Positions 1 through 64,000 of a DNA stretch of 64,000 bases are shown here, one piece after another. Under the pieces are notes generated by a model. The model had not been told where the DNA came from. It searched no databases and saw nothing but the letters and a program-made list of their open reading frames with translations. The translations under genes were made by a program, and so were the position numbers. The stretch is taken from IMG/VR virus record IMGVR_UViG_3300021387_000452. One strand, given 5' to 3'. The stretch comes from a virus (Duplodnaviria > Caudoviricetes). The stretch's first letter is position 1. The number at the start of each line of letters is the position of its first letter.

Positions 1-359
1 TCCATTTGCATTCTATAAATTCTATTACCGACTGCAATAAGCATCTCCCACATGTCATCTTCATCAAAGTCTTCAGTGATAGCTCTAATTACTGGCGTAA
101 ATTCAGTAACCAGATACGACATGTCAATATCTTTTGTAGCTAGCTCTTCTTCTGGAGGAAAGATTCCTTCAACGTGCTGCATTAAGTTTGGCATTCTAAA
201 CGATCCAGCACATCCAATAAGAATATCCCTACGACCAACTGGATGAAATACTTTTGGATTCTTTACAAGTGACTGATTGATCGGATCAGATGCGCATGAA
301 TCACCAGCCATAAAAGCTGTGTTTGAATTTTTATCTGAGTAAGCTAGAACAACTGTCAT
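1..359 (-). CDS. HslV/proteasome beta-subunit-like Ntn protease (C-terminus runs off window)
   Basis: Manual translation MTVVLAYSDKNSNTAFMAGDSC...NPKVF...ILIGCAGSFRM: Thr after Met, xGDS, KVF and GxAGS motifs; AGGAG RBS; not in ORF track because truncated. Confidence 0.75.
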   Translation of the reverse strand, partial: MTVVLAYSDKNSNTAFMAGDSCASDPINQSLVKNPKVFHPVGRRDILIGCAGSFRMPNLMQHVEGIFPPEEELATKDIDMSYLVTEFTPVIRAITEDFDEDDMWEMLIAVGNRIYRMQM

Positions 360-508
360 ATTAAAGCTCCTATTTGGCTTAGCTGTTAATCCACTTCAAC
401 GCCAAATAAGTCCCAATATCCGGCGCAGAATAGTCAAGACGAATAATGTCTAGTTTTCCGTCTTGCAAAATATTATATACAACATTTATGAATAGATTTA
501 ACATAGCA

Positions 509-1303
509 TCAAAGTCCAAATATATAGCGCATTACTTTAATGAGAGAATCTTCTAACTCATCATCGTTTTCTTCTTGTTTATCAGCTCTTGCTTTAGCTT
601 CAAATGCTTCTTTAATATTCTTTTTATGATCTACAACTTTGTTGTAGATGTCATCTTCAGAATCATCAGCATTAACTTTAATATGAGTTGATTCATCTTC
701 ACTATTTAGCTTAATGTAGTCATCCAGTCTAGTGAATGCTGATGGGCACTTGCATTTCCATTTAGTATCTTTTTTATCAGCATCTGATTTATTATCAGTT
801 GGAGTTTTCTGATCATCAAGAAAAACCCATCTAAAGTTATGCGTATCCGGATCAGAAATAAGCTTCAAACATTTACGAAATTTTCGATGTCTAGCTAACC
901 AATCATTGTCATCATCTTTTGTTCTATTATCAGAATCTTCATCATCACCACAAACTTTACGATCATTGCAATCTGCTAATTGACTAATTACATTCGCATC
1001 ATTTTTAGAACAGCTATATGTACGAGTTTCTTCACTCCACTTTGTATCACCAACTGACTCTACTTTGTGATATATGCATGTCTTATTCTTATCATCCCCG
1101 TTATCAGTAAGTGTAATAACTGTCTTACATTCAATGCCATCAACGTCTTTCTTCAAGACTGCTTTAAACGTGCAGTCTTTATCTTTTTCACGATCAATCA
1201 CTGATTCTTTTGCGTCAATACGATACCCATCTTTAATGTAAGAATGTATAGCATCAGAAGCAAGAGTGTTCATATCGCTGGAATCATTAAACTTTGTAAG
1301 CAT
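509..1303 (-). CDS. hypothetical acidic protein
   Basis: 264-aa ORF in co-directional gene run. Confidence 0.7.
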   Translation of the reverse strand: MLTKFNDSSDMNTLASDAIHSYIKDGYRIDAKESVIDREKDKDCTFKAVLKKDVDGIECKTVITLTDNGDDKNKTCIYHKVESVGDTKWSEETRTYSCSKNDANVISQLADCNDRKVCGDDEDSDNRTKDDDNDWLARHRKFRKCLKLISDPDTHNFRWVFLDDQKTPTDNKSDADKKDTKWKCKCPSAFTRLDDYIKLNSEDESTHIKVNADDSEDDIYNKVVDHKKNIKEAFEAKARADKQEENDDELEDSLIKVMRYIFGL

Positions 1304-1305
1304 AG

Positions 1306-1539
1306 TTATACGTTCTCCTTGTATGGTTGACCATCGTGTTTAATTAAAATATCATTAAGTGTTTTGCATAATTCACAGTACCTTGACAAATCAGCAAACA
1401 CAAGCTTCATTTCGTTTATACTAAATTTGCTGTCATGCAAGATTATATCGTGATTGCGAATATATTTCTCAAGAGCAAGCTGGAGAATTCTTATCTGACC
1501 AACTGTCAAACTAAGTGTATAGCTTTCACCGCCCATCAC
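1306..1539 (-). CDS. hypothetical protein
   Basis: ORF, 4-bp overlap with upstream gene. Confidence 0.65.
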   Translation of the reverse strand: MMGGESYTLSLTVGQIRILQLALEKYIRNHDIILHDSKFSINEMKLVFADLSRYCELCKTLNDILIKHDGQPYKENV

Positions 1540-1808
1540 TTATCCTCCATATTGTATATTTTCTCATAATCAGAAATAAACTTTTCCTCGCTAGTATCGC
1601 CACTGATAAACCAGTCGAGTGAATGCATTGCTTTTGCGAGTTTACCAAGATCCTCACAAATAAGTTTCATATATGTAAGTGTCTTTGGATTATACGCATA
1701 TTCGTCACTATCATTGGCACAGTATTCAATGTAACCAATTTCTTTTGCAACCATACCCTGAAGATAATTCAACTCATTATCTCTGTAATCAAATGCTCCG
1801 CCACTCAT
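1536..1808 (-). CDS. phage hypothetical protein (MSGGxFDY...LDWxxSGD type)
   Basis: Motifs typical of a common small phage family; overlap coupling. Confidence 0.7.
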   Translation of the reverse strand: MSGGAFDYRDNELNYLQGMVAKEIGYIEYCANDSDEYAYNPKTLTYMKLICEDLGKLAKAMHSLDWFISGDTSEEKFISDYEKIYNMEDK

Positions 1809-2191
1809 TGATTAATCTCCCTATAAGTTTCAGGAAAGTTTCCTATTAAATACATGTCTTCATAACACTTTGAGAGGTATTTAATACGTTCATCTTCAGC
1901 CTCTTTTTCAGAGTCAGCGTAAACGTCATAGTATGACTTATAATAGCAGCGAGATTCTTCAAAATCAAATCGGTGATCTTCATTACATTTAACAACAAAG
2001 AGTATAACGAAATGATCATAGCTCCAGCGTGTTATAACTTTGACTATATAGCGACCATTAGTAAGTATTGCTACAAATTCTCTTTTATTACTTGATTGCT
2101 CAGTAGGAACTATTCTATAGCCTTCTAGTAAAAGCGATCTTATAATATCTGCTGGCTTGTTATTAAGTTCTTTCAGTGTATAAAGAGCCAT
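1805..2191 (-). CDS. hypothetical protein
   Basis: Start moved to MALYTLKEL (ATG at 2191) just after the stop of 2193..2357. Confidence 0.6.
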   Translation of the reverse strand: MALYTLKELNNKPADIIRSLLLEGYRIVPTEQSSNKREFVAILTNGRYIVKVITRWSYDHFVILFVVKCNEDHRFDFEESRCYYKSYYDVYADSEKEAEDERIKYLSKCYEDMYLIGNFPETYREINQ

Positions 2192-2192
2192 G

Positions 2193-2357
2193 TCAATCCT
2201 TATCTTTAGACTTTTTACTATGTCTAATAAAAATTGAGTCTTCTGGAAGTTCTTCTTTTTCTGTAACTGTGCTCCAGATAAGAGCTCCAAAGTAGCTAAT
2301 AAAACAAATAGCGCCAATAATAATCAGCGCTATTTCTACAACCCCTAATTCTTTCAT
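2193..2357 (-). CDS. small single-TM membrane protein (54 aa)
   Basis: Manual translation MKELGVVEIALIIIGAICFISYFGALIWSTV...; not in ORF track. Confidence 0.6.
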   Translation of the reverse strand: MKELGVVEIALIIIGAICFISYFGALIWSTVTEKEELPEDSIFIRHSKKSKDKD

Positions 2358-2409
2358 ATTAAGCTCTCTAGCCTCTTATATAGTATATACACAATAAGCA
2401 AGAAGTAAA

Positions 2410-2574
2410 TCACTTATTTTGATTTTCATCACTCTTTTCAAAGATCTTTATGATATCTCTGGACGAGATTTCTTTAGGTTTACATCCTGCTTCATGTGAT
2501 ACATACTTTCCTAATTCATAGAAAGTTATAGCTAAGATTACAACAGCCACTATTGATATGATTATTTCTAACAT
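2410..2574 (-). CDS. small single-TM membrane protein (54 aa)
   Basis: Manual translation MLEIIISIVAVVILAITFYELGKY...; not in ORF track. Confidence 0.55.
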   Translation of the reverse strand: MLEIIISIVAVVILAITFYELGKYVSHEAGCKPKEISSRDIIKIFEKSDENQNK

Positions 2575-2591
2575 AATGCTTGTTTTCTTGT

Positions 2592-2906
2592 CTACGTATA
2601 TACTTTTTTAATGAAGCTCTTAAATTCTTTTACAATATTTTTGTTGGATTCAATAATCTCATTTGTGTTGTTTGAATAATAAAGATCTCTCTTAAATTTT
2701 ATGCCTGCTTCTCTATTGTCTATAATATATGCAAAATTACCGTTTGATGTCATTACTGATAATGCACAATCTGAATTGAATCCAACACAATCACCATTCG
2801 TATAATGAATTCTGATCTTAAACTTACGATCATTAAATTGAACATACTCAGAATAATTTTTGGGATCATCGTTTAACCACAATGTTTTCATTGAAGATGT
2901 TGTCAT
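2592..2906 (-). CDS. early hypothetical protein
   Basis: AAGGAG RBS, 104 aa. Confidence 0.7.
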   Translation of the reverse strand: MTTSSMKTLWLNDDPKNYSEYVQFNDRKFKIRIHYTNGDCVGFNSDCALSVMTSNGNFAYIIDNREAGIKFKRDLYYSNNTNEIIESNKNIVKEFKSFIKKVYT

Positions 2907-2961
2907 GATAATTCTCCTTTGTAGTTTAGTCAGGAAGCCATTTCTTGACTATGTAGTTTTA

Positions 2962-3189
2962 TTAGTGATGTCCAGGAAAATAAGCTACAACTTCATTGGT
3001 TGCAGTTTCAACGACATAAACCCAAAGACCGATATCGGAAACTTCAATAGCGTTCTTCATTGCAGATGTTTTATCCTTATAGCCCCAAAAGTCAATCTGG
3101 GTTTCGGATTCTGGGCTAACCAATACATAGGTAGCTCCTGCTTTAAACATCTTCTCCATTCTATCATCGCGTCCAAAAGGTGATTTCAT
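2962..3189 (-). CDS. early hypothetical protein
   Basis: First gene after cassette 1; GGAG RBS before MKSPFG. Confidence 0.7.
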   Translation of the reverse strand: MKSPFGRDDRMEKMFKAGATYVLVSPESETQIDFWGYKDKTSAMKNAIEVSDIGLWVYVVETATNEVVAYFPGHH

Positions 3190-3194
3190 ATCGT

Positions 3195-3274
3195 TCTCCA
3201 TTTGAGTTTATTGGAAAGAACCATTCCTTCCAATTTATGTAGCTATATTATCACAAGTTGGCTATTCGCGTAAA
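3195..3274 (-). promoter_or_regulatory. early cassette 1: promoter + 5' hairpin + RBS
   Basis: TTTACG-N18-TAATAT; hairpin ATTGGAAGGAA-TGG-TTCTTTCCAAT (3210-3234); GGAG. Confidence 0.8.
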
Positions 3275-3277
3275 GGA

Positions 3278-3682
3278 CTATTTTAGATAGTCAGCATATT
3301 TTTCTCTAAATGCTTTTTCGTCCTTTGATAAATAAGCTTCATTGTCAAGAACTTCTTTGATACTTGGAAACATTAAAGTGATACATTCGTTACACTGAAC
3401 AGTTTTATCCTCAAAGCAATCCAGCTTTATAGCCACGCATTCTCTATCAAATTCACGCTCTACTTCAATGCTTTCTAAAGCGTTATATAAATACACAGTC
3501 TTAGCTTTCTCATAATGTACGAGGTGAACTACACTCTTTAGAGCATCACTGATAGACTCTTCACTTGCATCGAAAAGTGTGTATATCCAGCCAATGAGTG
3601 GTAGTGTTCTCTTTGCATAAGTGCCTGCAACAGTGTTCAATTTGATACTCATCATTGGCCTCAATTGGGTAAGTGAATGCAA
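3278..3682 (-). CDS. hypothetical protein (start uncertain)
   Basis: ORF; overlaps 3561..3797. Confidence 0.5.
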   Translation of the reverse strand: MHSLTQLRPMMSIKLNTVAGTYAKRTLPLIGWIYTLFDASEESISDALKSVVHLVHYEKAKTVYLYNALESIEVEREFDRECVAIKLDCFEDKTVQCNECITLMFPSIKEVLDNEAYLSKDEKAFREKYADYLK

Positions 3683-3797
3683 AGACTAGGAAAGCAACAT
3701 ACGCTATAACTAGTAACAGCGAGACTATAAGATACTTGTAATACTCGGCTTTGCTATTAAAGACAAAGCCGTCTCTTTCGTACTTATCTTCTTTCAT
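3561..3797 (-). CDS. small membrane protein
   Basis: One TM segment; ATGA overlap with upstream gene. Confidence 0.55.
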   Translation of the reverse strand: MKEDKYERDGFVFNSKAEYYKYLIVSLLLVIAYVAFLVFAFTYPIEANDEYQIEHCCRHLCKENTTTHWLDIHTFRCK

Positions 3798-4096
3798 TCT
3801 GGCTCTCCATAGACATCGATCTCATAAAGATCTGCATAGTAACATGGGAGCATGTTGTCCTCCCAGAGGTTGTGAATTACATCACCAGCAAAGTCTGATA
3901 TGAGATCTTCTATATCAAAGCGAGAATCACTTGTTGCTAGATCTGCCTCAATCGCCTTGCTCAAAACTTCATCCACAAATGGATCACTTGATCGTCTGTA
4001 TAGATCCCACGTACGAACAATGAAGTCGTCTTTTTGAGCTTTGCAGAATACATCATAAAACATATTCTCAACGAAGTTATAAAGTTCCTGTGTCAT
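3794..4096 (-). CDS. acidic hypothetical protein
   Basis: 100-aa ORF. Confidence 0.7.
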   Translation of the reverse strand: MTQELYNFVENMFYDVFCKAQKDDFIVRTWDLYRRSSDPFVDEVLSKAIEADLATSDSRFDIEDLISDFAGDVIHNLWEDNMLPCYYADLYEIDVYGEPE

Positions 4097-4107
4097 GTCT
4101 ATACACC

Positions 4108-4326
4108 CTATAATGCTGCATCGCTTATGTACTCTTTAATGCAGCTTTCAACAAAGTCTGCAAGCTCATAAGCATATTGCTCAACTTCATACTCACTATA
4201 GCTGTGCTTTTCCATGTCAGCTTTACTAACTATTGACTTAGCATTAGTGAGTCCAATTATTGGGCAGCTGATGAATATATCATGCTCTAAGTCTTTAAGA
4301 AATTTTCTGTATTCTTCGCTTGTCAT
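4108..4326 (-). CDS. hypothetical protein
   Basis: GGAG RBS before MTSEEY. Confidence 0.65.
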   Translation of the reverse strand: MTSEEYRKFLKDLEHDIFISCPIIGLTNAKSIVSKADMEKHSYSEYEVEQYAYELADFVESCIKEYISDAAL

Positions 4327-4352
4327 GGCATTTTCTCCTTCCAAATTATAGA

Positions 4353-4634
4353 CTAGCGACCATTATCAGCGTCTTTCTGTATAAGATAATCAACGACTTG
4401 CTGAATCGTATCAAATTTTTCTACATAATATTCATCTTCAACTTCATAGCTGCCATCTTCATTTAGTCTAATCGTAAAATTTCCATAATCGTAATCCCAA
4501 TAAAACATAACGTCTACATCATTGCTGTATGCTTTGGCTTCATAAGCTGAGAGGCCATGCGTTGAGAGTTGATACGCCTTAAGTATTGAGTCCAGATGTG
4601 TAGCAAGATTAGTTAGCTGTTCTTTTTCTGCCAT
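4353..4634 (-). CDS. early acidic hypothetical protein
   Basis: First gene after cassette 2. Confidence 0.7.
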   Translation of the reverse strand: MAEKEQLTNLATHLDSILKAYQLSTHGLSAYEAKAYSNDVDVMFYWDYDYGNFTIRLNEDGSYEVEDEYYVEKFDTIQQVVDYLIQKDADNGR

Positions 4635-4643
4635 GATGTTTTC

Positions 4644-4730
4644 TCCTTGAGTTTATTGAATGGAACCATTCCATCCAATTTATGAGAATCTTATAAACCA
4701 ATTTTGAAATTGTGTAAATAAAAATCACCG
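4644..4730 (-). promoter_or_regulatory. early cassette 2
   Basis: CGGTGATTTTTA-TTTACA-N17-TATAAG; hairpin 4655-4679 with loop TGG; AAGGAG. Confidence 0.85.
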
Positions 4731-4731
4731 C

Positions 4732-5058
4732 TTAGTTCCAGTAATTTTCAGCGTAACGTCTACCCCATTCTAATTTAGCTCTTTCAAGAAGATCAGCGCC
4801 TTTTTGAGTAATAGACCACTTCCTAGTTTTATTACTGTATGTAACGATACCACTCCGACGCATATCAGCAAACATTGATGACATGTGGCCTCTGTACCAA
4901 TCTTTATTGGTAACCGCATTTTCAATGCCCATTACATCTCTTAATATCTCGTATCTGTTCACTGGGCCAACTTTATTAAGAAATGAAAGAACTGAAATGT
5001 AACGCGTTGGCTTACCAGTTGATGTCAATGGGCGAGTAAATGAGTAATTGCTTAGCAT
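4732..5058 (-). CDS. winged-helix protein (Mrr N-terminal-like)
   Basis: VLSFL..GPVNRYEI...MRRSGIV...KWSITQKG wHTH pattern; start moved to ATG after RBS. Confidence 0.55.
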   Translation of the reverse strand: MLSNYSFTRPLTSTGKPTRYISVLSFLNKVGPVNRYEILRDVMGIENAVTNKDWYRGHMSSMFADMRRSGIVTYSNKTRKWSITQKGADLLERAKLEWGRRYAENYWN

Positions 5059-5067
5059 TGATTTTAG

Positions 5068-5158
5068 CTCCTTTTTGAATTTATTGAATGGAACTATTCC
5101 ACCCAATTTATGAATGTATATTACTATAAGCTAAAAATCTCGTAAACAAAAATCACGG
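5068..5158 (-). promoter_or_regulatory. early cassette 3
   Basis: GTGATTTTTG-TTTACG-N17-TAATAT; hairpin 5083-5107 with loop TAG; AAGGAG. Confidence 0.85.
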
Positions 5159-5174
5159 AGTAATTTGATGATTT

Positions 5175-5735
5175 TTAATCTTCTTCATCTTCACTAAATG
5201 GATCATATGAAGGCTCTACATCATATTCACTTCTCATACTATCGTAATAGTCTTTTATTGTATAGCCATCTAAATAATCATCTTCTTCATTATTTGCTTT
5301 TGAGCTATCCCAGTAGTAATTCTTACATGAAGAAAATCCCTCATAAGCTTCTTCATCTGATTCTACATCATCCACAGCATTGTCATATTCCCATATCTCT
5401 TTCTTTCTATGCGATTTAGTTAAATAATCATATGTATCTTCTTCATCATCTATATTACTATAGCGCTCACCGTCATCATCCCAGAATTGAGAATAGTAGT
5501 GATCTCTCCATGTATCATCTTCTTTATCTGATTTCATATCAGCACAAATTTTATTGCATTCATCAAGCCATTCTTTACTAACCTCTATAACTCCAAGGTT
5601 ATAGTCTTCATTGAGAGCAGTTGAAATATAATCTTCAATCTCACTCTCTGAATATCCAACTTCTTTTAATGCTGAAGTTGTGTATGCCATAACATCAAAT
5701 ACAGTCTCAAGACCCTGTATGCTGTACATATGCAA
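5175..5735 (-). CDS. paralog of 10859..11074 with long D/E/Y-rich acidic tail
   Basis: N-terminal ~65 aa align with 10859 ORF (FxVMxY..A.KE..S...D.Y...A...Y......S.E.DxCN). Confidence 0.7.
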   Translation of the reverse strand: MHMYSIQGLETVFDVMAYTTSALKEVGYSESEIEDYISTALNEDYNLGVIEVSKEWLDECNKICADMKSDKEDDTWRDHYYSQFWDDDGERYSNIDDEEDTYDYLTKSHRKKEIWEYDNAVDDVESDEEAYEGFSSCKNYYWDSSKANNEEDDYLDGYTIKDYYDSMRSEYDVEPSYDPFSEDEED

Positions 5736-5743
5736 TCTCCATA

Positions 5744-6001
5744 TTAGATGAGCTCAGCGAGAAGTTTATCGAAAATAGCGCTGGTCATATTATCAGGCCA
5801 AGTATCGATTCTGCCATCACTTTTAATATCCCAGAGTTCACCATCATCAGTACGAACTTTGTATCCTTTCAGAGAGTTCTTTTTGATTTCACTGCGGATA
5901 TAGAAAAAAGTGGTGATGTTGTTTGTGGTGATGAGCTCACTGCCGTCTGGATTGATGATGGTAATTGTGGGCTCAACTGGAATGTTATTAAGATCGATCA
6001 T
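5744..6001 (-). CDS. early hypothetical protein
   Basis: First gene after cassette 4. Confidence 0.7.
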   Translation of the reverse strand: MIDLNNIPVEPTITIINPDGSELITTNNITTFFYIRSEIKKNSLKGYKVRTDDGELWDIKSDGRIDTWPDNMTSAIFDKLLAELI

Positions 6002-6010
6002 TTTATAATC

Positions 6011-6118
6011 TCCTATGAATCTCTATTAGGTGGAACCATTCCACCTAATTTCTGAATCTCTTATAAAACTTACTGAGATTTGTGTAAAATAAAATCACCG
6101 AATAAATCGGTGATTTTG
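6011..6118 (-). promoter_or_regulatory. early cassette 4 with upstream terminator
   Basis: AAAATCACCG-N-CGGTGATTTT hairpin, TTTACA-N17-TATAAG, perfect hairpin 6025-6049, AGGAG. Confidence 0.85.
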
Positions 6119-6137
6119 TCTTGTGAATCTTATAATT

Positions 6138-6797
6138 CTACCAATCAGCTGCAATATAAATCTTTTGCTTATCCCAGTCTGTAGTCTCTAGAATCTTACT
6201 GAACTCAATAAACATTTCACATACTTTATAAAATAGAAATGCATCTTCAGAGCCTAGAGCAGATGCGCAAATATCGTCAGCTTCATCCATCATCTCATCA
6301 GTAAATAGACTATTCTTAAATGTAAGATACGCTGATCTATCACCGCCCCACCTTGCGGTATTACCATGATATTCAAGCGGAGAATGCTCTATCTCAAGCC
6401 CCTTGTCAGTAAAGTTCTTTTCAACCATTAAGATAATCTTCTTAGACATAGAGACTAGATCTTCAAGTTGTGATTTAGTCACTTCTACATCTTTCCCATA
6501 GTCTTCATCTTTATAGCCGAAGTAGCTTACTATCCACCAGAGCTTTCTAAAATACGCAACTTCTTCACCGTCTCCCAGACTACTTGGATAGCTATTTCTA
6601 ATTAAATAGCTTTCGATAATATCTGCAAGACAGTCTTCAAATGAAATATGATTATCTACAGTATAGCTATAAAGTTCTTCAATCGCAGTATTTAATGATT
6701 CATTGCTAGAACTAGATAGCTCAGTCAGTATATCAGAAAGCTGCTTTTCTACATGCTTGTCTACTGGCTTACGATGAAAGTAAACATCTAATCCCAT
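6138..6797 (-). CDS. phage hypothetical protein (MGLDxY...YFRK...W family)
   Basis: MGLDVY start, EVAYFRK and terminal W are typical of a widespread phage family. Confidence 0.7.
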   Translation of the reverse strand: MGLDVYFHRKPVDKHVEKQLSDILTELSSSSNESLNTAIEELYSYTVDNHISFEDCLADIIESYLIRNSYPSSLGDGEEVAYFRKLWWIVSYFGYKDEDYGKDVEVTKSQLEDLVSMSKKIILMVEKNFTDKGLEIEHSPLEYHGNTARWGGDRSAYLTFKNSLFTDEMMDEADDICASALGSEDAFLFYKVCEMFIEFSKILETTDWDKQKIYIAADW

Positions 6798-6809
6798 AAT
6801 GAACCTCCA

Positions 6810-7679
6810 CTAAAGATCTTCTTGATTGAGAGAGAATTTCTCGCCACAGAAATTAGCTTCGTCACTGATAATGCTTGCAATTCGCATAAGTGTCTGTTTA
6901 TAGAACTTATTAAAGATCTGGTTACTTACAAGCTTACCAGTCTTTGTGTTATACATAATTCTGGATAGTTCTTTCTTTCCCATCTGATACACAATGAATA
7001 GTCTAGCTATATTATACTCACTCATTGGGACTTGTGTATTACCAGCCTTTAATACAATGAAATTTGACTCTTCTTTACTCATCTGCTGAAGTATGTATTT
7101 AATTCTATTTTTATAATCAACACTACATACATTCAGCCCAGAAATAGAGATCATGTCGAGAAGTGTACAACCAGTATCTCCCTTCACTGGAGAATCCAAG
7201 ACTAACAGATCATCTTCATGACCTGATTTTTTATATGTCTGCCACATTGCATTGCGTAGTAGCCAGCAGTGAATTGCAGGCTCTAACTTATAGTTAGCAT
7301 TAAATCTTAATATGCCATCATTAAGCATTACCTTAAATGCACAGCTTTGATAGAAATCATCAAATGTCATTCTTGCTCTAAGCCGTGTTTGACATGGTTT
7401 ATAATAAATGCTAGAAGCTTTTCGTTTTAGAATATCGAGCACTTCATCAGTAGACATAACAAGATATTTGAGATTTTTCCTTTCAATATCTGTCATATTT
7501 GCTAAGTCAAACTGATTAGTGTTTATCATTAAATCTGATAATCTGCTAACTGCTTTATATTTGCTAGAGCTAGATGTCAAGCTATCTAGCTGATCTTTGC
7601 TGCAAGTGGATAGATTGATCTTATATCTGTTTTCAATATCTCTAATAGATTGTGATTTTGAACTAGATACGTATGTCAT
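6810..7679 (-). CDS. divergent sigma70-like transcription factor
   Basis: Region-2-like DDFYQSC..VML...RFN.NYKLEPAIHCWLLRNA; LDSPVKGD...LLDMI resembles the sigma SLD.P..GD...L.D.I linker; C-terminal helix pair. Confidence 0.55.
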   Translation of the reverse strand: MTYVSSSKSQSIRDIENRYKINLSTCSKDQLDSLTSSSSKYKAVSRLSDLMINTNQFDLANMTDIERKNLKYLVMSTDEVLDILKRKASSIYYKPCQTRLRARMTFDDFYQSCAFKVMLNDGILRFNANYKLEPAIHCWLLRNAMWQTYKKSGHEDDLLVLDSPVKGDTGCTLLDMISISGLNVCSVDYKNRIKYILQQMSKEESNFIVLKAGNTQVPMSEYNIARLFIVYQMGKKELSRIMYNTKTGKLVSNQIFNKFYKQTLMRIASIISDEANFCGEKFSLNQEDL

Positions 7680-7703
7680 AGTTATCTCTCCTGCTAGCTA
7701 TGA

Positions 7704-8273
7704 TTATTTACCTTCCCAAAAAGCAGATGCCTGATCTGCAGTCTGAAGCTTAAGAACAAGCTTATAAAGAGAAAGAGCTTTTGAAATAGCTGGGCGTTCA
7801 TATGTAGGCTCAAGTACATAACCGCCCATGTGCCAGCGAATTGCTACAATCTCTTCATCAGTAAGCTTCATATATTTCATAAGAATAATAACTGATTTTT
7901 CACCATGACCTACAGGAAGTTCTTCGTCTTCTCTATAGTCATAGTATGGAACCTGAATCCATTTACCAGAAGCATCCTTAGTATTACGCATTGAAACTTT
8001 ATAAGTTCCTACTTTACAGAGATCATGAAACAAGCCAGCGATGGCAATAGTCTCATCAGATTCAATCTCTTGGAAGTTCTTGAGATACTTATAGACTCCA
8101 ATACAGTGAGCAAGAAGGCCACCCTCTTCAGCTCCATGAAATCTTGCAGATGAAGGTGCAGTGTAAAAATCTGTCGTTTCAAGCCATGCCATTAGATCGG
8201 CAATTCCTTCACGATGAATGTTCTTGTTGACGATCTCAATGAATTCTTTTTTAAGGGCTGCAATGTCGTTCAT
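7704..8273 (-). CDS. HD-domain phosphohydrolase
   Basis: FYTAPSS.RFHG..EGGL..H, LFHDLCK, GHGEKS, AIRWHMG, LQTAD. Confidence 0.9.
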   Translation of the reverse strand: MNDIAALKKEFIEIVNKNIHREGIADLMAWLETTDFYTAPSSARFHGAEEGGLLAHCIGVYKYLKNFQEIESDETIAIAGLFHDLCKVGTYKVSMRNTKDASGKWIQVPYYDYREDEELPVGHGEKSVIILMKYMKLTDEEIVAIRWHMGGYVLEPTYERPAISKALSLYKLVLKLQTADQASAFWEGK

Positions 8274-8280
8274 AGTTCTT

Positions 8281-8377
8281 TCTCCATTATGGTTGTTTTA
8301 GCGGATAAGAACTATTCCCATCCGCTTTATGAAGTCTTTATAAGATTCTTTTGGAATCTCGTAAACAAAAATCACCA
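8281..8377 (-). promoter_or_regulatory. early cassette 5
   Basis: GGTGATTTTTG-TTTACG-N17-TATAAA; hairpin 8300-8326; GGAG. Confidence 0.85.
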
Positions 8378-8381
8378 GTGC

Positions 8382-9599
8382 TTACTTTATCATATTAGCC
8401 ATTTTCATAAGCTGCTCAGAATTATCAATTCCAAACACGTCACTTACTATCACATCTTCTAATTTAATCTGAGCCACTTCTGGAGATTCTCCCTTCTTTT
8501 TTGAAGCATTCCAAGTCCTCATCGCACTATCTACAAATAGTGCTTGTAGCTTAGACCATAGAATTATCTTATTCGCATCTAGTGTACCATTCAACTGTCT
8601 AAATTCAAGATGAAGATGCTGAATGTTAGAAATAAAATTTGTCACGTTTAATTTTCTATAGCGGCTGTTCATATAGTTAGTATTGCATGTTTTACAAAAC
8701 TTGCCTCTATTCTCTCTTCTAGAAAGTGGAACTAACTTGTCAAATAAAGAAGCCTCGCTTTTTCTGTATGATCTAACAAAGTGGCATAAGAATTCATTCT
8801 CATTTAATGAGCATCTGATAGGCTTCATATCTCTTCCGTCTACTGGAAAAGACATATGAACGTGAGTCCCGCAATTCCTATTTGTATACGCACCAAATAC
8901 AGACTTCACCAACTCACAAACATCTCTTAATGTCTTCATGTCCTTCTTTGATGATAGTTTCAATATTGGAGAAGTCAGCTCAAATCCGCTCATGCCGGGT
9001 GAGTATTCTTTATCATCCCTTCTTGGATAAACAGATCCGTCTTCACCAAGGATCCACTTATTACCATCATTATGACAGTATCGCATAGTTGCTGAAAATA
9101 AAGATTCTCCAACTAAGTTTTTCATCTTACGACAGAATTCTTCAACCTTAGAATATTGTCCGATAAATTCAAGCTCTACACCGATTAGCTTATCTGTGAC
9201 TTTGAACTTATTAGCAGACTTTGTCTTTGCAGCATTTACTAGCAATTCAAGATCTTCATTTTTTAATCTGTATTGATTACCTGACTGCTTAAACACTATT
9301 CTAGATTGGCATTTATTTCTCCTAATAATGTTAAAACTCAAGTCTATGTCACTATTATCTTTTGTAGAATTTTGCTGCTCTTGTCTAGTAGATCTAGTTG
9401 GTCTATTTTGCCTATAGAATAGTAGAGCAAATAAGCGCTTTAGATAATTTTCGTATGTCTCAGACGGCTTCTTTTCAAATGTAGATTCATTAAACTGAGC
9501 ATGAAGTAAATCCATAAACTCATGTGGTCGATCAATAAGATCAGCAAGCTCAATGGTTACTCCATTAATGATGATTGTTTTGTTTACTCTGACTGACAT
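8382..9599 (-). CDS. putative amidoligase (COOH-NH2 ligase type 2)
   Basis: IGVELEF, W.L.EDGS, GFELTSPIL, CGTHVHMS, RYRKLN, LEFRQLNGTLD. Confidence 0.85.
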   Translation of the reverse strand: MSVRVNKTIIINGVTIELADLIDRPHEFMDLLHAQFNESTFEKKPSETYENYLKRLFALLFYRQNRPTRSTRQEQQNSTKDNSDIDLSFNIIRRNKCQSRIVFKQSGNQYRLKNEDLELLVNAAKTKSANKFKVTDKLIGVELEFIGQYSKVEEFCRKMKNLVGESLFSATMRYCHNDGNKWILGEDGSVYPRRDDKEYSPGMSGFELTSPILKLSSKKDMKTLRDVCELVKSVFGAYTNRNCGTHVHMSFPVDGRDMKPIRCSLNENEFLCHFVRSYRKSEASLFDKLVPLSRRENRGKFCKTCNTNYMNSRYRKLNVTNFISNIQHLHLEFRQLNGTLDANKIILWSKLQALFVDSAMRTWNASKKKGESPEVAQIKLEDVIVSDVFGIDNSEQLMKMANMIK

Positions 9600-9607
9600 G
9601 AGCAAGA

Positions 9608-9725
9608 CTCCAAAGATGAAATGTTTGGTAGAACCACTCTACCAAAAGCTACACCGTTATAAAGCTAAACTTAATTTTTCGTAAACAAAAATCACCATAA
9701 GAATTCAATATCTTACGGTGATTTC
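9608..9725 (-). promoter_or_regulatory. early cassette 6 with upstream terminator
   Basis: AAATCACC...GGTGATTTT; TTTACG-N18-TATAAC; hairpin 9624-9646. Confidence 0.8.
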
Positions 9726-9735
9726 TTACCTCTAA

Positions 9736-9852
9736 CTAAATTTCATCTACGAAGCCAGCTGAATTATTTACATATAAATCGTATTCATATATGCTGTATA
9801 ATTCATCAATTTCTTCGTCAGTCAGATCGTAAAGACTAATAAACTCTTCCAT
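9736..9852 (-). CDS. 38-aa highly acidic peptide
   Basis: MEEFISLYDLTDEEIDELYSIYEYDLYVNNSAGFVDEI; GGAG RBS; not in ORF track. Confidence 0.6.
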   Translation of the reverse strand: MEEFISLYDLTDEEIDELYSIYEYDLYVNNSAGFVDEI

Positions 9853-9854
9853 AG

Positions 9855-10208
9855 TTAGTCTCTCCGAAATGTAACTCTTGTATGATGATCACTATTATGA
9901 TCAGACTCAGAACTAGTTACCATAAAATCATAATAGTGCCTCAAGCCTGGTGTAAGAGCTCCGCCACAAGAATCATTTGCAATTCTAAAGATTTCTGAAT
10001 CAGCTAGCTTTGTCTTAAGATCCAAAAGCCTGTGGATATTCTTGATGTCATAAATTGACCCGTCAAGAATATCATTATCACCAAGATACTTGGATAAAGT
10101 ATTTAGTGACCAAATGTAGTTTGTTGCTGTAGTGTATTTCAAACCACAGCGATTCATAAGATAATTGCGGAACTTTGAACGAGCAATGCGATCATCACCT
10201 AACGACAT
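9855..10208 (-). CDS. stand-alone helical (integrase SAM-like / restriction-enzyme N-terminal-like) domain protein
   Basis: FRNYL....L...TA.NY...L, SIYDI.....L, L.HY.DF pattern. Confidence 0.45.
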   Translation of the reverse strand: MSLGDDRIARSKFRNYLMNRCGLKYTTATNYIWSLNTLSKYLGDNDILDGSIYDIKNIHRLLDLKTKLADSEIFRIANDSCGGALTPGLRHYYDFMVTSSESDHNSDHHTRVTFRRD

Positions 10209-10215
10209 ACTAAAG

Positions 10216-10298
10216 TCTCCTTATAGAGAGTGGTTTATAAGTAGTGAACAATTCCCTACTCTACTTTTCTAAGAATCTATATACCGGATTCTTAGGTT
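10216..10298 (-). promoter_or_regulatory. early cassette 7 (degenerate)
   Basis: Degenerate -35/-10; hairpin 10240-10260 GGAA-TTG-TTC; AAGGAG. Confidence 0.55.
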
Positions 10299-10326
10299 GA
10301 ACTAAACAAGAAATTCAAGTATTTAT

Positions 10327-10347
10327 GATGGGCTTTTATAGCCCATC
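10327..10347. terminator. stem-loop
   Basis: GATGGGCT/AGCCCATC after 10360 gene. Confidence 0.5.
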
Positions 10348-10359
10348 TATAATGAGGTA

Positions 10360-10725
10360 TTATCTCCAAATGTAAATACCGTTCTGCTTGGAGATAGCAC
10401 CAGTACGTATCTTCGTATTCATGATCTGCCAGGTGTATTTTGGTATTCTACGCTGAACCTCTGCAACCTGTTCGTCTGTAAGCTCTTTCCCATCGTTCTT
10501 ATCTTTTGCAATCTGCGTAAGAACTTTTGCATCAGACTTATTGAACCCCATCCTATTCTTATAGATCGTTCTATTGATAGCAACTTCGTTTTCGATCTGG
10601 TTGCTAAATACGACCATAAGACCATCAATAGCGTTATTGGCTGTAAGCTCGATCCCAGCTTTAATGTTATGAGCAAGATCGGTTTTGTTGCGAAGGGTAA
10701 CGTTGGTATTGATTGTAGTTGTCAT
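10360..10725 (-). CDS. early hypothetical protein (GFNKxD...L...Q...KY..Q family)
   Basis: Start moved to MTTTIN after AGGAG. Confidence 0.7.
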   Translation of the reverse strand: MTTTINTNVTLRNKTDLAHNIKAGIELTANNAIDGLMVVFSNQIENEVAINRTIYKNRMGFNKSDAKVLTQIAKDKNDGKELTDEQVAEVQRRIPKYTWQIMNTKIRTGAISKQNGIYIWR

Positions 10726-10733
10726 ATCTAAGT

Positions 10734-10858
10734 CTCCTATGGTAGAACCTCTACTGTTCTTGGTCTTAGCTAAGGAACCATTCCTTAGCTTTATGAGGAT
10801 CTTATAAACCAATCTAAGATCTGTGTAAAATAAAATCACCGTCTATTATGGTGATTTT
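10734..10858 (-). promoter_or_regulatory. early cassette 8 with upstream terminator
   Basis: AAAATCACC..GGTGATTTT; TTTACA-N17-TATAAG; perfect hairpin AGCTAAGGAA-TGG-TTCCTTAGCT (10768-10790). Confidence 0.85.
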
Positions 10859-11074
10859 CTAAAGCTTAGAAATCAGCATGTCATCTGCAATTTCATTGCA
10901 TTTGTCTATCATCTCTACACTTACACAGAGAAGATGATCATAGTTGCTAGACGTAGCATCTTTATAGTAAGCATCTCTATCAGCCTTAGAGAATTTGCAT
11001 TCTTTCATAGCCTTCATAACATAACCCATAACACAGAAAGCATTTCCATCTATACCAACGAGATCGTATTTCAT
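10859..11074 (-). CDS. small phage protein (LVGxDGNAF family)
   Basis: MKYDLVGIDGNAFCVMGYV; AAGGAG RBS. Confidence 0.75.
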   Translation of the reverse strand: MKYDLVGIDGNAFCVMGYVMKAMKECKFSKADRDAYYKDATSSNYDHLLCVSVEMIDKCNEIADDMLISKL

Positions 11075-11080
11075 GATGTT

Positions 11081-11166
11081 CTCCTTTAATAAGCTAGGGA
11101 CCCATTCCCTAGCTTTGTTGAGTTGATTATAAACTCTGTTTAATTTGTCGTAAACAGAAATCACCG
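11081..11166 (-). promoter_or_regulatory. early cassette 9
   Basis: CGGTGATTTCTG-TTTACG-N17-TATAAT; hairpin 11091-11115. Confidence 0.85.
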
Positions 11167-11167
11167 A

Positions 11168-11371
11168 TTATTGACGTTTACCGTCATTGTAGCGAGCAAC
11201 CAGTGTAGACTCTGATTCCCAGAACTGACCCATGAAATCATAGCGGCCGTTCTGTTTGTAGACTGACGAATAGCTACCTTTGGAAATCTTACGAGCGAAA
11301 TTCGTAGCATCGCGTTTGCTATCAAAGCTCTGTTTTGTTCCGTTTGAGAATACTGAAAAGATCGTTGTCAT
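11168..11371 (-). CDS. early hypothetical protein
   Basis: Sole gene of cassette 10. Confidence 0.7.
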   Translation of the reverse strand: MTTIFSVFSNGTKQSFDSKRDATNFARKISKGSYSSVYKQNGRYDFMGQFWESESTLVARYNDGKRQ

Positions 11372-11379
11372 GATGTCGT

Positions 11380-11490
11380 CTCCTATGAGTCTTATCTAAG
11401 GAAGTCCATCTTCCTTAGCTTTGTTGAGTATCTTATAAGCTAAGATTCTCTTTGCGTAAAATAAAATCACCGTAATAGTCGGTGATTTTT
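11380..11490 (-). promoter_or_regulatory. early cassette 10 with upstream terminator
   Basis: AAAATCACCG..CGGTGATTTT; TTTACG-N17-TATAAG; hairpin 11396-11418. Confidence 0.85.
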
Positions 11491-11514
11491 AAGTATCTCT
11501 ATGAGATCTAATTT

Positions 11515-11622
11515 TAATCATATCACAAGCACACTCTTTTCGTAAACAAATTTCACCATAAATTTTATGCATATTGTGCGGTGATTTTTATTTACATCAA
11601 GTTCAAACTATGATATTATAAT
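11515..11622. promoter_or_regulatory. divergent early promoter pair
   Basis: Minus: GGTGAAATTTG-TTTACG (11541-46)...TATGAT; plus: CGGTGATTTTTA-TTTACA (11591-96)-N17-TATTAT. Confidence 0.7.
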
Positions 11623-11652
11623 GGTAGCGCTCAGCCGCCACGGGTCGACACA

Positions 11653-12015
11653 GTGACGTATACGTCTATGGAGAATGTTATGCATTTAAAGAGTATTGTG
11701 TTTGATTGTCCTATAATATATAGAGGTACAGTTCAACCAATTAAGAATGAGATCCATGCTATTGAGCTTAATGAATACATTAAACGATATTTACATGAAT
11801 CTTGTAAGTCGTATGTTATAGTTGTTTCATATAATGAAGTGCAATACGTAATTAGTGCTATTGTTCACATGACTAATAAGACTAAAATGGCAGCTATTGT
11901 GAACAACCTATCAGAAGCGCTTAATGCAAGTGTAAGTATTTTGAGGGTGACTCATGATAGCGGTGAGTTTAATATAGAATGCATATCTTCCTCAAATAGT
12001 ATGGCAGTCATGTAA
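11653..12015 (+). CDS. hypothetical protein (likely start MHLKS after GGAG)
   Basis: Plus-strand ORF downstream of early-type promoter. Confidence 0.65.
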   Translation: MTYTSMENVMHLKSIVFDCPIIYRGTVQPIKNEIHAIELNEYIKRYLHESCKSYVIVVSYNEVQYVISAIVHMTNKTKMAAIVNNLSEALNASVSILRVTHDSGEFNIECISSSNSMAVM

Positions 12016-12044
12016 AAATATTTCCCAATATCTATATTATTAGT

Positions 12045-12385
12045 AATGTGTAGCAGCTTATGCTGTGTTGTTTAGCAGTCTTTGAAATAGAGTCAATTTT
12101 CTTAAGTCATTTATAGGTGAACCGCGTGCGGGATGGACATCCTATACAATACATAAGCCTAATGAACCTTACACGAGACATACGGGATGATTTTAGAATT
12201 ATAGACTTTATGACAATGAGTGATTAACAACTTAGTTGAGTAGCTATGATTTAACTAGTAATTTATGAGCTGAAGTGGCATTGATCACTATAGTAATACT
12301 TTGTGAATCAGTGCTTTCGACGGCAGATTTTGTTGTACATATTTTCTGTCAAAATTAAGATGCTCACTTTGATCTGAGTAAAGAA
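12045..12385 (+). ncRNA. candidate structured non-coding RNA (~340 nt)
   Basis: No ORF >=60 aa; at least 6 stems with many G-U pairs on the plus strand; ATATCTATA motif at 12028; terminator at 12389. Confidence 0.55.
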
Positions 12386-12388
12386 GTA

Positions 12389-12417
12389 CCCTCTATAGAA
12401 ATAGACTCTATAGAGGG
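12389..12417. terminator. terminator between convergent units
   Basis: CCCTCTATAG/CTATAGAGGG. Confidence 0.7.
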
Positions 12418-12426
12418 CTTGCAGTA

Positions 12427-14916
12427 TTAGATCTTCGTTAGTAGAATCTCTTGATCGATAGCGCTTATTCCATCTATTGTAATAGCAATATTTTTATTCT
12501 TAGCCCACCCTGTAGTAATGATTGAATCATCATCTGCATTGAACATGTCCATGTATAATACTCCGAGCAAAGTGTTCTTTGTTTGATCTGATGAGTTAAT
12601 TTCTACTATAGGTCTAAGAGATGTGCTACATATTAAATGATTACGATCAGTTATTATTGAAGCCTTATCTAGAAGCTGAAGCTTTTCAGATACGCTGTAG
12701 AATAAATCATCTCCTGCATATTCTGTCTTAGGCTTGATTGCGAATGTGTAGTACATATAAGCTTGGTTTACTGCATAATCTATCTGATGTACTGTTAAAC
12801 ATGATTTTTTAATGAATGAATTTAATAGATTTTCTGATGACTCGTTTGATCCATCTAGTGCGCATATCCCTAGTTTGTAGTAAGCATTAGTTATTTCATA
12901 TCCACCAGAGCCATCTGGCTTGCTTATTGTAAACACTGGCGTTCTAAGACTGTATTCAACTTTGTCTTTTGGTTTTGACATTTTAAGACTTACTAATGGT
13001 GATAGCTTGTCGTACTCATCTATGAATTTATTGTATGGGAATGTATCTTTATCAAGAGGTACGCCTGATGTTGATACTACTTTGAGTGATACTGGAATAT
13101 TGAAATTAGATCCTACAGTATTCACGTATCTATTATCTCTGTCATATTCGTACATAGTCTTGAAAGCGAGTAGTTTAGAGTCTATCTTTTTGTTAGATAG
13201 CTGAGCTACTAAAGCGCTTTCTACGTTATGTGCTAGCAAGTAGTCAGTAGCTGGCCTCATTGTGATTTCTGTACTCTCGACATCATTAAGGTTTAACCAT
13301 AAATAGCCGATCTCTCCATCGTAGTTATACAGTCTTATGTATTTACTTAGATCTACATTACTGTCAACAATGTCTCCATTCTCATTAAACTGAACCATTC
13401 TAATGCCTCTATTGCTTCCATTAAACACTGGCATAAGAAGAGTTGCTGGCCAATAACTGTCTTCGCTTAATCTGTCGACCTGTTTAGGAAATGATCTAGC
13501 GTATAGTCTGTTGTTCAAGTAAAGCTCAATAATAATCTTAGTAGTATTACCGCCAGAAAGCTGTAGCACCATTGGCGTATTAGGTACTAGTACTTTGTTA
13601 CCAGCTGGAGTTAGATAATCTGTGAAGTGTTTGCTTGAATCTTCTTCATCTACTAAAGATGTAAAATCTGATATTGATATAACTACATTATCTTCATACG
13701 GGCTCTTGTATATATTATTAGCAAATACACGATTATTATTTTCAAATATCTCTACTCTAACGCCAGTAATAACGTCTACGTTTAATATCTGACTCAATGA
13801 TAGCTTATATTTATTACCGTCTGCGCCATCAGCTACAGCATAAAATGTAAAATATCCCTGCTCATTTGAAGCAATAGAATATGAAGCTCTTGGGTCGCCT
13901 TTTATTAGTTTTAACCTAACTTCATCATCTTTTCTGTTCCCTATAAGTACTTGACAAAAGTTCATGCCAATAGCAACATCTCTATCTACAGAAGCATGCC
14001 ATAATTTATTTGAGCCTCTCTTATAGTTATTAGCTACTTGAATAGGGATCTGGAAATTATAACCAGCAGTATGAGAGTAGTCATCTTGGACGATAGCAGC
14101 GTATGTCTCATCATATTTCGGAACTACTTTTACAGTAAGATTGAATGTATCAAACTCTTTTTTAGAGCTCATGTTTAGCTCATAGCTATTATCTACTTTG
14201 TCTAGCTTAAATATATCTTCATTAAACTCAATCGATTCTTCAGTTGAACTATTACTCATAGTACCAGAGACTGTACAGACATCACTGCCAGCTGGTAATA
14301 TCATAGGCCCAGCTAATGCTATCGTTATCTCATCTTCTGTAGTAGTGATACTTTCTTTGTTAAAGCTATCTCCAAAGAAATTAAGAAAGCTTTTAATCTT
14401 CGTGTTAGTACCGTCAAAATAATCTTCGTTTATAATTCGTGTATCGAAATCGTATATGCTATCAATAGTAATGCCGTCTGGTAATCCATTTGGAAATACT
14501 TTTTTGATCTTGTCTTCAGTCCATGTTGTCTTATCTGCTGTGTAAGACATGTACAATGTATTATTATAATATAAGTTCATTATAACATTGCCAGTAGAAG
14601 AATCTTTCTTAATTCCAATAGAAAATCCTTCATAGTACTCGCTAAATGATTCTACTCTAATATTAAAATTGAACTCTTCAGAAGCTTGATGCTCTCCACT
14701 AGCAGCACGTCCATCAATGTTATTAATTACAAACTTGTAATTATTGCCTTCATGATTATTACATTCTGTAAATACTTCTTCTCTAACTATTCCATTTGTA
14801 TCAACTCCAATACTGAACTTAGCATGATTCATGAAATAATTAATGAAGTTCTTTGTCGCCTTTGATGATATACTATATCTATTAAATAGAACTCTGAGTT
14901 TTGCTTGATTATTCAT
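12427..14916 (-). CDS. large putative virion structural protein (paralog of 22331..24364)
   Basis: Shared GxxGNxYK..., QLSGG and LRTxxFxI...YKxGxCxLDG blocks; GGAGG before MNNQAK. Confidence 0.6.
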   Translation of the reverse strand: MNNQAKLRVLFNRYSISSKATKNFINYFMNHAKFSIGVDTNGIVREEVFTECNNHEGNNYKFVINNIDGRAASGEHQASEEFNFNIRVESFSEYYEGFSIGIKKDSSTGNVIMNLYYNNTLYMSYTADKTTWTEDKIKKVFPNGLPDGITIDSIYDFDTRIINEDYFDGTNTKIKSFLNFFGDSFNKESITTTEDEITIALAGPMILPAGSDVCTVSGTMSNSSTEESIEFNEDIFKLDKVDNSYELNMSSKKEFDTFNLTVKVVPKYDETYAAIVQDDYSHTAGYNFQIPIQVANNYKRGSNKLWHASVDRDVAIGMNFCQVLIGNRKDDEVRLKLIKGDPRASYSIASNEQGYFTFYAVADGADGNKYKLSLSQILNVDVITGVRVEIFENNNRVFANNIYKSPYEDNVVISISDFTSLVDEEDSSKHFTDYLTPAGNKVLVPNTPMVLQLSGGNTTKIIIELYLNNRLYARSFPKQVDRLSEDSYWPATLLMPVFNGSNRGIRMVQFNENGDIVDSNVDLSKYIRLYNYDGEIGYLWLNLNDVESTEITMRPATDYLLAHNVESALVAQLSNKKIDSKLLAFKTMYEYDRDNRYVNTVGSNFNIPVSLKVVSTSGVPLDKDTFPYNKFIDEYDKLSPLVSLKMSKPKDKVEYSLRTPVFTISKPDGSGGYEITNAYYKLGICALDGSNESSENLLNSFIKKSCLTVHQIDYAVNQAYMYYTFAIKPKTEYAGDDLFYSVSEKLQLLDKASIITDRNHLICSTSLRPIVEINSSDQTKNTLLGVLYMDMFNADDDSIITTGWAKNKNIAITIDGISAIDQEILLTKI

Positions 14917-15031
14917 TTTGTATCTCAGCCTCCAGATTGTATAATTACTGTATCTCTTGTAGAGAAAGTTCTGATATCTAATCTTTTGATATTCGCTACA
15001 GAGTCTACAGAGCATATATAATGAGTAACAC

Positions 15032-15090
15032 TCAGCTTCTCTGTTGAACTTGTTCAGCTTCTTTGTCGAATTTATTCGACTTCTCAGAAA
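15032..15090. repeat. degenerate ~22-bp tandem repeat
   Basis: TCAGCTTCTCTGTTGAACTTGT / TCAGCTTCTTTGTCGAATTTAT / TCGACTTCTC. Confidence 0.55.
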
Positions 15091-15157
15091 ATCTTATAAT
15101 ATATGGTCGAAGTCATACTTTCGAACCTTTCCAGAATCCATTGCAGTATATGGCTCT

Positions 15158-15232
15158 CGCAAGTTTACTTGCTGGTGATAACGCAAGTTTACTTGCTGGT
15201 GATAACACAAGTTTACTTGCTGGTGATAACGC
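15158..15232. repeat. 3 x 24-bp tandem repeat with internal palindrome
   Basis: CGCAAGTTTACTTGCTGGTGATAA x3 (one mismatch); GCAAGT-TT-ACTTGC inverted repeat. Confidence 0.95.
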
Positions 15233-15298
15233 GACTTAGGTCGCTGGCTTTCGTGTAAGTCTGTAAAATAATTATAGCAATGAAATAGATACAAATAA

Positions 15299-15329
15299 AC
15301 CCTCTATTATGATGCTGATAATAGAGGGT
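15299..15329 (-). terminator. intrinsic terminator
   Basis: ACCCTCTATTAT/ATAATAGAGGGT + T-rich tail. Confidence 0.7.
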
Positions 15330-15346
15330 GTTGTTGCATTTATAGA

Positions 15347-15778
15347 CTAGTATCGTTTAGCGTAAAGATGTACGTGTACGAAATCTTCGCCTTCTGCTTC
15401 GCCTTCTGGATAAGACACACTTAATTTATGTATAATGAGATTATTAGCACTACAGCCTTCTTTACCTATACCAATAAAACATGAGAGTTCTACAAATTTA
15501 GGCGTTACTGTTTTATATGAGAACTTTTTGTCAGTAAATCTGTAATGTTCATCTAGCTGTCTTTGCGCACCGCTCTCAATAGTTGGGCTAGCTGCGTCAT
15601 ATAAGCTCTCAATTATTGAATCAAGATTGTCGTAGTTTTCTCTGTATAGTCTGAAATAGAGATCTACTTCGTCCTTATGCTCAATAATATCATCGATTGG
15701 CGTACTGAAATGAATCATCAGTTTGTATGGGTCTTCAAATTTACGCACCAATAAATAATCTTCTCTAAAACTGTCCAT
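15347..15778 (-). CDS. hypothetical protein
   Basis: AGGAG RBS, 143 aa. Confidence 0.7.
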   Translation of the reverse strand: MDSFREDYLLVRKFEDPYKLMIHFSTPIDDIIEHKDEVDLYFRLYRENYDNLDSIIESLYDAASPTIESGAQRQLDEHYRFTDKKFSYKTVTPKFVELSCFIGIGKEGCSANNLIIHKLSVSYPEGEAEGEDFVHVHLYAKRY

Positions 15779-15808
15779 ACTTTTTTGTCTCCTTTGTTTG
15801 CTTGTTGG

Positions 15809-16369
15809 TTAAAATATCCATGTATCAATTTCAAAACGAAGTCTTTCTAATGAAACTGGAGTGTAGTGGATTCTCTCAACTGAAACACATTTTGAAGTCG
15901 AAGTGTCTTCAAACCTTGGATCATTATGAACATGTCCGTATAGATTAAAGTATGGAGTAGTGCTAGATAGAAGTAGTGGTTCGTGTGACAGGATAAAGAA
16001 GTCGTCATAAATGATTGGGTATGGAGATACAAATTCAAAACCCATTTCAGCGTATTGTTTGTCTGATCTTACATCGTGATTGCCTTTAATAAGATGTTTA
16101 TGGCCTTTTAATTGAGATAGTATTTTTGTGCATTCGTTTGTTTCATTCACAAATCGAGATGTATTCTTTTCATTCCATTCTCTTGGGTTATAGAAAAAGA
16201 AAAAGTCTCCAAGTATGAAGATAATATCTTCATCTTTTACTACAGAGTTCCAGTTTTCGATTAGCTTGTTTGTCTGATCTTCTGAAGAGATGAATGGTCT
16301 GTTGCAGTACTTAATTATATTAGTGTGATTAAAGTGTGTATCTGCTATAAAGAACGTCGTAGCTGTCAT
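15809..16369 (-). CDS. calcineurin-like metallophosphoesterase
   Basis: ADTHF, LGD, GNHD, LSHEP, GHVH. Confidence 0.92.
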   Translation of the reverse strand: MTATTFFIADTHFNHTNIIKYCNRPFISSEDQTNKLIENWNSVVKDEDIIFILGDFFFFYNPREWNEKNTSRFVNETNECTKILSQLKGHKHLIKGNHDVRSDKQYAEMGFEFVSPYPIIYDDFFILSHEPLLLSSTTPYFNLYGHVHNDPRFEDTSTSKCVSVERIHYTPVSLERLRFEIDTWIF

Positions 16370-17115
16370 AATAGAATATCACCTTCGTATTGTCTTGTAA
16401 TAACGTTTGCAGAGGACAGCAGTTTACGAGATGCGATGTATGGTGGATCATCGTGATGCTTGTCTGATAAATATATGATCTCTGAGATTCCCTTCTGAAT
16501 TAGAAGTTTTGCGCATTCGTTGCATGGAAATAGAGTACAGTACATTTTTGAGTTTGCGAGATCAAACACCGTAGTATTTAATAACGCATTCGCTTCAGCA
16601 TGTACTACGTATGGATATTTTGAATTTATCCATTCTCCATCTCTGCTGTCTGGAAAGTCGTCTATATTGGATCCTTTTATAAATCCGTTATATCCACAGC
16701 CAATAATTCGATTATGAGAATCTACAAGACATGCTCCCACTTTTGTATTCTTGTCTTTACTGCGAAAGGATGTCAGCGCGGCAATGTTCATGAAGTATTC
16801 ATCCCATGAAAGACGGCAATAATCTCTATCTTTTACGAGCTCTTCTACAGTAGGGCATTCACATTTCATAACCATCGAAGACAAGCTATTTAGAGTATCT
16901 GTGTTAGGTTGTATCTCTGTAGAAGAGTTAGATTTCTCTGAATCAATTGCATTTTTGAAATTGTTACTGATGACATTCCCAAGCCCGTCTGTTTCATAGT
17001 GGCAGTCCGGATTGCTGCTAAAGTTCGGCGTGTATGAACATTCACACTTTGATTTTGACTCTATCTCACTTAGTGTATATCCTCCCCAAGAAGGCATATC
17101 ATTTCGTTCTCCCAT
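16366..17115 (-). CDS. dCMP deaminase with N-terminal extension
   Basis: SWDEYFM, RSKD...VGAC, GYNG, HAEANA, PCNEC. Confidence 0.93.
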   Translation of the reverse strand: MGERNDMPSWGGYTLSEIESKSKCECSYTPNFSSNPDCHYETDGLGNVISNNFKNAIDSEKSNSSTEIQPNTDTLNSLSSMVMKCECPTVEELVKDRDYCRLSWDEYFMNIAALTSFRSKDKNTKVGACLVDSHNRIIGCGYNGFIKGSNIDDFPDSRDGEWINSKYPYVVHAEANALLNTTVFDLANSKMYCTLFPCNECAKLLIQKGISEIIYLSDKHHDDPPYIASRKLLSSANVITRQYEGDILL

Positions 17116-17140
17116 TTTATTACTCCATTATCTTATACGC

Positions 17141-17407
17141 TTATTGTTGCAGGAAGTTAAATTTTTCGTTTGAGATATCTTGAATATGATCTATGCAGAG
17201 ATCTAAAAAGTGCCTCGACGAATCATCGTAATTTTCGATATAGCTAATAAGCTTTGACCTGAAAAGCATCTGAAACTCACGTACGTGATTCGGAACTTCT
17301 CTATTGGAATAACTATACGACAGAGTCTTTCCATCTACTAGAGTGAACAGAGACAATACAGACTCACCAAAAGAAATACTATTCATATTACTTACATCCA
17401 TATACAA
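17141..17407 (-). CDS. hypothetical protein
   Basis: ORF. Confidence 0.55.
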   Translation of the reverse strand: MYMDVSNMNSISFGESVLSLFTLVDGKTLSYSYSNREVPNHVREFQMLFRSKLISYIENYDDSSRHFLDLCIDHIQDISNEKFNFLQQ

Positions 17408-17411
17408 GAAA

Positions 17412-17440
17412 ACTCCCTAGATGAATATACATCAGGGAGT
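17412..17440 (-). terminator. terminator hairpin with TGTATA in its interior
   Basis: ACTCCCT/AGGGAGT + TTTT. Confidence 0.6.
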
Positions 17441-17464
17441 GTCTTCAACTTAATCAAAACTAAT

Positions 17465-17866
17465 TTACACTAAATAATCTTTATCGAATTTCTTAGCAGC
17501 CTTCAATATATCATTAAGGTTTTTCTTTGCAGATTTAAGATCTTCTGTCTTCCTATCAATTGCAGAAATCATTTCAGTTATTAAATCTGCTCCAGAGTTA
17601 TAACCATTTCTTTCTAGTGCGCTATACACTCTGTCAGCCTCTTTTTGATCGATGTTACGCACTTCATTAGCTAGCATAATATCGACTAATCGTGATAAAG
17701 TATTTACAGCAGTAGCCCATCTGAAATTTCCGCTATCAAACTGGTTTGATTTATTCATATCACCAAGTTTTTCGAGTATGTCATCGCTTACTGCTTCTGA
17801 TAATGATTCATTCATAATGAGACTTTCTAGCTTTGCAATACGACGTTCTAAACTTTCATTTGTCAT
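17465..17866 (-). CDS. LExRIxxLE-tag protein (putative internal virion protein)
   Basis: MTNESLERRIAKLESLIMNES; ATATCTAA motif upstream at 17914-17921. Confidence 0.65.
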   Translation of the reverse strand: MTNESLERRIAKLESLIMNESLSEAVSDDILEKLGDMNKSNQFDSGNFRWATAVNTLSRLVDIMLANEVRNIDQKEADRVYSALERNGYNSGADLITEMISAIDRKTEDLKSAKKNLNDILKAAKKFDKDYLV

Positions 17867-17913
17867 AATCTATATTTACTCCATAAATGCTGTAGTTGAT
17901 TCACAACTAATAA

Positions 17914-18411
17914 TTAGATATCGAACAGCTTATCATATTGAGGTGAATCTTCTGGTGAGTATTTTTCAGCTTCTTCATATTCAGCTAAACAGTCATTACA
18001 GCAGAAATATCGATCACATGTATCGTAATGCTTAACAATTAAACTGTCTCCATAATTAATATTGCCATCGCAGTTTGAACACTTAAGAGTCTTTGGTTTA
18101 ACACTCATACCGAGATGCTCTGACTTTGATTCAATTACTTCAGAAGAGATAATTGTTTTGACTTTGCGTATAGTCATTGTATGTGGCTTTACAAATTTGT
18201 TGTATTCACAGAATTCTTTGTCTTGTCTAATAACATTCTGTGCAGCCTTGTCAATATCACCATTTGGAGAATCCCACACCCCAATGATAAAAGATTCAGT
18301 ATGGCCTTCATCGTACTTAATTATCTTTTGGAGATAATATACAGTCTTACCGCCAGATATTAACTGCGGTTCTAATTCAGGTAGTCTATTTGGAAGATTC
18401 ATGCTCATCAC
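17914..18411 (-). CDS. Zn-ribbon (CxxC...CxxxC) protein
   Basis: CSNC...FCCNDC. Confidence 0.65.
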   Translation of the reverse strand: MMSMNLPNRLPELEPQLISGGKTVYYLQKIIKYDEGHTESFIIGVWDSPNGDIDKAAQNVIRQDKEFCEYNKFVKPHTMTIRKVKTIISSEVIESKSEHLGMSVKPKTLKCSNCDGNINYGDSLIVKHYDTCDRYFCCNDCLAEYEEAEKYSPEDSPQYDKLFDI

Positions 18412-18844
18412 CTAATGTATGTTTTGAGATATATTCTGCTACATGATCTAATTCTTTTAATGCTTCAATGATGGAGATTTTGCAATTACGTTCTTCCTTA
18501 TCGCTCATGTCAAGTTCATCTGAAAATCTATACAATTCATCAGCAACATCTATAATGCGCTTGTGTAAAAGTTTCATTTGATTAGCTTTCATTGATTTAC
18601 ATATTGAAGACATCATTTCATAGTCAATTACTTTTCTATCATCTTCTTCATCGTCTGAGACTTTGTTACTTTCAATATAGCATCCGTATATAGGTGTAGG
18701 TGTTTTGCCAATATTGTCTAACATTCGTTTAACAGCCATATCATGAAAATCCATACTAACCTCTTTTGTACATAATTCATCTTCATCAAATATAGCACAT
18801 CCATAGGATGGAGAGTACATTTCTTTATTCATGGTTCTTATCAC
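18386..18844 (-). CDS. hypothetical protein
   Basis: ORF. Confidence 0.65.
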   Translation of the reverse strand: MIRTMNKEMYSPSYGCAIFDEDELCTKEVSMDFHDMAVKRMLDNIGKTPTPIYGCYIESNKVSDDEEDDRKVIDYEMMSSICKSMKANQMKLLHKRIIDVADELYRFSDELDMSDKEERNCKISIIEALKELDHVAEYISKHTLGDEHESSK

Positions 18845-19559
18845 TCATTTGCTCTTTAGCAATGTAATTATTAATTCTTTGCATATAATCTGATTCAATC
18901 ACATTATAAAGACCTTTAATGTGATCTTTTATGCCATCACACAGACCTTCAATTATTTCATAATTTGAACTTTCTTTAGCACGTCTTTTGAAGTAATCGC
19001 AGTATCTAAGCATATCTGAAAACGTATGTTCAGCTGAGCCATCTATAAAGTTACCACCATAAGGCGCACTACCATACACCATCTTGCCATTAATATCTTT
19101 ATCGTCTTTATGTTCGTATATATAAAAATTCTTTAAACCAATCTCACCAGCAGCTTTACCGCACTTTTCCTTAAAGTCACATAATGTAGACAATGACATC
19201 GGTATGACTGTAATTTTATTATAATGGTTTTCAGTCACCATTGAATATAATCGTGAGTTATTTTTACGATACTCTTCTACTGCAGTGTCTTTAGCTCTGC
19301 TCATTAGATCTGTGAATTTCTTTTCCATTTCCTGATTGAATTTCTCATCAGTCTCACATTCACTATCAGGAATGTATTCTTTGCAATCTTTATCTCGTTC
19401 AAGTATTGCGTCGATTAAAGCTCCACTAACTGGAGGATATTCGTATACCCACCCACTGGAATTAAATTTCCCGTCAGCATACGGATCATTATAGTAATAC
19501 TTGATTGGCTTTGGTGGATTATACTCACGAATTATTTTCTCAGCTTCTTCTCTTGTCAT
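18825..19559 (-). CDS. hypothetical protein
   Basis: 244-aa ORF. Confidence 0.7.
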   Translation of the reverse strand: MTREEAEKIIREYNPPKPIKYYYNDPYADGKFNSSGWVYEYPPVSGALIDAILERDKDCKEYIPDSECETDEKFNQEMEKKFTDLMSRAKDTAVEEYRKNNSRLYSMVTENHYNKITVIPMSLSTLCDFKEKCGKAAGEIGLKNFYIYEHKDDKDINGKMVYGSAPYGGNFIDGSAEHTFSDMLRYCDYFKRRAKESSNYEIIEGLCDGIKDHIKGLYNVIESDYMQRINNYIAKEQMSDKNHE

Positions 19560-19560
19560 A

Positions 19561-19923
19561 CTAATCCTCGTCTTCTACATAATCTTTTGGACGAACATTC
19601 ACATGTTTAATTTCTTTATTTGGCTCTAAACTATCTGGTATGAATAAAGCATCCCATGAGTAGCTACAATATTCACTATCGTGATCAAGATACATTATAA
19701 AGTTCTTACCATACATTTGAATATCGCCAACGATTAGATTGTCGTTATTGTCCGTGTCCCATAGGATATCTTTCACAGATTCTTTGAAGCATTCCCAAGT
19801 TACTATGTCACTTCCTACTTCAACAGAAATAATATCATTCTCTGTTAATTGCTTACCATGTATCTTCCAACTATTTATATAATCAATAGTATAGTCAAGA
19901 AAGTTTGAAACATATCCGCTCAT
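19561..19923 (-). CDS. hypothetical protein
   Basis: ORF. Confidence 0.7.
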   Translation of the reverse strand: MSGYVSNFLDYTIDYINSWKIHGKQLTENDIISVEVGSDIVTWECFKESVKDILWDTDNNDNLIVGDIQMYGKNFIMYLDHDSEYCSYSWDALFIPDSLEPNKEIKHVNVRPKDYVEDED

Positions 19924-19925
19924 AA

Positions 19926-20210
19926 TTACTCCATATTATAACCAAGTCCTGCAACAAAACAATCAGCACAGCAATAATGACTACTTAATATGTAACATCC
20001 ATTTGTAAGTGGTGCACCACATTTGCTGCAGTGTTTAATAATATGACCATCGCCAATTCTCCCTTCACGATAAGATTGCTCTATGGCACAGTCAGTGCAA
20101 TAATAAATTCTATCTGGGTCTTTATCTGCGTATCTCCACTCATGATAGAATTTCGCGTCTTTTCCACACTTGCAGCATTTATTACTCATTTCTAAATTTC
20201 TCCGTCCCAT
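19926..20210 (-). CDS. double Zn-finger protein
   Basis: Four CxxC pairs. Confidence 0.65.
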   Translation of the reverse strand: MGRRNLEMSNKCCKCGKDAKFYHEWRYADKDPDRIYYCTDCAIEQSYREGRIGDGHIIKHCSKCGAPLTNGCYILSSHYCCADCFVAGLGYNME

Positions 20211-20386
20211 AGAAAGTCTATAACTACACTGTTACCAATTTCATCTTCAGGACATGGATCAAACTCATCTTGTAGTCTAACTTCATCAATAGTTCCATTA
20301 CCACACTCATCATAATCTGACCATGTAACTACTTCAAGCTCATCATCAAATTCTTTTAATTTATCAATCAGTTCTCTTACTTTCAT
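20192..20386 (-). CDS. small acidic protein, tandem paralog
   Basis: MKVRELIDKLKEF...DYDECGNG...WDG. Confidence 0.7.
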   Translation of the reverse strand: MKVRELIDKLKEFDDELEVVTWSDYDECGNGTIDEVRLQDEFDPCPEDEIGNSVVIDFLWDGEI

Positions 20387-20577
20387 ATTCTACCGTCCCA
20401 ATAGAAGTTTAGGTAGACTACTTTTTCACCAGTCTCATCCCCGTCTTCATCGTAAACATCGTCTTCCCATAAACTATGAAGATCACCATGACCTGATTCA
20501 TCATAATCTGCAAAAGTAGTAACTTTCATATCTGGCTTAAATTCTTTTAACTTCTCGATTAATTCTTGCACTGTCAT
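20383..20577 (-). CDS. small acidic protein, tandem paralog
   Basis: MTVQELIEKLKEF...DYDESGHG...WDG. Confidence 0.7.
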   Translation of the reverse strand: MTVQELIEKLKEFKPDMKVTTFADYDESGHGDLHSLWEDDVYDEDGDETGEKVVYLNFYWDGRI

Positions 20578-20588
20578 ATTCTTATCTC

Positions 20589-20975
20589 CTAATCATCAAA
20601 TTTAATATGCTCAAACTCAACTTGTAATCCAGGCTCTGCTTTACATATAAACTTTGCTTCAACTAAAATATCACCGCCGCTTACTATCGACTTAATGCTA
20701 TCAAACACGCATCTCTTGAATTTCATTGAGTGATTAGAGTAGCATAATTCAATGTCATACTCAGCAAACATCTTTGTCAGAAGTTCTATACTTCTATATG
20801 ATTGGTGAAACTGAATAACTAGTTCAGCGTCTTCTCTAATTTCATAATTTACGCTTTCACACTGTGACTGAAGAAATTCAGCATCTTCAGTTGAAAGCTG
20901 GCCATCATAATACGGCCTACGAAGTATGTCAAATGATTCAATCTTAAATTTAAGATCACATGTTTGATCGCTCAT
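20589..20975 (-). CDS. hypothetical protein
   Basis: GGAG RBS. Confidence 0.65.
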   Translation of the reverse strand: MSDQTCDLKFKIESFDILRRPYYDGQLSTEDAEFLQSQCESVNYEIREDAELVIQFHQSYRSIELLTKMFAEYDIELCYSNHSMKFKRCVFDSIKSIVSGGDILVEAKFICKAEPGLQVEFEHIKFDD

Positions 20976-20987
20976 ACTAACACTCCA

Positions 20988-21452
20988 TTAAGAAAGATCA
21001 ACACCATTCTGTTCTACATAGCTAAGAAATTCACTCGTGGTTAACTCATACGTCTTAAACGGGTTATACATCGACGTGTGAACTTCATCAGCTTTATAAC
21101 TGACTTTTAACAGCTCTTCAATATCACTAAACGAATTCACTTCATGAATACCAATGTGATCTTGCCATGCACATTCAATCCAATAAGACTTCATCTCATA
21201 AGAGACTATTACATATGTATGTGAGGCTATCATCTCTTCATCTCTGTAGATGCCTGTAAAGAAGCAATATGAGATTATACCACATTCATGTAGAAAGTCA
21301 CAGATAGGGCCAACGAAATCCCAGCAGACACCGCCTCTTAGATTGTCGAACTCTTGCTTAGATTTAATATGATAATTTGAGTTTGCTACATCTGCGTCTA
21401 TGTAGTCGTATTTGCTATACTTGTCAAATGCAGTTTTAATTGAGCTATTCAT
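20988..21452 (-). CDS. transglutaminase/papain-like Cys protein
   Basis: GGVCWDF...SHTY...YWIE putative Cys-His-Glu triad. Confidence 0.55.
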   Translation of the reverse strand: MNSSIKTAFDKYSKYDYIDADVANSNYHIKSKQEFDNLRGGVCWDFVGPICDFLHECGIISYCFFTGIYRDEEMIASHTYVIVSYEMKSYWIECAWQDHIGIHEVNSFSDIEELLKVSYKADEVHTSMYNPFKTYELTTSEFLSYVEQNGVDLS

Positions 21453-21479
21453 CAGCGAACTCCACTCTTGATACGAATA

Positions 21480-21511
21480 AACCCGCTAATGTAATTATAC
21501 ACTAGCGGGTT
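21480..21511 (-). terminator. terminator hairpin with TGTATAAT in its interior
   Basis: AACCCGCTA/TAGCGGGTT. Confidence 0.65.
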
Positions 21512-21530
21512 GAGTAATGTAAGCTAATTA

Positions 21531-21830
21531 TTAGACTTTCATGTCTTTAAACATTTCGCCTACTTTCTGGCCGAGCTCTCCAAACTGAGTAAGTGTTTCG
21601 ATCTTGTCAGAGTTGTCGTTCATTGTGTCTCCATCAAGTGCTTTAATAAAGTCTGGAAGCACACTAAGAATCAGTGGAAGATTCTTAAGAATGATTGGAG
21701 CAGCCTTTGCAACAATTGGAGCAACCTCATTTGTTACTTGCTTTTCATTCTTTGTAGCAAGCTTCTTGTTGAGAGCTTCTTCAATACGATCTAGTTTGCT
21801 GTTTAATGATAAATACTTTTCACTTTTCAT
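21531..21830 (-). CDS. small protein with degenerate tag (LNSKLDRIEE...KNE...TNE)
   Basis: N-terminal coiled motif, then amphipathic helix. Confidence 0.6.
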   Translation of the reverse strand: MKSEKYLSLNSKLDRIEEALNKKLATKNEKQVTNEVAPIVAKAAPIILKNLPLILSVLPDFIKALDGDTMNDNSDKIETLTQFGELGQKVGEMFKDMKV

Positions 21831-21859
21831 ATTGCAATGTCCTTATAGAAGTTTGCTCA

Positions 21860-22309
21860 CTATTCATCTGAGCTGTTTTCATTAATTATTTTATTAATGA
21901 TATCTGACAAATACTCATTTGGCTTCAATGTGTAATGAGCTTTTGCCTTGTCATTTTCTTTAAGCTTCTTTAGAATTGACTTCCATAAATCTTTTATTCG
22001 ATGACCAAGAATAATAGACTTTTGTTCTTTACTTCTTCTATACCATTCTTCTCTACATTCGTCAGTGTCTTCTGGATAAACAAGTATGTACTCATACTTG
22101 TTTTTATTCAATACATCAATAGCACGGTCATGGGCTGTTACTAATAATACATCAGCAGTGCTGTTATCTTTAAGACGCTTTGCATAATCAACAATTGATC
22201 TACGGTAATCTTCATCAAGACCAGCTACTTTGACATTCTTTTCACAGTGACTTAATAAGTATGATTTTCCACAGCATGGGAAGGCTGCTATTATTATTTG
22301 TTTACTCAT
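21860..22309 (-). CDS. small P-loop NTPase/kinase-like protein
   Basis: IIIAAFPCCGKS Walker A variant; ILVYP. Confidence 0.65.
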   Translation of the reverse strand: MSKQIIIAAFPCCGKSYLLSHCEKNVKVAGLDEDYRRSIVDYAKRLKDNSTADVLLVTAHDRAIDVLNKNKYEYILVYPEDTDECREEWYRRSKEQKSIILGHRIKDLWKSILKKLKENDKAKAHYTLKPNEYLSDIINKIINENSSDE

Positions 22310-22330
22310 ATTATATTCTCCATCTAAGAA

Positions 22331-24364
22331 TTACCATGTAGGATCAGTTTTGTCAATAGGTATTTTGCCACCATCGTTATATAAATTTGCGTTAGATACT
22401 GTTGGAAACTGAGTGAATCCGCCGTTTAGCATGCTTGTCTTAAATGCAAGTGCTACGTGATTTATATTACTATAGTCGTCTTCACTTTCTGGTCTGTGGT
22501 ACATTATATCTTCTCGATCAGCTTCTACTGTATATTGAGTACCATTTGTGTTACACAGCTTAAAGTAAGCAAATCCAATTAGTCTCTCATTTGACAATGA
22601 GGCGCCTTCCTTACCACCACTTGAGTAGTCACCAGTCACTATTGGAAGTATCATATGCTTTGGAGCAGCTTCAAAACTATTAATTAAATTGTTTAAATCT
22701 ACAACTTCAGTGATTATTTTATGTGAAGCTGATGCGATGTACGGTAAATGAGTAGGAGACTCAAATGCAACACTAGCCCTGTTGCTGTAATAATCTACAC
22801 CCATAAACATCCATCCGTGTGACATTAGCTCAACGATATCATTCATTGATTTCTCAGTACCATCAAGCGGGCATACACCAACCTTGTAAAATACATCACT
22901 ATATGATACGCTTAATTCTTCGCCTGTCTCTGCGTCATAATCAGTTGATTGTATAACAAATGAAGTTGTTCGTAACTGAATATCGTACTTTGGTTTTTTA
23001 TCATAGTTAAGTGCTATTGACATAACACCATTAGTAAATGCATTATCATCTGGTGTAATACTTTCATCTTCATTTGTCTTTTTATTTATTAGTGGATCTA
23101 TAGTAACATTTACATCGCTTATACTGCACTCAACCAGGTCTTCTCCCCAATTATTAAGAACTGATATGTTTGAATTTGCTTTTAACAAGACAGTGTTACA
23201 TTCAGCGAATATACCATCAGCAGTAGACTCATAAGTACCGCCATCATCAGCACCACCAGATAGTTGAAATTCTATCGGAAGATCTTTAGTAACATCTATA
23301 AAGAACAAGCCACCAGTGTCATCATTAGCATGCTCAAATTTTAGAATTGAGCTAAACGCTGAATTAGAGTCATTTAGCTCAACTTCACGCCATGTATATG
23401 AGTTTGGTATGTACCACATCTGCCATGGGTCTGCTGTGCCAACTAGTGAATCATTATTATATACGCTTATATTAACTCTATTATTAGCCCCAGTGCTACC
23501 ATTACTGTGAAGAACAACTTTGTAATTATTTCCTTCTTCACCTGGAATATTAAATTCTACGTATATACCGTTTGAAACAGCGTGTGCTCTAGATGGCTTT
23601 GCTACTGGCTTAAATTTATCATTATTATCATCATTATATTTAATATATAAGTCATACTCTGGTGTAAGCTTACTATTACTATAGCTATAGTATTGGTGAA
23701 TAGTTTTGTACTTACTTCTAATGTTCCCAATAAGGCGACTTTCTACATTTAAGCTAAATACATGTAGATCGCCTTCTGAATATGTTGCATCTGTCTGAAT
23801 AGTACATATGCCATGTTCAAATTGATAGTCATCATCAAACAGCATTACTTCTTCACTTTCACCATAGCAGTTGCCATACACATGAAGATTTCCATTGAAG
23901 TCTATAGTCTGAGGCTCCTCTTCAGCATTGTCTACAACTGATATAGTGATTGATGATTCATTATATTCTATGTTAGTGCGTAGAATATTTGACGCTATTA
24001 AATTTGACCACCCTGTAAAATTATGTGGGTCATCTTCATTTGGCGATTGAACTTCAGCTGAGCCACTACATTCATACGCTGGTTCAGCTATAATATAGTC
24101 TGTATCATTATTACTATCATGAATTGTACCGTATATAAATACATCTCTAACTATGTCATTCCAATTGCCGCTTAGACTTAAATATACTGATGACCCATCA
24201 GTATCAAAGTGGTCTACTGTAAATATGTCATCTCCAGTTACTGATTTTTTAAAATATAGAGAGCTATTTTCCATCATGAAATTGACTAGTGATCTAACAG
24301 GTGCCGATTTCTTTTCTAAGCCTGGAAAAGATACACTAACAATCATATTATCATTATCTGCCAT
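22331..24364 (-). CDS. large putative virion structural protein (paralog of 12427..14916)
   Basis: PGEEGNNYKV, FQLSGG, LRTTSFVI...YKVGVCPLDG; GGAG before MADND. Confidence 0.6.
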   Translation of the reverse strand: MADNDNMIVSVSFPGLEKKSAPVRSLVNFMMENSSLYFKKSVTGDDIFTVDHFDTDGSSVYLSLSGNWNDIVRDVFIYGTIHDSNNDTDYIIAEPAYECSGSAEVQSPNEDDPHNFTGWSNLIASNILRTNIEYNESSITISVVDNAEEEPQTIDFNGNLHVYGNCYGESEEVMLFDDDYQFEHGICTIQTDATYSEGDLHVFSLNVESRLIGNIRSKYKTIHQYYSYSNSKLTPEYDLYIKYNDDNNDKFKPVAKPSRAHAVSNGIYVEFNIPGEEGNNYKVVLHSNGSTGANNRVNISVYNNDSLVGTADPWQMWYIPNSYTWREVELNDSNSAFSSILKFEHANDDTGGLFFIDVTKDLPIEFQLSGGADDGGTYESTADGIFAECNTVLLKANSNISVLNNWGEDLVECSISDVNVTIDPLINKKTNEDESITPDDNAFTNGVMSIALNYDKKPKYDIQLRTTSFVIQSTDYDAETGEELSVSYSDVFYKVGVCPLDGTEKSMNDIVELMSHGWMFMGVDYYSNRASVAFESPTHLPYIASASHKIITEVVDLNNLINSFEAAPKHMILPIVTGDYSSGGKEGASLSNERLIGFAYFKLCNTNGTQYTVEADREDIMYHRPESEDDYSNINHVALAFKTSMLNGGFTQFPTVSNANLYNDGGKIPIDKTDPTW

Positions 24365-24632
24365 AGTGCAATCTCCATTGTATAAGTTGTTCAAGTCTTC
24401 TAACTCGAGATTCTAAACCAAGTTTATGCTTATCATAATCATTAGATCTTTTCATGTAAGATCTCATATCCTCTTTAATAGGATTGATGTCAACTTTAAT
24501 CCCTTCAATCCTAAGCATCGGTCTACTGTTTAATATACCGAATAAATCATCCTCTTTAATATCACCCTTGTACTCTACAACTTCATCATATGTATAAAGA
24601 TCTGGATCTAGCCCTTGAATTTCTCTATTCAT
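24354..24632 (-). CDS. small protein with C-terminal LESRVRRLE tag
   Basis: ORF with GGAG RBS. Confidence 0.65.
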   Translation of the reverse strand: MNREIQGLDPDLYTYDEVVEYKGDIKEDDLFGILNSRPMLRIEGIKVDINPIKEDMRSYMKRSNDYDKHKLGLESRVRRLEQLIQWRLHYGR

Positions 24633-24634
24633 AT

Positions 24635-25654
24635 TTATTTCTCCGCTTTCTTTGCGTGTTTTTCAATATGATCTTTTAATTTCTTTGGCATATTCTTAAG
24701 CTCATCCAGTGTGAATTTTGAAATGAAGAAATCATTTGATCTCATAATATATGATTTACCAATCTTATTTATTGTAAAGTGATCTTTCTTTCCATTCTTA
24801 TATACTATTTCAATAGTCCACTTTTTGTCACCTACATCACCTTCAATAACTTCCATATCATAGTTAGGGAATTCCTTTTTAATATCATAGGCAATTTCGT
24901 GTGCAAGCTCTGAATCATTATTCTTTTTATTATCCTCTGTATTCTTTTCAGCCTGCTCAATATGTTTTGCAATATGGTCTATCACAGTCTGTGGCACGTT
25001 TAGAGTACCATCATCTGGGTCATCTGAGAACTTTACTTTTAACTTGTCTTTGTCTGATGCCATAGTATAGTCGTCTTTGCTATCATTTGGCTTCACCATA
25101 GAGATGTTTTCTTTGTTACCGTCATTATAAACGAGTCTTAGAACCCAAGCATCCTTTTTATTTTTGACATCTACTTCAGAGTCAACGTCAATATCATCTT
25201 TTTTGAAGTTCATAGCAATATCAAACGCAGCAAGTTCACCATCATTTGCTGGAGTATCTTCTCGTTCGTTTATGATCTTTCCAACTCTATTTTGTTTTCG
25301 TTCTTCAATAAGTTTATAAATGTTATTCATCTTGTTTTCTAATTGGCAGAGACGAATTTCTAATGGAAAGCATGATGCTGCAGTTTGGATTATTTTATCA
25401 ACATCTACGTTATCTAATGCTGCTAGGATGAGTAGCTGCATGTTATCATTTGGATCTAAGCATAGATTATCCGCATCTGACTTACATGCATTGATTTTAT
25501 TCATCACTACTTCTTTTGCACCAGTTTCAAAGTCATCCATTGTCGTACAATTGCTTACTACTGGAGCAAAGTCATCTGCACATAATTGATCAGCAATAGC
25601 CAGTGTCTGAAGATCAGCCCAGCAATCACTACATTCTGAAATTCTCTTTACCAT
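24635..25654 (-). CDS. tag-bearing protein with duplicated ~95-aa domain
   Basis: LEIRLCQLE internal; NDxELAxxIA...W...VY..G.K repeated twice; ATATCTATA upstream (25712-20). Confidence 0.7.
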   Translation of the reverse strand: MVKRISECSDCWADLQTLAIADQLCADDFAPVVSNCTTMDDFETGAKEVVMNKINACKSDADNLCLDPNDNMQLLILAALDNVDVDKIIQTAASCFPLEIRLCQLENKMNNIYKLIEERKQNRVGKIINEREDTPANDGELAAFDIAMNFKKDDIDVDSEVDVKNKKDAWVLRLVYNDGNKENISMVKPNDSKDDYTMASDKDKLKVKFSDDPDDGTLNVPQTVIDHIAKHIEQAEKNTEDNKKNNDSELAHEIAYDIKKEFPNYDMEVIEGDVGDKKWTIEIVYKNGKKDHFTINKIGKSYIMRSNDFFISKFTLDELKNMPKKLKDHIEKHAKKAEK

Positions 25655-25749
25655 ATAATAACTCTCCTTAAAACGAGATTGTGTAATATCAAATCTTATT
25701 GACTACTATACTATAGATATTCTATATACATGAAATATGAGGCATAAGC

Positions 25750-26595
25750 ATGCTGATTGTTAGTAATAAATATGAGTCATTGAGAAATATCTCTGAGTCA
25801 AAACTAAGTGATGATTATGAGAGTCTTATCGCTAATAGCATAAATTCACTAAGCAAAGATCATACATATTTTGCTGAGCGCCCAGTAAGTAATAACAAGT
25901 TCAGCGATGTGTTCATTAAAAGAAATGATGGAGTGTCTTCTTGGATTGAGGTGAAGATGGATCATCATGCTGGGCTTGGTAGTCCTAGAGTGTATTATAG
26001 TGACTACGAGGGCGGTTGGTGCACGACATATAAAACACCATCTGCTGCGTTTGCAGTTGAGCTGCTTAATGCTAGCGATGAAGCTTCGTTGTGGATTAAG
26101 AATTTCAAGAAGTGGCTATGCTCAGAGTTAGAATCGTCTAATGATGATAGACTTCTTGGTACTATATGTCATCATAAAAATGATGGGCACTACACTCCAT
26201 GTGATCTAAAGATAGTTTTGCCAACAACAGCCGGTGGATTAGATCTCAAGGGAGCTATTCCAGTTGACGTGATGCAGAAGTTTGTATCTGATCATAATAG
26301 AAATATTCTTAATTATGAATGTGATATTACAAGTGTAGTTGAAGATCACTACTTAAAAGGAAAGCAAGAGCCGGCTCACTATATCCAGATTGGAGATGAT
26401 TTATATAGAGTCGGTGAAGATAATCCGTTTAACTGGGAAGTGCCAAGATTATCAATACCATCTGGAAACATTATTGCTAGAATATCAATTAGTAGTAATA
26501 AGTTATATGAGATACAAGTAGATATAAAGTCTCATGACTACTGTAGCAGCGACTATTCTCTGAGACTTGACTCTAAAAAGATGAGGCCGTTCTAA
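25750..26595 (+). CDS. PD-(D/E)XK endonuclease-like protein
   Basis: YE...AERP...SDVFI...WIEVKM catalytic pattern. Confidence 0.7.
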   Translation: MLIVSNKYESLRNISESKLSDDYESLIANSINSLSKDHTYFAERPVSNNKFSDVFIKRNDGVSSWIEVKMDHHAGLGSPRVYYSDYEGGWCTTYKTPSAAFAVELLNASDEASLWIKNFKKWLCSELESSNDDRLLGTICHHKNDGHYTPCDLKIVLPTTAGGLDLKGAIPVDVMQKFVSDHNRNILNYECDITSVVEDHYLKGKQEPAHYIQIGDDLYRVGEDNPFNWEVPRLSIPSGNIIARISISSNKLYEIQVDIKSHDYCSSDYSLRLDSKKMRPF

Positions 26596-27632
26596 TGCTT
26601 ATTGTAGCTAAAAATTATAATTCAATATTTAATATTATTCAAGAAAGCAAGAAATCAGATCAGTTTGAAATTGATGTTGTAGAATACTTAAACTATACCT
26701 ATGGAGATCTTGGTTTGAAGTTCATTAGAGTTGGCGGGTCTGATTCTACAAAGTCAGATATTTTTATCAAAGTTACTAACTCTGATGATAGAAATAATAG
26801 TAAATATATTGAGTGTAAGATGGCTAGAGCTCAAGCAGCGCACGTTACACTAGATGAAGTTAAAGATGGTAGCGGCAATGTTACCGCGTATGAATATCCA
26901 GGTAATTTAGATGAGAATGATGAAGATGATATTGCTTTAAAAAATATCATTTCATTCATTAATGAAAAATTAGGTAGTGGAGAAATAAGTAAAGATCATC
27001 CATATTTACGCATCGGAAAAAATCAAGAACCAGTACAATCAAATTTTGACAAAGCTATAATTAGACATTATAAGAAGCTAGGCGTTGATTATATCGCAAG
27101 TGGCTCATCTGGTAAAAACCCAATTATAATTAAGCTACAAAATGTTGGAACATACTTTGATATAACAGCTACATTTAGAGTGCTGCCATCTGGATCAAGA
27201 GATGTTCCTAAGATGTATGTAAAAGATATTATCACTGATAATAACTTTGAAAAATATACATTCTTTACTGGCCCTAAGAACGATGTCAGCAACTTATTGC
27301 CTGTTTCAGTTAGTGAAGATACATTGTTAATAAATGGTTATCCAGCTGATAAAAAATTTCTTAATGCAAGTCTATATATTAAGACTAGTAATCAGCTAGA
27401 TGATAGAATTCCAGTGAAGCTACATAATGGTAAGACAGTGTATATTGTATTTCAAAGTCCTATAAATGGCTATTCAAAAGTAAGATTTAGCTCATATAAG
27501 GGACCTGATTCTGAGCAATCTAAGCCATCTATAAATTTTTCTGTCTATCTTACAACTGATAAACAGCCAGACAAGGATAAGCAAGACTTTGAGCAGTATC
27601 TTAATAATCTTAAAGAATCGCTTAATGAATAA
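26595..27632 (+). CDS. type II restriction endonuclease-like (HhaI-like) protein
   Basis: FE..V.YLN.TYG..F...GSDSTKSDI...YIECKM...Q, YF...FR..SGSR; resembles R.HhaI as recalled, unverified. Confidence 0.7.
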   Translation: MLIVAKNYNSIFNIIQESKKSDQFEIDVVEYLNYTYGDLGLKFIRVGGSDSTKSDIFIKVTNSDDRNNSKYIECKMARAQAAHVTLDEVKDGSGNVTAYEYPGNLDENDEDDIALKNIISFINEKLGSGEISKDHPYLRIGKNQEPVQSNFDKAIIRHYKKLGVDYIASGSSGKNPIIIKLQNVGTYFDITATFRVLPSGSRDVPKMYVKDIITDNNFEKYTFFTGPKNDVSNLLPVSVSEDTLLINGYPADKKFLNASLYIKTSNQLDDRIPVKLHNGKTVYIVFQSPINGYSKVRFSSYKGPDSEQSKPSINFSVYLTTDKQPDKDKQDFEQYLNNLKESLNE

Positions 27633-27642
27633 TAATAAAACA

Positions 27643-27671
27643 AAAGCTCAGATGGAATCCATCTGAGCTTT
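27643..27671. terminator. bidirectional terminator
   Basis: AAAGCTCAGATGG-AAT-CCATCTGAGCTTT between convergent genes. Confidence 0.8.
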
Positions 27672-27679
27672 AATTGTAT

Positions 27680-27892
27680 CTAGACCTCGTTAGTTATATC
27701 ATTTGGATCTTCATCCACGCTAGTTGGTGAAATTTCATCGACTAGATTCAACGCAGTCCTAACATATAATTCTACAAGATCTATTTGAATTGGGCTATGA
27801 TTTGCATTTCTGCAAACATCTAGTGCACCAAGTAGGTAGTATCTCAAGAAGTGTAGATAAGTTTCAACAGACTTCTTCGCCATCATAATCAC
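27680..27892 (-). CDS. hypothetical protein
   Basis: GAGG RBS. Confidence 0.6.
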   Translation of the reverse strand: MIMMAKKSVETYLHFLRYYLLGALDVCRNANHSPIQIDLVELYVRTALNLVDEISPTSVDEDPNDITNEV

Positions 27893-27963
27893 CTCTCACA
27901 AAAAGATTATATGTGATTATCATACCGAGCCCCTGGTGAAGTTTGTTCATTATCTTGTTGATA

Positions 27964-28539
27964 TTACTTACACAAATCTTTTACGAATCTTACACATATC
28001 TTTTCTAACATTCTTTCATATGATGCTATAGCTTCAGCAAAATCATCATCATACAAGTCATCATGCTCATCCATCATCTCTTTAACAGAGTCTAATAATG
28101 TAATTAGCTCTACAGTTGGCTTTATGTCGTCAAAGTCTGAGCTCTTATCATCTTGTTCTTCATTAACTAAGTTAGGTATGATTGACTGATTAGATGAAAG
28201 TATAGCTTTGAAACTCATCTCAACTATATACTTATCACGAATACCAGCGCCTGAATAGAGTCTTGTTGGTGATACAGAACATAAACTATATTTTCTAATG
28301 ACTACATTGTTTGAATCATACATTGTTAGCTCTGCATTTGGTTGCTTAGGTAAAGATGGCTGTTGACGATGCCATACACTAAATGAATGCAGCACATCTG
28401 AGTTGCATGTATGTATAATATCAAAGTACACACTGTTTCCATCTATTGAAAAGTCACAGGCACTAAATTCTGCATTGTTTATATTACTGAATTCTGAATC
28501 AGTAAATACTACTAACATGTGATCAACAACCGATTCCAT
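27964..28539 (-). CDS. hypothetical protein, weak T4 gp19 tail-tube-like segment
   Basis: W.....AELTMYD....IRKY.L....PT.L.......MSF pattern. Confidence 0.4.
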   Translation of the reverse strand: MESVVDHMLVVFTDSEFSNINNAEFSACDFSIDGNSVYFDIIHTCNSDVLHSFSVWHRQQPSLPKQPNAELTMYDSNNVVIRKYSLCSVSPTRLYSGAGIRDKYIVEMSFKAILSSNQSIIPNLVNEEQDDKSSDFDDIKPTVELITLLDSVKEMMDEHDDLYDDDFAEAIASYERMLEKICVRFVKDLCK

Positions 28540-28556
28540 ATCATGTCTCCATCTGA

Positions 28557-28868
28557 TTATATGCTATTTCCATTGTTTACAATCTCTTCTAATTCCAGAC
28601 TATACTTATCATTCAAGTCTCTTCCAAGCTCTCGTATGTAAGCATTCTCACACCCATTAACATGACAGAATATATGAATGATATCGATTAACGCTTGTGC
28701 TACAATTTGAATGTTACGCTCTGCGATTAGTTCTTCATCAGTTCTCATTTTGTTTACACTCCTCACGTAGCTTCTTGAAAAGTTTGTGAATTCTTTTATA
28801 GTTGGGACTTTTCTTTTTAATACGAATTGTACATGAGATAGGCTCTCTTGGAATATTGAAAGATTCAA
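28557..28868 (-). CDS. hypothetical protein
   Basis: ORF, overlap-coupled. Confidence 0.6.
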   Translation of the reverse strand: MNLSIFQESLSHVQFVLKRKVPTIKEFTNFSRSYVRSVNKMRTDEELIAERNIQIVAQALIDIIHIFCHVNGCENAYIRELGRDLNDKYSLELEEIVNNGNSI

Positions 28869-29197
28869 TCAGTTGCTTTATTTCTGTGCAGCTTCTTTTT
28901 AGACTTTAACAGTTCAGGAAAACTGTATTCTTTTGAAAACTCTAAAAAGTCATTATAAGCATTATCTATAATAAACCAATGACCATCATCAAAACACCAT
29001 GCTTTAAACCAGTCTGAATGAAACGGCTGCATATCCCACTCTTGATCGTATGGTATAAAGTCGTCATACTCTTTATCATAATAGCATTCTATAGCTTCAC
29101 CGCTGTGAAATATGCAAATGACACTTGCACCATCTTTTGGTCTATGCCCGGTTGAAATTAAATGCCATGCTCTTCTATTCATATTGCTATGCTCCAA
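28865..29197 (-). CDS. DUF551-like hypothetical protein
   Basis: WHLI....P.DG..VI...AW pattern. Confidence 0.5.
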   Translation of the reverse strand: MEHSNMNRRAWHLISTGHRPKDGASVICIFHSGEAIECYYDKEYDDFIPYDQEWDMQPFHSDWFKAWCFDDGHWFIIDNAYNDFLEFSKEYSFPELLKSKKKLHRNKATD

Positions 29198-29555
29198 AAA
29201 TAGATCTCAAATCATCTTTGTCTGACACGCTATATAAGGTATATAGCTTATAATTACATGATAGCACTGCCCCATAGTAAGCATCATATTGTTTTCCAAA
29301 TATATTGTACTTCATTACATGAGTGTCAATATGATTAGCAATGAATACAGCAGCTGCTCTCATACTTGAGAAATAGATTTGAATAAATTCTCTATTACCG
29401 TCTTTTACCGGATTTGAGAATACTACTTTACATAGCTTCTTTCGATATGATCTTTCTTGTGGGTTAGACGTTACACACTGTGTAAATAATTCAATATTTA
29501 CTATGTGGTTATTTACGTCAAACTTTTTGCTATATCTTGTCTTATGTCTTTTCAT
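29187..29555 (-). CDS. hypothetical protein
   Basis: ORF. Confidence 0.6.
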   Translation of the reverse strand: MKRHKTRYSKKFDVNNHIVNIELFTQCVTSNPQERSYRKKLCKVVFSNPVKDGNREFIQIYFSSMRAAAVFIANHIDTHVMKYNIFGKQYDAYYGAVLSCNYKLYTLYSVSDKDDLRSIFGA

Positions 29556-29567
29556 AGAATTACGTCT

Positions 29568-29984
29568 CTAACAACGTTGTTGCTCACAATCTTTATTACA
29601 CATTGCTTTTATCTTTTCAACTTCACGCTTGTAAATAGGCTCACTATCATAATCAGTTTTGTACCAATGAACAGTATGCTCATCTTCTTTGACAGCTTTT
29701 GAAATATTTACACGACGGCATAATAATTTAACCATGCAGTCAGCCTGTTCGCATACATATTCATAGCTGTAGTCAGGTGCAAAGTAAGAAGCCATTGCAT
29801 AAAACATATTACACTTAGAGAGTGTATCATTTATTGTTATAGCATATAAATACTGACCTACTTTAAGGTTTTCAATATATGGCGCATCTTGTCGTCCTTC
29901 CGCAATAACCCTAAGACCGCTTGCGAAATTATCAACCAAAATTGCACATGGAATTACGCCACGGTTACTCATATCATCGCTCAT
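29568..29984 (-). CDS. hypothetical protein
   Basis: GGAG RBS. Confidence 0.65.
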   Translation of the reverse strand: MSDDMSNRGVIPCAILVDNFASGLRVIAEGRQDAPYIENLKVGQYLYAITINDTLSKCNMFYAMASYFAPDYSYEYVCEQADCMVKLLCRRVNISKAVKEDEHTVHWYKTDYDSEPIYKREVEKIKAMCNKDCEQQRC

Positions 29985-29996
29985 ACTAATATCTCC

Positions 29997-30329
29997 TTAT
30001 AGAATAACATCCCTAACAATGCGGCTATACCAAATAGGATCGTCTTTATAAATATCAGCCCATTTCTTTATGTATTTATTAACATATTCATCACTGAATG
30101 CTACAGCGCCACTCCAATCGTAGAATATGTTATTTATCCTGCAGAGAAAATGTCCATCAACGGTGTCATAGTATATCACCGGATCATCTAGCTCAAATCG
30201 TGTTGCTAAGATAACTGCAAAATAATAACAGTTACCTGTTTTCCAATTGCAATCGATTTTGAATCGTCTATCAATAAATTCTAATACTTCTTGTGCTATC
30301 ATATTAATCACAGTCGTGAAATAAATCAA
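29997..30329 (-). CDS. small papain-like (GNCYYFA...GH...YDW) phage protein
   Basis: Putative Cys-His-Asp triad. Confidence 0.55.
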   Translation of the reverse strand: MIYFTTVINMIAQEVLEFIDRRFKIDCNWKTGNCYYFAVILATRFELDDPVIYYDTVDGHFLCRINNIFYDWSGAVAFSDEYVNKYIKKWADIYKDDPIWYSRIVRDVIL

Positions 30330-30347
30330 TATGGTTTTCTCTTGCTT

Positions 30348-30617
30348 CTAATTACAAGAAGCCTCTATATCTTTAATATATACCCAAGAGTCAAAACGTG
30401 TTTCAGGATCGTAATTATACTCTAAATCACTTAAAAGCCATTTGCTGTCTTTAACAGAAGTTCCAGATTCTAGATTGCCAACCATATATTCAATGAATGA
30501 TTTATCTTTACCTGTTACAGGATTATACACAGTCACTGTCTTAAATCTTATTAAAACAGGATTATCAACGTCTGGCAATTTCTCAGAAAGTTTAGTCCAC
30601 TTCATTATTAACTCCAT
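30348..30617 (-). CDS. DUF551-like protein
   Basis: MKWTKLSEKLP...VLI...SW. Confidence 0.6.
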   Translation of the reverse strand: MELIMKWTKLSEKLPDVDNPVLIRFKTVTVYNPVTGKDKSFIEYMVGNLESGTSVKDSKWLLSDLEYNYDPETRFDSWVYIKDIEASCN

Positions 30618-30674
30618 TGTTTAGCTAACTCTATTTTACTGTATTGCAATGGCACTAGTGAAACTAGCAATAAT

Positions 30675-30718
30675 TATATACAACAAAACCCATAGAGATT
30701 TAATGGTCTCTATGGGTT
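30675..30718 (-). repeat. 44-bp direct repeat copy 1 (terminator + TGTATA motif)
   Basis: 42/44 identical to 35057..35100. Confidence 0.9.
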
Positions 30719-30736
30719 CATTTCATTTATGAGCTT

Positions 30737-31012
30737 TTAAAGCTCAGAGTAAATTTCTAGCAAGATGTTCTCTGCCTGAGATATGCGATCCTTTGCCAGT
30801 GCTATAGCATCTATCACTTCGTCACTATAGTCAAATATGCCTTTGCCATTTACTGCATCGATATAACTAATTAAATCGTGCATATTTGATTGTGCTGAAG
30901 CCAAAGCACGACTTACTGCATCAGCTTTAATTTTAGCTGGATCTTTCATTTCATTCTTGACTTTGAGTGCTTTCTCAAGTCTAGCAATTCTTGCTTCTAA
31001 TTTCTTATCCAT
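30737..31012 (-). CDS. LExRIxxLE-tag protein
   Basis: MDKKLEARIARLEKALKVKNE. Confidence 0.7.
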   Translation of the reverse strand: MDKKLEARIARLEKALKVKNEMKDPAKIKADAVSRALASAQSNMHDLISYIDAVNGKGIFDYSDEVIDAIALAKDRISQAENILLEIYSEL

Positions 31013-31027
31013 AATTATTCTCCAATA

Positions 31028-32323
31028 TTATACGAATGGCAATTTCATTTGTCGTGGATCATCTTTGCTAGTGCCTCTAGCTTTAACCCTAGAAATAAAT
31101 TCAGCTATATCATACCGAACAGTCTTTAATAAATCGACATCATTATAGTTGTCCAACACTTTATTGATATATGCAGCTACAATAATCATGTCATCTTCAG
31201 TCATGCCAATCGTAGTTAGAATCGGAGTCCCAAGTCTGATGCCAGAAGGATTTGCTGGTGGTCGTGTATCGTATGGAATTGTACTATAATTACATTCAAT
31301 CCCTGCTTTTTCAAGAGCTACAGCTGCAGTTTTACCATCGATATTTTTATTTGTAACGTCTACAACAAGAAGATGAGAATCAGTTCCACCAGATACTACT
31401 CTAAACCCATAGATATTCTGAAGAAGATCAGCTAGCTTCTGAGCGTTCTTCACAGTTTGATGAGCATAATTCTTAAACTCTTCAGTCATTGCTTCTTTAA
31501 GAGCTACAGCAATACCAGCGATATTATTCATATGCGGTCCGCCTGAATTTCCTGGAAATACTGCTCTATCGATTTGCTTTGCAAGATCTGGCTTGCATAA
31601 AATAATAGCGCCTCTTGGTCCACGTAACGTTTTATGTGTAGTCATTGTAACTACATCAGCATACGGAATCGGTGAAGGATATGCGCCACCAACAATCAAG
31701 CCAGCGACATGAGCAACATCAGCAACTAAGATGCATTTTGCTTTGTAAGCAATGACACTAAGTCGAGGCCAGTCTAGAACTCTGCTATACGCTGTGGTTC
31801 CGATTATCATCATCTTTGGTTTGATGTCACAAGCAAATGCTTCAAGACTATCATAGTCTATAAACTCTGTTTTAGGATCTACATCAAATTGATGAACTTC
31901 GTAATTCTTACCAGTGAAATTTACTTTATGTCCGTGGGTGAGATGCCCGCCCGAATTAAGACCAAGCCCAATGACTTTGTCACCAATGTTACATATTGCA
32001 GTAAACACAGCAATATTTGCTGGTGATCCACTTAACGCCTGAACATTTACGTGCCAACCTTCTGGAAGATTAAAAGCTTTCTTTGCTCTTTCTATGCAGA
32101 GATTCTCAATTTTATCTGTGTTCTCTTGCCCCTGGTAGTATCTAAACCCGTTTGGATTATTTGGGCCATTTGGATACCCTTCAGCATACTTCTGCGTAAA
32201 AACACTGCTGAGCGCTTCCATGACATCATTAGATACTTTACATTCAGATGGAATCATTCGTAAGACTGTATTCTGCCTTATTTCCTCTTCCATTATAATC
32301 TGACGTACTTCTTTATCTCTCAT
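31028..32323 (-). CDS. glyA: serine hydroxymethyltransferase
   Basis: KYAEGYP, NVQALSGSPAN, GGHLTHG, TTHKTLRGPRG, SGGTDSHL, SGIRLGTP. Confidence 0.97.
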   Translation of the reverse strand: MRDKEVRQIIMEEEIRQNTVLRMIPSECKVSNDVMEALSSVFTQKYAEGYPNGPNNPNGFRYYQGQENTDKIENLCIERAKKAFNLPEGWHVNVQALSGSPANIAVFTAICNIGDKVIGLGLNSGGHLTHGHKVNFTGKNYEVHQFDVDPKTEFIDYDSLEAFACDIKPKMMIIGTTAYSRVLDWPRLSVIAYKAKCILVADVAHVAGLIVGGAYPSPIPYADVVTMTTHKTLRGPRGAIILCKPDLAKQIDRAVFPGNSGGPHMNNIAGIAVALKEAMTEEFKNYAHQTVKNAQKLADLLQNIYGFRVVSGGTDSHLLVVDVTNKNIDGKTAAVALEKAGIECNYSTIPYDTRPPANPSGIRLGTPILTTIGMTEDDMIIVAAYINKVLDNYNDVDLLKTVRYDIAEFISRVKARGTSKDDPRQMKLPFV

Positions 32324-32332
32324 AATGAATTA

Positions 32333-32662
32333 TCATCCTACAAGTGAGTTAATAATTTCTCTAATCTTCGCTTGATTATTACCAACAACTCTATTCACTT
32401 CAATCCCATCTTTAAAGAAAATAACGCATGGTAAATTCTGAACTCCAAGCTGTTCAGCTACTGATTCACATTCTTCAACATTAGCTTTACAGAATAGAAT
32501 ATCATTATTGCTGTTCTTAAATTCATCATTAAGCTTATCAATAAAGATCGCCATCGCTCTACATGGGCCACACCAAGTAGCCCAGAAATCTATAACAACT
32601 ATACTTGCATCGTTTATAGCATTTGTAAAATTGCTATCATTTATATGAAACGTAACGCTCAT
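32333..32662 (-). CDS. trxA: thioredoxin
   Basis: DFWATWCGPC. Confidence 0.95.
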   Translation of the reverse strand: MSVTFHINDSNFTNAINDASIVVIDFWATWCGPCRAMAIFIDKLNDEFKNSNNDILFCKANVEECESVAEQLGVQNLPCVIFFKDGIEVNRVVGNNQAKIREIINSLVG

Positions 32663-32716
32663 ACTGCATCTGTCTCCTATTAAATTAAAGTGATTTAGTA
32701 AGATTATTGATACCAG

Positions 32717-34987
32717 CTACTGCATGTAGTTGTAATTGTCTTCTTCAATCTCTGGTATATAATCACTCTCTACTGGATCTCCTGGATGAAGATCTTTTTC
32801 TTTAATTTCTTCTATTGCTGGCTTGTACTCATGAGTTTCAAAATCATATTCAAATGGAATTAGCGACCCAAACGATAATCCAATGCTAAGATCTGGGAGC
32901 AGCGGAACTTTCCAGTCTGGGAGTTTAATCGTTTGGCATTCCATAATAATAGGAATGACTTCATCCAATAAATCTCTAGGCACTAGATAGTTGATTTCAT
33001 CGTGAATTGTTCCAATCCATCGAACACCTTTATCATAATACTTTGTGAATAAATCTTTCCATAGTCTGATTATCATTAGCTTAAGTGCATCACCAGCGCA
33101 ACCTTGAACGACTGTGTTAGACACTGTTCGTTTTGCAAATCCCTGTAGAGATCTATCTGAACTGTTGATGTAATATTTGACACGACGAGGTCTACCAAAG
33201 TACGTCTTTACATAGCCATTCTTTTTTGCATATCTAAACGCATTTCGCTGTGCAGCTTCAATTGAAGGAAGCGCTGATTTAAACTTATCAATAAAGTCCT
33301 CGCATTCTTCAATAGACATATCTGGGAATTGATTATGGAATCCGTAAGCTGATGATCCATATAGAATACCAAAGTTTGCCGTCTTTGCTTTCTTACGCGC
33401 TTCTTTGCAATAATTATCTTCACCAAAGATTTTTATTGCTGTCATCTTATGAACATCTTGGCCAGTGTTAAATGCATTGATCCATGTTGGCTCATTAAAT
33501 ACATTTGCTGCAAGACGAAGCTCTTCAGCTTTCATATCGACAGATACTATAACCGCATCTTTCGTAGGTGGTCTAATTGCTTTACGAACATTAAGATGAG
33601 GGTCCTGCCCTTCAACTAAACCGAGGCTGCCTTCTGAATTATCATCAAAGATATAACCACAAAGATTTTCACCATTTGCAATTTGTTCTTCTGTAGCTAA
33701 ATGAGTATGATAGTTGTGCGAGTGTGGCTTCGGTAAGCTTTGAAAGTTTACTGGGCTAAAGAATTTATTCTTACCATCAGTACCACATGCTAAACGGCCA
33801 GTAGGAACTCTGCATGTAAAGTAATTGAATCTAATAGGATGCTTTTTAACTTCATCTGGAGATGATATTTTTATAAGCGTCTCTAAGTATGAGTTGTCAA
33901 ATTTGAACAGCTTTTTATATTCAATGAGCTTACGAAGATATTCATTATCACCATGAGTAGCTAAATAATTCTCAATGGTCTTAATGTCAGTTTTCATTTG
34001 ATTAGTCGCTGTTCTCTGACCTGTATCAATTCCAAGCTGCTGAAATACGCCAACTAATTCTCTGCCTGATGAGATGTTATATTCCATTCCGACTTGTGAA
34101 TAAAGGTACTTCTTAAGTGAATCTAAATGATTTAGCACATCTCCGCGCATTGACTTAAGATAATCATGGTCTACAAAAATTGGAGTGTTCTCTAGCTTCA
34201 TTACAGGGTATAGAACTTCATTGTCTAACTTACCAGCAGCACCTGACTCAGCATAGTATCTTTCTGTTTTGAAAAATAAATGATATGTACCAAGAGCATC
34301 GATGCAAGCATAACGATATCCTGATTCAGCAGGAAGATATCCAAAGTTAGCCTCTCCACCAGTTGTGTCTTCAAATGTAGGTGGATTCCATCCAAGGAAA
34401 TGCTTTTCTGATTTTTTCAACGAAGGCATTGGTACATTTGTATCAGCTAGCCAAACTGAGCATTGAACATCAAAATATTTTACTTTTGAGAGATCAAATG
34501 AATAGATCTTTTCATCTTTCTCAGGTGTGTAACCATACTTTTCTGGAGTCATGAATTCAAGAAATCTCATATCGAATCTTGCATTATATAGCATTGTTAG
34601 CTTTGATCTGCATAGCATTGCATACAGTACTTTCAATCCTTTATATCCGATTGAGATATCAGGGTGAGTCAACGGCACATAGTAACCATTATGACCGTCT
34701 TGAGTAAATGAGTAGCCTACAATAACTCCCTCAACTAAATCACCAGTTTTCTCGCCTTGCTCTGGTGATAGAGAGCTAGTTTCAGTATCCCATGCAAAGA
34801 ATGAGTCTGGCTTAAACTTATTATTATAGAAATCCATCAGCTCTTCATACGAATGAATCAAATGATATTCAAGCTTGTAGAGATCTTCAAAGTTTTCGAG
34901 AATTGGTACTGCTGGTACATAATGCTCATAACTTCCACGGCTTGTTTTAATTTCATCTGATTCAGCTTTCTTTTTTCTTGGTGCCAT
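32717..34987 (-). CDS. polA: family A DNA polymerase with 3'-5' exonuclease domain
   Basis: WDTET (ExoI), YNARFD, YACIDA, TGRL, motif A DMKAEELR, motif B RKKAKTANFGILYG, motif C IHDEI. Confidence 0.95.
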   Translation of the reverse strand: MAPRKKKAESDEIKTSRGSYEHYVPAVPILENFEDLYKLEYHLIHSYEELMDFYNNKFKPDSFFAWDTETSSLSPEQGEKTGDLVEGVIVGYSFTQDGHNGYYVPLTHPDISIGYKGLKVLYAMLCRSKLTMLYNARFDMRFLEFMTPEKYGYTPEKDEKIYSFDLSKVKYFDVQCSVWLADTNVPMPSLKKSEKHFLGWNPPTFEDTTGGEANFGYLPAESGYRYACIDALGTYHLFFKTERYYAESGAAGKLDNEVLYPVMKLENTPIFVDHDYLKSMRGDVLNHLDSLKKYLYSQVGMEYNISSGRELVGVFQQLGIDTGQRTATNQMKTDIKTIENYLATHGDNEYLRKLIEYKKLFKFDNSYLETLIKISSPDEVKKHPIRFNYFTCRVPTGRLACGTDGKNKFFSPVNFQSLPKPHSHNYHTHLATEEQIANGENLCGYIFDDNSEGSLGLVEGQDPHLNVRKAIRPPTKDAVIVSVDMKAEELRLAANVFNEPTWINAFNTGQDVHKMTAIKIFGEDNYCKEARKKAKTANFGILYGSSAYGFHNQFPDMSIEECEDFIDKFKSALPSIEAAQRNAFRYAKKNGYVKTYFGRPRRVKYYINSSDRSLQGFAKRTVSNTVVQGCAGDALKLMIIRLWKDLFTKYYDKGVRWIGTIHDEINYLVPRDLLDEVIPIIMECQTIKLPDWKVPLLPDLSIGLSFGSLIPFEYDFETHEYKPAIEEIKEKDLHPGDPVESDYIPEIEEDNYNYMQ

Positions 34988-35056
34988 AATTTCTTAAACT
35001 CCTAACTGGCTAAAAGGCATAATCGCGATAGTCTTTTACTTCAACATCGCAAAGTA

Positions 35057-35100
35057 TATATACAACAAAGCCCATAGAGATTTAATCGTCTCTATGGGTT
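35057..35100 (-). repeat. 44-bp direct repeat copy 2 (terminator + TGTATA motif upstream of polA)
   Basis: 42/44 identical to 30675..30718. Confidence 0.9.
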
Positions 35101-35115
35101 TAGTCGCTTTATAAA

Positions 35116-35697
35116 TTATTCTGGTTTGCTTGGCTGTGTAGGCTCAGCTGGTGTAGAATCAGCTGGTTTATCTTTGCATTCTAGTTTATCGCCTTCACCT
35201 TTCTGACATGTTTTATTTACATCGCACTCATCATTCTCTGCTTTACCAGCACATTTATCTTCGACAGGTGTGGCTGCACATTTTGCTTTATCATTATCAG
35301 GGCAGGCAGTACCATCTTCACATTTGCATTCTTCTACATTTCGAGGTTTGCATTCACATTTATCAGCTTCACATAAACAATCTTCAGTGTCAGCATTACA
35401 TGCAGGATCACATTTAGCATCTTCATGTTTTGGACAAGCATCTTTTCCGCCTTCAGGACAAGCAGACCCGTCGTCGCATTTACATTCTTCAGTAGCTTTT
35501 GCTTCACACGCACATACATGGTTTCCAGCATCAGTGTCTTTACAAACGCATGTTTCAGTATCTGCATTACATGCTGGGTTACAAACTTCAACTGCTGGAG
35601 TTTTATCCTCAGGAGTGGCATCTTTGTCATCCTTGTCTTCACAAGCAACAAAGATTAGAGCAGAAATAGCAAAAAGAATTGTGAATAATTTTTTCAT
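35116..35697 (-). CDS. Cys-rich lipoprotein
   Basis: MKKLFTILFAISALIFVA|C lipobox; duplicated CxPACNADTExCxC...ECKCxDGxACP unit. Confidence 0.85.
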   Translation of the reverse strand: MKKLFTILFAISALIFVACEDKDDKDATPEDKTPAVEVCNPACNADTETCVCKDTDAGNHVCACEAKATEECKCDDGSACPEGGKDACPKHEDAKCDPACNADTEDCLCEADKCECKPRNVEECKCEDGTACPDNDKAKCAATPVEDKCAGKAENDECDVNKTCQKGEGDKLECKDKPADSTPAEPTQPSKPE

Positions 35698-35761
35698 AAT
35701 AAACTAATATCCTTTATATTACATGTAAATAAACGAATGATTATAACGGAACCATTCAACC

Positions 35762-35790
35762 GTGAACCATGCTATTTATACATGGTTCAC
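35762..35790. promoter_or_regulatory. hairpin in 5' leader of lipoprotein gene
   Basis: GTGAACCATG/CATGGTTCAC; ATATCTATA motif at 35838-35846. Confidence 0.45.
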
Positions 35791-35931
35791 TGTAGTAGTT
35801 TAACTAATAAAATGTAATACTATGTACTACATGTAATTATAGATATTTCTACTATGTAGTTTGATAAGTAAACTTCTTTAGCCAAACGTTGTCTTTTCTG
35901 AATACATTCTATTTGAGTCAAATCACTACTG

Positions 35932-36315
35932 CTACTCAGCCTCATCTAGTAAATCTTTTACTTTAGTTAGATTGGATATGTATTCATTAGACGCTACAGT
36001 AGCAGCACTATCTGTGTATTCCAATTTTAATTCATCAATAATATTTATTGCTGAGTTAACTAGTGATCCAGCTATAACTGGTGATTCGCACGCTTCAACT
36101 GTACTCTTACTTACTGTGTATGGAATTGGGCAATTGTTTGACTTAGCGTCTACTGTGTTTTCTCCAGCTGGATCTGGTTTAAGACGAACTCCATTGTTAA
36201 ATTGCGGAGATCGTAGCCACGATATTAAATAGTCTATATCACCAGCAGTCTGTCTCATTCCTAGCTGACTTAATTTAAGAGCAATTTCATGAAGTCTCTT
36301 TAATTCATCTGTCAT
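35932..36315 (-). CDS. hypothetical protein
   Basis: ORF. Confidence 0.65.
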   Translation of the reverse strand: MTDELKRLHEIALKLSQLGMRQTAGDIDYLISWLRSPQFNNGVRLKPDPAGENTVDAKSNNCPIPYTVSKSTVEACESPVIAGSLVNSAINIIDELKLEYTDSAATVASNEYISNLTKVKDLLDEAE

Positions 36316-36595
36316 CTCTGTTACCTTTATACTTAAACATCATAACAAACAATACGATGAGTAGAAAAGTTGCAAGACCATAGTTTATGTATTGCCAAAA
36401 CAGCTTCATGCCGGTGTTACTAAATATGTAATACGCACAAAGTGTATTTCCGCCAAAGTCAAGTAGAAGCATTGGTAAAGACAGTCCTCTAGTAGACTTT
36501 GCTTTGTAGCACTTTATAACCTGCGGAGCTGACTTTACTCCAAACAATAAATTACCTAGCATGCCAGCGATAAATGCCAAATTTATATGATCCAT
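36305..36595 (-). CDS. PQ-loop / SemiSWEET-like 3-TM protein
   Basis: APQVIKCYKAKSTRGLS, three hydrophobic helices, INY. Confidence 0.85.
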   Translation of the reverse strand: MDHINLAFIAGMLGNLLFGVKSAPQVIKCYKAKSTRGLSLPMLLLDFGGNTLCAYYIFSNTGMKLFWQYINYGLATFLLIVLFVMMFKYKGNRDDR

Positions 36596-36623
36596 AGTAC
36601 ATATCTCAACAGTGTTACTAGTA

Positions 36624-36651
36624 AGCCTATCTAAATCACTTTAGATAGGCT
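36624..36651. terminator. stem-loop
   Basis: AGCCTATCTAAA/TTTAGATAGGCT. Confidence 0.55.
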
Positions 36652-36731
36652 GAACTTTATAGTCTAATAAATACACACAGCATGCAGATAAATTAATCTG
36701 AAGCTTAATAGATCACTGCTATCTATTGATC

Positions 36732-38045
36732 TTAAGCAAATTCTGGGTTGAGATCTCCAAGAATTAGATCAGACAAATAATCTTTAATTTCAGCTTCTGA
36801 TGTATCATAAAAAGACACTGGTGCGATATCAGTATCACTTGGCATAATGACTATCTCTTCATCTTTGTCATTGTAATATAACTCTGCAACCTCATCACCT
36901 CTGTAGAATAAATCTACAGCTTTATCAGTGTAGTGGTCGAAATAAAGTGTATGACCAAAGATCTTAATTAGAAAGCTTTGAACATTTCTAAGAAGATCTC
37001 TGCCAACATCACTTAAGAATCCCTCAACGACTATTGGAGAAGTCTGTCTTTTGCATTCGTGCTTATTTGCCCAGTATGCTCGTAATGCAGCTTCAGCATC
37101 AGCTTTTGTATCATAGTCAGCATCCCAATAATCTTTTCTATTCTTTTTTAGAATCTTCCATTTATTGCCAACTTTACGAATTACACCATCATCTTCAGAT
37201 TCAGTTAGCCATGATTTTGTGTGATCAACTGCAGTAACATTTTTATAATTAGCTCTGTTCTTTTTAAGCTCAGCGCCATTTATTATGATATTTATTAGAC
37301 TATGAAAGTCAAGCCACTTATCGACTATAATAACTCTACCATTACCATCACCAGCTAAGAACTTGCAAATATCGCCGTCAAAGTTATTTAGCTTTGGGTT
37401 AGATAGTACAATTGATTTAAACTTAGCATCTTTAAATTTATTGTACATTTCGTGATTGAATGATTTCACATACTTGTCATCTTCACTACGTGGAGTTATG
37501 TACAACTTACCTTCTACTGGAAATGGCTTATTAGTTTTACCGTCGACTAACATGGTTACAGATGGCTGTCCAGAAGACTCATTAAATCTCCACTTTGATT
37601 TACGATCAACTGACTCATTCATTCTATCAATGATTCTTTCTAAAGCATATCCAATACAAGAAAGAATAACTCTACGATTATCTCTAATAAGAGATATAGA
37701 ATCTCCAGTCTGAGGAACTATATTTCTTGTAAGAGGCTCACTTTCATCTCCGACTTTAATAGTCCATTCTTGAGTTTCCATATTGCAAATTATTCTGCAA
37801 TCTTCACCAAACATATTCTTTAGAGCGCTCCAATATTTCATATGTACTCTTTTTTGAATACGTCTATAAAATGTAGACATGTCAAATTTGCAAGTTGCAG
37901 TTTTGCCTCTAAAAGATACGTCAGTTAGATTACATGACTTACATAAATATGTAAAGACTTTCTCCTTTTCAGAAAAGTCTTCAGCCTCATTCATAACTTT
38001 AGCTAGAGATTCAAGTCTAGCAATTCGTCTTTCTATATTACTCAT
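36732..38045 (-). CDS. multi-domain LExRIxxLE-tag protein
   Basis: GGAG + MSNIERRIARLESLAKVMNEA; internal MNES, FNES, LTES. Confidence 0.7.
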   Translation of the reverse strand: MSNIERRIARLESLAKVMNEAEDFSEKEKVFTYLCKSCNLTDVSFRGKTATCKFDMSTFYRRIQKRVHMKYWSALKNMFGEDCRIICNMETQEWTIKVGDESEPLTRNIVPQTGDSISLIRDNRRVILSCIGYALERIIDRMNESVDRKSKWRFNESSGQPSVTMLVDGKTNKPFPVEGKLYITPRSEDDKYVKSFNHEMYNKFKDAKFKSIVLSNPKLNNFDGDICKFLAGDGNGRVIIVDKWLDFHSLINIIINGAELKKNRANYKNVTAVDHTKSWLTESEDDGVIRKVGNKWKILKKNRKDYWDADYDTKADAEAALRAYWANKHECKRQTSPIVVEGFLSDVGRDLLRNVQSFLIKIFGHTLYFDHYTDKAVDLFYRGDEVAELYYNDKDEEIVIMPSDTDIAPVSFYDTSEAEIKDYLSDLILGDLNPEFA

Positions 38046-38056
38046 ATGATATCTCC

Positions 38057-38656
38057 CTAGTCCCAGTATGGGTACATAGCTTTCAATAATGAATTGGCTA
38101 TCTCTTCTGCCCATCCGTTGAGCGTATCATCTGAATAATCATCAGCCTCAGCTGAATCTACTCTTAAGTAGCAGTCATTAAATTCAACATCTGACCCATC
38201 ATCATACATAACTGATGTAGAGCCATAGTCAACATATGTAGGCTCACCCTGGTAAAAAGATATGTCATATACCATTGACGTTGATAAAACAATCATAGCA
38301 TATAGTTCATTATCACTCTTCATACGAAGAGTATAGCATGGAGTCTCATCGTACATGTCTAATTCAACAGTGCCACTCTCACCTTTATCAATTGCACTAT
38401 CTTCGCCCCAGTGGCATCTAGAATAACGATTTTTTGGTAGCCAGATTTTTTCAGCTGCTGTAGAAAAGTCATCTATTTCAAGAAGATCTTTGACAATAAC
38501 ACCACATGCTTCTTTAGCTGAATTAGCAGTTCCTATGACTTCGCCGTCATAGTTCATTGAAGACCATCTAACAACTTCAACTAAATTACTGTTATCTTCT
38601 TTAAGAAGTCTTTCTAGCCTAGCAACTCTCTGTTCTAATGTAAGTTTTTTCTTCAT
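38057..38656 (-). CDS. LExRVxxLE-tag protein
   Basis: GGAGG + MKKKLTLEQRVARLERLLKED. Confidence 0.7.
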   Translation of the reverse strand: MKKKLTLEQRVARLERLLKEDNSNLVEVVRWSSMNYDGEVIGTANSAKEACGVIVKDLLEIDDFSTAAEKIWLPKNRYSRCHWGEDSAIDKGESGTVELDMYDETPCYTLRMKSDNELYAMIVLSTSMVYDISFYQGEPTYVDYGSTSVMYDDGSDVEFNDCYLRVDSAEADDYSDDTLNGWAEEIANSLLKAMYPYWD

Positions 38657-38678
38657 GTTGTCCTCCATAATAGTATGA

Positions 38679-39512
38679 TTATAACCATTTGGCAATAACG
38701 CCTCGTTCCATATACTCGGCGACTTTTTTCTTAAACTCACTCCATCTTCTATCACCATCCTCTGGCGGCCATATAAGCGGCTGAGGGCACAGCTTGCCAG
38801 TTGCGTCCCCATGACGAATAATATGATCTAGCTTAATCTTGTAGACATTTGCTAGATATGCTACAGTCTTTGCAACGTTCTCTACTGCTTCATCTTTAAA
38901 GTACCAATCTTTATCTGTTGCCTTTTTACTATATTTAGAATGTTTCCATACGCATATGTCAACACCTAATGAATAATAATTACCTTTAAAATCATCACCT
39001 TCAGATTGCCATTTTAAATGATTTTTAGCAGCTAAATCATATCTCCAGTCGCTTGCTTTGTAGTTAGCGAGCTGCTCCAATGTCATCTCTTTACCGCTTT
39101 TTGGCTGCTGAACTTTACCACCACATACATGCCAAGCTGCATACTTCAATGGAACTGCAGAGTAAATATCTTTTTCATCAATATAGAAATGAGAAGATGC
39201 GCCTGTGTTATTCTTCATCGCTTTGCACATTTGCTTAGCACTTACATTCATACACGCAGTATAATGAACAACAATCCAAGATGGTGGGTTACTGAACTTC
39301 TTACCATGCGCATATTCATAAATCGGGTTATGAATCTTAATTTCAACAGGCTCTTTTTTAGCTAGAGTTGCTACAGTAGGCTCTGTCTCTGTCTTTGAAG
39401 TCTCAAATAAATCAGCGTCAGAAGTAGCAATCTCAGTTACTTTCTTCTCTATTCTAATGTCATTCATTACGCTTTTAAGAGCGCAACCAATCTTACTACA
39501 CCAATTTAACAT
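38679..39512 (-). CDS. N-acetylmuramoyl-L-alanine amidase (endolysin-like)
   Basis: IVVHYTA, ASSHFYID, AWH, IIRH.DATGKLCP. Confidence 0.9.
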   Translation of the reverse strand: MLNWCSKIGCALKSVMNDIRIEKKVTEIATSDADLFETSKTETEPTVATLAKKEPVEIKIHNPIYEYAHGKKFSNPPSWIVVHYTACMNVSAKQMCKAMKNNTGASSHFYIDEKDIYSAVPLKYAAWHVCGGKVQQPKSGKEMTLEQLANYKASDWRYDLAAKNHLKWQSEGDDFKGNYYSLGVDICVWKHSKYSKKATDKDWYFKDEAVENVAKTVAYLANVYKIKLDHIIRHGDATGKLCPQPLIWPPEDGDRRWSEFKKKVAEYMERGVIAKWL

Positions 39513-39546
39513 TTGTATAAACCTCAATCATTTCAGTATAAAACAA

Positions 39547-39577
39547 AAGCGCGGCTGTAGAATAGCATACCGCGCTT
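39547..39577 (-). terminator. intrinsic terminator
   Basis: AAGCGCGG/CCGCGCTT + T tract. Confidence 0.7.
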
Positions 39578-39597
39578 ATAATTAGTAGCAATTACTT

Positions 39598-40305
39598 TTA
39601 ACGCCAACCATGATATAGACTATTGTGACGACGCTCTTGATCAGCTAAAGTTTCCCAATCACTGTCAGAGTCTCCCCACTGCCGTCGATATTTTGGTGCT
39701 TGGAACGTTGGAGATTTCTTAAGTGTAAACTCAAGAACTGGTAAATCAGTTCCGTCTCCAGAAGCATACTGATTAAAATCAATTATACATTTATGAATCT
39801 TACAGAATGCACCAATAATCTTTTTAATTTCAACTTCATTAGTTAGTGTGTAGCTATCGTTTGTATAATATGCAGACCTATCAGGAGTGTTTGGGTGCGC
39901 ATATCGGCCAGGTTTTCCAGGTATAGGTGCTACATCATTGGGGCCATAATCTTTTGGATCAATACTATCATCTGTGATAATATTATGTCTATCTGCAACA
40001 CTATCAAACTCCCAGTCACCAATTGTCATGTTTAATACCGTAACTCTGGGGTATCTACCATTTTCATAGTAGTGATAGTTTCCTTCTAAACTATTGCCTT
40101 TGGGATTTACTTTGCGGCTTTTGAAAAGCATATTTAACAAGATCATTAAATAATCTTTAGATGACTTTGGCTGTTCAGCAGCATCATCTTCAAGAAGCAT
40201 TTTCTCTAATTTTGCAACTCTTGACTCTAAAGATTCTTTTTTATTTTTAATGAGCTTACTTTCTAGCGCCTCAATACGACGCTCAAGTTGTTCTCTACTA
40301 ATCAT
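39598..40305 (-). CDS. protein with two tandem N-terminal tags
   Basis: LERRIEALE...KES-LESRVAKLEKMLLED. Confidence 0.72.
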   Translation of the reverse strand: MISREQLERRIEALESKLIKNKKESLESRVAKLEKMLLEDDAAEQPKSSKDYLMILLNMLFKSRKVNPKGNSLEGNYHYYENGRYPRVTVLNMTIGDWEFDSVADRHNIITDDSIDPKDYGPNDVAPIPGKPGRYAHPNTPDRSAYYTNDSYTLTNEVEIKKIIGAFCKIHKCIIDFNQYASGDGTDLPVLEFTLKKSPTFQAPKYRRQWGDSDSDWETLADQERRHNSLYHGWR

Positions 40306-40330
40306 CTATAACCTCCCTTAAGTATATTTG

Positions 40331-40807
40331 TCATTTATGCCAAAAGTGATGCGTAATATCATCAACTGATATGTTGTTACTATCTCTTTTTATAAAGTAT
40401 AATCTCTGATTTGTAGTTGGTGAATTTAGTGGGCCTAGCTCTTTTATGTATGGGCCTACTTTGATATAATCAAAGTATTGACAATAGTAACTAAGATCTA
40501 GTGCTGATTCACCACTATACCACCCAACTAGCAAGTCATAGTTATTTTTTATATGCTTTGCAAAACTAACAAGCGACGCTTTATCATTATCTCCACCAAG
40601 GAATAGAATGCATGTAATTCCGCTATGCTTATTTATAAGATCATCAATAATATCTGTAGTAAGCTCATCACCACAATCAGTCTGTAGATATGAGCTATGA
40701 CAGCCAGGACATCTATGCGGACACAATGATAAATTAATGCCTAAGCTAATTTCGTCCATAAGCTCTGCGAAGCAAACTGAAGTGTCTTCTGGTATGTACT
40801 TAATCAT
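40331..40807 (-). CDS. nrdG: anaerobic RNR activase (radical SAM)
   Basis: CPHRCPGCHS, FLGGD, DYIKVGPY, TTNQRLY. Confidence 0.9.
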   Translation of the reverse strand: MIKYIPEDTSVCFAELMDEISLGINLSLCPHRCPGCHSSYLQTDCGDELTTDIIDDLINKHSGITCILFLGGDNDKASLVSFAKHIKNNYDLLVGWYSGESALDLSYYCQYFDYIKVGPYIKELGPLNSPTTNQRLYFIKRDSNNISVDDITHHFWHK

Positions 40808-40812
40808 ATGTA

Positions 40813-41931
40813 TTAGTCTAACAACATTCTTTCAAGTCTACGAACTCTGATTTCTAATGACTCTTGTTTAGCACCGGCGGCTATTAATAACTTCTTAATC
40901 GTGGCTTTTTTGGTAAGTGATAATGCGCTGTCTCCATATTGTGTTGAAGCATTTACATCAGCACCACTACTAAGTAGTAGCTTAACTGTCTTTACAAGGC
41001 CATTATCGCAAGCCCATATAAGTGGTGTCCTATCTTGCCAACCACGAATGTTTATATCAGCGCCGCTATCAATTATAGCTTTAATTGCTGATAAGATAAG
41101 ATCAGATTCTTTTCTTGCTGAGCAAAGCTTAATCAGTACTGGCTCTCCATCGATTGATGTAATTTTATTAGCGTCAGCACCAGACTCAACAAGCTCAATC
41201 AGCTTAGTGAGTGTACTTTCACTAAATACTGAATTATTCATCACCAATTCTTGAGCTTGTGCAGTTTCACCAGTTATGCTACTAGAGTTACTATCATTAC
41301 TGTTTTTATCTGCCAACTTTGCTTTGAGTGGGTCTTGATATTTATCTACATCTTTGAATCGCTGAAGTATATAATCATCTGCAGTAAGCTTTATACCATT
41401 TTTATTGCAGTACTTCTTTAAAGCAGTCATGTCTCTGATGATACTATCTTTTGTAGAGAAGCGACTTTCTCCTGGCTTTCTATTACCGGGATCTTCATTG
41501 AATCTTACTATGATTTCTTTAATGTACTTAGATACATTTTTGATAGGTCTATCAACGCATTCTTCATGCTGGCGATCCATCCATACTCTCTTCTTCTTAC
41601 CGGTTACTGGGTCCTTAGCAAAGCCTGGTATTCTACCTTTGTCATTCTCTATATTTACAAAATCATTATATGAAAAGATATGATAATTTTCTGATAGTTT
41701 ATCACCATCTACTACAATAGTAGCAATAACATCTGAGCCGGTAAGCCACTTTATATTTTCAAGATTTCTACTTCTTGAAAAGTATATTACGTCTTTTTTA
41801 CCAGTGATCTTATTTGGCTCATACATGCCAGATGCTTGTAGAATATCACTAGACACCATGTAAGATACTAAGCTCGACAGTGATGTTGTATGATATAATG
41901 TACCTACTTGTTTTGATTCATTCTTTATCAT
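40813..41931 (-). CDS. ADP-ribosyltransferase-like domain + ankyrin repeats + C-terminal tag
   Basis: LYHTTS / YFSRS / QHEE; TPLIWAC..G....VKLLL..GADVN; ends QESLEIRVRRLERMLLD. Confidence 0.65.
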   Translation of the reverse strand: MIKNESKQVGTLYHTTSLSSLVSYMVSSDILQASGMYEPNKITGKKDVIYFSRSRNLENIKWLTGSDVIATIVVDGDKLSENYHIFSYNDFVNIENDKGRIPGFAKDPVTGKKKRVWMDRQHEECVDRPIKNVSKYIKEIIVRFNEDPGNRKPGESRFSTKDSIIRDMTALKKYCNKNGIKLTADDYILQRFKDVDKYQDPLKAKLADKNSNDSNSSSITGETAQAQELVMNNSVFSESTLTKLIELVESGADANKITSIDGEPVLIKLCSARKESDLILSAIKAIIDSGADINIRGWQDRTPLIWACDNGLVKTVKLLLSSGADVNASTQYGDSALSLTKKATIKKLLIAAGAKQESLEIRVRRLERMLLD

Positions 41932-41935
41932 TATC

Positions 41936-43393
41936 TTAATCCCAGTCTAAGTCAGCAAATCTACTTGAAATCTTATTTGATTGATACGCTTGCTCTTCAT
42001 CTTGCGGAACAGTGATGTCATATACTGGATCATATGATATATCATTAAATGCTCTTTCTAGAGATTGAACAATAATGTCCACAAGATTATCAATAGCAAA
42101 ATCAAATGCAGAGTCATTTTCAGAGTTACGAGAATCTAGCGCTCTTTTATATATAGCATCTGCATTACCAACGATCTTCTGAGCTTTATGGTTAACAGTT
42201 AGTGATATGACGCCATCAATTGCTTTAATTCTACAGAGATAAGAGTCAGAGCTTCCTGTTGGAGAGAACCAAAATGAAATACCAAGCTTCATCTTATTTC
42301 TCTTAATACATTTAATTAGATTGTTCTTGATGTTTGCTTTCTCTTTAAGAGATATGATGTACTTGATCTGATTCTTTAGCTTCTTTTGATAGAATTTATT
42401 GAATAACTGTCCACTTCTAGTTACAAAGAATTTATAGACAGCAGTTGGAGATTCACTATTTACTGTATAACCCATGTAATTAAGAACTCTGCCGACGATG
42501 GTCCATAGCTGAGGGCACTCATCTGGAGTTACAGATACAGCTCTTGATAGCATTTCTCTAGTGATATTAACATCAGCTTTAATATCTTTCATTAAAGCTT
42601 TCTTTACATTCGCAGATTTCTTAAGATCAACTTTGTGTGTCTCTTCTAAGTCTGACATCTGATGAGCGTTGAACTCTGTTAAAGTAAATAGCTTATATAA
42701 GACAATACTTATTGCATTGACACATCTAGAAGTGCTACCAAGAGTAAAGAAATCATTTGCCAAAAGCTCTCCAATCTCTGATCTATTAGCACAGCCAAGA
42801 TACGCGCACGTAGACAAGAAGCTTTCACCAACGCCAGGATTATTCTTTTGTTTTGCTAATCTGTCATCTTTACTCGTGTGATCAAATGCATGTGTTAGCT
42901 CATGCTCAATTGTAGAGCGAATATCGGCTTTTTTAATAGATTTCTCAATATTATCTAAATCATGAACTTTTACTAAGACAACAAGCTCATTAGTAGATGG
43001 AACAAAGAATCCACCAGTGTTATGAACATCTACATCTCCATGATATTTTTGCTGAAGCATTCTATTGCAATCATCTTCTCTGTCTACATCAATGAAGTAT
43101 GTCGAAATGTAAATGTCTCTGGTGTTAGAGCCACTATCTCCTGTAGAGACTTTGTTCTTAAGAAGGAAATATCCATTTCTATCTAACTGCCCTCTAACTT
43201 TGTCAGTATTTTCTTTAATGTAACTAAAGTAAAACTTTGTGATATTTGACAAGCTTAAAGAAGCAGATGAAACACTAATCGCTTCTAAATATCTTTTGCG
43301 TAAATATGTAGCCATAGTATTATAGTCCCCAGTAATATAAGAAGCTTTTAAGCTTCTTATATTACGTAAATGAAAATCACTCTTCAGCGCCAT
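41936..43393 (-). CDS. HExxH zincin-like protein
   Basis: IEHELTHAFD plus downstream TEFNAH. Confidence 0.6.
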   Translation of the reverse strand: MALKSDFHLRNIRSLKASYITGDYNTMATYLRKRYLEAISVSSASLSLSNITKFYFSYIKENTDKVRGQLDRNGYFLLKNKVSTGDSGSNTRDIYISTYFIDVDREDDCNRMLQQKYHGDVDVHNTGGFFVPSTNELVVLVKVHDLDNIEKSIKKADIRSTIEHELTHAFDHTSKDDRLAKQKNNPGVGESFLSTCAYLGCANRSEIGELLANDFFTLGSTSRCVNAISIVLYKLFTLTEFNAHQMSDLEETHKVDLKKSANVKKALMKDIKADVNITREMLSRAVSVTPDECPQLWTIVGRVLNYMGYTVNSESPTAVYKFFVTRSGQLFNKFYQKKLKNQIKYIISLKEKANIKNNLIKCIKRNKMKLGISFWFSPTGSSDSYLCRIKAIDGVISLTVNHKAQKIVGNADAIYKRALDSRNSENDSAFDFAIDNLVDIIVQSLERAFNDISYDPVYDITVPQDEEQAYQSNKISSRFADLDWD

Positions 43394-44399
43394 GTTCTTT
43401 TAATAAAGACACATACTTAGCAACACGAGCATCTTTCTGATCCCATTTTAACGCTCTCTGTAAAAGAGTTTCACCGTACATATCTGGTACATTTGGATCT
43501 ATGCCAATTTCTAGTAAATATTCAACTACTTCTAGATTACCATCAGTCATAAATCTAGAAGCATCCCATAAAAGATCACTTGTTGGCTTTAGATTAGTGT
43601 TGTCTAATATGAGTTTTACTAGTGCTAAATTACCATTTACACACAAACGTCCAACATCTTTCAAGTTTACTTTAGCACCATTAACCAATAGTTCTTTTAC
43701 AGTATTATCTTTTGCGCGACTATTATTAAGACCAGTGAGAGCAGCTGCTAGTGGAGTAACTCCATTTCGTTTGTCATACGCATTTGGATCAGCGCCTGCT
43801 TTTAATAGCAACTTAACTATAGGATATGCAACCTGCATAGCCGCGCTACATATTGCTGGAGTACCTTGATATGATTCTACATTTGGATCAACACCAGACT
43901 TTAGTAGCTTTCTAACAGTTGCAGCATCACCATCATCAATTGCTTTAAGTAACTGATCGCTACCACCAATTCCAGATAAGTTAACACCGTCTACGACTGG
44001 TAAGTCTACATCTAGATATTCCATTGGCTCGTCTAAAGCATCCCATATTGATTTAATCTTACCATCTTTTGCTTGTAGAACACAGTACTTTTTGCGTGGG
44101 TCATTTTTATTTATGTAGAAATAAAACCCACCGTCTAAGTTGCGATTTCTAATAGTGTCTGCAAATACTTGCTCACCATTGCGTCTTCTTTCTGCAATAC
44201 CCCAGCCGGTGCTTTTACCATATTTCACTGCTGCTTTATATGAAGTTATTCTATACACTGTCCACTCTGAATCTTCATATAATACTATAACACCGTCATT
44301 ATCAGCTTCAAATGCTCGATGCTTATTACACTTATTAAGTCTTGCTTCAAGAAGCTCTACACGCTTCTCTAATGATCTATAACGCTCATTCATTATCAT
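43377..44399 (-). CDS. tag + PcfJ-like domain + ankyrin repeats
   Basis: LEKRVELLE; WTVY.I.SY.AA.KYG..TGW; several LL..G.DPN ankyrin repeats; ATATCTATA upstream (44442-50). Confidence 0.75.
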   Translation of the reverse strand: MIMNERYRSLEKRVELLEARLNKCNKHRAFEADNDGVIVLYEDSEWTVYRITSYKAAVKYGKSTGWGIAERRRNGEQVFADTIRNRNLDGGFYFYINKNDPRKKYCVLQAKDGKIKSIWDALDEPMEYLDVDLPVVDGVNLSGIGGSDQLLKAIDDGDAATVRKLLKSGVDPNVESYQGTPAICSAAMQVAYPIVKLLLKAGADPNAYDKRNGVTPLAAALTGLNNSRAKDNTVKELLVNGAKVNLKDVGRLCVNGNLALVKLILDNTNLKPTSDLLWDASRFMTDGNLEVVEYLLEIGIDPNVPDMYGETLLQRALKWDQKDARVAKYVSLLKEHGAEE

Positions 44400-44453
44400 T
44401 CTCCAAAGTAAATTAAGTAAAACACACTACAATATAATAACTATAGATATGTC

Positions 44454-44711
44454 TTACCCAATCATATCTGAGGTGTCGTCAATGTAGCTACTGAGATCAT
44501 ACAGCTTAATTCTCTTCTCAAGAGCTTCCATATAAGAACGCATTCCATTAAGCTGTTCCTGAAAAATACTCTCACATGCATGTGGTACTCTGTCATTTAG
44601 CACAGCATTTTCCAACTTCTCAGTACGAAGTTTTAGCTGCCAATACTCTGCTTTTAAACGACCTTTCCAATCCAACGATCCCATTAGTTTTACTGTGTCT
44701 GCTAATTCCAT
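44454..44711 (-). CDS. crAss001_48-like protein
   Basis: TVKLM.S.DW..RL.AEY.QL..R..KL...Q...M..Y...LE.R. Confidence 0.75.
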   Translation of the reverse strand: MELADTVKLMGSLDWKGRLKAEYWQLKLRTEKLENAVLNDRVPHACESIFQEQLNGMRSYMEALEKRIKLYDLSSYIDDTSDMIG

Positions 44712-44786
44712 ACACTTTTCTCCATAAAATAAAAGCCATTGTAGATTATATACACCCACAATGGCTTAGTTATTAACAAATGGTGT

Positions 44787-46805
44787 TTACTTTGCCTTAT
44801 ATCTGTTAAACTTTACATACTCACCAGAGTCATCTTCTTCAACTCTATTAAATACTCTTGTTTCAAACTCTCGCTTTCTTCCATCATTCCAATTTTTAAC
44901 TGCTGTGAGATACCCTATAATTCTAGTATAGAAATTCAAGTTCTTGCTATGACAAGATGGGCACTCATTAATTGGAGCATTAACTATCTTACCACAATCC
45001 TTGCATTCACTCATCGGAATATTGAATGTTAGATAGCTGCACCCAACCTGCGCGGCATATTCAAGTAGATGTCTATATTGTTTTGAAGATAAGTGAGAAT
45101 CTAAATTGATGTGCGCAGCTGAGCCACCATCTAGATAATCACCGATATAATCTCTTCCGTGCATTTTAATCTTATCAAGAACTGATAGTAATGGATCATT
45201 TGGCTTAAATACATAACTTGCGTATAAGTTTGTATCTTCAGGAACCCAATAACCATCATCTCGATCCCAATTGTAGTTCTTGATAGCGAGTGACTCAGCA
45301 GGCACCTGTTCTGTATTAAATACTAAGTGATGTTTGCTTGTTTTATCTTTATGCAATTCATTCTGTTCTTTGAAGAATGAGAATATCTCTTGACAGAATT
45401 TTGCATATTTATCATTAACATCACATCTAATACCCAGAAATTCAGCAGCTTGGTTTAATCCATTTAGCCCTAAAGTTAAATACTGCTTGTTTAGATCAAT
45501 GAATCCTGCACGATATGCTGGCAATAGATTTGCGTCATACATATCCCAAAGCAATTCATTATAGGCATGGTGGTATTTATACACTCTATCAAGTAACTTT
45601 GAGAGGTATTTCTTTAATGATGGGTAACATGAATCATCAAAAGTAAACATCTCTTCTCGCTTCTCAGATTCTTTTCTATACCAGCCTTGAATCAAGCGAT
45701 TAAGATTAAATGTAATTACTGATTTACTTCCAGTTTGTATTCCTACGTTCCCATTAGTAAAGTTAAACTCTTTTGTTTGTAGTTTGTTTTTCAACCGACA
45801 ACAGCTACTTAATGAATCAACAGTGTCTGAGATGTATGTGAAGAATGAATGACCTCTTGCATACTCATCATATACGAATTGCGCCATCTCTTCATCTTCA
45901 AACTTACCATCTTTGTATAGCAGTGTAACAGTCTCAACTGGGAATGTAAGAATAGTCTTTAGTCGTTCTGCATTAAACCACTTCATGAATTCCATTTGAA
46001 TCCATTTAAGTGATTCCCAGTCAGGTCGCGTACCATCTGGAAAATAAAATTCTCCAAACATGCCTTCAAAGAATGGCTTGTCAAAATATGAGAAGTTTAC
46101 AAACGCAGACTGAAAGCCACGGGCAGCTGCAGGTTGGTTTATCGTGTAGATAATCTGCTGCCAATATTGTTGGATCTCTTTTAAGATTGTTCTAGGCTCA
46201 CCACTTAGAGGTCTCTCAATAATTTCATCTTGACGAAGATAAAAATCATCTCCCCACTCTTTCTTGCAGAAATAAGTGAAATAAAGTAAAGCCTCGCTTA
46301 CTGCAACTGCTCCAGCAAACTGAGAACTAATTGCGAAAATCATATTACAAAATATACCACAGAATGACTTTAAATTCTTTGGTGAAGCTGATAAACCACC
46401 AAGGCCTTTAATTCCATCCATTAAAAATGGGTACATTGTAACTGAAACGCAATATGGAGCTACAGCACCAGCAAATGAAGATTCATCGTGCTTATAAATA
46501 ACATGATCTTCAAGATCTCTAATATATCGTTTTGCATTAAAGTCTGGATAAAGCTCTCTAAGCTTATTAACAACCATTGCTCGTGAGATTCTAATGTTGT
46601 CTGCTTTATGCGCTTCAGCATTTAAGATAGCTATGTTCTTATTTGCTACATTAGAGTTATCGTCCACTGTACTATTAGCAGCATTTGAAGCCTGCTTAAA
46701 TTTGTTAATAAACTCAATTTTATTTCTTACAAACTCATCCTCCACACTATCGTTCACTGAAAGCTCGATGATTTCACTTGAATTTGATACATTATCTACA
46801 ATCAT
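44787..46805 (-). CDS. nrdD: class III anaerobic ribonucleoside-triphosphate reductase
   Basis: IYKHDE, LTFPVET, SSCCRL, PAESL, CxxC/CxxC, TRIIGYL glycyl-radical motif. Confidence 0.96.
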   Translation of the reverse strand: MIVDNVSNSSEIIELSVNDSVEDEFVRNKIEFINKFKQASNAANSTVDDNSNVANKNIAILNAEAHKADNIRISRAMVVNKLRELYPDFNAKRYIRDLEDHVIYKHDESSFAGAVAPYCVSVTMYPFLMDGIKGLGGLSASPKNLKSFCGIFCNMIFAISSQFAGAVAVSEALLYFTYFCKKEWGDDFYLRQDEIIERPLSGEPRTILKEIQQYWQQIIYTINQPAAARGFQSAFVNFSYFDKPFFEGMFGEFYFPDGTRPDWESLKWIQMEFMKWFNAERLKTILTFPVETVTLLYKDGKFEDEEMAQFVYDEYARGHSFFTYISDTVDSLSSCCRLKNKLQTKEFNFTNGNVGIQTGSKSVITFNLNRLIQGWYRKESEKREEMFTFDDSCYPSLKKYLSKLLDRVYKYHHAYNELLWDMYDANLLPAYRAGFIDLNKQYLTLGLNGLNQAAEFLGIRCDVNDKYAKFCQEIFSFFKEQNELHKDKTSKHHLVFNTEQVPAESLAIKNYNWDRDDGYWVPEDTNLYASYVFKPNDPLLSVLDKIKMHGRDYIGDYLDGGSAAHINLDSHLSSKQYRHLLEYAAQVGCSYLTFNIPMSECKDCGKIVNAPINECPSCHSKNLNFYTRIIGYLTAVKNWNDGRKREFETRVFNRVEEDDSGEYVKFNRYKAK

Positions 46806-46832
46806 AAAACAAATTCCCCTAAACGCAGATTA

Positions 46833-47126
46833 CTATGCACGTCGATGACGCTCTTTTCTCTTCTTTGTATTATCTTTTGATATCTCTGGAATTGTATCAT
46901 CATACGGTCTAAGTCTACGATGCTCAATAGAGATAAGATAATCTACTCTAGGATTTACTTCATAAAGACCGTACCAAGTTGTATTTTCATTAGTCAAAGT
47001 GTGAACATATTCTAAAGCTTCTTCTTTTGTAGTAAAGTCCATTGTTATTTGTTTATATGGAAACTTTTCTATCATTGCTCTAAATATGCTAGGTTCTATC
47101 TTTGTCTCTTTTGGTTTTCTTGCCAT
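46833..47126 (-). CDS. hypothetical basic protein
   Basis: GGAG before MARKPKE. Confidence 0.65.
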   Translation of the reverse strand: MARKPKETKIEPSIFRAMIEKFPYKQITMDFTTKEEALEYVHTLTNENTTWYGLYEVNPRVDYLISIEHRRLRPYDDTIPEISKDNTKKRKERHRRA

Positions 47127-47198
47127 ACTAATACTCCATGAATAAGATGAGCTATTATTGAATATACAAGAGATCGAAATGTGCTTTAACATAAAGCA

Positions 47199-47220
47199 AA
47201 AGGGAGCAAAGGCTCCCTTT
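47199..47220 (-). terminator. intrinsic terminator
   Basis: AAAGGGAGC/GCTCCCTTT. Confidence 0.75.
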
Positions 47221-47254
47221 ATAATTAAATTTCTATGCTAATGACAATCTATAA

Positions 47255-48148
47255 CTACGGCTCTTCTGTTTCATCTTCAACATTTATTATTAAGCTAGTA
47301 CTAGATGTAGGCATAAAGCTAATCTGATAAACAGCTACAGCGCCAGATTCGGCTTTAATGTTATCAGTGTCTTCATTGTCAGCCGCCGGAGATACTTCGA
47401 TATTTTCTACACCGTCTACTGGCTCGACACCAACTTTCTTCATAGGATTATATACGCCTACAATAATAAAATTAGCGCCATTCGCATTACACTCAAGTGA
47501 ACTACCCCATGTATTTGGCTGCCATGTGTTTGAAGAACTGTCATATTTATATAAATATGATGTTATTTCACTATCAGGTTGATCACCTGGACCTGGCATT
47601 GCAGAAGTACTAACTGTAACTTGTACAGTAGTAGGTTCTACAGCAATACCGCCATCATCTTGATCATCAATAATAACGTCTGCACCATCATTTAAAGTTG
47701 ATGTAATATCATCAAAGCTAGTGTCAGGAATTCTATTTACTGATATAGGAGTAAATCTAGATTCTGGTACTCGTTTAGCTAATTCATTATATGGAGCATC
47801 ATTTCCTAAGCACACATAGAATGTAGCTAGAGTATCATTGGCTGGGATAATTGTATTGCAGTTAGTAGTAACTGATTCAAATAATTCTGTCGAGCCCTGT
47901 TTAATATAAACTCTGATTGAGTCAACTGAAACTGATTCTTTAAACGATATCTGACAATCTGCTGATGCAATGATCCAGTTATTATCTGATCTAAGCAAAG
48001 CTGGACCTGAGCAAACTAACTTTGTATTGACGTACACTACCATTGATAGGTTCTTCACTTTTTCTAGCTTAGAAATAAACTCTCTTACACTAGAACATTC
48101 GACTCCATCAATAGTCAGACTTTTACGTACAGCATCTTCTAACTTCAT
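47255..48148 (-). CDS. hypothetical beta-rich acidic protein (possible virion protein)
   Basis: 297-aa ORF, GGAG RBS. Confidence 0.6.
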   Translation of the reverse strand: MKLEDAVRKSLTIDGVECSSVREFISKLEKVKNLSMVVYVNTKLVCSGPALLRSDNNWIIASADCQISFKESVSVDSIRVYIKQGSTELFESVTTNCNTIIPANDTLATFYVCLGNDAPYNELAKRVPESRFTPISVNRIPDTSFDDITSTLNDGADVIIDDQDDGGIAVEPTTVQVTVSTSAMPGPGDQPDSEITSYLYKYDSSSNTWQPNTWGSSLECNANGANFIIVGVYNPMKKVGVEPVDGVENIEVSPAADNEDTDNIKAESGAVAVYQISFMPTSSTSLIINVEDETEEP

Positions 48149-48160
48149 TTTATATCTCCA

Positions 48161-48349
48161 TTATGAAACTTCTTCGATTGATTTCTCAACTTTTAATATT
48201 CGATATTCTCTATCATCACTAGACTCAAGCTCATCTAGCTTCTGCTTTGCTTCAGTAAAAGTAGCATATGAGCATATAAAAATATATGTATCATCATCTT
48301 TATCTTTTACCTCAACAGAGTAGTATAGTTTATGTTTTGTAAACATCAC
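48161..48349 (-). CDS. hypothetical protein
   Basis: ORF. Confidence 0.6.
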   Translation of the reverse strand: MMFTKHKLYYSVEVKDKDDDTYIFICSYATFTEAKQKLDELESSDDREYRILKVEKSIEEVS

Positions 48350-48567
48350 TAATCCCGAACGTATGATACATGGTCACATATATAGCTAACATACTCATCA
48401 AGAGATTTCTTGTCAACGCCATCTATGTGACTTTCAATGAAATGCTTGACTGGAGATCTTAGCATCTCTCGCTTAGTCAAGTGCGGATCAACACCGTTCA
48501 GCTCAATAGTGAGATACGTTTCAATGTCATACTTATTTAATACGTAATACATGAACGGCTTCATCAT
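48349..48567 (-). CDS. hypothetical protein
   Basis: ORF. Confidence 0.6.
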   Translation of the reverse strand: MMKPFMYYVLNKYDIETYLTIELNGVDPHLTKREMLRSPVKHFIESHIDGVDKKSLDEYVSYICDHVSYVRD

Positions 48568-48570
48568 AAT

Positions 48571-49119
48571 TCACTCTCTATAGCATCTGTAACAAACAGC
48601 TTTGTAATTATCCCATCCTGGATCTATAACACTCTCAGTCGTGTCTGGAGTTACTCTCTTATTGAATGAAGCGTGTTTGCCGCACGTTTGGCAAATAGTC
48701 TTCACTTCAATTATCTCATCGGCTAATTCAAATAGCCGCTTTGAAGCTGGAAACAAATGAGTAGTAAAATCAGTTCTTAAGCCAAAGCACAGCACATCAA
48801 TTTCTCTATCAACTGAGAAATTTCTTAATTCATCAATCTGTGGCTCAGTTAAGAACTGACACTCATCAATGAGAATTACATCTGCATTATTTATCAATTC
48901 ACTATAGTCATAGATACTATCTTCTTTATGTATAACAATGTCTGCTTTTCTTGGAGGAACTTGAGCTCTTGTTTCAATAAGCTCACTTCTAGTGTCTAGT
49001 GCTGGTTTTACAGTGACTACATTCCAACCAGCGGTGTCATAGTTATGTGCTATCGCAAGTAGCATCATAGTTTTACTACTGCTTACAGTGCCATGATAGA
49101 ATATAAGTTTTGCTGCCAT
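48571..49119 (-). CDS. tdk: thymidine kinase
   Basis: GTVSSSKT, KPALDTR, IDECQFL, FGLRTDF, CxxC...CxxC. Confidence 0.95.
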   Translation of the reverse strand: MAAKLIFYHGTVSSSKTMMLLAIAHNYDTAGWNVVTVKPALDTRSELIETRAQVPPRKADIVIHKEDSIYDYSELINNADVILIDECQFLTEPQIDELRNFSVDREIDVLCFGLRTDFTTHLFPASKRLFELADEIIEVKTICQTCGKHASFNKRVTPDTTESVIDPGWDNYKAVCYRCYRE

Positions 49120-49127
49120 AAAGCCCT

Positions 49128-49571
49128 CTAGATAAGCTTGTTAAAACCGAACATCTCACAAAGATCATCAATCACTCTATTTGAACTATTACCATACTTT
49201 TTTGCATGATCGCATCTTGACTGATAAGAAGCTCTATCGTTTTCAATTTCTTTTTCAAGAATATCTCTACACTGCTTTACGTTATTAGAAATAATTCTAA
49301 TAAGAGCAAGCTTCTTCCACTGCTCAAGATTTGAATCACAAATCAATCCATCAGTGTAGCTGCTTTGCTTTCCAGCTGAGTCCCATTTATAATATTCAAA
49401 TGCTGTAGCAAGCTCATCACAGAATTGAATAGCTTCTTCTTTCTTATTCTCGATAATAGCCTGAATTATTAAAGCTTGGTAGCAGTTTGGGTTGATCATA
49501 TTAAAGATGTCAAACATCGTCTTTCCATGACTAATTGCATGGTTACTCATCATCAGATCCTCACTAATCAC
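49128..49571 (-). CDS. hypothetical protein
   Basis: ORF. Confidence 0.65.
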   Translation of the reverse strand: MISEDLMMSNHAISHGKTMFDIFNMINPNCYQALIIQAIIENKKEEAIQFCDELATAFEYYKWDSAGKQSSYTDGLICDSNLEQWKKLALIRIISNNVKQCRDILEKEIENDRASYQSRCDHAKKYGNSSNRVIDDLCEMFGFNKLI

Positions 49572-49921
49572 TAGATTTTGGTTTTACTAAGTTTTCTATA
49601 ATACTTCTTTACATAGAATCTGAGCATTCCTTTTGGATCATAATCTTCTTTTTCTCCAGTCTTCATATGATCTAAGGCATTCTTCTCAGTAAGCCAGTAG
49701 CATCTAAAGTCTTTATAATCTGGGAAGTCTTTCTTGAATGATGATATGATATGATCAAAATTGCGATTAAGCATATGATCAAAGTTTGTTCCAGACTTCA
49801 CATTAAGAAAGAAGTACTGTAAGTATTCTTCAAATGAAACAATCTCATTGAACCCAAGATATTCATAAATTCTATCTAAAATCTTCTTTTGTCTATCATT
49901 GCAAAGATTGTATCTATCCAT
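49571..49921 (-). CDS. hypothetical protein
   Basis: AGGAG RBS. Confidence 0.65.
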   Translation of the reverse strand: MDRYNLCNDRQKKILDRIYEYLGFNEIVSFEEYLQYFFLNVKSGTNFDHMLNRNFDHIISSFKKDFPDYKDFRCYWLTEKNALDHMKTGEKEDYDPKGMLRFYVKKYYRKLSKTKI

Positions 49922-49942
49922 AACTAAGCTCCTACAAAAATA

Positions 49943-49977
49943 AAGGCATCATATATTTGATATACATATGATGCCTT
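49943..49977 (-). terminator. terminator ending tail operon, TGTATA in its interior
   Basis: AAGGCATCATAT/ATATGATGCCTT + T tract. Confidence 0.7.
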
Positions 49978-50003
49978 CATAACTTAATTATCTGTAATGA
50001 ACA

Positions 50004-51170
50004 CTAGAATCCTATGACATAGCCGAATCTGTCTATCGCATGCTTATCCGCTCTAACTGAGCCCTTGATGTAGTCAACAAGTAGCAAATTGAATCTATCA
50101 TCAATGTTACCTTGATGCAATATTTTATCATCACCACTAGTTGTATAGTATGCAGGCGCAAAGTTTAGAATTTCACCACATTCGTCTGGTAGTGTATCTT
50201 TGAAATTAGATTGCTCATACTGGCCAAAGTTAAACAAATTCTGATGTACTCTATAGAAAGCTTTACCATCTTTAACACTGCCTTCAACAATCTTTTTCTT
50301 TCGAGTATAGATAGCAATTTGTCTTGGAATAATATTCTGATCAAGCTTAAGAACTTCTTGCATATTACGTGGATTAATAGTCGACGTAATAATTAGATGA
50401 TGCGGTAGAACATTATCCTGGCCAAGCTTCTCATCTGGAGAAACGATCTCCCAATACCTGTCTCCATAAAAGAACTGCCGTGATAAGCCTCGATAATTAC
50501 CATCTTCATCAGTACCGATGTCTTTAACAAAATCTACTGTACATCTTACTGCGCCAAGAAGTCCAACTGGGACACATGCTTTTATTCCTGACTTAAGATA
50601 TAGTGCATTATGTTTAAGAGCTCTCCCACGTAGAACGAGTTCTGAAAAGTATTGAGCAGCTGGCATTTGTATAAGTGGACCAGTAGGTGTTAATGGCTTT
50701 GCTATATCATCATCTATTCTATACCAGTTGAAAGTCTCAGTCTCTCCAGATGGCTGCACATAATAGCGATGGAACTGATCACGTGTTATGTCTTCTGGAG
50801 CACCTTCATCTTGACTAATAAGAACATCATCTTCATTATAGTGCTGCCAAACACAGGGGAACGGCGGTAGATATTCTGCAGATATTTCTGCAAGACTACC
50901 AAGTTGTGGCACCCCATTATTCAATTTCTGTTCAACACTATTTTCTTTTATGAAGTATTGATTCACACGCTTATCATCAAACTGATTATTAGTGACAGTG
51001 TTATCAGTTATGATAGATGTGTTGTATGGAGCAAGAGGAATTTCACTTTGAGAATCCCATAGATGATTGCCTATGCCAAATAGCATGTATGTCTCATTAT
51101 TTTCACCATCGAGAATCTCTTTGAATTCTCTAGCTTTCAAGTATCTTCCATAGTTAGTATATATTGCCAT
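50004..51170 (-). CDS. putative baseplate protein
   Basis: MAIYT..GR...A..F......Y..FG.G...W N-terminus; position in tail cluster. Confidence 0.5.
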   Translation of the reverse strand: MAIYTNYGRYLKAREFKEILDGENNETYMLFGIGNHLWDSQSEIPLAPYNTSIITDNTVTNNQFDDKRVNQYFIKENSVEQKLNNGVPQLGSLAEISAEYLPPFPCVWQHYNEDDVLISQDEGAPEDITRDQFHRYYVQPSGETETFNWYRIDDDIAKPLTPTGPLIQMPAAQYFSELVLRGRALKHNALYLKSGIKACVPVGLLGAVRCTVDFVKDIGTDEDGNYRGLSRQFFYGDRYWEIVSPDEKLGQDNVLPHHLIITSTINPRNMQEVLKLDQNIIPRQIAIYTRKKKIVEGSVKDGKAFYRVHQNLFNFGQYEQSNFKDTLPDECGEILNFAPAYYTTSGDDKILHQGNIDDRFNLLLVDYIKGSVRADKHAIDRFGYVIGF

Positions 51171-51199
51171 AGTTGTTAGTCTCCATTAATAACTCATGC

Positions 51200-54100
51200 T
51201 TATTTAATTCTCATCACAAGTAGAACTCCGGTGCTAGAGCTTGCAGATAAAACTGTAAAAGCTACTCCGTTCTGCGGTACAATTTCTGTGTCATTGCCAA
51301 AAAATATGCTTGCTTCAGGATCAGTAAAATCACATAGTGCTAATGAAATACCTGAGCGTAAAACAGGCGGGAAAAAATCATCACCTTTATCACCACCAGC
51401 GCCATAGTTCATAATGCGCCATCCATTAACGCCAGATTCTCTCACAATTTGAGAACCGTATCGTAAATAATTGAATGGATTTACATCAGTTGATAATAAG
51501 TTTATAAATCTAACAGTTAAAATGCTACCAAGAGGTGGCATAATTGTCTGCGTTCCTCTAGCACCATGCTCATAGTCTTCATCAGATGCTAAATAATACG
51601 GATAATAAGGCATAACACCATTAAAACTTTTAGCATATACATTATCGAACGGTTTAGACTGGCTCCCGACATTTGATGTGTAACCATTGTATGACATTGT
51701 TGTGTAGACTATATAACCGCCATTATGAGCAAGTTTGTTATTAGCTGCGCGTATTGTAACCCATGATTTAAGGCGGAGCACACTCATAGTGCTACTTGTA
51801 GTACTACTATGTGTTAATAGTATTGGTTTAGAACTAGTGTGTAATTGGTCAATAGCATTGGATATTGAACTAATAGTATCTTCAACAAGTTCATTAATTA
51901 TCTGTATAGCTGTTGAATAGTCATCATATGCGCTAGTGCCATCTATATAGCCATCACTTTGAACCATATTAATAACAAAGCTATTATAACCAATTGGCTG
52001 AATATCATCTGTGTTTAATGTGCTGCTATATGAGTTAATTACGTTTAATTCTTTAAATCGATTTTCTGCTGTGCCAAGACTGTATTCATCATCAATAGGA
52101 ACCACCTCATAAGGTCGTATAATAAGCTCTTCACTAAATATATCTAGCTCATCACCCTCTATTATAGTGAGGCTAGTGTCATCTTTAGCCGCGCATGTAA
52201 CACCAGCTGCATTATTCTTAACTCTAGCTGCAATAGTCACTTTAGCGCCGTTTAAACTGCTAGGTATAGTTGAATTATCTGTGGTTGCATGCGCAAAAAT
52301 AACTGCGCTATTATTATCAGCTCTTGATGACATAACAGTACTATACACTATTTGTTCAGTTGATTCAGCGCTTCTTTTACCAGCAGTAGCTGCTGAATAC
52401 ACACAAGCAGTTCTAGCAGGATACACATTAGTATCTGACCATGATATACGTGACCAGTTATTTATACTATTAGTAATAACATTTTCAGTAGGATTGCCAA
52501 TATCAGCGCCGCCATCTATCATAGACGCTGTCATGACTGAATGGCAAGCTCTGTTGCATTTTCCAGCCTGTATTGGCTCAGTAGATCTATAACATGATGT
52601 TGCAACGGCAGAATCAGAACCAATGCTCTTTCTAGAAGCATGTAACTTTGACCCTCTAAGAGTGCTATCATGTAAATCAACCAGATTTGACGTGTCAGTA
52701 TAAACACCATTTCTAAATTGCACTGGGCTATTAAATGATTTATAACCCCAAATCTCTTGGTTATAAGAACCATCTACATTGTAAGTATTCATATGATGTT
52801 CATTTCTTTCATCAAATGAATTTTCCATATTACCAGCAGTAGAAGTTGATGTAATATCACCACGACCATTAGTCTGTGAATTAGAACCTGATACAATAAG
52901 TTGATCTGGCGAGTAATTATATTCATCAGCCTCTGCAAAGTGTAAGTTACAGCCATGCAAATCACTATCACTTTCACTATAATCTTCTTCTACAATACTC
53001 CAACCAGTTGGTACAGTATAACTGTTTCGCCATTGATCTCCAGTACCTGTTCTACAATAAAATGTACCATCTGTAATATTAGTCTCTATAAATGAATTTA
53101 TATATGATGGTTTTGCATAACAGTATACTTTCTTAAGTGATGTGCAGCCATAAAACATGAACACAGCGCACCCTTCTAAATTAGTATTAGTATAGCCTAT
53201 AACTGGACTTTCTTCTAAAGAAGTGCACCCATTAAACATATAATTAAAATGTGAGTTATGCTCATCATCTGGGTAATCCATTTTTAGTGGTAGCTTTGGT
53301 GGAACTACTAATGACGTACATCCGTCAAACATGTTCATGCATGACATTCCATTTGCGGTACACTTTGACATATCAGGTGCTTCTACTAAGCCAGTGCAAT
53401 GCCAAAATAAATCAAAGAAGTCATATTCGCCTACGGTATCTATGCTTGATAAAATTAAATCTGAAGCCGACGTAATTAGTGGGTTAGCGCAAAACATTCT
53501 ATTAAATCTATAACCCTGTGACTGATGTATCATTTTGCCACGCATAGATGAAATATCACCAGATAATATAGCTTCTATATTTCCAGTACCCGTAATATTA
53601 AAGTATGTGTAACGGTTTATATCGCCAAATCCAGGATTATCTGATTTAATCTGTATACTTTCACCGCCATTAAGTATTAGTGATGCTAATACACTATAGC
53701 TACTACAATCTCTACCAAGATAGTCATCAACATGACGGCTTGTATCAATTTCATCATGAAATGTCCACATGTCATAAGTAATCCAATCTTCACCAGACTT
53801 TTTAATATCATACGATGGGCTATAAGACTCCCATGATGTGACATCGCCAGACATTCGTAATTCAACAGTGAGTGTACCAGAGCCTTTGGCTGTAATTGTT
53901 AGCGGTTCATTATATGCAAAGCTTCCTAGCGTACCTATATGAATATATAGGCTCAACCCATCAATATAAAAATTGTTTACTCCAGCTTCACCATTAATAG
54001 GGCTGCATCTATTTGTTAAATACAGCCCGTTAAATTCTAATGATATATCACTTTCATATGTTTCATATAAGCCGCCAGAGTGTATTCTATTGTCTATCTT

Positions 54101-54553
54101 TTTAGATGATTTTATTATATTATACTTTGCAAATAAAGCTCCGCCGAATGATGTTGACATAGGTTCAAATTCATCTGCATCAATGCGGTCTTTAATATTA
54201 CCTTTTTTATCAAGAACGTATATCGGTGCCCAACTACTAGTCGAAGAATTATATTGGTCTGGAAAATTTGCAAATGTAAACGATTCACCTTCAAAGGGTT
54301 TGATTCTAATTGAACCCTTTAGAGGCCCTAGTTTCCAACAGAAATAACTATCATATGTAAAACCATAATCAGCGAATGCGTTGTTTACTTTAACAGATTC
54401 AATGTGAGACTCAAATCCAAGGCCATTTTTACCAAGGATTTCATCCATTGTAAGTTTTCTAGTTTGCCCATAGTAGACATTACCAGAAGCTTCTATTGAA
54501 GGGTATAGCAACCTTGCTAGTGATTCATAATCATCTTTTGGATTTATTGCCAT
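51200..54553 (-). CDS. tail fibre/receptor-binding protein with BspA-like LRR insert
   Basis: MFxGCTSLxxxP repeats; P..D.YSLGT...RF fibre repeat; Q.IWG.KSF. Confidence 0.65.
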   Translation of the reverse strand: MAINPKDDYESLARLLYPSIEASGNVYYGQTRKLTMDEILGKNGLGFESHIESVKVNNAFADYGFTYDSYFCWKLGPLKGSIRIKPFEGESFTFANFPDQYNSSTSSWAPIYVLDKKGNIKDRIDADEFEPMSTSFGGALFAKYNIIKSSKKIDNRIHSGGLYETYESDISLEFNGLYLTNRCSPINGEAGVNNFYIDGLSLYIHIGTLGSFAYNEPLTITAKGSGTLTVELRMSGDVTSWESYSPSYDIKKSGEDWITYDMWTFHDEIDTSRHVDDYLGRDCSSYSVLASLILNGGESIQIKSDNPGFGDINRYTYFNITGTGNIEAILSGDISSMRGKMIHQSQGYRFNRMFCANPLITSASDLILSSIDTVGEYDFFDLFWHCTGLVEAPDMSKCTANGMSCMNMFDGCTSLVVPPKLPLKMDYPDDEHNSHFNYMFNGCTSLEESPVIGYTNTNLEGCAVFMFYGCTSLKKVYCYAKPSYINSFIETNITDGTFYCRTGTGDQWRNSYTVPTGWSIVEEDYSESDSDLHGCNLHFAEADEYNYSPDQLIVSGSNSQTNGRGDITSTSTAGNMENSFDERNEHHMNTYNVDGSYNQEIWGYKSFNSPVQFRNGVYTDTSNLVDLHDSTLRGSKLHASRKSIGSDSAVATSCYRSTEPIQAGKCNRACHSVMTASMIDGGADIGNPTENVITNSINNWSRISWSDTNVYPARTACVYSAATAGKRSAESTEQIVYSTVMSSRADNNSAVIFAHATTDNSTIPSSLNGAKVTIAARVKNNAAGVTCAAKDDTSLTIIEGDELDIFSEELIIRPYEVVPIDDEYSLGTAENRFKELNVINSYSSTLNTDDIQPIGYNSFVINMVQSDGYIDGTSAYDDYSTAIQIINELVEDTISSISNAIDQLHTSSKPILLTHSSTTSSTMSVLRLKSWVTIRAANNKLAHNGGYIVYTTMSYNGYTSNVGSQSKPFDNVYAKSFNGVMPYYPYYLASDEDYEHGARGTQTIMPPLGSILTVRFINLLSTDVNPFNYLRYGSQIVRESGVNGWRIMNYGAGGDKGDDFFPPVLRSGISLALCDFTDPEASIFFGNDTEIVPQNGVAFTVLSASSSTGVLLVMRIK

Positions 54554-54679
54554 ATCTATATAACTCCTACTACATAAGAGAATTTGACATAAAGCATTTT
54601 ACTGCTATAGACATTTGATATTCTAGTCATATACTTACTATACATCTAAGAAATGATTGACTAAACATAGATACAATAA

Positions 54680-54703
54680 AGCCCTAGCAAATTTGCTAGG
54701 GCT
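54680..54703. terminator. 24-bp perfect palindrome/terminator
   Basis: AGCCCTAGCAAATTTGCTAGGGCT. Confidence 0.7.
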
Positions 54704-54732
54704 GAGCATTAGCTAATTTATCATTATGAAAT

Positions 54733-57693
54733 CTATGACGCAGAAATGTTGCTTCTAAGTCTATAAAAATTACTAAAGAACTTAGTGCTAACATCATCTG
54801 TTCTATCTACGCTATACTTATCATAGATATAATATAGACCGTCATTTAAGCATATATAGCGTTTCCTATCTGGAGAATAACTAGTAGGAGGAGTTTTTAC
54901 AGTTAAAAAGTTAACCAATCCAAACGGATTAGAACTAATGCTATGATTTAGTATAGATGCATGTGTTAAATACCAAGTAGTGTCTATCTTTGTGAATATG
55001 AATCCACGTACACCAACATAGTTACTTGAACTATCATAGAAATTAAAGTTTATGTAGATCATACTGTTACAAAGCTGAACAACACTTAATGGATAACCAG
55101 AGTCTACAGTTGATTCGTAGTAGTCTGAATTATTATGTATGTATGAACCAGGATTGTTAATAAACGTGCGAATAGCTGACTTGAAATTTATTCTATCAAC
55201 CACGTCCATAGTAACTGTTGATGATGATATGCTCTTATATTTCGCAAAGTATATATAGCCATCGCTAGCTGAATAGCTTATCCAGCAAAGTGCTACAGTT
55301 GGTGTTGAGCTAGATAAATTATCATTTAAGGCATATATAGTACAGAATGGCTCAGAACTACTTGTTGATATAGAAGCTGACTGTGTTGGCAATCCACTAT
55401 ATGTGGTACTAGTTAATTTAACATATCGTGTCACAGATGAACTACCACTGTAAGCTGCTGCAGGAAGACCATAGCAATTAGCTGTATCGTCATTATTCGC
55501 ATATCTAGTAAACACAGCTAATGGCGTAGAGCTATTTATAAGAACGCAGTCATATATCGAACCATTACTATAGTTCATTGTACTAGAACTACTTAGATAT
55601 AATCTAAGATAGCTACCATCTGATAAAAGACTTCTACTAGATGATACGTCAAATCTCTTAAGATTACCAGCATTATTATATGGAAGCGCAACTGGAGCCA
55701 TGTCTCTAATAACAATAACTTTTCCAGCAGAAGAGTCTGCTGGCCATGAAGAACTACTAAGTATATTTGTAGCGCTACTAGCATTACCAGATAAACTGCC
55801 ACTAAATGTTTTACAGCTCAATGTTTTAGTGCTTGGATTATAGTAGACATCGCTACTAGAAGTAGCTGTGTAAAGCTTTTTCTCAGCTGGAACGCTAGTG
55901 CCAGTGTTGACACCATTAGCAAATACTAGTGGGTGTTGTGAGTTAGTAGTTGACCCAGTAACTTGCACAAATTTAGCTGATTGCGCATAGCACTGACTAT
56001 CAATCATGCTCCAGTAAGATCCATCATACACTAATTCAAAAATACTATTTGCTGGCCATGAGTCAAACACCGTAGATCCTGGAGACATGCCATTATACAT
56101 CTTAATGTATTTAGCGCCAGTATTATTCACATTAAGAGTCGGAAGATTTGTTAATGTTGTACTATTAGTGTTTGTGAACTTTACAACAACACGAGCACCT
56201 ATTTCGAGCTTAAATGAACTGTTGTTGATAGTAACTACCTTCGCTGCCGTAGCTGCTGGAGTTGTACACTCTCCATAGTTGGATATGATATTTACTTTTA
56301 TTGACTCCCATTTAGTCCCAGTATACCTAAATGTTTTAAGAGAACCAGCATCCCAAGTTGAAGTATCAGAGCCGTCAGCAATAGCCCTAGCGCCGGTTGA
56401 ATTTACATTTAATGACACTTCACTTGTAGACGTATTAGCATACGTAAATAATACGGTTATAATGGACCCTATAGTTAGCGTGAATCCATAGCATGCTACA
56501 ATACGAGACGACCCTGAGTTTGTGCACGTGCCATTGTAAAATGGTCCAGTAGAACCATCTTCAATAATACCGAAAATACTATGAGCAGTATCTTCTACTA
56601 AAGTCCCATTAAACTTACCACCATAAAAGTCACTAGCACACACGCCAGAAAACTTATAGTTGCTAAACCCTAACCAACCTTTTCCATTTTGACTAGGTCT
56701 AATTGATGGGTACGCATTATTATTTTCACTATTGCCTATAATTAAATAGCCACTAGATGTATTTTCACCTGAGGCGTATATATGTTTCCATTGCCACGAT
56801 GTGCTTCCCAAGTCATAAGTGTTTGAAGCATTTGGAACTATATCATCATATGATATTATATAATTATTATTAGTTGCAGAAAGCTTCGTTGTCTTCGTTA
56901 AACCACTTATATATGATAGATTGCTTGCATTTGTAGCTGTTGATGCGTTACCAGTAAATTCAGTACCATTAAATGTAGATGCATATATTTCGTTCCATCT
57001 TCCATCTGTAGTGTCACTACCAATGTTTAAAGTACTTTCTGTTGGTAAGATATTTCCAGAATGCTTAGTGTCATTCTTAAAAGTCTTTTCTCCATAAATA
57101 TTTTGCGGATCTCCAGATAAAGCACTAGTCGCAGAATGTGTAGTCACAGATCTAGCGTCAAAGTCTTCTCTTGCAGTAACCTCATCATTTAATTCTTCAG
57201 CTGTTGCATAAACATCATCCATGATAGTTAATGTAACATTTGTAGGATTTTCAAAATTATCTACGCGAATCCCAAACTTCACGAATAACTTGTACTCTGG
57301 ATCAACACTTTTTGAAGAAATAGATGTTTGAGAACCACCGCCTCTACGAGCTACAAATACTAGTTGTTCTGATGGATAAGTAGTGTCTGTCTTAGCCCAT
57401 ACACCGAATAAGTTAGCAAGACCACCACTCTGATACGTATTATTGTCTATTTGACAGTTTATACTAGCAGTCTTTGTATTATCATTTACAATATATGAAT
57501 TAACGTTGCCACTACCAGTGTACTGGCTAGAATTCTGAACAATGGCAGTTAGAGCTTTCATATCACTAGCTTGTTTATCATCTACATCCCAACTAGACGT
57601 AGCAGCTCTAACCCAAGTTATCTTTTCTCCACTAGCAGCAGCTGTCAGTAAATCTTGACCAACATTTGTTATATATGAATTGAGAAACGCCAT
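54733..57693 (-). CDS. tail fibre protein
   Basis: ITNVG..LL..A..G..I tail-collar-type N-terminus; GNASTAT, YDLGS...W, duplicated C.T...AK.V...F...N....TLNVN.TGA modules. Confidence 0.8.
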   Translation of the reverse strand: MAFLNSYITNVGQDLLTAAASGEKITWVRAATSSWDVDDKQASDMKALTAIVQNSSQYTGSGNVNSYIVNDNTKTASINCQIDNNTYQSGGLANLFGVWAKTDTTYPSEQLVFVARRGGGSQTSISSKSVDPEYKLFVKFGIRVDNFENPTNVTLTIMDDVYATAEELNDEVTAREDFDARSVTTHSATSALSGDPQNIYGEKTFKNDTKHSGNILPTESTLNIGSDTTDGRWNEIYASTFNGTEFTGNASTATNASNLSYISGLTKTTKLSATNNNYIISYDDIVPNASNTYDLGSTSWQWKHIYASGENTSSGYLIIGNSENNNAYPSIRPSQNGKGWLGFSNYKFSGVCASDFYGGKFNGTLVEDTAHSIFGIIEDGSTGPFYNGTCTNSGSSRIVACYGFTLTIGSIITVLFTYANTSTSEVSLNVNSTGARAIADGSDTSTWDAGSLKTFRYTGTKWESIKVNIISNYGECTTPAATAAKVVTINNSSFKLEIGARVVVKFTNTNSTTLTNLPTLNVNNTGAKYIKMYNGMSPGSTVFDSWPANSIFELVYDGSYWSMIDSQCYAQSAKFVQVTGSTTNSQHPLVFANGVNTGTSVPAEKKLYTATSSSDVYYNPSTKTLSCKTFSGSLSGNASSATNILSSSSWPADSSAGKVIVIRDMAPVALPYNNAGNLKRFDVSSSRSLLSDGSYLRLYLSSSSTMNYSNGSIYDCVLINSSTPLAVFTRYANNDDTANCYGLPAAAYSGSSSVTRYVKLTSTTYSGLPTQSASISTSSSEPFCTIYALNDNLSSSTPTVALCWISYSASDGYIYFAKYKSISSSTVTMDVVDRINFKSAIRTFINNPGSYIHNNSDYYESTVDSGYPLSVVQLCNSMIYINFNFYDSSSNYVGVRGFIFTKIDTTWYLTHASILNHSISSNPFGLVNFLTVKTPPTSYSPDRKRYICLNDGLYYIYDKYSVDRTDDVSTKFFSNFYRLRSNISAS

Positions 57694-57703
57694 GATATTA
57701 CCT

Positions 57704-60700
57704 CTACTCTTCTATAATACCCAAATTAATAAAGACTGATTCTGAAAGCTTGTTAATTGCACCTTCTTCAATAGTGTTCAAGTTTACTGTAGTCTGTCTA
57801 AATGTGTAACCTCGGTTTAGATATTCATCTCTTGGGAGCCACCAATTCTCTTCATCGCCATACACCAAATCTCTTGTTCGCATATACTTTGGATATAGCT
57901 CTACAAGTTGTGAGTTCCACATACCGTCTCCAAGCTCACTCGGCAAGTACTCTTGATTATCATTATTAGCTCGAGCACTTAATTTGCTAACTGTGAAGTC
58001 AACATACGCAGCATCCAATCTAGTATACTGAATTACTTGTCGATTGATCTCACTTGGCTTAAATGCAAAGTAAGCTCTATCTAATCCCTTATTCTGAGAT
58101 CCATCTTTATGATAAGTAATTATAATTTCGTATTCTCCGGTATCTTCTAATGTTATAGTAAAATCATTCCACGAATACTCAGATAGAATAACTGAACTTG
58201 AGCTCGTACCAGATCTATAAAAGTCATGACTAGAAATCACATTTCCAAGCGAGTCTCTAACTTCAATGGATGGGTAATCCCACATAGATGTAGAAGCTGG
58301 ATTACTTGGGATTTCACCACAACCCATTATTTTTACGCTGAAGCTAAATTTCTTCGGTACATAAAGCTTGAGCTTCATTGATGCAGTACTATTATGAACA
58401 TGATAGTTGCTATAACTCTTAAATACCTCATAGTCTAAATCATTTAACAACCCAACTATGTAGCTATCATTTGAATCAGCAGCGTCTGTACGCATCCATT
58501 GACCATTAAGATCAATAGACACACTTTGATTATTTAATTCAACTTTATGAGCATCGCATACTAGCTCGTAAGTAGTTACACCAGAATCATTGTTTGTAAA
58601 CAGCTCCATTCTTGCTATGTCATAATCTACAGGCTCACCTTTTTCATTATATATTCCAAGCACATGATAATCTAGTGATGATGTGTTCGTGCTATATTTA
58701 TATAATTCATCAATTCCAAAGTTAGTATACTTTGAATGAATCCAACCGATTATACTTCCAGCCGTTATTTTTAACCAGCCTGCTGATTTATCAATTACAG
58801 TAAATGTTTGATTATCATTTAGTGTACCAACTATCTGAGTTGGTTGTCCGCCCTGACCATTAATAAGCGGGTTTGCATATACATTTATTGGAGATGAGCT
58901 GAAGACAGCGCCTTCATTATCTTCAAGAGAACTTGATCTTACTTTATATAAATAATTATGGAACTCATGAAGTTGGATGTCTTTCTTTGTTTTGCTAAAC
59001 CATAGACGATGAGTGTTTACAGTCTTGAATGTAACATAATTATACTCATTATGCGCAACACGAGTAAGCTCATTCAAGTTTACATACATTTCTCCAGTAC
59101 ATGGATTGCCTTCAATGAAAGCGTGTGGCTCATAATCATCTGAGTACTCACTTTCGCCATCATAGTATGGGCTACTATCTCCTTGGCCGTCATCTGTATA
59201 CTTGAGCAATAGATTGTATGACAAGATCGGATTGTACCAAATGTTATCAAGTTCTCCGTAGCTGTAAACATCTACTGCAGATCTCAGACTATCGCTCAAG
59301 TCTTTGTTGTCACCCTGATTATCATTAGCAGCTCTAGTGTAGCCAACATATAATGGGTCTAGCTTCCCTACAGTTGGGCGATCATATGAGGTGAATGTTT
59401 CCTTAGATACTGGTGGTTCATTATCAGAGACAATGCTCTCGTACTCTTCTACATTGCTTCCATCTGGATTTGATAGCTGAGGTCGATTCTCATTCTGCTT
59501 TAGATTAAACCAATTGAATAGAGAAGATTTCTCATTATCATCTGTATTTTGCTGAGCCATGTCAAAGAATGGAGTTTTCTCATTCCAAAATGGTTTATAT
59601 GTCTTTATATGATGAGCTTTGTCACTCTCTATCAAAGCATCTGTTGCTAGAACGTCCCATCTATATGGACCAGGTTCGTCACTCTTCTCATCAGTGTAAT
59701 CAATGAATTCATTCTCATCAATAGAATCAGTAAGTGGAGCTAGTGTACAGTAATTAATTTCTCGCTCAGTCGTAGATATAAATGGTATGTCAATAGTTAC
59801 GATGTCGACATCACAATATGGACTTATTCTAGAAATAACATCTTCAGTAGAAATTCCATCTGGTATTTGCATGCGTATTTCATCTCCATTAATAATGGAA
59901 ATAGCATGATTAGTAGCTGTCTGATCATCAAGGTTAAAAATGCTTGCTAGCGTCTCTTTAAGATTTATAAATACATCATCTCCTAAAGCATTACTAAATG
60001 AAGCTGCATAAGATGTGACTGTAGTAGTTACTGAATCTTCAACTATTTCAGTTGTATGACTATTTATAAAATCATATACTTGTTCGACAGTGTATCTATC
60101 TTTATCAAATGGAATACTAACTGGACAATTTCTTATTAAAGCAATAGCCTCATCAATGCTAGTTATCTGACAAACGGTTGCTATTACTTGAGCAACCATC
60201 ATCTCATAATCTTCATTATATGACACAAGAGTTAAGTGCTTATTGAATAAGAATCTCTGTAGTCTATTCGGCTCAGATGATCTATACATACCATGAGTGT
60301 TACATTTCGTTGGAAACGTAGACTCTGTGTCATATAGCTCTGTCTGATCTGGCTCATACACTTCTGGCGTATGTAATAGACTATATGGAGCTGAATCACT
60401 TCTGCTTATCTCAACTAGGCTATCATCAGTCTCTGTGTCATAATAGAAATACTTACCAGTCTCATGAATTGGCCACGTCCCACTACTATCTAAAGTCGCC
60501 TCTGTGTGAGTCATATTATTCATGTAGTGATAATCAAACCAGTACGGTGTTCTCCATGGGGTATTAGTACCGTTTTGCCAGTCATAGTGCATTGACGCTG
60601 GGTACTTACCATCATATGACATGCTATGTGGTCTATAATTCTTGAGATCGCAGTCTTCTACAAAGGTTAGTCTATCAAAGGCTAGCATATTTACGTTGTA

Positions 60701-61264
60701 GAAGTATGTAGAATCACCAGGATAGACTGGCCTTGGCCATGGGATATATAAATATGTGTAGCCGGCTGGAAGTGCCTGCGCTATAAGAATATCACTCTGT
60801 AGAGCCATTGACGCAGAGCTAATTACTCTATTGTCTGAATGTCTAGACGCATTTCCACTAATATAGAAATAGCCGTCCATATCAGAACCGATTTCGTAAT
60901 GTCGTAAAACCTGAATTGTTCTAAAGTTGTATTCGCTCTTTTTTGAAAATCCAGTAGACCACACTCCCTCAAACTGCCCACCAGACTTAGCAATTGCATA
61001 TAGTGCATTTTGTCTGGTTCTATTATGCTTTATAGACGGGTACATTCTGTAGAACCGTCCATTTGGCAGCCAGTTATCTGTCATGTTTTCTACTTTAATA
61101 TCATACAACTCTAGCTTATGGCGTATTTCGTCAGAAGTTAATTCGTCTATATCAAGGCACTTCAGCATTTCATACGCATGATCTATGACTGATAGTCGCA
61201 CCTCTTCTATAGCCTCTTCTAATTCAGGCATGTACTCAATAATATAATCCGGTAAAATCTTCAT
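57704..61264 (-). CDS. large baseplate/tail protein with SH3b-like domain
   Basis: Follows baseplate wedge gene; VGTL....FTVI....GWLKI.....GWI.SKY. Confidence 0.6.
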   Translation of the reverse strand: MKILPDYIIEYMPELEEAIEEVRLSVIDHAYEMLKCLDIDELTSDEIRHKLELYDIKVENMTDNWLPNGRFYRMYPSIKHNRTRQNALYAIAKSGGQFEGVWSTGFSKKSEYNFRTIQVLRHYEIGSDMDGYFYISGNASRHSDNRVISSASMALQSDILIAQALPAGYTYLYIPWPRPVYPGDSTYFYNVNMLAFDRLTFVEDCDLKNYRPHSMSYDGKYPASMHYDWQNGTNTPWRTPYWFDYHYMNNMTHTEATLDSSGTWPIHETGKYFYYDTETDDSLVEISRSDSAPYSLLHTPEVYEPDQTELYDTESTFPTKCNTHGMYRSSEPNRLQRFLFNKHLTLVSYNEDYEMMVAQVIATVCQITSIDEAIALIRNCPVSIPFDKDRYTVEQVYDFINSHTTEIVEDSVTTTVTSYAASFSNALGDDVFINLKETLASIFNLDDQTATNHAISIINGDEIRMQIPDGISTEDVISRISPYCDVDIVTIDIPFISTTEREINYCTLAPLTDSIDENEFIDYTDEKSDEPGPYRWDVLATDALIESDKAHHIKTYKPFWNEKTPFFDMAQQNTDDNEKSSLFNWFNLKQNENRPQLSNPDGSNVEEYESIVSDNEPPVSKETFTSYDRPTVGKLDPLYVGYTRAANDNQGDNKDLSDSLRSAVDVYSYGELDNIWYNPILSYNLLLKYTDDGQGDSSPYYDGESEYSDDYEPHAFIEGNPCTGEMYVNLNELTRVAHNEYNYVTFKTVNTHRLWFSKTKKDIQLHEFHNYLYKVRSSSLEDNEGAVFSSSPINVYANPLINGQGGQPTQIVGTLNDNQTFTVIDKSAGWLKITAGSIIGWIHSKYTNFGIDELYKYSTNTSSLDYHVLGIYNEKGEPVDYDIARMELFTNNDSGVTTYELVCDAHKVELNNQSVSIDLNGQWMRTDAADSNDSYIVGLLNDLDYEVFKSYSNYHVHNSTASMKLKLYVPKKFSFSVKIMGCGEIPSNPASTSMWDYPSIEVRDSLGNVISSHDFYRSGTSSSSVILSEYSWNDFTITLEDTGEYEIIITYHKDGSQNKGLDRAYFAFKPSEINRQVIQYTRLDAAYVDFTVSKLSARANNDNQEYLPSELGDGMWNSQLVELYPKYMRTRDLVYGDEENWWLPRDEYLNRGYTFRQTTVNLNTIEEGAINKLSESVFINLGIIEE

Positions 61265-61350
61265 TACTCATGCCTCTGTGTAAGTCGCACTTTAGATGAA
61301 TCTTGATAATAGTTAGATATAGATTATACACCTGAGTCTGGGTAAACTAA

Positions 61351-61380
61351 AACGAGCTATCACATTTGCAATAGCTCGTT
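61351..61380 (-). terminator. intrinsic terminator
   Basis: AACGAGCTAT/ATAGCTCGTT. Confidence 0.7.
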
Positions 61381-61392
61381 GAAATATAAATC

Positions 61393-63360
61393 TTATCTTG
61401 TAACTGCTTTTACCATTACCACAATGTTATTTAACACTGGCACCATATAGTGATGATCGATGTAGTATTTATCTATTGTACGATACTGGTTAGTACCATC
61501 ATCTGTATCTTTATACCCTTTGAATATGTCAGTATCTTTATAGTCCCAACTTTCACTATCAAGATCACCATACGCAGCTTGATGACCAAGAAGATCTTCA
61601 TATGTTTGAACTTCGCTCTCACCAGCTGGAGATATCACATAAATATTTGTAAATTTATCTGGAAATGCGTTATATTTCACTGGTTCATACTTAATCCAAG
61701 TTTCATCATCTTTAGTTGCTGTCGTACTGATACCAGTCTTTGTATTATTGTATGAACGACCTTCTGAAACACACTTATAAATCTCATCTAGATCTTCATT
61801 CTCTAATTCAAAAACTCTATTGAATGTGTTATCAACAGTACCATAAGTAGAATCTCTAACAATGCAGCTATCCATACGAATTACTTTGTCAGAGGCTTTA
61901 TGTACAATGTAGTTTATCTTTGAAACCTCTGGAATCTTTTCACCTGGATCAGCTGTATAATACTCAAGTAGAGCTTTCTTTATTTGAGTAGCTACAGCTG
62001 AAACTGAAGTACCAAGCAAATAACACTCTGCCTTGACAACAATTGTATATGGGTCTTTACCATAGGGGATTAAAACAATGCAGTCTGATCGAGATGATCT
62101 CTCTTTTAAGTCTTCCCAAAGCTCTTTTCTACCATCATAATCAGCATCTGTTATAATATAAATTGTTCTTGGGATTAGCTCTGTACCTTCAGGGACTTTA
62201 TCAAATCGATAATTGTCAGCATGATCAAATACTTGGCAGTGCTGAGAAGTAGCTGCTTTTATGTATGAAGCATAATCATCCTTTGTTAGTAATGAAGCGT
62301 AACTTTGAACGAACTTCTTATAGTTTTCTCTTGTTACATTCGGATTCTCATATTCAGTATAACCTTTAATCCCATCACTTAATGATAGTTCATAACTAAT
62401 ACCACTGAGTATACTTGGATCACTGGCATATTCTGGCAATGGTTTAATGTAATCAGATATATTTATTGCAGCTGCATTTTCTGGAGTATCATCAATCTTC
62501 TTATCAATCGTTCTAATATATCTGAATGAGAACGTATCTTGCACATCAAATAACTCTTGGTAATTTGAAGGAAACTCAATCACTAATGATATTGCACCGC
62601 CAATAAACTTTGGTGTAATCGTAAACGAAGTTTCACTAAAGCCTGATCCAATAATATCATCTACATACTCTAATTCAATATCACCGCTCTTACTACTATG
62701 TTTTACAAGTGATAATAGATTTCTGTCTATCAATGCGTCTGGAATGTCAATAGTCGAATCACTATTGATGTCGCTATATGAAAAATTAAATGTTTCAAGT
62801 GTTCCAAGTACTACAGGTACTCGTGTAATCCTCTTTGCAGCTGTGTCTACATAATTTGTGTAATTATACCAACCATGCAAGTTCTCACTCTTTGTTGGAT
62901 CACCAGTAGCCTCAGCTCTAAGTGCAGCAGCATATTCTTTGTCTAGTGGCGCATAAATAGTATGCTCAACTTTTTCTGCTGCATATAGAGTATCGCCAGT
63001 GTTAGTTACTGGTATTGGGCTAAACTTATCAATCTTTAACTGAAGTTTATTACCCTGAGCCTTTGAATTAATTAGCAACGTTCCAAATGAAGCACGAGGA
63101 AGCATCATCTTATATCCCTCACGCATAGCATAAGAGTAGATTGAGGACGCTCTTTTTGCAGTAGCAACATCACACTCTCTTCTTAATTCATCTATTGTGT
63201 AATGAAGCTGATCACCCATACGAGCAAGTGATTCTGCAAATATGACAATAGGATCAGACAAGTTAGTCCAATCCCAGTCTCTAGGGAGTTTATTCCTTAA
63301 AAATGAAATTATCTCTTCTCTAAGTGTAGCATAATCTCTGCCGACAAATCTTGATACCAT
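61393..63360 (-). CDS. baseplate wedge subunit (T4 gp6/J-like)
   Basis: RDY..LR.E...FL....P.DW...N.SDP......A..GD.LHY.ID...RE, A...GY, LLT..DY. Confidence 0.85.
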   Translation of the reverse strand: MVSRFVGRDYATLREEIISFLRNKLPRDWDWTNLSDPIVIFAESLARMGDQLHYTIDELRRECDVATAKRASSIYSYAMREGYKMMLPRASFGTLLINSKAQGNKLQLKIDKFSPIPVTNTGDTLYAAEKVEHTIYAPLDKEYAAALRAEATGDPTKSENLHGWYNYTNYVDTAAKRITRVPVVLGTLETFNFSYSDINSDSTIDIPDALIDRNLLSLVKHSSKSGDIELEYVDDIIGSGFSETSFTITPKFIGGAISLVIEFPSNYQELFDVQDTFSFRYIRTIDKKIDDTPENAAAINISDYIKPLPEYASDPSILSGISYELSLSDGIKGYTEYENPNVTRENYKKFVQSYASLLTKDDYASYIKAATSQHCQVFDHADNYRFDKVPEGTELIPRTIYIITDADYDGRKELWEDLKERSSRSDCIVLIPYGKDPYTIVVKAECYLLGTSVSAVATQIKKALLEYYTADPGEKIPEVSKINYIVHKASDKVIRMDSCIVRDSTYGTVDNTFNRVFELENEDLDEIYKCVSEGRSYNNTKTGISTTATKDDETWIKYEPVKYNAFPDKFTNIYVISPAGESEVQTYEDLLGHQAAYGDLDSESWDYKDTDIFKGYKDTDDGTNQYRTIDKYYIDHHYMVPVLNNIVVMVKAVTR

Positions 63361-63371
63361 AGCAAAACCTT

Positions 63372-63725
63372 CTATGAAGCAACTCCATCAAGCACTGATA
63401 GTGTGACTTTGAATATTGTAGAATTCTTATTTAAGTTTATTGAGAATATAAGCTCTTTGTTCTCACCTATCTTATATGATATTCCAACAAGCTTGACGCC
63501 TTCAATAAGGCCAACTGCGGTCTTAATTTCCTGAGTGATAAGATTCAGTGAATAGAAATTAAGTATCTCATACTTAAGATCTCTTAAGCTACTACCGTAT
63601 GTTGGATAATACCATCTAGTACCAAGTCGAGTGTTGAGAATACTAACCAGCTCAGCCCTCAGCACTTCATTATCACTAGACAAGACGAAGTTACCATTTA
63701 CATATTTACCTGTGAAAGTCTTCAT
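63372..63725 (-). CDS. baseplate gp25/GPW-like protein
   Basis: ILNTRLGTR.Y.P.YGS.L. Confidence 0.85.
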   Translation of the reverse strand: MKTFTGKYVNGNFVLSSDNEVLRAELVSILNTRLGTRWYYPTYGSSLRDLKYEILNFYSLNLITQEIKTAVGLIEGVKLVGISYKIGENKELIFSINLNKNSTIFKVTLSVLDGVAS

Positions 63726-63734
63726 CTAAATCAC

Positions 63735-64000
63735 CTATATGAATAAATCTATGCAGTATAAATGATCCATAGAATTGCCAATTGCCATACAGAGCGCTTT
63801 GTCTCCATCTTTCCCTGTATGAATAAAATCTTCGCGCTCTCTAGCTGAAGCTTGAGAATCAGTTGCAGTCATATCATCACCATCACCTGGATTTTGATCT
63901 GACCCATCATCTGTTTTAATATCTGTTACGTCAGTGCACCACGGCATAGCAGATGCTTTATCAAGCTTTAGTTCAATGTCAAAGCCATCTAATCCTGAAT
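63735..64000 (-). CDS. partial CDS (N-terminus beyond window), baseplate region
   Basis: Frame is open to the window end (..SGLDGFDIELKLDKASAMPWC..). Confidence 0.55.
   Translation of the reverse strand, partial: SGLDGFDIELKLDKASAMPWCTDVTDIKTDDGSDQNPGDGDDMTATDSQASAREREDFIHTGKDGDKALCMAIGNSMDHLYCIDLFI

What the first reader, a model, noticed from the sequence alone, without database searches (positions are those of the whole stretch)
12028..12417. Unannotated ~340-nt highly structured plus-strand RNA with its own promoter-like motif and terminator
This is an ORF-free gap in a tightly packed genome. Nested stems form a long rod: GTTGTT(12067)/AACAAC(12226), TAGAGTC(12088)/GACTTTA(12204), AAGTCATTT(12104)/GGATGATTT(12185), TATAGGTG(12112)/CATCCTATA(12138). 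Further hairpins follow: TTAGTTGAGT(12232)/ATTTAACTAG(12249), GGCATTGATCAC(12277)/GTGAATCAGTGCT(12303), GGCAGA/TCTGTC, GCTCA/TGAGT. The non-Watson-Crick pairs are mostly G-U on the plus strand, which points to RNA-level selection. The region is preceded by ATATCTATA-TTATTAG, the motif found before virion genes. I do not recognise tRNA, tmRNA, RNase P or intron hallmarks. It could be a novel phage ncRNA (packaging RNA, anti-defence decoy, or partner of the upstream 11653 protein).
Basis: partly seen in the sequence, partly recalled or inferred. Interest (0 to 1): 0.78.

Follow-up and report, generated by a model that had tools for sequence, protein, structure and literature searches.

The report
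Late phage RNA with rRNA-like module
An uncultured rumen phage keeps, behind a small protein gene, a conserved folded RNA of about 330 bases that matches no catalogued family; one of its modules always travels with that protein and resembles a piece of ribosomal RNA, but neither its expression nor its job has been shown.

Summary
The structure is real and on the plus strand. A 196-nt rod at 12051-12246 folds at z = -4.0 (minus strand -1.1). It keeps its length (195-197 nt) and 98% of its pairs in related phages, mostly by Watson-Crick/G·U swaps. Its 101-nt core is more conserved than third codon positions of the neighbouring gene. No Rfam family, tRNA or conserved small ORF fits.

A second module at 12269-12324 (short stem, AA/GA internal loop, cap of variable length) recurs with compensating changes behind the same protein family and the same ATATCWAT promoter motif in three distant phage lineages whose other RNA parts differ. 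One relative lacks gene and RNA together. The module is in register with the internal loop of 23S rRNA helix 89, but rRNA-built covariance models did not detect it, so mimicry is only a lead.

Best guess (0.35): a late non-coding RNA that binds the upstream protein through this module. Covariation is weak with so few lineages, and no transcript was seen.

The parts
11591..11619 (+). Host-type sigma70-like promoter (TTTACA-17-TATTAT) upstream of the protein gene; a read-through mRNA would carry the RNA as its 3' part
   Evidence: kept in L106, which lacks gene and RNA
11680..12015 (+). 111-aa protein of an undescribed phage family (start at ATG 11680, as called in all homologues); beta-hairpin/helix/beta-hairpin core; candidate partner of the RNA
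   Evidence: AF2 pLDDT 86.7; best fold match T4 Dmd Z 6.0, rmsd 2.6, 55 residues, weak
12028..12036 (+). Phage promoter-like motif ATATCTATA; ATATCWAT lies 7-27 nt after the protein's stop codon in all lineages examined
   Evidence: promoter function inferred
12051..12246 (+). Module 1: 196-nt imperfect rod whose ends pair
   Evidence: z -4.0; 63 pairs, 98.4% of cells paired in 6 sequences
12099..12199 (+). Nearly invariant apex of the rod: multiloop with an inner hairpin (12126-12147) and conserved single strands; two copies each of UGAACC and CGGGAUG
   Evidence: 93-96% identity against 71% at third codon positions of the upstream gene in L011
12269..12324 (+). Module 2: stem GCUG/CGGC, 2x2 AA/GA internal loop, G-C pair and a variable cap (12277-12316); in register with the internal loop of 23S rRNA helix 89
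   Evidence: kept with compensating changes in L011, L109, L138/L139, L153
12325..12350 (+). Conserved tail AGAUUUUGUUG...UUUUCUGUY; pairing uncertain
   Evidence: a similar stretch lies in L143
12388..12418 (-). Terminator hairpin of the convergent ORF 12427-15015; probably also ends the plus-strand transcript
   Evidence: present in L106 without the RNA

Best explanation
The stretch encodes a two-module non-coding RNA of about 330 nt. SHOWN: a conserved plus-strand fold, and a module 2 that sits behind the same protein family in four distant lineages. INFERRED: the phage-type promoter at 12028 starts a free transcript at about 12043-12051 late in infection, ending near the shared hairpin at 12388-12418; the same sequence also forms the 3' end of the earlier mRNA for the 111-aa protein. 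INFERRED MECHANISM: module 2 is the binding site of the upstream protein, so gene and RNA are a cognate pair. The late RNA would titrate or carry the protein, with the rod as a stable scaffold bearing a second, lineage-specific recognition surface. If the helix-89 likeness is real, the protein's other target would be the host 50S subunit, and the RNA would switch that interaction off by mimicry, as ribosomal-protein leaders do (own knowledge).
For: The protein gene is followed by ATATCWAT and a gap holding module 2 in 4 of 4 lineages with DNA in hand: window/L005-L012, L109, L138/L139 and L153. These proteins are only 27-37% identical to the window's. The pattern arises by chance about twice in the 128 kb of both window strands. 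Gene and RNA are both missing in relative L106, with a junction between about 11652 and 12376. A 95%-complete related genome has an RNA locus without module 2, no hit for the protein family and no match to the strict module pattern. Module pairs change together: G-C to A-U in L138, G-C to A-U and U·G to C-G in L153, G-C to G·U in L011. In L011, L109 and L138 the rod's first paired base lies 7-8 nt after ATATCWAT, as expected if transcription starts there.
Against: Co-occurrence rests on four presences and two absences, and adjacent genes travel together anyway. The protein has no recognisable RNA-binding fold or family. Pattern and pairing of module 2 were defined by eye. Rod covariation is not above shuffles: 2 double changes, and 103 of 500 shuffles reach the score. 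The rod, the most conserved part here, has no detectable homologue in the distant lineages.
Confidence: 0.35

Rival explanations
1. The RNA is a decoy that imitates parts of 23S rRNA domain V, above all helix 89, and soaks up a host factor or defence nuclease that recognises the ribosome. The upstream protein is incidental.
For: The pattern derived from the phage modules finds helix 89 (E. coli 2464-2486) in the same register. Shuffled rRNA gives a match in 6 of 300 trials at gap <=20 and 42 of 300 at gap <=90. L153 shares the rRNA's C·C mismatch. In a tile scan over both rRNAs, the best tile for the window's apex is 23S 2301-2370 and for the core of L138/L143 it is 2371-2460, i.e. consecutive segments. 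By eye, that core resembles helix 74 and its flanks.
Against: Covariance models built from rRNA H89 and H83-H86 do not report these RNAs even at E <= 10. Tile scores are matched by reverse-complement controls (z up to 6.6), and the homologues L010, L011 and L109 choose other tiles. HMM tiles and 24-nt tiles show nothing. Two variable sites of the apex (12152, 12155) fall on bases that are invariant or nearly so in the rRNA alignment. AA/GA loops are common motifs.
Confidence: 0.2
2. It is a cis-acting 3' region of the mRNA for the 111-aa protein (stability or processing), not a free RNA.
For: It lies directly behind the gene, downstream of a sigma70-like promoter, with no terminator found between. 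It is lost together with the gene.
Against: A promoter-like motif is conserved between gene and RNA in all lineages. In L143 the same motif and an RNA follow an unrelated gene and a terminator-like hairpin. An invariant 100-nt apex is more than stability needs.
Confidence: 0.12
3. It is a 6S-like RNA that binds host RNA polymerase and shuts off host-type promoters late in infection.
For: A rod of 195-197 nt with paired ends is the size of 6S RNA, and late expression would fit.
Against: No Rfam 6S hit at E <= 10. There is no symmetric central bubble between two long stems; the open region is an asymmetric apical multiloop. Module 2 is unexplained.
Confidence: 0.08
4. It is a DNA-level element (protein-binding repeats, a single-strand origin) or a degenerate inverted repeat, not a functional RNA.
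For: The apex holds two short direct repeats. RNA-like gaps in relatives adjoin long AT-rich tracts (L109, L153, L154). Double-sided covariation in the rod is scarce.
Against: Of 14 transitions at Watson-Crick pairs, 11 give G·U and 3 give A·C on the plus strand (p = 0.03). Strand asymmetry of z, a conserved promoter motif and covariation in module 2 all fit RNA.
Confidence: 0.1
5. It is a virion or packaging RNA.
For: The promoter motif also precedes genes for proteins carrying the LExR tag (44451, 25721 on minus), which an unchecked note reads as a capsid-loading signal.
Against: A relative lacks the RNA entirely, which does not suit an essential packaging role. No likeness to pRNA in Rfam.
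Confidence: 0.06

Closest known systems
23S rRNA helix 89 internal loop (E. coli 2464-2471/2479-2486); H89 contacts the A-site tRNA acceptor arm and helps form the uL16 cleft (PMC3950693)
   Same: 3' strand UCGACGGC identical; AA/GA loop and closing pairs in the same register; L153 also has the C·C mismatch
   Different: The window has U·G and G-C at 2466/2467 and a 40-nt hairpin in place of the 7-nt loop; the outer H89 stem is missing; the rRNA-built model gives no hit
mRNA elements that mimic an rRNA site to bind a ribosomal protein (S8, L1, L10, L20 leaders; own knowledge)
   Same: A possible rRNA-like module next to a protein gene, suggesting titration by mimicry
   Different: It lies 3' of the gene behind its own promoter motif, the protein is not a ribosomal protein, and binding is not shown
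6S RNA
   Same: Rod of about 196 nt with paired ends
   Different: No central bubble between two long stems, no Rfam match, extra 3' module
Large phage ncRNAs GOLLD and ROOL
   Same: Structured orphan RNA in a phage; ROOL is from the rumen (own knowledge)
   Different: Much shorter, no Rfam match, modules exchanged between lineages
T4 Dmd antitoxin fold (PDB 5hy3_B), for the upstream protein
   Same: Residues 43-108 align at Z 6.0, rmsd 2.6 over 55 residues
   Different: 14% identity, Z within the range of common arrangements, extra N-terminal beta-hairpin; shows no function

Membership tests
Any Rfam 15 family (incl. 6S, tmRNA, RNase P, SRP, GOLLD, ROOL, Y RNA, HEARO, group II motifs) | Match to the covariance model at the gathering score | tested here: not met
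   No hit in the window; none inside 12028-12417 at E <= 10; none in the homologous gaps
6S RNA | Rod of 180-200 nt with paired ends | tested here: met
6S RNA | Large central bubble between closing and terminal stems | tested here: not met
   Apical asymmetric multiloop instead
6S RNA | Binds sigma70 holoenzyme and templates pRNA | not testable with these tools
   needs an in vitro assay
tRNA / tmRNA | Cloverleaf or tRNA-like domain | tested here: not met
   ARAGORN finds none; UUCGACGG has no GGGG acceptor 5' of it
23S H89 mimic | Internal-loop sequence and pairing register of H89 | tested here: met
   chance 2-14% in shuffled rRNA
23S H89 mimic | Whole helix recognised by an rRNA-built covariance model | tested here: not met
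23S H89 mimic | Binds an H89 partner | not testable with these tools
   needs a pull-down
23S H83-H86 mimic (rod apex) | Same junction geometry and invariant bases | tested here: not met
   No covariance-model hit; helix lengths differ; variable sites fall on conserved rRNA bases
Dmd-like antitoxin (upstream protein) | Fold and sequence kinship | tested here: inconclusive
   Z 6.0, no Foldseek or Pfam support

The most novel reading that the evidence does not exclude
This phage clade encodes interchangeable RNA modules copied from the functional core of 23S rRNA (H89 here; H74 and the A2451 loop in relatives), paired with a new protein family that binds both the ribosome and its RNA mimic: a protein-RNA switch or decoy system acting on the host ribosome.
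Probability: 0.15. Interest if true: 0.9.

Novelty: new variant of a known kind. Interest (0 to 1): 0.62.

Why it matters
It adds an uncatalogued structured RNA and an uncatalogued protein family that appear to form a unit in rumen phages with genomes over 200 kb. The module and the protein are small and can be tested together in vitro without the host. If the helix-89 likeness holds, it would be a free RNA that mimics part of the peptidyl-transferase neighbourhood, a phage strategy I did not find described in the literature searches run here.

Tried and rejected
Expression: contigs of three gut metatranscriptomes cover 9960-11382 but not 12028-12417. Contigs show presence, not absence, and a late or tightly folded RNA may be missed, so no verdict.

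Homologue searches that gave only chance matches or nothing: the 17-mer in metagenome contigs; patterns in viral contigs; genome contigs; GenBank phages; protein-led scans of viral contigs. The weak R1 hit in G001 (L155) lies inside a coding gene.

Ideas dropped: group II intron domain V, SRP helix 8, permuted tmRNA and HEARO (recalled resemblances; partner strands missing, no Rfam support); 16S h45 and h3-h5 likeness (not above controls); rod apex as an H83-H86 mimic; IS200 TnpA-like protein (no HUH motif, no such fold among the hits); k-turn below module 2 (fits the window family and L109, not L138 or L153); small peptide; antisense target inside the window (no 11-mer complement).

No whole genome was available. 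R-scape was not available.

Full report
CONTEXT. The window is 35% G+C with mostly minus-strand genes, among them a family-A DNA polymerase, NrdD and SHMT. Close strains occur in sheep and cattle gut runs, and a cluster mate of the upstream protein lies on a 215-kb contig. It has no close relative among GenBank phages. I read it as an uncultured large rumen phage; the host is unknown.

THE OBSERVATION. The gap 12016-12426 is non-coding and has no Rfam or ARAGORN match. Folded whole it is only mildly stable (z -1.8). The signal sits in a rod at 12051-12246: z -4.0 on plus, -1.1 on minus. Homologous loci were reached through the upstream protein. They give four independent lineages (window/L005-L007, L009, L010, L011/L012) in which the rod is 195-197 nt with plus-strand z -2.2 to -4.0. 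Of 378 cells at 63 pairs, 98.4% pair, against 35-47% for slid partners, but only two pairs change on both sides, which shuffles match. Transitions at Watson-Crick pairs favour G·U over A·C by 11 to 3 (p = 0.03). The 101-nt apex is 93% identical to L011, against 71% at third codon positions of the upstream gene (p = 3e-5). So selection on an RNA fold is well supported by conservation and strand bias, and weakly by covariation.

CORRECTIONS. The rod extends to 12051/12246, which displaces the hairpin at 12232/12249, whose 3' arm is deleted in L009. The hairpin at 12388-12418 is a minus-strand terminator of the convergent gene. It survives in L106, a relative with 62% identity in that gene's C-terminal half, where the leader joins almost directly to the terminator and both the 111-aa gene and the RNA are missing.

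DISTANT RELATIVES. A profile search gave proteins at 22-38% identity. Three were traced to DNA: L109, L138 and L153. Each gene is followed within 13-27 nt by ATATCWAT and by a long non-coding gap. The rod model does not hit these gaps. L109 and L138 also share a different core of about 190 nt, found again in L143 from a 204-kb, 95%-complete relative; it shows clear covariation. That relative has no hit for the protein family and its RNA locus lacks module 2. The loci are therefore modular: promoter, lineage-specific rod, optional second core, module 2. Module 2 is the part that tracks the protein (four presences, two absences).

rRNA LIKENESS. Module 2 matches the internal loop of helix 89 in register, with a chance of 2-14% in shuffled rRNA. 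The apex and the relatives' core score best on consecutive 23S segments, 2301-2370 and 2371-2460. Against this, reverse-complement controls reach the same scores, homologues disagree, and covariance models of H89 and H83-H86 find none of these RNAs. I reject the apex as an H83-H86 mimic and keep H89 as a lead.

THE PROTEIN. It starts at 11680 and has 111 aa, with no PHROG match and no significant Pfam match among family members. The AF2 model from 42 sequences is confident (pLDDT 86.7). Its best structural match is T4 Dmd at Z 6.0, too weak to assign function. Some homologues carry the domain twice.

MECHANISM. Shown: the fold, its conservation, the recurrence of module 2, and joint absence of gene and RNA in one relative. 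Inferred: late transcription from ATATCWAT (the rods of L011, L109 and L138 begin 7-8 nt after it), binding of the protein to module 2, and titration or carriage of the protein. I put this at 0.35. Rivals are an rRNA decoy for host factors (0.2), a 3'-UTR element (0.12), a DNA-level element (0.1), a 6S-like RNA (0.08) and a virion RNA (0.06); the remainder is for functions not considered. The chance that it is a functional structured RNA of some kind is about 0.85.

VERDICT. Observation partly confirmed; interpretation partly supported. It is an uncatalogued, modular phage RNA linked to an uncatalogued protein family. Interest 0.62.

Noticed in passing
L109:5640-5830, L138:6905-7095, L139:2935-3125, L143:1405-1630: A second conserved RNA core of about 190 nt with clear covariation and no Rfam match. 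By eye its 3' part resembles 23S helix 74 with flanks 2059-2063 and 2449-2453; contiguous-sequence tests were not significant.
   Followed up: partly
L154:5930-7000 (G001:C1 about 145900-147000): About 1.1 kb non-coding, G+C-raised, RNA-like stretch behind a 144-aa ORF with faint likeness to the protein family (hhalign probability 3%); no Rfam match.
   Followed up: partly
L153:6420-8250: Behind the most distant protein homologue: promoter motif, module 2, a second G+C-raised stretch at 6790-6950, then 1.2 kb of AT-rich DNA with short repeats, possibly an origin.
   Followed up: partly
window 9960-11382: The minus-strand gene cluster next to the finding is present in three gut metatranscriptomes of two studies.
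   Followed up: no
window 6810-7679 (-): 289-aa ORF that reads like a sigma-factor region 2 (my impression, no family hit); 60% identical in G001; a candidate reader of the ATATCWAT motif.
   Followed up: partly
window 11625-11651: Short leader after the sigma70-like promoter, partly conserved in L106 up to the deletion junction.
   Followed up: no
L154:470-650: Short reading frame resembling the N-terminal RRXRR part of IscB, apparently a remnant (from memory, not tested).
   Followed up: no
L138:485-1590: Cluster of eight tRNA genes 4.4 kb upstream of the protein-RNA locus, one with an irregular anticodon loop.
   Followed up: no
window 17465-44399: Several unrelated ORFs begin with a LE(A/R)RIARLE-like tag, already noted by earlier readers.
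   Followed up: no
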